IMG/VR virus record: IMGVR_UViG_3300026549_000335 | Span: 1 to 16,727 of that record | Origin: a virus | Reading direction: 5' to 3' (one strand) | Length of the DNA stretch: 16,727 nt | In this document: in pieces, positions 1 to 16,727 of the stretch | Layout of the letters: the number at the start of each line of letters is the position of its first letter | Numbering within the stretch: the stretch's first letter is position 1 | The notes under the pieces: generated by a model | Database searches by the model: none | What the model was told of the DNA's origin: nothing | The model's input: only the letters and a program-made list of their open reading frames with translations | Program-made: the position numbers and the translations under genes

Positions 1-132
1 GGGGTCGTTTCGAACGTCGAGATTTTTGGTACTTCCCTAGCACTGCGCAGTGGTAAAGTGGTGACGCGTTGCAGTGGTACAGCGTTAGCACGTCAGAGTG
101 GTACCGTGAGCGCACGAAGTTAGTTGTGTCTA
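1..132. repeat. Left inverted terminal repeat (132 bp)
   Basis: The reverse complement of 16596-16727 matches 1-132 at 129/132 positions. Mismatches are at left positions 82, 97 and 111; the outer 81 nt are identical. The repeat starts GGGG. I count 66/120 G+C in the first 120 nt, against an AT-rich interior. Confidence 0.95.
27..122. repeat. Degenerate 24-bp tandem repeat x4 inside the left ITR
   Basis: TGGTAC/TGGTAA starts at 27, 51, 75 and 99, an exact 24-bp spacing. Units 1 and 3 share 16/24 positions, including TAGCAC. Confidence 0.8.
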
Positions 133-134
133 TA

Positions 135-169
135 TAAAAATGGCAAGTACTAAATTAGTACCTGCCATT
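135..169 (-). terminator. Rho-independent terminator of the late operon
   Basis: 13-14 bp stem at 140-152/156-168. Its single A-C mismatch (146/162) becomes G-U in minus-sense RNA. Minus-sense UUUUUAUA follows (plus 131-139). It lies 27 nt downstream of the appendage gene stop. Confidence 0.8.
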
Positions 170-195
170 ATATAATATTTTCTTAAACTTATGCA

Positions 196-1947
196 CTAAT
201 GTAAAGTAAACCACTCATCCCATACACCAGTATTTATATTTTGTGTTCTAAAATAAAAAGTATTGTAAACCCATGCTATTTGCCCACTTACTCTATTTTT
301 TACATGACAGCAGATTAAAAAGAAATAATCTTGTACTGGTGCATTTTTTGTATTGCTACCATATCCATTAATATAGTAACAACCTCCGCTTAGTTGGTTG
401 CAATCTACTTCTAATATTTCACTAGTAGTAAAGCGTTCATTTATAACACTGTTGTAATCAGTATACATTGGGATGTTTGATACTGTATTATAATTAGTAT
501 AGTTATTTTCTAATCTTGTGTTTCCACTTACAACAGTTATTTGATTATACTGAACATTGTTATAATTTACCCATGTACTATTATCTGTTTCACCTCTTTC
601 AAAGCACCTAGTGCTATAAAATTGTATTTGTTTAGTGCCACTGATATTTAATATATATTTTGATATAGCTTCAAACTGAATTAATCCACCATATATATCA
701 GTATAATTACCGCAATCAATAGCATTTTGCTCTCCTTCAATATAAATATTATTATAAGTAAAACCACTTTGATTTATTAAAGATATACCTGTCGGAAAAT
801 TAATAGTAGTTTCGCTATTAGCATAAACTTGCTCAAGAAAACTGTTAATAATAGTATGTGTTTTATAGTCTGTTCCAAACTGTATCCAAATATCGTTGAA
901 ATCAACATTAAAATTAACATTATTTAACATAATACCAATTTCATTATTTGTAAAATTGCACTTAGAAATGTGTGTCCAATAACTTGTTATAATACTCAAT
1001 CCTATAGTGAAGCCTTGGCATATAACATTATCTAATATTGCATTATAGCCATTAAGTAAAATACCACAAAAAGGTCTATTTTTCCCTAATACTTTTATAT
1101 TACTTATTTTACAATTTTTAGTTTGACTGTCATTATTTTTATTGTAATAATCAAGCGCATTATTTTTTAATTCACTTGTTGTAATAGCAGGTTGATTATT
1201 TGTAATTTCTGATAGTATAACTGTTTTTGTGTCATCCCATAATTCACTATTAAAACCGCTAATTGTTTGTCCATTTTTTAAATAAATAGTATTACTAATT
1301 AAATAAGTTCCATTATCTATTATAACGCTATCTCTTTCATTAATGCAATTTTGAATACTATTTGTATCGTCATGTACACCATCACCATATGCACCAAACT
1401 GTCTTACATTATTTGCATTTTTATTTAAAATGGCATAATTACCATTATTTAATTTTTCATAATATTCATTAGGTTGTTCGTTTGTAATATAATATTCACT
1501 TTCACCACCATCATTTATATTGTAATATCCTAATGTTTTAACTTTAGAACCATTTAGTAAATTAGCACTTTTTAGTGCTTCAACATTAATTACAGTATAA
1601 ATCATATAATTAGAAAATAACGATAACAAACTTCCGTCTGTTGCCATTTTGTCAAGTTTGTTATTAATTTCTTCCTGCACATTGAGTGTACTAAAGTAAT
1701 TATTAACATAGCCTTGTAATTCATTATAAGCCTGATTAATGTTATCAACATCAGTACCTAAAGTATTAACATCAGCAATAGTATTATTTAAATAATCTAC
1801 AACTTTGCATAGTAACTCATAATAACTTAAGCTATCATCATACACCAATGGTAACACTTTTTGGCACCAAAACCTAAAACTTTCAACCTTTGCAGGTATC
1901 TCCACACTAGGATTAAAATTTGCAGGGTCTTTCTTTTCAATTCCCAT
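196..1947 (-). CDS. Tail appendage / tailspike-like receptor-binding protein with pectate-lyase-type beta-helix (phi29 gp12 position)
   Basis: 583-aa ORF with RBS GGGAGG upstream of the ATG at 1947. The motif RQFGAYGDGVHDDTNSIQNCIN is typical of pectate-lyase-3 / beta-helix tailspikes. It is the last gene of the late operon, after the collar genes. Confidence 0.75.
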   Translation of the reverse strand: MGIEKKDPANFNPSVEIPAKVESFRFWCQKVLPLVYDDSLSYYELLCKVVDYLNNTIADVNTLGTDVDNINQAYNELQGYVNNYFSTLNVQEEINNKLDKMATDGSLLSLFSNYMIYTVINVEALKSANLLNGSKVKTLGYYNINDGGESEYYITNEQPNEYYEKLNNGNYAILNKNANNVRQFGAYGDGVHDDTNSIQNCINERDSVIIDNGTYLISNTIYLKNGQTISGFNSELWDDTKTVILSEITNNQPAITTSELKNNALDYYNKNNDSQTKNCKISNIKVLGKNRPFCGILLNGYNAILDNVICQGFTIGLSIITSYWTHISKCNFTNNEIGIMLNNVNFNVDFNDIWIQFGTDYKTHTIINSFLEQVYANSETTINFPTGISLINQSGFTYNNIYIEGEQNAIDCGNYTDIYGGLIQFEAISKYILNISGTKQIQFYSTRCFERGETDNSTWVNYNNVQYNQITVVSGNTRLENNYTNYNTVSNIPMYTDYNSVINERFTTSEILEVDCNQLSGGCYYINGYGSNTKNAPVQDYFFLICCHVKNRVSGQIAWVYNTFYFRTQNINTGVWDEWFTLH

Positions 1948-1968
1948 ATCTTTTACCTCCCTTTCCCT

Positions 1969-2778
1969 TTACCATAAAGTAAAGAAACAATCACTACAAT
2001 CCTCAATAATCATCATATCAATATTGAGAAAAGTCTTTCTGAATTTCTTTAATAAACTGCTATAATTTTCTGTTCCCTGTTTACCTCTTACTATCTCAAT
2101 ATATTTATCAGTGCTATTAACATTCTCTGTATTATTTCCTGTGACATTTTCAGTACCATTTCCTGTCCTACTTCCATTACTTGTAACTGTATCAGTGCTA
2201 TTATTAGTTGTAGTATTATCTTCATTTACCTTAGTAACTGTAGTCAAAGGAACGCTATCAGCAATACCTTGTGTGTCCATGCTATTTTGTGGTGTATCAC
2301 TAAACCTATTCAAGGTATCAGTATTACTTGTACCACTAGCACTATTTACATCCTTAGTCTCATTCGTATTTGTCTCTGTATTGCTATTAGTTCTGTTACT
2401 AGTATTACTACCAATCGTATCTCTTGTACCGCTACCCTCTCTACTCCTAGTTAAATCAACATCATAAAAAGGATTGAACTCAAGCAACTCACTTTTATAC
2501 AACTGATTGTAATAAGGCATAATTTCATTTAGCTTAGCATTTAACGCAAGCTTCCACCTGCCTACAGTTTCATGCGCAATCTCCCTCGTATAATAATGCT
2601 TCAATATTTTCCTGCACAAAACCTGCCTATAGTTTTCGTCAAAAATAGGAAAGTCAAAATTAAAAACCTTATTCCAACATCTATCAAGCACACTATCAAC
2701 ATTATCTGCTCCTTCACTCTCTCTCAATCCTGCACTATTTTCACAAATAAATCGCACTTCTGTCGTATACTTACTCAT
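1969..2778 (-). CDS. Lower collar (tail tube) protein, gp11-like, with an S/T/N-rich insert
   Basis: I prefer the ATG at 2778 (MSKYTTEV), which has RBS AAGGTGGTGA. The track start at 2790 is a GTG inside that RBS. An ATGAGTAA overlap links it to the upstream gene. The product call is by position after the connector and by size. Confidence 0.55.
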   Translation of the reverse strand: MSKYTTEVRFICENSAGLRESEGADNVDSVLDRCWNKVFNFDFPIFDENYRQVLCRKILKHYYTREIAHETVGRWKLALNAKLNEIMPYYNQLYKSELLEFNPFYDVDLTRSREGSGTRDTIGSNTSNRTNSNTETNTNETKDVNSASGTSNTDTLNRFSDTPQNSMDTQGIADSVPLTTVTKVNEDNTTTNNSTDTVTSNGSRTGNGTENVTGNNTENVNSTDKYIEIVRGKQGTENYSSLLKKFRKTFLNIDMMIIEDCSDCFFTLW

Positions 2779-3670
2779 TATTCTCACCACCTTTGCCTAC
2801 ATCAGTTTCATTACTCAACTGTGCTTCATCAGCGTCATAAGTATCAAGTACCTGCATATCCTCACGATAGTCAACACTAATGTTAAGTCCAAACATTTCA
2901 TTAATCTGTTCACAAGCCTGCTGTCTCATAAACAATCTTGAATACCTACTAGCAATCGTTCCACCTAAGTTTCTTTGTACTTCATCAGTAATCATTCTTT
3001 CCTTTTTCACAGTATTAACATTACTAATACCTAAGTACGTCAATGCTTCATTCCAATACTGTGTCTTTAATTCATATAACTTATCAGCAACATAAGGACT
3101 TGTAGTATCAAGTGTCTTAATACCACTTAGGTCTAAATTCTTATCACCAAAAATGAATGGTTCATTACCCATATACTGTGCATACAGATTTTTCATTACA
3201 AGTCTCTGATTTTCAGTACAAGTAATAATCTTAGGTGTTTTCTGCTGTATTACATTTACATCAATAGTTCTCTGTATTTCATACAACCTTTTACTCATTT
3301 CCTGCACATCAAGTATACTGTTAGTGTGTAGCATATTATTAAAAATAATAACACTGTTGCTAGGGTCAAGTTTCATTTGATAACCATTTTGTGCAAAGGC
3401 TGTTCGAGTAATAGGTATTCTGTAAACATCAAGTTTACCACCTATCATAACTTGCAGTCCTAAATAACCCATGACTTCATCTTTAAAAAATACTGTCATT
3501 CCGTCATTGAAAAGTGCTAGTTCTAAAAACCTTGCGTCAATAGTATCAGGCAAGTTTTTCCATTCAAACATTGAAATGCTTAATTCTGTCAACCTATTAA
3601 CATACTGTAGATATGTTCTCTGATTTTGCAGAAATGCTTCTGACTGTGCTTTTCTCCCTCTTCTACTCAT
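2771..3670 (-). CDS. Head-tail connector / portal (upper collar), gp10-like
   Basis: 299 aa (phi29 gp10 is about 309 aa) with RBS AAGAGGTGA. It sits between the tail-knob and lower-collar genes, as in phi29. Confidence 0.65.
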   Translation of the reverse strand: MSRRGRKAQSEAFLQNQRTYLQYVNRLTELSISMFEWKNLPDTIDARFLELALFNDGMTVFFKDEVMGYLGLQVMIGGKLDVYRIPITRTAFAQNGYQMKLDPSNSVIIFNNMLHTNSILDVQEMSKRLYEIQRTIDVNVIQQKTPKIITCTENQRLVMKNLYAQYMGNEPFIFGDKNLDLSGIKTLDTTSPYVADKLYELKTQYWNEALTYLGISNVNTVKKERMITDEVQRNLGGTIASRYSRLFMRQQACEQINEMFGLNISVDYREDMQVLDTYDADEAQLSNETDVGKGGENNE

Positions 3671-3685
3671 TATCTCACCTCTTTT

Positions 3686-5206
3686 CTAACTAGGACTGTT
3701 ATCTAATGAATAGTTACCAATTTCACTAGCGTTTTTCCAAAATGTAATACCATTGTTAAATATATTTTTTATTTCAGTTATATCGTTATTGTTACATTTA
3801 TTTCCTATTATACAACAATTCTGTGTTTTTGTATAGTTCCAATGTGGTCTACTCTTTATGTTTGGTACTTTTACTCTTTTAGTAGCATACCCATATTTAT
3901 CAAAATATTCATCAATAATATGAGCATATTGTGGAGTTACTTGCATTTGTTTAAAATAAAAATCCTTGTTTCGTGTAGCAACATCAATTGAACCACTATT
4001 ATTGCCCCTTGTTTGTGGTGGTTTACTGTATGCTAACATAGCGTCTATACCATTTTCAACTAATCCTGTTGCTCCACTTAATGATAACTCTGGATTAAAA
4101 CTACTCATTCCTGCAACAACTGTACCAGTGTTAAGTAAAGCTGACATTGTTAATTTACTAGCTGATTGTGCTAACCATGCTTTATATGCGTCAACAGTCC
4201 ATGCTACTTGTGGGAAATCACTCATAACTAATTTTTCAGAATAATTACCTTCATCAGCATTAGTACCATTATAACCCATAGGAACTAACGCTATTTGCGG
4301 ATTACCTACAACACTCCCGTATAAAGCAAAATCGCAAGTATTTTTTATAAACCATTCATACCTATATATTGCAGAATTATCACAACAGTCTACTGCTAAA
4401 TAGTTAAAAGGATATGTTAATAATTTTTTATTTTTTGGTGTATATCCACCTATTGTAGTGTTCTTTGCTACTGAATTTACTTGCACACTTGGCTGTGTAG
4501 TTGTTGTATAAAAATCACTTGGCATTAAAAAAATATTAACAATGCTATCTTGTTTGTTAGCTTGTGTGGCTGTGTCTAAATAAGTTAATAATGCTTGTAC
4601 TTGCTCATTATTATCAACTCTTCCTGCTATATAATCTACACCACTAAATAGTCCACCTTGATAACCACCAGTTTTTGTTCCCTCTTCTGCAAAGGTTGTT
4701 GCTATTACTGCACTATAGCTATCAAAATGTCCGCTTTTACTTATAGCATTACAAACTATCGGTCCTGTATCAATATTTTCTGATACAATATTGCTACCTG
4801 CATAATCTATACTGCTATGCTCTCTTTCAACAAAACACTCTTTAAGAGTACAGTCAAACAGAAACCATGTTTGCATGACATCAATAGTAAAATATACATT
4901 ACTGACTTTATCATTTATATATTCGATATTAGTAATAAAAGCATAAAACCATTTACTGCCATAGTTAGTATTTTGAAACATCATATAGTTGCAGTCATAA
5001 ATGCTCTCTGCATTAGCACTCATTCTTACAACTCCCTGTTGTCCATTAATTCTCTGAAAACTAGCTTTGTCCATAGTCTTACTAACTTTACTATCAAAAT
5101 AACTTTTCTGCGCACTTCTACTTTCAAAGTAAATAGTATCTTTATAACTGCTATCTATCGGCACACCACTACACAATTTGATAACACTATTAGGTTGTAT
5201 CTGCAT
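3686..5206 (-). CDS. Tail knob protein, gp9-like
   Basis: I prefer the ATG at 5206 (MQIQPNS), which has RBS AAGGTGGTGA. The track start at 5239 is a TTG with no RBS. The N-terminal block NYGSKWFYAFITNIEYINDKV...IDVMQTWF resembles the gp9 family N-terminus. It lies directly after the capsid gene. Confidence 0.65.
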   Translation of the reverse strand: MQIQPNSVIKLCSGVPIDSSYKDTIYFESRSAQKSYFDSKVSKTMDKASFQRINGQQGVVRMSANAESIYDCNYMMFQNTNYGSKWFYAFITNIEYINDKVSNVYFTIDVMQTWFLFDCTLKECFVEREHSSIDYAGSNIVSENIDTGPIVCNAISKSGHFDSYSAVIATTFAEEGTKTGGYQGGLFSGVDYIAGRVDNNEQVQALLTYLDTATQANKQDSIVNIFLMPSDFYTTTTQPSVQVNSVAKNTTIGGYTPKNKKLLTYPFNYLAVDCCDNSAIYRYEWFIKNTCDFALYGSVVGNPQIALVPMGYNGTNADEGNYSEKLVMSDFPQVAWTVDAYKAWLAQSASKLTMSALLNTGTVVAGMSSFNPELSLSGATGLVENGIDAMLAYSKPPQTRGNNSGSIDVATRNKDFYFKQMQVTPQYAHIIDEYFDKYGYATKRVKVPNIKSRPHWNYTKTQNCCIIGNKCNNNDITEIKNIFNNGITFWKNASEIGNYSLDNSPS

Positions 5207-5227
5207 ATCTTCACCACCTTTACAATA

Positions 5228-5253
5228 GCAGGAAAGCAATTATGCTCTCCTGC
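5228..5253 (-). other. Stem-loop immediately after the capsid gene (attenuator or mRNA-stability element)
   Basis: GCAGGA-a-AGCA atta TGCT-c-TCCTGC. The a/c pair (5234/5247) is G-U in minus-sense RNA, giving an uninterrupted 11-bp stem. No strong U-tract follows. Confidence 0.5.
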
Positions 5254-5263
5254 CATAATCATA

Positions 5264-6631
5264 TCACGCAACTGTAATAGTTGCAGTACCAAACTTTGTA
5301 CTATCAAACGTGCTAGTTGCCTTAACTGTAATAGTTCCTGTCTTAGCGTCACTATTAATCTTAAGCATACCTGTACTTGAGATACTAGCATTATCACCAC
5401 CCGTAGCAATACTCCATATAACACTCTGTGGTGCATAATTATCAGTATCAACAGTAACACTCAACTGTATCTGTCCACCTGCACTAACTGTAGCTTCACT
5501 AGGTGTAACTGTAACTGTCTTTACAGCAGGTGTACCTGCAACGAATACAGCATTGTTAGAGAATGGAGATACACTAAATGTTTTCCATACATGATACCAA
5601 TAGTTCCAATACAGTCCCTCACCATTGTACTGCTCTGTAAAGTTCTGATAGTTGTCAAAAATCATAAACCAGTCACTATCTACTAAAACGCAAGGAATAG
5701 CGTCAAGTGCTTCAAGTTCTGCCTGTCCTATCTCTGTATAAGTCGGGTCATCTGCAAAGAGAATATTTAATCTCTCAATGTCTAAATCACCAAAGCTATC
5801 TACAAGTACATGGTGTCCGTCAAATTCTGCTTTGTCCATGTTAAAAGCACTTGCAAGTACTTCAACATTCATAGTAGCGTCAAACTGTGAATTAACTAAC
5901 AAATACTGTTCCTGCTTAGGTGTATGGTTCATAACTCCTGCAAGGTTATTCTTTGAGTTAAGGAAAGTAAACTTATTTGATACTCCCTTGATAGTACTAA
6001 CAATACTATTCATGTTTGCTGTGTTAATAGCAGGAATGGTAACAGGGTTCATCAGTCCATTTAATATATGTTTTGCAAGCATATACTTCATAGTCTGAAA
6101 CTCGTCATAGTTAGCACCTGTATACATAGCGTCTACAATCTTAGCAATTAAATCTGTAATGCCGTCAATAGACAGAAAAGCCTGTCTTAACTGGTCATTT
6201 GAGATTGTAGCTTTGTAGTACTTCTGATAGTTCATAATATGAAATGCACTGCGCACGTCAGGAATTTCACGTTTGAACACATTTGATTCTGCAACCTGCG
6301 GGTCAAACTGAAACGGTTTTGCAATATTAACAAATACTTCCTCAATAGACTCACCAAATTCGAGCATACCTTTTTTAAACATAGCCCAAGGATTGTCGTA
6401 TGATTTACTTGTTAAAATTACTCTGCCTATTCTGTTTACGAGTGCTGATAAAAACTCATTCTGTAAAGCAGGGTAGTCCATAATTACCGCACCGATTTCT
6501 CTGATTGAGTCAGAGTCTGCTGTAGCCTGTGGTACATAATCTTTGTAATTTGTACTTGCATTGTTTCTTATAGCATTTAAGATATCAACGCTTGAATTAG
6601 TAAGTGTCTTAATTTTTGGTTTTGTAGCCAT
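5264..6631 (-). CDS. Major capsid protein with C-terminal Ig-like (Big_2-type) domain
   Basis: 455 aa with RBS GAGAGGG. The C-terminal ~85 aa (VTVTPSEATVSAGGQIQLSVTV...TITVKATSTFDSTKFGTATITV) has the bacterial Ig-like group 2 pattern, as phi29 gp8 does. It follows the scaffold gene. Confidence 0.8.
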   Translation of the reverse strand: MATKPKIKTLTNSSVDILNAIRNNASTNYKDYVPQATADSDSIREIGAVIMDYPALQNEFLSALVNRIGRVILTSKSYDNPWAMFKKGMLEFGESIEEVFVNIAKPFQFDPQVAESNVFKREIPDVRSAFHIMNYQKYYKATISNDQLRQAFLSIDGITDLIAKIVDAMYTGANYDEFQTMKYMLAKHILNGLMNPVTIPAINTANMNSIVSTIKGVSNKFTFLNSKNNLAGVMNHTPKQEQYLLVNSQFDATMNVEVLASAFNMDKAEFDGHHVLVDSFGDLDIERLNILFADDPTYTEIGQAELEALDAIPCVLVDSDWFMIFDNYQNFTEQYNGEGLYWNYWYHVWKTFSVSPFSNNAVFVAGTPAVKTVTVTPSEATVSAGGQIQLSVTVDTDNYAPQSVIWSIATGGDNASISSTGMLKINSDAKTGTITVKATSTFDSTKFGTATITVA

Positions 6632-6636
6632 AATTC

Positions 6637-6957
6637 TTAGCCCTCTCTTTCTTGAAATAAATCATCAAAGGAAATTTCCTTACCATCATCAGTAATATCT
6701 TCCTTCTGTTCCTTAATTACTGTTGCAGGGTCTGTGCCTGCACTGCCTTCAAAAAATCGTGCTTTATATTTTTCTCTCCACTCATTGTCATTCTGCTCAT
6801 ATTTTGCTTTCCAATCAGTGGTATCTTTTGCACGTGTTTCAAGGTCATTGAATGTATCAGTAAAATTCTCAATCATAGCAAGTGTATTATCATCAGCGTT
6901 ATCGCCTGCTAATCCTCTTACTGTATTCATAAATTCATCATGTGAAAGTACTGCCAT
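6637..6957 (-). CDS. Scaffolding protein (gp7-like, small and acidic)
   Basis: I prefer the ATG at 6957 (MAVLSHDEF), which has RBS AAGAGGTGA. The track start at 7005 is a TTG overlapping the previous gene. The protein is about 106 aa, highly charged and helical-looking, and lies directly upstream of the capsid gene. Confidence 0.55.
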   Translation of the reverse strand: MAVLSHDEFMNTVRGLAGDNADDNTLAMIENFTDTFNDLETRAKDTTDWKAKYEQNDNEWREKYKARFFEGSAGTDPATVIKEQKEDITDDGKEISFDDLFQEREG

Positions 6958-6977
6958 TTTTCTCACCTCTTTTCTAT

Positions 6978-7565
6978 TTAAAATAATGGCCTGCACATCA
7001 TCCAAACCGGCATAGCTTTTCGCTTAGTTGGTGTGGGCGGTGTGGGTGGTGTGGGTGGTGTGGGTGGTGTAACTCCAGTTAGGTATTCATACCAGTTACT
7101 AGCATATGTTAATCTCTTGGTTAATGCTGTAACTCCTGCTCGTTCTCTTTCATATAAATAAGCTTTGCAGGCTTCTGCAACATCAGTTAATTTTGAAAAC
7201 TCTGCACCAGTATAACCATATCCCAGTGACGGCTTAGGTATCCATTGTCCACCATATCCGTTTATTATTTCATCCCACATTAACTGTGTTTGTATTTCAC
7301 CAGTAGCCCAGTCAGAACCTTGTGCGCTTGCATAGTCTGTTAAATTGGTGTGTGGTGTCCACTGTATTAGGCCCCATCCGTCACCGCCTTTTTCTTTACA
7401 ACCAGGGTTTATTTGTGATTCTTGTTGTAAATTTCCTAGCATACCTGAAATGCTCTCAATGGTAAAACCTTTACTATTGAAATAACCATAAAATTCAGTA
7501 GCATTATTTTCAAGTTCTGTTTGTGTCAAACCAGGGTCTAAACCTATTTTAACTATCCATGCCAT
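6978..7565 (-). CDS. Tail-associated lysozyme-like peptidoglycan hydrolase (gp13 N-terminal-domain type) with C-terminal PT repeat
   Basis: The motif GMLGNLQQESQINPG...GDGWGLIQWTP matches the phage tail lysozyme signature. A (TPP)n linker sits at the C-terminus. The start overlaps the endolysin stop (TAATG). Confidence 0.7.
   Translation of the reverse strand: MAWIVKIGLDPGLTQTELENNATEFYGYFNSKGFTIESISGMLGNLQQESQINPGCKEKGGDGWGLIQWTPHTNLTDYASAQGSDWATGEIQTQLMWDEIINGYGGQWIPKPSLGYGYTGAEFSKLTDVAEACKAYLYERERAGVTALTKRLTYASNWYEYLTGVTPPTPPTPPTPPTPTKRKAMPVWMMCRPLF
7030..7070. repeat. 9-bp tandem repeat GGTGTGGGY, about 4.5 copies (encodes TPPTPPTPPTPPTP)
   Basis: Direct reading of 7030-7070. Confidence 0.9.
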
Positions 7566-8227
7566 TATCTTATACCTAAACTAAAAAGTTTATTCCATGT
7601 ATTTTTACCACATACTCCGTCAACAGTCAATCCATAATTTGTCTGAAAATTCTTACAAGCCCTTACACATCCTGCGCCATATTTTGTATCAATGTTACCA
7701 CTGTAATAACCTAACTTTGTCATAAGTATTTCAAATACTGTTACGTCAATATTTGATACTTCACTCTTTAATAAATTCATAGTATAGCCTGCACTTCCTT
7801 TATCACCATTATAACGTAAATGATAATTCCAACCATAACTAGGTGTGTAATATTTTCTTATGCAAATTTCTTTTCCTGTTTGGTCTCCTGCTTTGCTTCC
7901 TTTTGTAGTTCCGTTTTCGTCAATGCTTGCATGAACTATATGTTCACTATCTGTTGAAACACAAACATGATGTCCTACTGCTAAATGAATATCACCTTTT
8001 TGAAAAGGTCTGTTACATGAAGCAAAGCCACAGTGTTTTAACTGTTCGTACAAGTTTCGAGTTGTACTATTTACATTTACATTAAATCCTGCTTTAGCAA
8101 GTGCGTGTCCAACTAATGAACTACAATCAAAGTCAGGATTTCCACCTCTGTTAATCTGTGAATAACCATGTGAATTGTCATTTGCTATTGCAATCATATA
8201 ATCTGTGTAAGTGTCAACTTTACTCAT
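7565..8227 (-). CDS. Endolysin: N-terminal cysteine peptidase/amidase (NlpC/P60 or Amidase_5-like) plus C-terminal PG_binding_1 domain
   Basis: I prefer the ATG at 8227 (MSKVDTY), which overlaps the holin stop as ATGAGTAA. Catalytic-Cys context GYSQINRGGNPDFDCSSLVGHAL, with downstream HH/H residues. The C-terminus LGYYSGNIDTKYGAGCVRACKNFQTNYGLTVDGVCGKNTWNKL fits the PG-binding repeat. Confidence 0.75.
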   Translation of the reverse strand: MSKVDTYTDYMIAIANDNSHGYSQINRGGNPDFDCSSLVGHALAKAGFNVNVNSTTRNLYEQLKHCGFASCNRPFQKGDIHLAVGHHVCVSTDSEHIVHASIDENGTTKGSKAGDQTGKEICIRKYYTPSYGWNYHLRYNGDKGSAGYTMNLLKSEVSNIDVTVFEILMTKLGYYSGNIDTKYGAGCVRACKNFQTNYGLTVDGVCGKNTWNKLFSLGIR

Positions 8228-8426
8228 TCTTATCACTTCTTTCCACATTTAATATGTCACACAATTTCTGCAATACTAATGTGTTTTCATTTAATGCAGT
8301 GGTAAACTTATCTGTTTCGTTCTTATGACTTTCATTTAGTTTCATACAGTACCATGCTAAACATAAACACATTACTATAGGAAAGCCTACTGTTGTGATA
8401 GCCTGCATAACTACGTTTATATCCAT
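8220..8426 (-). CDS. Holin (single N-terminal TMD, BhlA/UviB-like)
   Basis: 68 aa with RBS AAAGGAGA. One hydrophobic helix (AITTVGFPIVMCLCLAWYCM) is followed by a charged, coiled tail. It lies immediately upstream of the endolysin. Confidence 0.6.
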   Translation of the reverse strand: MDINVVMQAITTVGFPIVMCLCLAWYCMKLNESHKNETDKFTTALNENTLVLQKLCDILNVERSDKNE

Positions 8427-8458
8427 GTTTATATCTCCTTTCTTTTTATTCTATTTTA

Positions 8459-8487
8459 ATTATATCATATTACTTGAAATATTGCAA
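8459..8487 (-). promoter_or_regulatory. Late-operon promoter (sigma-A type with extended -10)
   Basis: Minus-sense TTGCAA (8487-8482), a 17-nt spacer, then TGATATAAT (8467-8459). It lies about 33 nt upstream of the holin ATG. Confidence 0.65.
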
Positions 8488-8502
8488 TATATATGATATA
8501 AT
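8474..8502 (+). promoter_or_regulatory. Packaging-ATPase promoter (sigma-A type with extended -10)
   Basis: TTGAAA (8474-8479), a 17-nt spacer, then TGATATAAT (8494-8502). It lies about 45 nt upstream of the ATG at 8548. Confidence 0.65.
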
Positions 8503-8547
8503 AAATTGAGATAATTATAGTTAATTTTAAGAAAAGAGTACAACAAT

Positions 8548-9588
8548 ATGAGTGAAAATAAATACTATGACGGAACTAAATTGTTATCAATGAAAGATAT
8601 AAACGGATTAAAACCCGAACTATTTTTATGTACCACTAATAGAAGTGGTGGTAAGACAACTTATTTTGGTAGACTATTAATCAACAGATTTCTAAAGTAT
8701 GGTAAAAAATTCTGTTTAATTTATAGGTACAACTATGAACTTGATGATGTATCTAATAAGTTCTTTAAGGATTTACAGACATTATTTTTTAGTAATTATA
8801 CTATGGAAAGTGAACGGTGTGCAAGTGGTATCTATCATAGTTTGTTTTTAAATGAACAGCACTGTGGTTATGCTATAAGTTTAAATAGCGCAGACCAATT
8901 GAAAAAATATAGCCACTTACTTAGTGATACTGATAGTATGTTATTCGATGAATTTCAAAGTGAAACTAATCACTATTGCAGTGATGAAATAAGAAAATTT
9001 ATCAGCGTACATACAAGTATAGCAAGAGGCCACGGAGAGCAGGCAAGGTATCTTCCTGTATATATGTTAAGTAATGCTGTTAGTATTATCAATCCTTATT
9101 ATACGGAATTAGGAATATCTGAAAGACTAAACAGTGAGACTAATTTCTTAAAGGGTGACGGGTTTGTACTTGAAAGTGGTTTCATAGAAACTGCTAGTAA
9201 GGCACAAAAAGAGAGTGGTTTCAATAGGGCATTTAAGAATAATCAGTATGTCGCATATTCAAGTGAGAATGTGTACTTAAATGATAACACTGCTTTTATT
9301 GATACTCCTGTAGGAAAAGGAAAGTATATTGCAACCTTAAGATATATGAACCATGACTATGCTGTGAAACAATATAGTGAGCAGGGTTTCTTATATATTG
9401 ATGATAAAGCAGACAGTACTTTTAGAGCTAAAATAAGTGTTACTGTTAATGACCATGATATTAATTATGTTATGTTAAAACAGAATGATTTATTTATTAG
9501 TCAATTGAGATACTATTTTGAAAAAGGTTGTTTTAGATTTAAGAACCTTAAATGCAAAGAAGTTTTATTTAAGACTATTAGTTATTAG
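8548..9588 (+). CDS. DNA packaging (encapsidation) ATPase, gp16-like
   Basis: 346 aa (phi29 gp16 is about 332 aa). Walker A-like NRSGGKTT and Walker B MLFDEF are present. It is the only credible plus-strand gene. Confidence 0.8.
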   Translation: MSENKYYDGTKLLSMKDINGLKPELFLCTTNRSGGKTTYFGRLLINRFLKYGKKFCLIYRYNYELDDVSNKFFKDLQTLFFSNYTMESERCASGIYHSLFLNEQHCGYAISLNSADQLKKYSHLLSDTDSMLFDEFQSETNHYCSDEIRKFISVHTSIARGHGEQARYLPVYMLSNAVSIINPYYTELGISERLNSETNFLKGDGFVLESGFIETASKAQKESGFNRAFKNNQYVAYSSENVYLNDNTAFIDTPVGKGKYIATLRYMNHDYAVKQYSEQGFLYIDDKADSTFRAKISVTVNDHDINYVMLKQNDLFISQLRYYFEKGCFRFKNLKCKEVLFKTISY

Positions 9589-9706
9589 GTATCTGCTGTT
9601 GTATGTTCACTTGATACTACTAGGAAGCACGTTTGGAAGATAACGCTAGTATGTATTGTCGTAAATGCTATGCGCTTGTGTTCTGCAATAGTTATAGATA
9701 TAGAAG

Positions 9707-9735
9707 AGGCAAGAGTATTTTACTCCTGCCTTTTT
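9707..9735. terminator. Bidirectional terminator between convergent ATPase and early/replication transcripts
   Basis: AGGCAAGAGTA ttt TACTCCTGCCT. There is one A-C mismatch in plus sense, which is G-U in minus sense. TTTTTGCTTTATTTG follows on the plus strand. It starts 8 nt after the minus-strand stop at 9739. Confidence 0.7.
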
Positions 9736-9738
9736 GCT

Positions 9739-9972
9739 TTATTTGTAAAAATGATTATGTATATCTGTTGCGATTAATATGCTCAATGATAGTACAATTT
9801 CTCTTGTATCTGTTTTCTTTATAAAATCGTATGATAAAAACTTTGCTATGTATAAACCATTTAAGCAATATTCTATTTTATACTGCTCTGTATATGGTAC
9901 ATCATAAAACTCGATTGAGCCTTTAAATCTTCTGCGTAGTTCCTGCACTACTTTTTCCATTTTATCGTTCAT
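9739..9972 (-). CDS. Hypothetical protein (77 aa)
   Basis: I prefer the ATG at 9972 (MNDKMEKVV), which has RBS AAAGGAGAG 8 nt upstream. The track start at 10053 lacks an RBS and overlaps the mini-ORF below. Confidence 0.55.
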   Translation of the reverse strand: MNDKMEKVVQELRRRFKGSIEFYDVPYTEQYKIEYCLNGLYIAKFLSYDFIKKTDTREIVLSLSILIATDIHNHFYK

Positions 9973-9976
9973 AAAT

Positions 9977-10102
9977 TTATCTCTCCTTTGTAAAATAATC
10001 ACAATCATATCTGTACTTGCAGAAACAACAAATATGATTACAAGTTTTTTCATGTTTATTTGCTTTGTATCTGTAATATAAATCTTCTAACCATGTTATC
10101 AT
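9977..10102 (-). CDS. Cys-rich mini-protein (41 aa), not in the supplied ORF track
   Basis: My hand translation gives MITWLEDLYYRYKANKHEKTCNHICCFCKYRYDCDYFTKER. A strong RBS AAAGGAGAG lies 6 nt upstream. The start overlaps the upstream stop (ATGA). Confidence 0.5.
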   Translation of the reverse strand: MITWLEDLYYRYKANKHEKTCNHICCFCKYRYDCDYFTKER

Positions 10103-10266
10103 ATTTTTCTCTCCTTTAAATGACGTATTACATCTTTAATATCTCTTTGCATAAAGTATATATCGCAATAATCACATTGTAATGGGTAATTGCATATACC
10201 GCAATTCTTATAAACTAATTTTTGCTTTTTATGATTTAGTAACATAATTAATAATTTGTTTAACAA
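10099..10266 (-). CDS. CxxC-x5-CxxC zinc-ribbon-like mini-protein (55 aa from TTG, or 48 aa from the ATG at 10245), not in the supplied ORF track
   Basis: My hand translation gives (M)LNKLLIMLLNHKKQKLVYKNCGICNYPLQCDYCDIYFMQRDIKDVIRHLKERKI. The TTG at 10266 is preceded by AGGTGA, which spans the polymerase stop codon. Confidence 0.45.
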   Translation of the reverse strand: MLNKLLIMLLNHKKQKLVYKNCGICNYPLQCDYCDIYFMQRDIKDVIRHLKERKI

Positions 10267-10272
10267 AACGTT

Positions 10273-12216
10273 TCACCTCATTTCATATGTTGTGTCCACC
10301 AATAACACACCACCTTTAATTCTTTTTGGTAGTAATTTTCCAGGGACACATAAACCAATCTTAAAATCACTGTAGTCTCTTTTTGTTTCTAAGAATTTTA
10401 ATTCACTTTGTGTATAGTTATCACTCTCCTTTGCTTCATAACCCTGCATTGACTTGTTAAATAAATCTTTACATTTCTGTGGCATACCTGCACATTTAAT
10501 ATCATTATATGGTTCGTCAACAGGAACTAAATCATTGTGAGTTATGTGTTCTATATATGTTTTCTGCCTTGTAAAAATAGCTGTGTCCCAACTGCTTTCT
10601 AATTTCCAACAACAAAATTTAACAGGGTCTACTGTTATGCCTTTTATCTTATTAGCAGGTAAGTCACAATGTATACTGTCAGTGTCAGCGTAAATAAATC
10701 CTGCTTTATCTACACCATAGTAATTTTTTTGAGCAGCTGTTATCGTAAAGTTTCGCGCATAGGATGTTATTGCACTGCCCGTTGCTATATGTCCCACCTT
10801 TTTATTATTAGCAGGGACTATATAGAAACCAATACTTTCATCCTCTTTTACATATGCAACCTTAAAACTGCTGTTGGAACTACTAGCAAGTTTACCATAA
10901 AGGTTATTGAGAAACAGTTTTGCTTCTGTACGCTTTGCACCTTTGCTATTCATTTTAATTTCTGCATAATGATTGATATAATTATCAAAAATTCCTATAG
11001 CAGAATAAAACCAACAGCCGTCTAAGATTTCAAAATCAACTAGTTCATAGTGTTTTAACATTAGTTTATAATCTGTCATGGTTATTGTCATTATCTGTGC
11101 CGTGTCTTTTATATTGCCATTAATATCTTTATAGTATCTGTTATAATTTCCATTTTTGTCTAATACATCACTAGTTGTTAATGACTCTGTGCCTTTATAT
11201 AAATGGTTACCTTTTATCTGAATAAATGGTAACATATTTTCTTTGATATAAAAGCGTGTTTTTATTCTTAAAAAGTAATATTTATTTTCGCCTATAGCTT
11301 CATCAGGTATTATATTACCTTTCCAAAAATATGGTTTACCTATCGGAAAATAATTACCACTTTGAGAGTGCATCATACTAGGATATAAAGAGTTCACATC
11401 TGCTGTTACACCATTATGTCTAACTATGTTTTCTTTTCCTTTTACTAAATAGCACCAACCACCTCTATAACTGTGACGTATATATTCGTCAGCATTTGAC
11501 GAACCATAAATATTTTTATCAAGTGTAAATTCATCAAGTGCAGGAAATAAGTCATTATAATCATAAGCACCTAGTGAGTTTTTATATTCTGCTACACAAC
11601 ATGAACCTATTGTAAGTTTATCATGTCTATCATTGAATAACTGTTCTAATGCTTCTTTAACTACTAATACGTCATTAGCTATATAACGTTTTTCGTCGTC
11701 AGTTATATTACATCCTGCATATCTATAACCATTATATTCCATGTCTAATTTTTGATGTTTTGTTTTAAAAGATTTACCTATTTGTTTTACCGAAAATGGT
11801 AATAGTTTTAAGCTATCTCTTAATTCGATAAAATGGTTATTAACTTTAATAGTAACCATATACCATTGACCCATAGATGATATAGTATATCTGAAAGTAT
11901 TATTTTTCATATATTTTTCTTTTATAAATTCACCTTGAGTGCCCTCATCATTAAATGACTCATATGCCTGTTCATATTTTAAATCTGTTAATAAATATGA
12001 TAGCCAAAAATTTCCATCAAATTTAAGGTTATGATAATAAGCTATTATGTCACACTCTAACGACTTAAAATAATTAAACTGTTCATCTATAGAATGAAAA
12101 ATTTGAACGTTCTCTGTGTATAATTCTACACTTGCACTAGCCCATACTTCTGTAGATTTTTGACCCTCATATACTGTTGTTTCAAAATCACACATAAATT
12201 TCCTATAGTTTCTCAT
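10273..12216 (-). CDS. Protein-primed family-B DNA polymerase (phi29 gp2-like)
   Basis: Exonuclease motifs: Exo I CDFETT, Exo II HNLKFDGNF, Exo III YIANDV. Polymerase motifs: A DVNSLYPS, B KLFLNNLYGK, C YADTDS, and KxY QKTYIEH. 647 aa. Confidence 0.95.
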   Translation of the reverse strand: MRNYRKFMCDFETTVYEGQKSTEVWASASVELYTENVQIFHSIDEQFNYFKSLECDIIAYYHNLKFDGNFWLSYLLTDLKYEQAYESFNDEGTQGEFIKEKYMKNNTFRYTISSMGQWYMVTIKVNNHFIELRDSLKLLPFSVKQIGKSFKTKHQKLDMEYNGYRYAGCNITDDEKRYIANDVLVVKEALEQLFNDRHDKLTIGSCCVAEYKNSLGAYDYNDLFPALDEFTLDKNIYGSSNADEYIRHSYRGGWCYLVKGKENIVRHNGVTADVNSLYPSMMHSQSGNYFPIGKPYFWKGNIIPDEAIGENKYYFLRIKTRFYIKENMLPFIQIKGNHLYKGTESLTTSDVLDKNGNYNRYYKDINGNIKDTAQIMTITMTDYKLMLKHYELVDFEILDGCWFYSAIGIFDNYINHYAEIKMNSKGAKRTEAKLFLNNLYGKLASSSNSSFKVAYVKEDESIGFYIVPANNKKVGHIATGSAITSYARNFTITAAQKNYYGVDKAGFIYADTDSIHCDLPANKIKGITVDPVKFCCWKLESSWDTAIFTRQKTYIEHITHNDLVPVDEPYNDIKCAGMPQKCKDLFNKSMQGYEAKESDNYTQSELKFLETKRDYSDFKIGLCVPGKLLPKRIKGGVLLVDTTYEMR

Positions 12217-12626
12217 ATATTATCTAAATCAGTAAACCCAAAATATTCGTTAATATCATTAGATTGTATTGCTGAAATACGTGACATATCGTGATTCGAC
12301 AGTAAGGGTATTAAATCTTCTGTTTTTGCCTGCACTACTTCTGAATATACACTTTCATTTATACTGTCTATTGCTGTTATAATTTCTGTTTCATTTTGTT
12401 GTAAATAATATTCATATTGCTCTTTTCCAAAATCTTCCTGCATTTGTTTCATAATTCCTAAAACAGTATAGTAAAAATTTTCAAGATTATAGTCTATAGC
12501 TTCACCACCATACGTGTATGTTTGCTTTTTACTAGGTAGCGCTTGCAACCTTGAAATAATACTATCTGTAACTGTATAGGTTTCTGCGCTTTGTCTTTGT
12601 GATATTTCTGTTTGTAAATCCTGCAA
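12213..12626 (-). CDS. Candidate terminal protein (137 aa), assigned by synteny only
   Basis: TTG start at 12626 with a strong RBS (GGAGAGGAGAAAAAGG). The stop overlaps the polymerase ATG (ATGA). It occupies the phi29 gene 3 position, between the SSB-like gene and the polymerase. I recognise no motif in it. Confidence 0.35.
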   Translation of the reverse strand: MQDLQTEISQRQSAETYTVTDSIISRLQALPSKKQTYTYGGEAIDYNLENFYYTVLGIMKQMQEDFGKEQYEYYLQQNETEIITAIDSINESVYSEVVQAKTEDLIPLLSNHDMSRISAIQSNDINEYFGFTDLDNI

Positions 12627-12647
12627 CCTTTTTCTCCTCTCCTCTCT

Positions 12648-12683
12648 AAATTAATAAGACCCCTGCTAACTTAATAGCAAGGG
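12648..12683 (-). terminator. Intra-operon stem-loop / partial terminator between the SSB and TP-polymerase genes
   Basis: CCCCTGCT aacttaat AGCAAGGG. The C-A mismatch in plus sense is G-U in minus sense, giving an 8-bp stem. Minus-sense UCUUAUUAAUUU follows. Confidence 0.5.
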
Positions 12684-12703
12684 CCAGCAGTAATATAAAA
12701 ATT

Positions 12704-13060
12704 TTATTTTACTGATTTTACGTCAAGTGCGCAGTCAATATAAGGTCTGCCTGCCTTTGTTGTACCGCTAACTTTGATAATACTAAACTGTTTACCGAGC
12801 ATGATGCGAGTGATGTTATTAAAACTACGCTTGAAAGTAGCTGACTGACAAGAGAATACCTCATTGTCTGGTGTAATAATTGATAAAATGCCAACACTAT
12901 CTCCGTTCTCTTTTTCATCTGTGAATGTAAGATAGCCTGCTACTGCAATGGATGTATTATCCTCTACGTCCTTGAGAGACTTAATGCCTCTATCTAATGT
13001 CATTAAATACTGCTCTACCTCTGTAAAATCCTTTGATTGTGTGTTAATTGTGATTGCCAT
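12704..13060 (-). CDS. Single-stranded DNA-binding protein, phi29 p5-like
   Basis: 118 aa (p5 is about 124 aa) with RBS AAAGGAGA. The C-terminal FSIIKVSGTTKAGRPYIDCAL resembles the p5 C-terminus as I recall it (FKVKVVQGTSSKGNVFFSLQL). It sits between the p6-like gene and the TP candidate. Confidence 0.5.
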   Translation of the reverse strand: MAITINTQSKDFTEVEQYLMTLDRGIKSLKDVEDNTSIAVAGYLTFTDEKENGDSVGILSIITPDNEVFSCQSATFKRSFNNITRIMLGKQFSIIKVSGTTKAGRPYIDCALDVKSVK

Positions 13061-13081
13061 AGTTGTTTATCTCCTTTTCTT

Positions 13082-13414
13082 TTATTCTGCTTCTGTCTGC
13101 TCTGTTGTTTCTATGCCAGCCTGCTCTGTTTTAATCTCTTTACGTGTAGCAGGGTCAAGTATTAATGCACCTGCGATAAAATCTGCTTCATCCATACCGT
13201 AAAGTTCGTTTACTTCTTTGAGTTCACGAATTGCAACGATAGTACATTCGTCAGTGTTATAAAGTTTTGATACTTTCTTTAATGCCTTGTCTTTTTCGAG
13301 AATTTTACCACTAAGTATAAAATCCTGTTCAAAAGTATCTGCTGTCTGTGGATTTACACATAACGCTTTTACTGAAGTTGAAATAATTGTACGTGTGACC
13401 ATTGGTTTTCTCAT
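13082..13414 (-). CDS. Histone-like dsDNA-binding protein, phi29 p6-like (paralog A)
   Basis: 110 aa (p6 is about 104 aa) with RBS AAAGGAGA. Three features are reminiscent of p6 as I recall it: the N-terminal MVTRTIISTSVKAL, the central ELYGMDEADFIAGALIL, and the acidic tail TEQAGIETTEQTEAE. It lies directly upstream of the SSB-like gene. Confidence 0.5.
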   Translation of the reverse strand: MRKPMVTRTIISTSVKALCVNPQTADTFEQDFILSGKILEKDKALKKVSKLYNTDECTIVAIRELKEVNELYGMDEADFIAGALILDPATRKEIKTEQAGIETTEQTEAE

Positions 13415-13517
13415 AGTTTTTCTCCTTTTCTATGTATTGTAATTTGTAATAAAGTTGTTACACACCAATAGGTGTAATAGTCAAGTTGATTTTTGCAATC
13501 TGTTTTGTGATAGCTTG

Positions 13518-13688
13518 CTATCTCTTGACTATAAAGCACGTAAGAAAATCATCTAATTTGTGACGAATTATGATTTTGCAATCGTCACGATAGATTGTTT
13601 CTGTTGTGACGTTTCGTTTATCTGTTCGACATATTACTTTGCGTGTATTAGGGTCTGTTATGAGTTGTACGAATAACGTTTCTATCAT
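13518..13688 (-). CDS. Hypothetical protein (56 aa)
   Basis: I prefer the ATG at 13688 (MIETLFVQ), which has RBS AAGGCGGTGA. The track start at 13745 is a TTG inside a stem-loop. Confidence 0.45.
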   Translation of the reverse strand: MIETLFVQLITDPNTRKVICRTDKRNVTTETIYRDDCKIIIRHKLDDFLTCFIVKR

Positions 13689-13714
13689 ATGATAATCACC
13701 GCCTTTTGAGGAGT

Positions 13715-13753
13715 CCGCACTATTGAGTGTCGTATTGACTAGCAATAGTGCGG
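13715..13753 (-). other. Perfect 11-bp inverted repeat (CCGCACTATTG N17 CAATAGTGCGG) in the 5' leader
   Basis: Direct reading. It is GC-rich relative to its surroundings and lies just upstream of the RBS for the 13688 start. No U-tract follows. Confidence 0.6.
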
Positions 13754-13849
13754 TTGTATAGTATTAAAGCAAAACGTAACTTGTAAATGGTGTAATACCT
13801 CTTTACATATTATATAGTACAGTAATAATGTAAATGCAGTATTTCTAAA

Positions 13850-13869
13850 TTATGAACATTTTATGAACT
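13850..13869. promoter_or_regulatory. Two TTATGAAC boxes 11 bp apart (candidate operator)
   Basis: TTATGAAC occurs at 13850-13857 and 13861-13868. The boxes are related to the TTGTGAACA boxes at 16528 and 16561. Confidence 0.4.
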
Positions 13870-13890
13870 TTTCCACATTTGACTTTCTGT

Positions 13891-13910
13891 AATTTACGAA
13901 AATTTACGAA
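13891..13910. repeat. Perfect 10-bp tandem duplication AATTTACGAA x2
   Basis: Direct reading, within the 177-bp intergenic region 13746-13922. Confidence 0.9.
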
Positions 13911-13922
13911 AACTTGTGTAAA

Positions 13923-14183
13923 TTATTCAAATACCTCTCTTTCTTCTACTTTCAAACGTTTGTCCATTTCTTCAATACACATTTCTGCATAATAAGTATT
14001 TAATTCATAAAGACAATTATATTCACCATACATTAAATAGTTGTAAGAATTTACTGTATTTATTAACGTCATTATATCGGACTTAAAACTTTTCATACCT
14101 GAGTATCTAATATTCCATATAATTTTCTTTACCATTCTGTATTTACGATATATTATTTTATTTTTAATTTTATAAAAGTTCAT
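13923..14183 (-). CDS. Small early protein, divergent member 3 of a tandem paralog family
   Basis: 86 aa, with RBS AAAGGAG followed by TATAAT-ATG. It has the same length and hydrophobic/aromatic pattern as the two upstream paralogs. Confidence 0.6.
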   Translation of the reverse strand: MNFYKIKNKIIYRKYRMVKKIIWNIRYSGMKSFKSDIMTLINTVNSYNYLMYGEYNCLYELNTYYAEMCIEEMDKRLKVEEREVFE

Positions 14184-14198
14184 ATTATAACAACTCCT

Positions 14199-14453
14199 TT
14201 ACGAAAAAACATCCATTTCTATCTGCTTTTTAAAATAATATGTGTCGTACTTTATAATACATTCCTGCATAAAATGTAATTCTATTGCAGTTATATTATC
14301 GTCAAAAAAATTTAAATTTACTGCATTAGTTAATAAATTTGTAATTTGCTCTAATAAATATACTGCATTAATAAAACTACACCATTTTGTTTCATATGGT
14401 TTGTAATATAATCTAATTTTACGTTCTAATGTATGTTTTCTTTTCTGAGTCAT
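14199..14453 (-). CDS. Small early protein, paralog family member 2
   Basis: 84 aa. It begins MTQKRKHTLERKIRL, against MTNKRKHQLERKVRI in the upstream gene. RBS GAGGAGA is followed by TATAAT-ATG. Confidence 0.7.
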   Translation of the reverse strand: MTQKRKHTLERKIRLYYKPYETKWCSFINAVYLLEQITNLLTNAVNLNFFDDNITAIELHFMQECIIKYDTYYFKKQIEMDVFS

Positions 14454-14469
14454 ATTATAAAATCTCCTC

Positions 14470-14730
14470 TCAATTATTTTGTGATAAATTCTTATTTATG
14501 AGTTTTTTGTAATACCAATAATATCTACTAATACAACTTAACATAAAGTTTGTTTCTCTAAGAGTCATATTACCTCTGTAATATAAATACCATGTACTAT
14601 CAAACATTAATTTTGTAATTCGTTCTAAAAATTTAATTCCAATATATTCTTCTGGATATATTATTTGATTAAAGCTAGTAAAATTTATTCTAACTTTACG
14701 TTCTAACTGGTGCTTTCTTTTGTTTGTCAT
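14470..14730 (-). CDS. Small early protein, paralog family member 1
   Basis: 86 aa. The start overlaps the upstream stop (ATGA). RBS AAGAGG is followed by TATAAT-ATG. Confidence 0.7.
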   Translation of the reverse strand: MTNKRKHQLERKVRINFTSFNQIIYPEEYIGIKFLERITKLMFDSTWYLYYRGNMTLRETNFMLSCISRYYWYYKKLINKNLSQNN

Positions 14731-15023
14731 ATTATAAAAAACCTCTTTTCTATTATCCTATGATAAAACTTTACTATGTTATCAGCAATTTCCTTTGATG
14801 ATACACCACTTAACATATCATAGTCAAGTGTATCTAAGAAAAAACGCTTTTCTCCGAGTTCGCGGGTCTTTACTATGACATACCACATATTTTCTATTGT
14901 GGCAAAACCATAGTATACTTTTCCTTTTACTTGTTTAGCGACTTTTGTCGCTATCTCTACAACAAAATCTTCATAGATTTCATCAATCTCCGATTGTGAC
15001 ATTTTTCTGTTTTTGTATAGCAT
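14727..15023 (-). CDS. Hypothetical early protein (98 aa)
   Basis: RBS AAAGAGG lies 7 nt upstream of the ATG at 15023. It is packed in the same strand and operon. Confidence 0.6.
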   Translation of the reverse strand: MLYKNRKMSQSEIDEIYEDFVVEIATKVAKQVKGKVYYGFATIENMWYVIVKTRELGEKRFFLDTLDYDMLSGVSSKEIADNIVKFYHRIIEKRFFII

Positions 15024-15038
15024 TGTATGACCTCTTTT

Positions 15039-15239
15039 CTATTCAACAACATCTATTTTTAACATTGCTTTTTCTGACATTGCCCTATATTGCACTACTT
15101 TCATAGCTGACAGCTGCATATTATTTAAAATCTCTGATTTAGTATAATATTCAGTTATATCATACTGAATATCATGCAAACAAAACGATGTCGCTATACT
15201 ATATTTTACAAGTGTAGCAAGCTTTATATTATTTGTCAT
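15039..15239 (-). CDS. Hypothetical early protein (66 aa)
   Basis: I prefer the ATG at 15239 (MTNNIKL), which has RBS AAGAGGTGG. The track start at 15248 is a GTG inside that RBS. Confidence 0.5.
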   Translation of the reverse strand: MTNNIKLATLVKYSIATSFCLHDIQYDITEYYTKSEILNNMQLSAMKVVQYRAMSEKAMLKIDVVE

Positions 15240-15279
15240 TGTTTCCACCTCTTTTCGTTCTTTGCTCTATTCAATTGTA

Positions 15280-15314
15280 AAGCCTATGTGCGGACTTGCA
15301 CCGCACATAAGCTT
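15280..15314 (-). other. Strong GC-rich stem-loop (possible terminator or processing site) with loop UGCAAGU
   Basis: AAGC-c-TATGTGCGG acttgca CCGCACATA-a-GCTT. The c/a mismatch (15284/15310) is G-U in minus sense, giving 14 consecutive pairs. Only a weak U-rich tail follows. Confidence 0.55.
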
Positions 15315-15325
15315 GAACGCTTAAG

Positions 15326-15520
15326 CTATGCTCTATAACCATGCTCAATTGCATATGATAGAGTGTATTCATTAACGAGAATGAACTCTTTAATGTCGTC
15401 AAAATCGTACTCAAAAACGTCTTGTCCTTCTTTTATTTTGAGTAGACCTAAGTCTGACTCAAAATTGCAGTTATTAAATTGCTCATAACTTCCACCATAA
15501 AATATCAAAAATACGTTCAT
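15326..15520 (-). CDS. Small, strongly acidic early protein (64 aa)
   Basis: I prefer the ATG at 15520 (MNVFLIFYGG), which has RBS AAAGAGG. I count 12 D/E against 4 K/R. Confidence 0.5.
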   Translation of the reverse strand: MNVFLIFYGGSYEQFNNCNFESDLGLLKIKEGQDVFEYDFDDIKEFILVNEYTLSYAIEHGYRA

Positions 15521-15536
15521 AATAACCTCTTTTCTA

Positions 15537-15560
15537 CCCACTGAATTTTTATCCAGTGGG
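15537..15560 (-). other. Intergenic stem-loop CCCACTG N10 CAGTGGG
   Basis: Perfect 7-bp stem between the stop at 15569 and the RBS of the next gene. No U-tract follows in minus sense. Confidence 0.45.
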
Positions 15561-15568
15561 ATTTACTT

Positions 15569-15757
15569 TTATGCTATTTCAATTACTATATATGCTTCAT
15601 ATCTACCTGTAAGCGAATAAATGGAATTAACAATTTTTCCAAAATATTCAATAGGTATATCTGTTTTTTTACCATACCATAAGCATATGTTATTTTTCGA
15701 TTTTATTTCAATTTCCTCATCATCAAAAATAACTCTGTATAAATCTTGTACTGTCAT
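15569..15757 (-). CDS. Hypothetical early protein (62 aa)
   Basis: Strong RBS GGAAGGAGG upstream of the ATG at 15757. Confidence 0.6.
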   Translation of the reverse strand: MTVQDLYRVIFDDEEIEIKSKNNICLWYGKKTDIPIEYFGKIVNSIYSLTGRYEAYIVIEIA

Positions 15758-15758
15758 G

Positions 15759-16040
15759 TTATTTTACCTCCTTCCTGGTTTCATTGTCAAGTTCTACAGC
15801 GTACTGTAAAAACATATTCTCTGACATACCATATAGCTTTTCACTAACTTCTACATTTTCTAATTTTATAAACTTACAACTTGGATTTTCTGCAATAAAT
15901 TGCTTTTCAATTTCTTTATCAGTTGGTGCGCCGACTGTTTCAAGTACATCCTCTCTGACTTCATTATTCTCAAGGTCAAAATAAATGACCTCATATTTTG
16001 TTACCTTAATAGTTCTGGTTACCATTTTCGATTTTCTCAT
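15759..16040 (-). CDS. p6-like dsDNA-binding protein paralog B (93 aa, no acidic tail)
   Basis: I prefer the ATG at 16040 (MRKSKMVTRTI), which has RBS AAAAGGAGA. It aligns with 13082-13414: MRKSKMVTRTI against MRKPMVTRTI, and KLYGMSENMFLQYAVELDNETRKEVK against ELYGMDEADFIAGALILDPATRKEIK. The track start at 16133 runs through a terminator hairpin. Confidence 0.6.
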   Translation of the reverse strand: MRKSKMVTRTIKVTKYEVIYFDLENNEVREDVLETVGAPTDKEIEKQFIAENPSCKFIKLENVEVSEKLYGMSENMFLQYAVELDNETRKEVK

Positions 16041-16104
16041 AGTTTTGTCTCCTTTTGTTTTTGTCTTTGTTTGAATGTTACTATCTGATATTACTATCAG
16101 AGAT

Positions 16105-16131
16105 ACAAAAGAGTCGGAGTTGCACCGACTC
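16105..16131 (-). terminator. Stem-loop plus U-tract after the first early gene (loop UGCAACU)
   Basis: GAGTCGG agttgca CCGACTC (16111-16131), followed in minus sense by UUUUGUAU (plus 16103-16110). Confidence 0.55.
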
Positions 16132-16139
16132 AAGAGCTT

Positions 16140-16472
16140 TTAAGCTCTCCAAAACTCTTGTCTTGTTTTGGTGATATACAATTGACCTATAAATTCATCA
16201 GTTGTCTTGTCATACACATCGATTGATAATGTAAACATCATACAATTATAACTTCTTATTGTAAAATGTCTAAATATATAATCCTTGTCACCATCTATAT
16301 ACCATTTCAACCAATCGCTATAAATTTTAAACTTTGCATCACTAGGTTTTGCATAGCAATCACCTAAACTCCGCAGTTGTGTAGTAGTAGGGCGCAACTT
16401 ACCCTTAACTTGTTTGACCTCAAAAGTTTCATTATTCAATTTAATATACTGTTTCATGTTAAAAATACCCAT
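16140..16472 (-). CDS. First early gene, hypothetical protein (110 aa, or 105 aa from the ATG at 16457)
   Basis: Long ORF nearest the right ITR. The SD-like AAGGAAAGGGG lies 17 nt upstream of the first ATG, separated from it by a hairpin. I do not recognise a function. Confidence 0.6.
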   Translation of the reverse strand: MGIFNMKQYIKLNNETFEVKQVKGKLRPTTTQLRSLGDCYAKPSDAKFKIYSDWLKWYIDGDKDYIFRHFTIRSYNCMMFTLSIDVYDKTTDEFIGQLYITKTRQEFWRA

Positions 16473-16527
16473 AGTACTCGCTTAGAGTACCCCTTTCCTT
16501 TATCTTTAAGTACATTATATAGGTCAG

Positions 16528-16569
16528 TTGTGAACAGCGTATGACAAAAATGTAAACAAATTGTGAACA
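16528..16569. promoter_or_regulatory. Two exact TTGTGAACA boxes 33 bp apart in the right-end control region
   Basis: TTGTGAACA occurs at 16528-16536 and 16561-16569. Both lie between the right ITR and the first early gene. Confidence 0.4.
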
Positions 16570-16595
16570 TTTTATATAGTACTATAGTACTAAGT

Positions 16596-16727
16596 TAGAC
16601 ACAACTAACTTCGTGCACTCACGGTACCACGCTGACGTGCTAACGTTGTACCACTGCAACGCGTCACCACTTTACCACTGCGCAGTGCTAGGGAAGTACC
16701 AAAAATCTCGACGTTCGAAACGACCCC
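16596..16727. repeat. Right inverted terminal repeat (132 bp)
   Basis: Mirror copy of 1-132, with mismatches at 16646, 16631 and 16617. The window ends in CCCC. Confidence 0.95.
16606..16701. repeat. Degenerate 24-bp tandem repeat x4 inside the right ITR
   Basis: Mirror image of 27-122, by ITR symmetry. Confidence 0.8.

Follow-up and report, generated by a model that had tools for sequence, protein, structure and literature searches.

Both inverted terminal repeats (ITRs) of the window, meaning the whole stretch of 16,727 bp analysed here, carry a literal array of four 24-bp units. This array is real and non-random, and comparison with related termini establishes it as a biological, evolutionarily conserved and dynamic element. 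Our preferred reading, to which we assign a probability of about 45%, is that the array represents a phased, sequence-written nucleation platform for the origin complex of a p6-like protein.

The terminal arrays of a phi29-like phage genome

The 16,727-bp window represents the complete genome of a phi29-like podovirus, a gut phage. Its ORFs matched PF05352, PF25622, PF20934, PF05894 and PF03175, all above the Pfam cut-off and in agreement with PHROGs. The encoded proteins include a phi29-type connector, a lower collar, the tail knob gp9, the major capsid protein, the gp16 packaging ATPase and a protein-primed PolB. The set that characterizes phi29-like podoviruses (connector, capsid, gp9, gp16 and PolB on a linear genome of ~16–20 kb with ITRs) was therefore found in full. 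When the full-length window was compared by megablast with the 50,697 deposited phage genomes of INPHARED, no match and no near relative appeared. According to the polymerase, the nearest cultured relatives are the Clostridium phages CS229P1-3 (Clostridium_Q symbiosum), with 63% identity, and uncultured human-faecal phages are also among the closest.

The protein-primed family-B DNA polymerase (10273..12216, minus strand) was identified by PF03175 (E=1.2e-39) and phrog_1907 (E=7e-126), and it is 33% identical to the phi29 polymerase. The ORF immediately upstream of it (12213..12626, minus strand) is, from its position, a candidate terminal protein; it had no family match in Pfam or PHROGs and did not resemble the protein that CS229P1 encodes at the equivalent position. 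For the prohead pRNA gene, no Rfam pRNA match was observed in the window at E<=1. An intrinsic terminator of the late operon (139..169, minus strand), composed of a 14-bp stem and a T tract, adjoins the left ITR.

The left ITR (1..132, plus strand) and the right ITR (16596..16727, minus strand) form a 132-nt inverted repeat with arms 98% complementary. The right copy is the reverse complement of the left apart from three positions (ITR positions 82, 97 and 111), all of them outside the TGGTA motif, and relatives begin at the identical GGGG. The outermost part of each ITR is a terminal non-repeat block, GGGGTCGTTTCGAACGTCGAGATTTT (1..26, plus strand; mirrored at 16702–16727), in which a terminal G reiteration is followed by a lineage-specific block and a T5 tract; this block is conserved in lineage-1 relatives. 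The array itself (27..122, plus strand) comprises the units 27–50, 51–74, 75–98 and 99–122, each opening with TGGTA(C/A), and its mirror copy lies in the right ITR (16606..16701, minus strand). It is followed by the inner ITR boundary GTTGTGTCTA (123..132, plus strand; mirrored at 16596–16605), whose anchor AAGTTAGTTGTGTCTA is conserved in relatives. The array therefore accounts for 96 of the 132 ITR bases, with no repeat units in the outer 26 nt and the inner 10 nt. The four TGGTA motifs start at 27, 51, 75 and 99, and the TACCA motifs of the other end start at 16625, 16649, 16673 and 16697. The exact 24-bp spacing, its mirroring and the 24-mers as quoted in the initial annotation were all reproduced, as was the identity of units 1 and 3 at 16 of 24 positions when checked by hand. 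A G+C content of about 55% within an AT-rich genome was likewise confirmed, with 55.2% in the array (27–122) and 53.0% in the ITR, compared with 31.5% in the remaining genome.

The non-random character of the array was evident from shuffling, a check that the initial annotation had proposed. When the ITR was shuffled 20,000 times with its dinucleotides preserved, four equally spaced copies of a 5-mer never arose. Over lags 5–45, the autocorrelation is highest at lag 24 (0.435), a value reached in 58 of 20,000 shuffles when the whole ITR was shuffled and in none of 20,000 when only 27–122 was. The z values by lag were 6.0 (24), 5.4 (48), 4.0 (8), 2.9 (16) and -2.9 (12), and the 24-mer resembles three diverged 8-mers (~YGKTRMMG), not two 12-mers. 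The description of the array as a degenerate tandem repeat holds, since Tandem Repeats Finder did not report it even at score 30.

Other features of the region were also searched. A dyad scan identified a perfect 12-bp palindrome, CACTGCGCAGTG (41..52, without strand), which straddles the junction of units 1 and 2 and is mirrored in the right ITR; GCACTGCGCAGTGGTA is kept in both lineages. Single-strand folding of the ITR was no more stable than that of shuffles (z=0.71), and no promoter or terminator was found within the array. GTAC was also found to be enriched just inside both ITRs.

Conservation, unit turnover and periodicity at related termini

Relatives were collected from IMG/VR by a polymerase-based search, which provided 80 related contigs, and by an ATPase-based search, which provided 80 whole contigs. 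Several contigs begin at exactly GGGGTCGTTTCGAA, as the window does. In contig L044, an Illumina adapter (…CTCTTCCGATCT) is joined straight to the terminal GGGG, so GGGG marks the physical end of the DNA. Units in one phase, defined by a 24-nt register from the conserved inner boundary, were observed at 43 distinct related termini. Across these termini, 118 intervals between successive TGGTAC-like motifs were measured, and 95 of them are 24 bp long. The others are mostly explained either by a second TGGTAC-like motif within a unit (8+16, 11+13) or by a TGGTAC in the terminal block of the sister lineage (21 bp), and a few more measure 23 or 37–70 bp.

The number of units ranges from 2 to 5, and units are always gained or lost in whole 24-bp steps. 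Unit 2 is absent in L006/L243 and duplicated in L044, and in L015 a duplicated unit 3 stands in place of unit 2. The head-to-tail copies and the copy-number polymorphism among relatives are those of a tandem repeat. Equal counts at both ends were found in L243 (3), L247 (3) and L213 (5), which indicates that unit changes are homogenised between the ends, a behaviour that functional ITRs of protein-primed replicons would be expected to show. L214 has 2 and 4 units at its two ends, a discrepancy that may result from assembly collapse. Every terminus reaching the terminal block retains at least two units. In the sister lineage (polymerase 91%), five units stand behind a wholly different terminal block (CCCTGGTAC…TTTTT). 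As a further element, TCGAA motifs resembling Spo0A boxes were considered within the outermost 26 nt and rejected, as they are absent from the terminus of this sister lineage.

Six unit classes were distinguished, in which GGTA (positions 2–5) and C17 are invariant. Positions 14–17 read G[CT][AG]C, positions 7–13 and 18–23 have drifted, and the units are only ~50–67% alike. Within lineages, the number of variants per position was 2–5 in GGTA versus 1–7 elsewhere, only slightly rarer in the motif. Purifying selection is evidenced by the deep comparison between units, not by the shallow comparison within lineages.

The motif also occurs outside the array-bearing lineages. A single GGTACA is located ~24 nt from the end in the distant relatives L054, L056, L063, L067 and L068, and nt 8–16 of the phi29 right end read GGTACAGCG, identical to positions 2–10 of unit 3 in the window. 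On the strength of these recurrences, the array may have arisen by tandem amplification of an old origin box. Alignment failed to establish such an amplification; the MAFFT alignment did not support deriving unit 1 from the GGTACACCATTTCCCCATT box by condensation, an idea that stays at the level of speculation.

In distant relatives, the period was analysed through autocorrelation z-spectra of 22 distinct complete termini belonging to 15 sequence-unrelated groups. In nt 1–132 from the end, the mean z was 1.75 at lag 23, 1.19 at lag 24, 1.0 at lag 25 and 0.8 at lag 46. After removal of the conserved terminal box (nt 41–172), lags 23 and 24 gave 1.30 and 1.03, accompanied by 0.82 at lag 11, 0.58 at lag 12 and ~0.6–0.7 at lags 46–48. 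Further from the end, the mean z at lags 23 and 24 was 0.5 and 0.8 (nt 133–264), 0.1 and 0.4 (nt 265–396) and 0.15 and 0.18 (nt 401–532); the 23–24-bp signal of the distant relatives is limited to the terminal ~170 nt and weaker inward. Under independence, the standard error of the 15-group mean is ~0.26, and the terminal peak amounts to several times this value. This terminal periodicity is only suggestive, because the independence of the groups is not guaranteed and coding regions reach mean z maxima of 0.7–0.9 at multiples of three. In phi29, peaks at lags 25 and 49 (z 2.2–2.7) were seen at the left end and not at the right end. The initial annotation had asked for an autocorrelation analysis of relatives, and this analysis returned a terminus-specific signal of ~23–24 bp even where the sequence is unrelated. 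A phase that is kept while the sequence drifts, and that is literal only in the lineage of the window, is the pattern that the p6 hypothesis predicts, and at this level the agreement is suggestive.

The p6-like proteins and their relation to the array

In phi29, one p6 dimer is bound per 24 bp, with monomers 12 bp apart (PMC4974454, PMC10899789), and p6 wraps the DNA into a right-handed superhelix of ~63 bp per turn (PMC4974454, PMC10899789, PMC4150772). The preferred recognition regions in phi29 are 46–68 (left) and 62–125 (right), where a bendability pattern is read and not the sequence (PMC4974454); what p6 recognises has been described as “a 24 bp phased bendability pattern” (PMC4150772). 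The premise from which the array was first interpreted, namely 24-bp p6 dimers with structural recognition, is backed by these three studies (PMC4974454, PMC10899789, PMC4150772). Furthermore, concatemers of one 24-bp phi29 sequence (C24) serve as ideal p6 substrates (PMC10899789).

Two ORFs of the window encode homologues of this protein. Paralogue A (110 aa; 13082..13414, minus strand) is a p6-like dsDNA-binding protein supported by phrog_6370 and by profile and fold matches to 8PW4, and paralogue B (15759..16040, minus strand) has 93 aa from the ATG at 16040, with the ORF open to 16133. Paralogue A matched phrog_6370 end to end (E=8.5e-6; 1–99/1–97) and paralogue B at E=0.002; phi29 p6 itself matches this profile at 3.5e-40, which identifies phrog_6370 as the phi29 p6 family. 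The two paralogues are 27–28% identical and have the motifs MVTRTI and LYGM..F..A..LD..TRKE in common, and an iterated HMM places B in the same family as A. Paralogue A combines a basic N-terminus (MRKPMVTRT) with an acidic C-terminal tail (TEQAGIETTEQTEAE). Pairwise comparison of ORFs A and B with phi29 p6 and the PDB by BLASTP and phmmer gave no significant match, and the p6 assignment therefore required profiles and structure. A clade-only HMM, built without phi29, recovered phi29 p6 at E~1e-3 among 4,688 ORFs in a colinear, full-length alignment. In addition, a 12-sequence profile had 8PW4_A (phi29 p6) as its best match among 177,635 PDB sequences (E=0.038).

The AlphaFold2 model of paralogue A (132-sequence alignment) reached a pLDDT of 84.3. 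Foldseek ranked 8PW4_A first for this model (E=1.9e-3, prob 1.00), with a moderate TM of 0.54 over the whole 83-residue chain, and the runner-up had E=0.25. This match is meaningful because the p6 fold has been reported as unique in the PDB, without structural neighbours (PMC10899789). The gene order p6-like / small ORF / small ORF / polymerase also parallels phi29 genes 6-5-3-2. Full-length profile similarity, the p6 fold, a size of ~100 aa, the charge pattern and the gene position all correspond to the p6 family, and on the profile, HMM, fold and gene-order evidence both ORFs were accepted as p6 homologues. The assignment is well grounded, and the two p6-like proteins of the initial annotation stand, both by PHROG profile and A also by predicted structure. 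At E<=0.001, the family spans 5,507 database clusters, and Pfam contains no model for it.

On the DNA side, the array occupies nt 27–122 from each end, which places it within ~200 bp of both ends and at distances comparable to those of the phi29 p6 regions (46–68 and 62–125), and its period of exactly 24 bp matches, as a DNA period alone, the repeat of one p6 dimer per 24 bp. The 12-bp sub-period is depleted in the array (lag 12, z=-2.9), with an 8/16-bp sub-period instead, and the dyad scan revealed no dyad-symmetry periodicity at 12 bp. Periodicity of W/S, WW, SS and YR, all crude proxies, did not exceed that of shuffles at either 12 or 24 bp. At the left end of phi29, the same proxies detected YR at 24 bp (p=0.001) and WW at 12 bp (p=0.004); at its right end they detected no periodicity. 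By these crude proxies, neither a 12-bp monomer sub-period nor phased anisotropic bendability was found in the array. Two 12-bp half-sites per unit were also considered, given the relative conservation of GYRC at positions 14–17, and rejected because lag-12, dyad and W/S/YR periodicity is absent. A separate observation is that a G+C-rich tract is unexpected for minor-groove compression by p6.

Distant relatives whose polymerase or ATPase is 65–70% identical also possess both p6 paralogues, in which the N-terminal DNA-contact motif MVTRT is near-invariant. Their ITRs of 26–76 bp, beginning TTTGCCCCTTTAA…TTTCCCCATT, contain no literal array, and the long G+C-rich ITRs of CS229P1 and L079 are without 24-bp repeats. 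Within the clade, p6-like function thus does not depend on the array. The possibility that paralogue B is specific to array-bearing genomes was ruled out, since both paralogues are present in most distant relatives. The sequence-specified p6 scaffold put forward in the initial annotation is thus upheld in part: the p6 homology and the conserved, end-specific 24-bp phase speak for it, and the 12-bp bendability sub-period was not found.

Explanations for the array and their significance

Under the preferred reading, the array would be the origin-proximal element of both replication origins of a protein-primed linear genome. A p6-like protein (paralogue A, possibly also B) would polymerise on it, one dimer per 24-bp unit, and the complex would wrap the DNA into a p6-type superhelix. 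Such wrapping could help to open the adjacent T tract and the outermost 26 bp, and/or bring in the terminal-protein/polymerase complex. We infer three things here: reading of the array by the p6-like protein, occupancy of each unit by one dimer, and a stimulation of initiation by this binding. A spacing of 24 bp corresponds to 2.3 helical turns, so successive motifs lie on different faces of straight B-DNA; this phasing would suit a wrapped superhelical complex over side-by-side binding. We also put forward, tentatively and with some doubt, that a p6-type viral “histone” may be positioned by direct sequence readout, with an ancestral single GGTACA box amplified in this gut-phage lineage into a 24-bp-phased array of variable copy number that sets the register of the filament against the genome end.

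The phi29 p6 origin complex offers the closest comparison. Common to both are a linear genome replicated by protein priming, a p6 homologue whose gene lies upstream of those for the terminal protein and the polymerase, a signal within ~125 bp of both ends, a 24-bp period equal to one p6 dimer, and a short adjoining terminal region to be opened. phi29 differs in its 6-bp ITRs, with two ends unlike in sequence, whereas the window has an ITR of 132 bp. In phi29, the signal lies in a pattern of bendability, has a 12-bp monomer sub-period and involves no repeated sequence, whereas that of the window is a literal G+C-rich direct repeat with an invariant GGTA, an 8-bp sub-period and no detected bendability periodicity. 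The C24 concatemers (PMC10899789), on which a repetitive p6 nucleocomplex is formed, likewise consist of head-to-tail 24-bp units. They differ as exact repeats of an A+T-rich phi29 sequence, in contrast to window units that are ~50–67% alike and share no C24 sequence.

Other protein-primed replicons show partial parallels. As in the window, the ITRs of Cp-1-type phages, adenovirus and PRD1 (~100–350 bp) contain the origin, with auxiliary protein sites internal to the core origin; the auxiliary origin of adenovirus (NFI/Oct-1 sites) differs in having single host-factor sites. PRD1 also has a terminal base reiteration like the GGGG of the window, which is suited to sliding-back. The iterons of R6K, P1 and the lambda O-some are several direct repeats (3–5) beside a region to melt, where cooperative binding bends the DNA. 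Iterons are usually 17–22 bp long, spaced at ~21–22 bp (two turns) and bound by a dedicated Rep initiator. The window resembles these origins in its few direct repeats beside a region that must melt, and departs from them in its 24-bp period, its protein priming from the ends and the absence of a Rep-like family from every ORF of the window, so it does not correspond to a Rep-iteron origin. In the open-access literature, no report of a phased tandem array in the ITRs of phi29-like or other protein-primed replicons was found.

The units might instead be iteron-like TGGTAC sites (core GTAC palindrome) for another sequence-specific factor, the 24 bp being the footprint of that factor, which could be an early protein of unknown fold, the terminal-protein/polymerase complex or a host protein. 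We regard this as unlikely. The conserved part of the unit is a discrete 5–6-bp motif, typical of direct base readout, GGTACA in distant relatives and GGTACAGCG in phi29 suggest an old origin box that was later amplified, and the GTAC enrichment just inside both ITRs is in line with this explanation. The lambda O-some, with four iterons at roughly 24-bp centres, is a further parallel. About ten early ORFs are without assignable function and could include such a factor; however, no helix-turn-helix or other recognisable DNA-binding domain was found among the early ORFs besides the p6 paralogues, which are the only recognisable dsDNA binders. Sites 24 bp apart also lie on different helix faces, which is awkward for simple cooperative dimers. 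The report that phi29 p6 does not read sequence (PMC4974454) favours another factor.

A neutral higher-order tandem repeat (minisatellite), produced by slippage or unequal pairing in the ITR and kept by end homogenisation, with the 24 bp coincidental, appears rather improbable. Three degenerate 8-mers per 24-mer are typical of a higher-order repeat history, and the copy number is polymorphic (2–5; 2 vs 4 in L214); nevertheless, all termini reaching the terminal block keep at least two units, and the array is situated where the non-coding DNA of this 16.7-kb genome is most constrained. Recent substitutions fall on motif and non-motif positions alike, although the units are old (~50–67% alike) and GGTA with the 24-bp spacing is retained in two sister lineages with different termini. 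Distant relatives manage without the array, yet the cryptic 23–24-bp periodicity at their termini argues that the period itself matters. Phased 5-mers at 24 bp are also common in viromes, since many tandem repeats have periods dividing 24. When IMG/VR was scanned for TGGTA three or four times at 24-bp spacing, nearly all contigs among the matches listed were unrelated, many of them giant viruses, and these unrelated contigs presumably contain mostly tandem repeats with periods dividing 24.

An artefact of assembly or library preparation would involve concatemerised adapters or barcodes, or a contig end that had been duplicated. It is suggested by a G+C-rich block sharply unlike the genome and by adapter remnants at the ends of the IMG/VR relatives L044, L018 and L058, and is effectively refuted by the three differences between the two ITR copies, by arrays with substitutions and unit gains or losses in several metagenomes (3300045988, 3300044856, 3300029203), by the adapter of L044 joined directly to GGGG as the physical end, and by units that are non-identical, unlike synthetic linkers.

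The p6 family, earlier thought to be confined to Salasmaviridae and some Enterococcus sequences (PMC11476376), is now extended to a very large gut-phage protein family (>5,500 clusters) without a Pfam domain. The way in which p6 finds the ends has so far been described only as a 24-bp phased bendability, without a consensus sequence. A natural origin with a spelled-out 24-bp phase would offer a handle on nucleation, on the register to the terminus and on the number of dimers needed for opening, and the invariant motif and the natural variants of 2–5 units for such a study already exist. If direct readout is true, origin strength would be tunable by the gain or loss of units, and these phages would provide a natural system in which the phase of the origin nucleoprotein is encoded literally in the DNA. 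If the array binds something else, it would represent a new origin element of abundant human-gut or sewage phi29-like phages.

Internal organisation of the terminal array

The four 24-bp units of the terminal array (27-122) contain a shorter periodicity. When the autocorrelation of the array was compared with that of shuffled sequences, significant sub-periods were observed at 8 bp (z=4.0) and 16 bp (z=2.9), together with a 12-bp self-similarity below expectation (z=-2.9). The 24-bp unit is effectively a higher-order repeat composed of three degenerate 8-mers with the consensus YGKTRMMG. The junction between units 1 and 2 lies within a perfect 12-bp palindrome (CACTGCGCAGTG, 41-52), which is mirrored in the right inverted terminal repeat (ITR). 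The element GCACTGCGCAGTGGTA was kept in both lineages with the array. Among sister lineages, an end block of approximately 25 nt has been exchanged, with the array retained. Long ITRs were also identified elsewhere in the clade, in the Clostridium phage CS229P1 (L082, both ends) and in the related genome L079 (nt 1-150), where they are very G+C-rich within A+T-rich genomes. The 24-bp repeat is absent from these long ITRs, and part of the left terminus appears to be missing from the CS229P1 record.

Illumina TruSeq or Nextera adapter sequence was left at the ends of IMG/VR contigs, including L044 (nt 1-22), L018 (nt 1-48), L058 (nt 1-33) and L011 (nt 1-2). These remnants serve here as proof of a physical terminus, yet they represent contamination of public records. 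In the related contig L214, the array comprises two units at one end versus four at the other, while L238 and L028 exhibit rearranged ends. Such unequal or chimeric arrays in some metagenomic assemblies reflect either true heterogeneity or the collapse of repeats by short-read assemblers.

Sequences flanking the ITRs and associated genes

Immediately internal to both ITRs, GTAC is over-represented: 6 sites fall within the first 500 nt and another 8 within the last 254 nt (from 16474). Those near the left ITR include the stem of the left-end terminator (139-169), and those near the right ITR include 2.2 copies of TATAGTAC (16575-16592) and a GTACTC/GAGTAC hairpin (16474-16490) that closely precedes the first early gene. 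Two further repeats were observed in the interior of the genome: a two-copy 24-bp repeat with GTACCA inside it, located within the lower-collar gene (2120-2166), and a 9-bp tandem repeat, TGGTGTGGG, present in 4.7 copies (7029-7070) at the meeting point of three ORFs, two on the minus strand (6637-7005 and 6978-7565) and one on the plus strand (6734-7015).

A diverged pair of paralogues (13082-13414 and 15759-16040) of p6, the origin DNA-binding protein of phi29, is kept across nearly the whole clade, as compared in L049-L080. One copy is located close to the polymerase gene and the other in the end-proximal early operon. The p6-like family has no Pfam domain and numbers over 5,500 clusters in the databases.

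The position of the terminal protein is occupied by an ORF of only 137 aa (12213-12626), which had no match in family searches and does not resemble the 222-aa protein that takes this position in CS229P1. Homology does not identify the terminal protein in the window, and this ORF is a positional candidate. A phi29-type connector and gp16 ATPase are encoded, although at E<=1 the whole window gave no match to any Rfam family, prohead pRNA included. At the left end, only 63 nt separate the ITR from the last gene.

Terminal bases and a conserved box near the genome ends

The reiterated end bases vary by lineage, as GGGG (window 1-4), CCC or TTT, and AAA in phi29; reiterations were located at nt 1-3 in L024, L027 and L043, and at nt 1-3 in L054 and similar termini. 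All of these reiterations are compatible with sliding-back initiation. Further inward, the 16-mer ACACCATTTCCCCATT is identical between the right end of phi29 (L385, reverse complement, nt 24-39) and the terminus of the gut-phage contig L068 (nt 23-38), at an equivalent distance from the end. The polymerases of L068-type relatives share only about 33% identity with that of phi29. In most 'TTTGCCCCTTTAA' termini, the core TTTCCCCATT, preceded by GGTACA, was observed at about nt 24-43. Besides L385 and L068, the termini with this ACACCATTTCCCCATT/TTTCCCCATT box include L054, L056, L063, L075, L080, L264, L267, L270 and L277. The box looks like an ancient origin element kept among phi29-like phages.

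Follow-up and report, generated by a model that had tools for sequence, protein, structure and literature searches.

Of all the components of protein-primed replication, terminal proteins are the least conserved, and the handful that have been characterised measure about 230-270 aa in phages. Among the closest described systems is that of phi29, in whose linear genome, bounded by inverted terminal repeats (ITRs), the gene for the terminal protein gp3 (266 aa; PF05435, PHROG 6358, PDB 2EX3) lies upstream of that for a protein-primed family B polymerase (pPolB) and downstream of the SSB and p6 genes. The charge of this protein is split between an N-terminal domain (+7) and a priming domain (-10), and a helix-loop-helix layout has been reported for the N-domain (PMC4357725). 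In the engineered TP deltaNt, from which residues 1-73 are removed so that the basic DNA-binding N-terminus is lost and the polymerase-binding and priming part is left, amplification is impaired, as is initiation unless p6 is present (PMC4357725). The terminal proteins of tectiviruses (PRD1 gene VIII, 259 aa; Bam35 TP, 245 aa) come from a different virus lineage and are larger than the proteins considered here; compared by gene layout and termini, they are likewise encoded upstream of a pPolB gene, in genomes with long ITRs of about 100 bp or more. The termini of PRD1 begin with GGGG, its initiation passes through TP-dGMP with sliding-back, and the priming residue of both the PRD1 and the Bam35 protein is a Tyr. 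Among catalogued phages, Clostridium phage CS229P1 and the gut contigs MT835814, MT835854 and MT835904 come closest, with polymerases 45-65% identical to the one described below; they encode proteins of 222 aa (WAX12002.1) and 214-269 aa, respectively, in the same position upstream of the polymerase. Clostridium symbiosum is the host of the nearest isolates, which makes a clostridial species of the gut the likely host here.

The window, that is the whole stretch of 16,727 nt analysed here, is a linear genome of 16.7 kb, to all appearances complete, from a phi29-like gut podophage with protein-primed replication. Its 132-bp ITRs begin with GGGG, whereas those of phi29 are 6 bp long (AAAGTA). 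The succession of a p6-like gene, an SSB gene, a 137-aa ORF and the pPolB gene (Table 1) bears out the gene 3 position that the preliminary description had claimed for the ORF, and the L022 protein by which the SSB is recognised, also of 118 aa, matches PF17427 (Phi29_Phage_SSB). The polymerase is 33% identical to that of phi29 from end to end. In yeast linear plasmids the terminal protein is fused to the N-terminus of the polymerase; such a fusion was considered for the window and rejected, because the alignment with the phi29 polymerase begins at residue 5. As had been stated, the window holds no evident terminal protein of phi29 size, since all ORFs of at least 195 aa have Pfam assignments (structural, lysis, packaging, polymerase) with the sole exception of a 273-aa ORF (1969-2790) adjoining the connector gene. 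This ORF was weighed as an alternative terminal protein and rejected because its position, between the tail-fibre-like and connector genes, is that of the phi29 lower collar gene, and by this analogy of position it may well encode the lower collar. Among 50,697 phage records, zero matches were obtained by tblastn with the 137-aa protein or by megablast with the entire window, and an Rfam scan detected neither a pRNA nor any other RNA family.

Table 1. Features at the genome ends and around the gene preceding the polymerase
Feature	Position	Strand	Remarks
Left ITR	1..132		begins GGGGTCG
Protein-primed family B DNA polymerase	10273..12216	-	647 aa; PF03175 1.2e-39; phrog_1907 7e-126
ATGA overlap	12213..12216	-	stop TGA (12215-12213) shared with first ATG of polymerase (12216-12214)
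137-aa ORF, candidate terminal protein	12213..12626	-	truncated allele, residues 41-177 of the 177-aa family
Deletion junction	12624..12631	-	net 118 nt missing (ATG and family codons 1-40); alignments A1 and A4
Shine-Dalgarno region GGAGAGGAGAAAAAGG	12627..12642	-	directly 5' of TTG; ancestral RBS of the full-length gene
Terminator-like hairpin and T-rich tract	12658..12685	-	between SSB and candidate terminal protein genes; kept in relatives
phi29-type SSB (p5 equivalent)	12704..13060	-	118 aa; 60% identity, E 1e-48, to L022 protein
p6-like dsDNA-binding protein	13082..13414	-	110 aa; phrog_6370 8.5e-06
Right ITR	16596..16727		98% complementary to left ITR

The window gene and its full-length relatives

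The ORF was found on the minus strand with the extent, length and TTG start first attributed to it. The TTG is the first start codon 3' of an in-frame TAA, the GGAG of the ribosome-binding site (RBS) ends 7 nt upstream of it, and it is most likely the start of the 137-aa protein. The product is acidic and rich in Ser, Thr and Tyr, as had been noted, with a pI of 4.09, a net charge of -15 and 25% of these three residues. The codons of the ORF are under strong purifying selection (dN/dS 0.06-0.12 against eight relatives), and gene calling on a Logan contig from an independent assembly (run SRR7971122) gave an identical 137-aa product. For these two reasons a chance ORF is ruled out and the ORF is, at the level of sequence, a genuine gene.

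The close homologues of this gene form 39 clusters comprising 1,000 member sequences of 175-179 aa that are 85-96% identical, and the N-terminus of all 39 clusters reads MAKK(R)LTKNQK. The window protein matches them at 85-96% identity across all of its 137 residues (E down to 1.5e-77), and the flanking genes are the same. Together with more distant members of 176-181 aa, these proteins (P0001-P0039, P0045-47 and P0052-60; 177-aa proteins in the gene-3 position of gut podophages) are, judging by their alignments, a conserved, uncharacterised, well-populated and compact family.

The window allele departs from the full-length architecture in that codons 1-40 are gone, and with them both the initiating ATG and the MAKK(R)LTKNQK module. 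DNA alignments with nine relatives indicate that the deletion is unique to the window genome, and in blastn all nine break at window positions 12626-12638 and skip about 120 nt. The RBS site of the relatives, GAGAGGAGA(A/G)(G/T/A)AAAAA(G)TATG, occupies the same position as in the window; the deletion has fused this ancestral RBS, in frame, to the TTG of an internal Leu codon (Leu41). From these comparisons, we read the window gene as a natural allele of the 177-aa gene in which the N-terminal part is deleted, its length of 137 aa resulting from a loss of 118 nt that included the original start codon and the basic N-terminal region. Neither tblastn nor blastn-short revealed a relocated copy of the missing module elsewhere in the window. 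The preliminary description had seen in this locus a natively tiny, TTG-initiated terminal protein with a strong RBS of its own, a proposal that is not supported, the normal protein being ATG-initiated and 177 aa long. The RBS and its spacing are real, but the RBS is inherited and the TTG was an internal codon; similarly, the unusual compactness holds for the 137 aa present here, but it does not extend to the relatives. The example calls for caution, as what seems to be a 137-aa TTG gene with a superb RBS is a deletion product and not a native design.

The segment that was lost, residues 1-40, is the only basic module of the family (pI 9.3-10.3), and the core formed by residues 41-177 is acidic (net charge -11 to -17). 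In the AF2 model of the full-length N-terminus, a helix (7-21) is followed by a loop and a second helix (38-54), the N-module thus comprising the first helix and the loop into helix 2. The model of the 137-aa core has 83 residues with pLDDT of at least 90 and helices that pack with pLDDT above 90; helices and a beta-hairpin are followed by a four-helix bundle and then by a disordered aromatic and acidic tail.

The syntenic proteins of CS229P1 and the MT835 contigs share with the 177-aa family the N-terminal motif (K/R)LT..Q..Y...G...P, an acidic and aromatic C-terminus and, in some cases, the overlap with the polymerase gene, and they differ in an extra basic segment of ~40-60 aa that is absent from the family. 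At the sequence level, the kinship suggested by these N-terminal motifs and by a single HMMER match (P0051, E 2e-4) to the ~220-aa proteins is weak, because BLASTP of the window protein against the CS229P1 (222 aa) and MT835814 (232 aa) proteins was not significant and hhalign of A2 against P0062 gave a Prob of 0.2%.

A candidate terminal protein

On the basis of the gene order, the ATGA overlap, the 132-bp ITRs and the lack of another candidate, we consider that the 137-aa gene probably encodes a terminal protein, a function deduced from context. The best explanation overall, which we hold to be somewhat better than an even proposition, is that the gene corresponds to phi29 gene 3 and that its window allele is the acidic core that persisted after the 118-nt deletion. 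As is typical of this class, the gene adjoins and lies upstream of a protein-primed family B polymerase gene in a linear, ITR-bearing genome; the basic N-terminal module of the class is present in the 177-aa family and missing from the window allele. The family has, like gp3, a basic N-terminal helix-loop-helix and an acidic helical C-terminal part, so that the charges of its N-module and core parallel those of the two phi29 domains. The modelled N-module resembles the DNA-binding N-terminal domain of the phi29 protein in charge and predicted layout only. Unlike gp3, the family measures 177 instead of 266 aa and has no basic intermediate domain, and the window allele is entirely devoid of the N-terminal module. 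In the latter respect the allele may be compared with TP deltaNt, except that it is natural and that its loss is limited to 40 residues, which span helix 1, the loop and the beginning of helix 2.

We propose that translation from the TTG would yield a protein consisting of the acidic core alone, and that the ATGA overlap, which was found as claimed and also occurs in close relatives, would couple its translation to that of the polymerase. The core would then bind the polymerase and offer the hydroxyl of a conserved Ser or Tyr for the covalent addition of the first nucleotide. Residues conserved in the family are Y77, Y134, S150, S155 and Y168 (177-aa numbering), with Y134 and S150/S155 located at helix ends or in loops; in the numbering of the window protein, the candidates for priming would be Ser110 or Ser115, within the invariant motif PLLSNHDMS, as well as Tyr94, Tyr128 and Tyr37. 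With the 3'-CCCC end as template, the first nucleotide would presumably be dGMP, and initiation would involve sliding-back. By analogy with the phi29 terminal protein, the usual role of the lost basic module would be to bind DNA and aid recruitment to the origin; the window allele should consequently prime less efficiently, perhaps with help from two p6-like proteins.

If the 137-aa core is a true primer, it would be smaller than any protein primer of a DNA phage known to us, and the nucleoid- or origin-targeting N-terminus, which is needed for efficient phi29 replication, would be dispensable or compensated, for example by the two p6-like proteins. The allele can therefore be regarded as a natural experiment on the need for such a module. 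The 177-aa candidates, with their confidently modelled core, could represent a minimal system for the presentation of a protein hydroxyl to a family B polymerase and could serve compact tools for terminal protein-primed amplification.

Competence of the allele and competing explanations

It is doubtful that the window represents a replication-competent phage with a terminal protein reduced to the 137-aa acidic core and lacking the basic DNA-binding module. We would give slightly more room, though still as a minority possibility, to a family of genuine terminal proteins in which the 137-aa allele is crippled or has lost its function, being carried by a defective genome that full-length relatives maintain through co-infection or resulting from a recent deletion that has not yet been purged. 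Apart from the window, the allele is seen on one contig, as against 1,000 full-length member sequences, and this Logan contig is 100% identical to the window and therefore probably derives from the same population. The junction had zero matches in IMG/VR, and the 6 pattern matches in JGI metagenomes were every one unrelated to the window. Moreover, removal of the N-domain from the phi29 terminal protein compromises DNA binding, initiation and amplification (PMC4357725), so the window allele could be defective as well, and the motif residues of the N-module are kept out to family members of ~50% identity. Other observations speak against such a decay: the distance between the RBS and the in-frame TTG is ideal, an outcome that would be unexpected for a random loss of 118 nt; the core is free of stops and frameshifts and shows no surplus of amino-acid replacements (5 nonsynonymous to 11 synonymous differences from the nearest relative); and the allele is carried by a full-length genome assembled with both ITRs. 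In addition, the N-module evolves almost neutrally among the relatives (dN/dS 0.4-1.1, compared with 0.06-0.12 for the core, the window allele included) and may therefore be dispensable.

A further possibility, which we regard as unlikely, is that the family has some other early function, for instance as a transcription regulator in the place of phi29 p4, as an acidic protein that mimics DNA or counters defence, or as an accessory factor of replication, and that the actual primer is encoded by a small ORF that has escaped recognition or priming relies on another mechanism. Small, strongly acidic phage proteins are often DNA mimics, and phi29 gene 4 is likewise located between the SSB and polymerase genes. 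The searches also weigh on this side, since Pfam, PHROGs, PDB, hhalign and Foldseek revealed no resemblance in sequence, profile or fold to the phi29 terminal protein or to anything else known. PF05435 and phrog_6358 were unmatched by the 137-aa ORF, the 177-aa P0011 and P0016 and the syntenic proteins, even at E <= 1-10, although phi29 gp3, as a positive control, retrieved phrog_6358 at 1.3e-115. The comparison with known terminal protein profiles advocated in the preliminary description turned out negative in its phi29 part, hhalign against 40 PF05435 proteins giving Prob 0.3-2.6% for the 177-aa family, the ~200-220-aa set and the combined set. Matches in Pfam and PHROGs were of noise level only (DUF5008 and phrog_14389, of unknown function). 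Nothing relevant came from a PDB sequence profile search, in which an enterovirus VP4 match at E 0.04 was noise. Foldseek with two AF2 models found no PDB structure at E < 0.1, and 2EX3 was absent among the 50 matches listed; the best were FAT four-helix bundles, and the helical-bundle character is shared with the terminal protein of 2EX3 in a generic manner only. Against BFVD, Foldseek returned uncharacterised "Podoviridae sp." proteins of 215-270 aa (E 0.01-0.7), which are suggestive but not usable.

The terminal protein assignment is nevertheless favoured over these other functions by the scarcity of alternatives in the window, which has no other unassigned ORF of terminal protein-like size and whose polymerase carries no fused domain, and by the charge layout of a basic N-module and an acidic helical core, which is that of a terminal protein. 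Furthermore, the position before pPolB, usually with the ATGA overlap, is held even where the proteins are too divergent for BLAST to recognise. The order SSB, gene, pPolB recurs in all the related loci examined, including those with syntenic proteins of 198-221 aa, and the gene directly precedes pPolB in all of them except MT836152, where a 257-aa ORF intervenes. The overlap is kept in L003-L008, L019-L022 and L024, and in two of the three more distant syntenic loci (~200-220 aa) that were checked.

That the 118-nt deletion arose in assembly or sequencing, the true genome encoding a 177-aa protein, is very improbable: the deletion is found in none of the related contigs, but the Logan contig has the same junction, the missing segment is not flanked by a repeat long enough to collapse the assembly graph, and the junction differs from a plain join of the relatives' flanks. 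As regards the neighbouring gene, the start of the polymerase is ambiguous, a second ATG lying 7 codons downstream of the first and having been chosen by one gene caller on identical DNA.

Coding status and origin of the short reading frame

The reading frame upstream of the polymerase gene, previously described as a candidate terminal protein (TP) gene, is on sequence grounds a genuine coding sequence, with dN/dS values of 0.06-0.12 against eight relatives. The signals attributed to it are present: its TTG is the first possible start past an in-frame TAA, a strong RBS, GGAGAGGAGAAAAAGG, has its GGAG ending 7 nt ahead of that codon, and its stop TGA overlaps the polymerase ATG. This ATGA arrangement is kept in 9/9 close relatives and in two of three syntenic loci examined at greater distance. 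The polymerase frame has another ATG 7 codons in, which a gene caller chose on identical DNA. Between the SSB and candidate TP genes, a terminator-like hairpin of 11 pairs (6 G-C), followed by TTATTAATTT, is kept in every close relative. By limiting read-through it may hold TP and polymerase levels below those of SSB and p6.

Among 5.8 billion proteins searched, 39 clusters (1,000 member sequences) showed 85-96% identity across all 137 residues. Each complete homologue in these clusters is 175-179 aa long, with the N-terminus MAKK(R)LTKNQK.YQ.ILDKAEQQG....GLK.FPKRITQ..L in every case, and Leu41 of this family aligns with "Met1" of the window protein. In DNA alignments with relatives the flanks (SSB gene end, hairpin and RBS) are identical, and a clean gap in the window spans the ATG and 40 codons; blastn alignments to 9/9 related contigs are interrupted at window 12626-12638, with ~120 nt skipped, for a net loss of 118 nt. 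The codon aligned to the window TTG is TTG, TTA or CTA in relatives. The strong RBS is thus inherited from the full-length gene, and the TTG is an internal Leu codon that the deletion brought to its present distance from the GGAG. The size of 137 aa, the TTG start and the adjacent RBS, read in the preliminary description as the native design of a compact TP, therefore result from the loss of 118 nt from a gene of a 177-aa family; the TP identity itself is still probable. The basic residues 1-40 (N-module) were not found encoded elsewhere in the window.

The terminal protein assignment

Every direct homology test was negative, and the case for a TP is consequently contextual, yet consistent. 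The protein matches neither PF05435 nor phrog_6358, for which the positive control, phi29 gp3, scores 1.3e-115. A profile comparison of the kind proposed in the preliminary description did not support a phi29-type relationship (hhalign against 40 PF05435 proteins, Prob < 3%). A PDB sequence profile search returned nothing relevant, and Foldseek with both AlphaFold2 models gave no significant PDB match; its sole near-matches in BFVD were podovirus proteins, 215-270 aa long and uncharacterised. When 1.84 billion representatives were searched exhaustively with a profile, only a narrow family of 176-181 aa and one 221-aa protein (P0051, E 2e-4) emerged. Widening the profile with the syntenic proteins of related phages gave 122 proteins of 158-221 aa, all from contigs of at most 17.5 kb, and every source-named one is labelled hypothetical.

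The gene order, p6-like (phrog_6370), SSB (60% identical to a PF17427-positive protein), candidate TP and protein-primed polymerase, reproduces the phi29 order 6-5-(4)-3-2, which agrees with the gene 3 position assigned earlier, and it holds across proteins beyond BLAST recognition; the conserved ATGA overlap adds to this context. The single exception to immediate adjacency is MT836152 (L018), a more distant relative, where a 210-aa TP-like ORF is followed by a 257-aa ORF carrying NGNN(W/H)S repeats before the polymerase (ORFs at 212-844 and 920-1693). The window polymerase is full-length and phi29-like, without a fused primer domain, in an ITR-bearing genome, and there is no other unassigned protein of suitable TP size in the window.

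The product is acidic and rich in hydroxyl residues, as noted before (net charge -15, pI 4.09, 25% Ser+Thr+Tyr). Across the family, residues 1-40 are basic (pI 9.3-10.3) and the remainder has a net charge of -11 to -17; this basic N-module and acidic helical core mirror the phi29 TP, with an N-terminal domain of +7 and a priming domain of -10. For a 177-aa member (pLDDT 76.9), AlphaFold2 predicts helix 7-21, a loop, helices 38-54 and 59-68, a beta-hairpin at 77-84, four helices across 88-150 and a disordered tail. The first two predicted helices and their joining loop agree with what has been published on the phi29 TP N-domain (PMC4357725). With a more diverse alignment, the 137-aa form reached pLDDT 79.5 and pTM 0.68, with 83 residues at pLDDT >= 90 and blocks 21-110 averaging 89-97; confidence is low only at the two ends, in what remains of the N-terminal helix and in the C-terminal tail. 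The window allele keeps all conserved hydroxyl residues of the family (Tyr77, Tyr134, Ser150, Ser155 and Tyr168), the two serines lying within a near-invariant P(L/I)LSNHDMS block.

The reading frame is thus probably the TP gene, and the 177-aa family would be an unusually compact TP, sequence-unrelated to known TPs. We propose that the acidic core would bind the polymerase and that one of its conserved Ser or Tyr residues would accept the first nucleotide, presumably dGMP, opposite the 3'-CCCC end, where the terminal repeat would permit sliding-back. The ATGA overlap would couple translation of primer and polymerase.

Consequences of the deletion

By analogy, the lost N-module would be the counterpart of the phi29 TP N-domain, which is responsible for non-specific DNA binding and for directing TP and polymerase to the nucleoid, and on which efficient initiation and amplification depend; the mutant without it initiates well only with p6 present (PMC4357725). 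Given these roles, the window allele could be a crippled or helper-dependent variant, as its rarity (one population vs 1,000 full-length sequences) and the impairment in phi29 would suggest. It could also be a viable minimal primer, against which the same two points count; this reading is favoured by the preserved RBS and in-frame start, the intact and constrained core, the complete genome assembled with the 137-aa allele and weak selection on the N-module. Pairwise among close relatives (L003-L008, L019 and L020), dN/dS is 0.4-1.1 for codons 2-40 of the 177-aa gene (small counts) vs 0.07-0.12 for the core, so the basic module is close to neutral in its evolution, with constraint relaxed or diversifying; motif residues persist nonetheless. 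The deletion junction was absent from the IMG/VR and JGI metagenome contigs searched. An assembly artefact is unlikely, since the exact 137-aa product also occurs on a Logan contig (run SRR7971122, 100% identical to window 11428-14126) and the deleted segment is not bordered by any long repeat.

Genome and gene content

The window (16,727 bp, 31.8% GC) looks like a complete phi29-like podophage genome, small and linear. Its inverted terminal repeats are 98% complementary and much longer than the 6 bp of phi29; both ends open with GGGGTCG, which recalls the GGGG start of PRD1 termini and implies dGMP initiation with sliding-back. Nearly all genes lie on the minus strand. From its residue 5 through the C-terminus, the window polymerase is 33% identical to that of phi29. 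The closest catalogued genomes, Clostridium symbiosum phages CS229P1-3 and unannotated human-faecal contigs, have polymerases 45-65% identical, and no catalogued phage genome matches the window at the nucleotide level.

Features of the window
Feature	Position	Strand	Remarks
Inverted terminal repeats	1-132; 16596-16727		132 nt
gp16 packaging ATPase	8548-9588	+	Pfam/PHROGs; sole plus-strand gene
ATPase flanks	8427-8547; 9589-9738
Small-ORF stretch	9739-10266	-
Candidate TP	12213-12626	-	137 aa
RBS of candidate TP	12627-12642
Hairpin	12658-12685	-
p6-like dsDNA-binding protein	13082-13414	-	phrog_6370, E 8.5e-06
Small early gene	13923-14183	-	possibly third paralogue
Small early gene	14199-14453	-	84 aa, N-terminus MTQKRKHTLERK
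Small early gene	14470-14730	-	86 aa, N-terminus MTNKRKHQLERK
p6-like dsDNA-binding protein	15759-16133	-	phrog_6370, E 4e-03; probably starts at internal ATG
Protein-primed family B polymerase			647 aa; PF03175
Connector			Pfam/PHROGs
gp9 tail knob			Pfam/PHROGs
Major capsid protein, phi29-type			Pfam/PHROGs
Tail lysozyme			Pfam/PHROGs
Endolysin			Pfam/PHROGs

Packaging of the gp16 type normally uses a pRNA. An Rfam scan of the whole window gave no family match except one chance-level miRNA match, and thus no recognisable pRNA, including in the ATPase flanks. The 84- and 86-aa tandem early genes look paralogous by eye; in relatives this segment is shorter, with a single ~81-aa gene, so the window has an enlarged early region. 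Between the polymerase and ATPase genes, the number and size of small ORFs vary across close relatives, L003-L008 included (55, 56, 62, 77, 83 and 86 aa, variously combined), and this stretch looks like a variable cassette.
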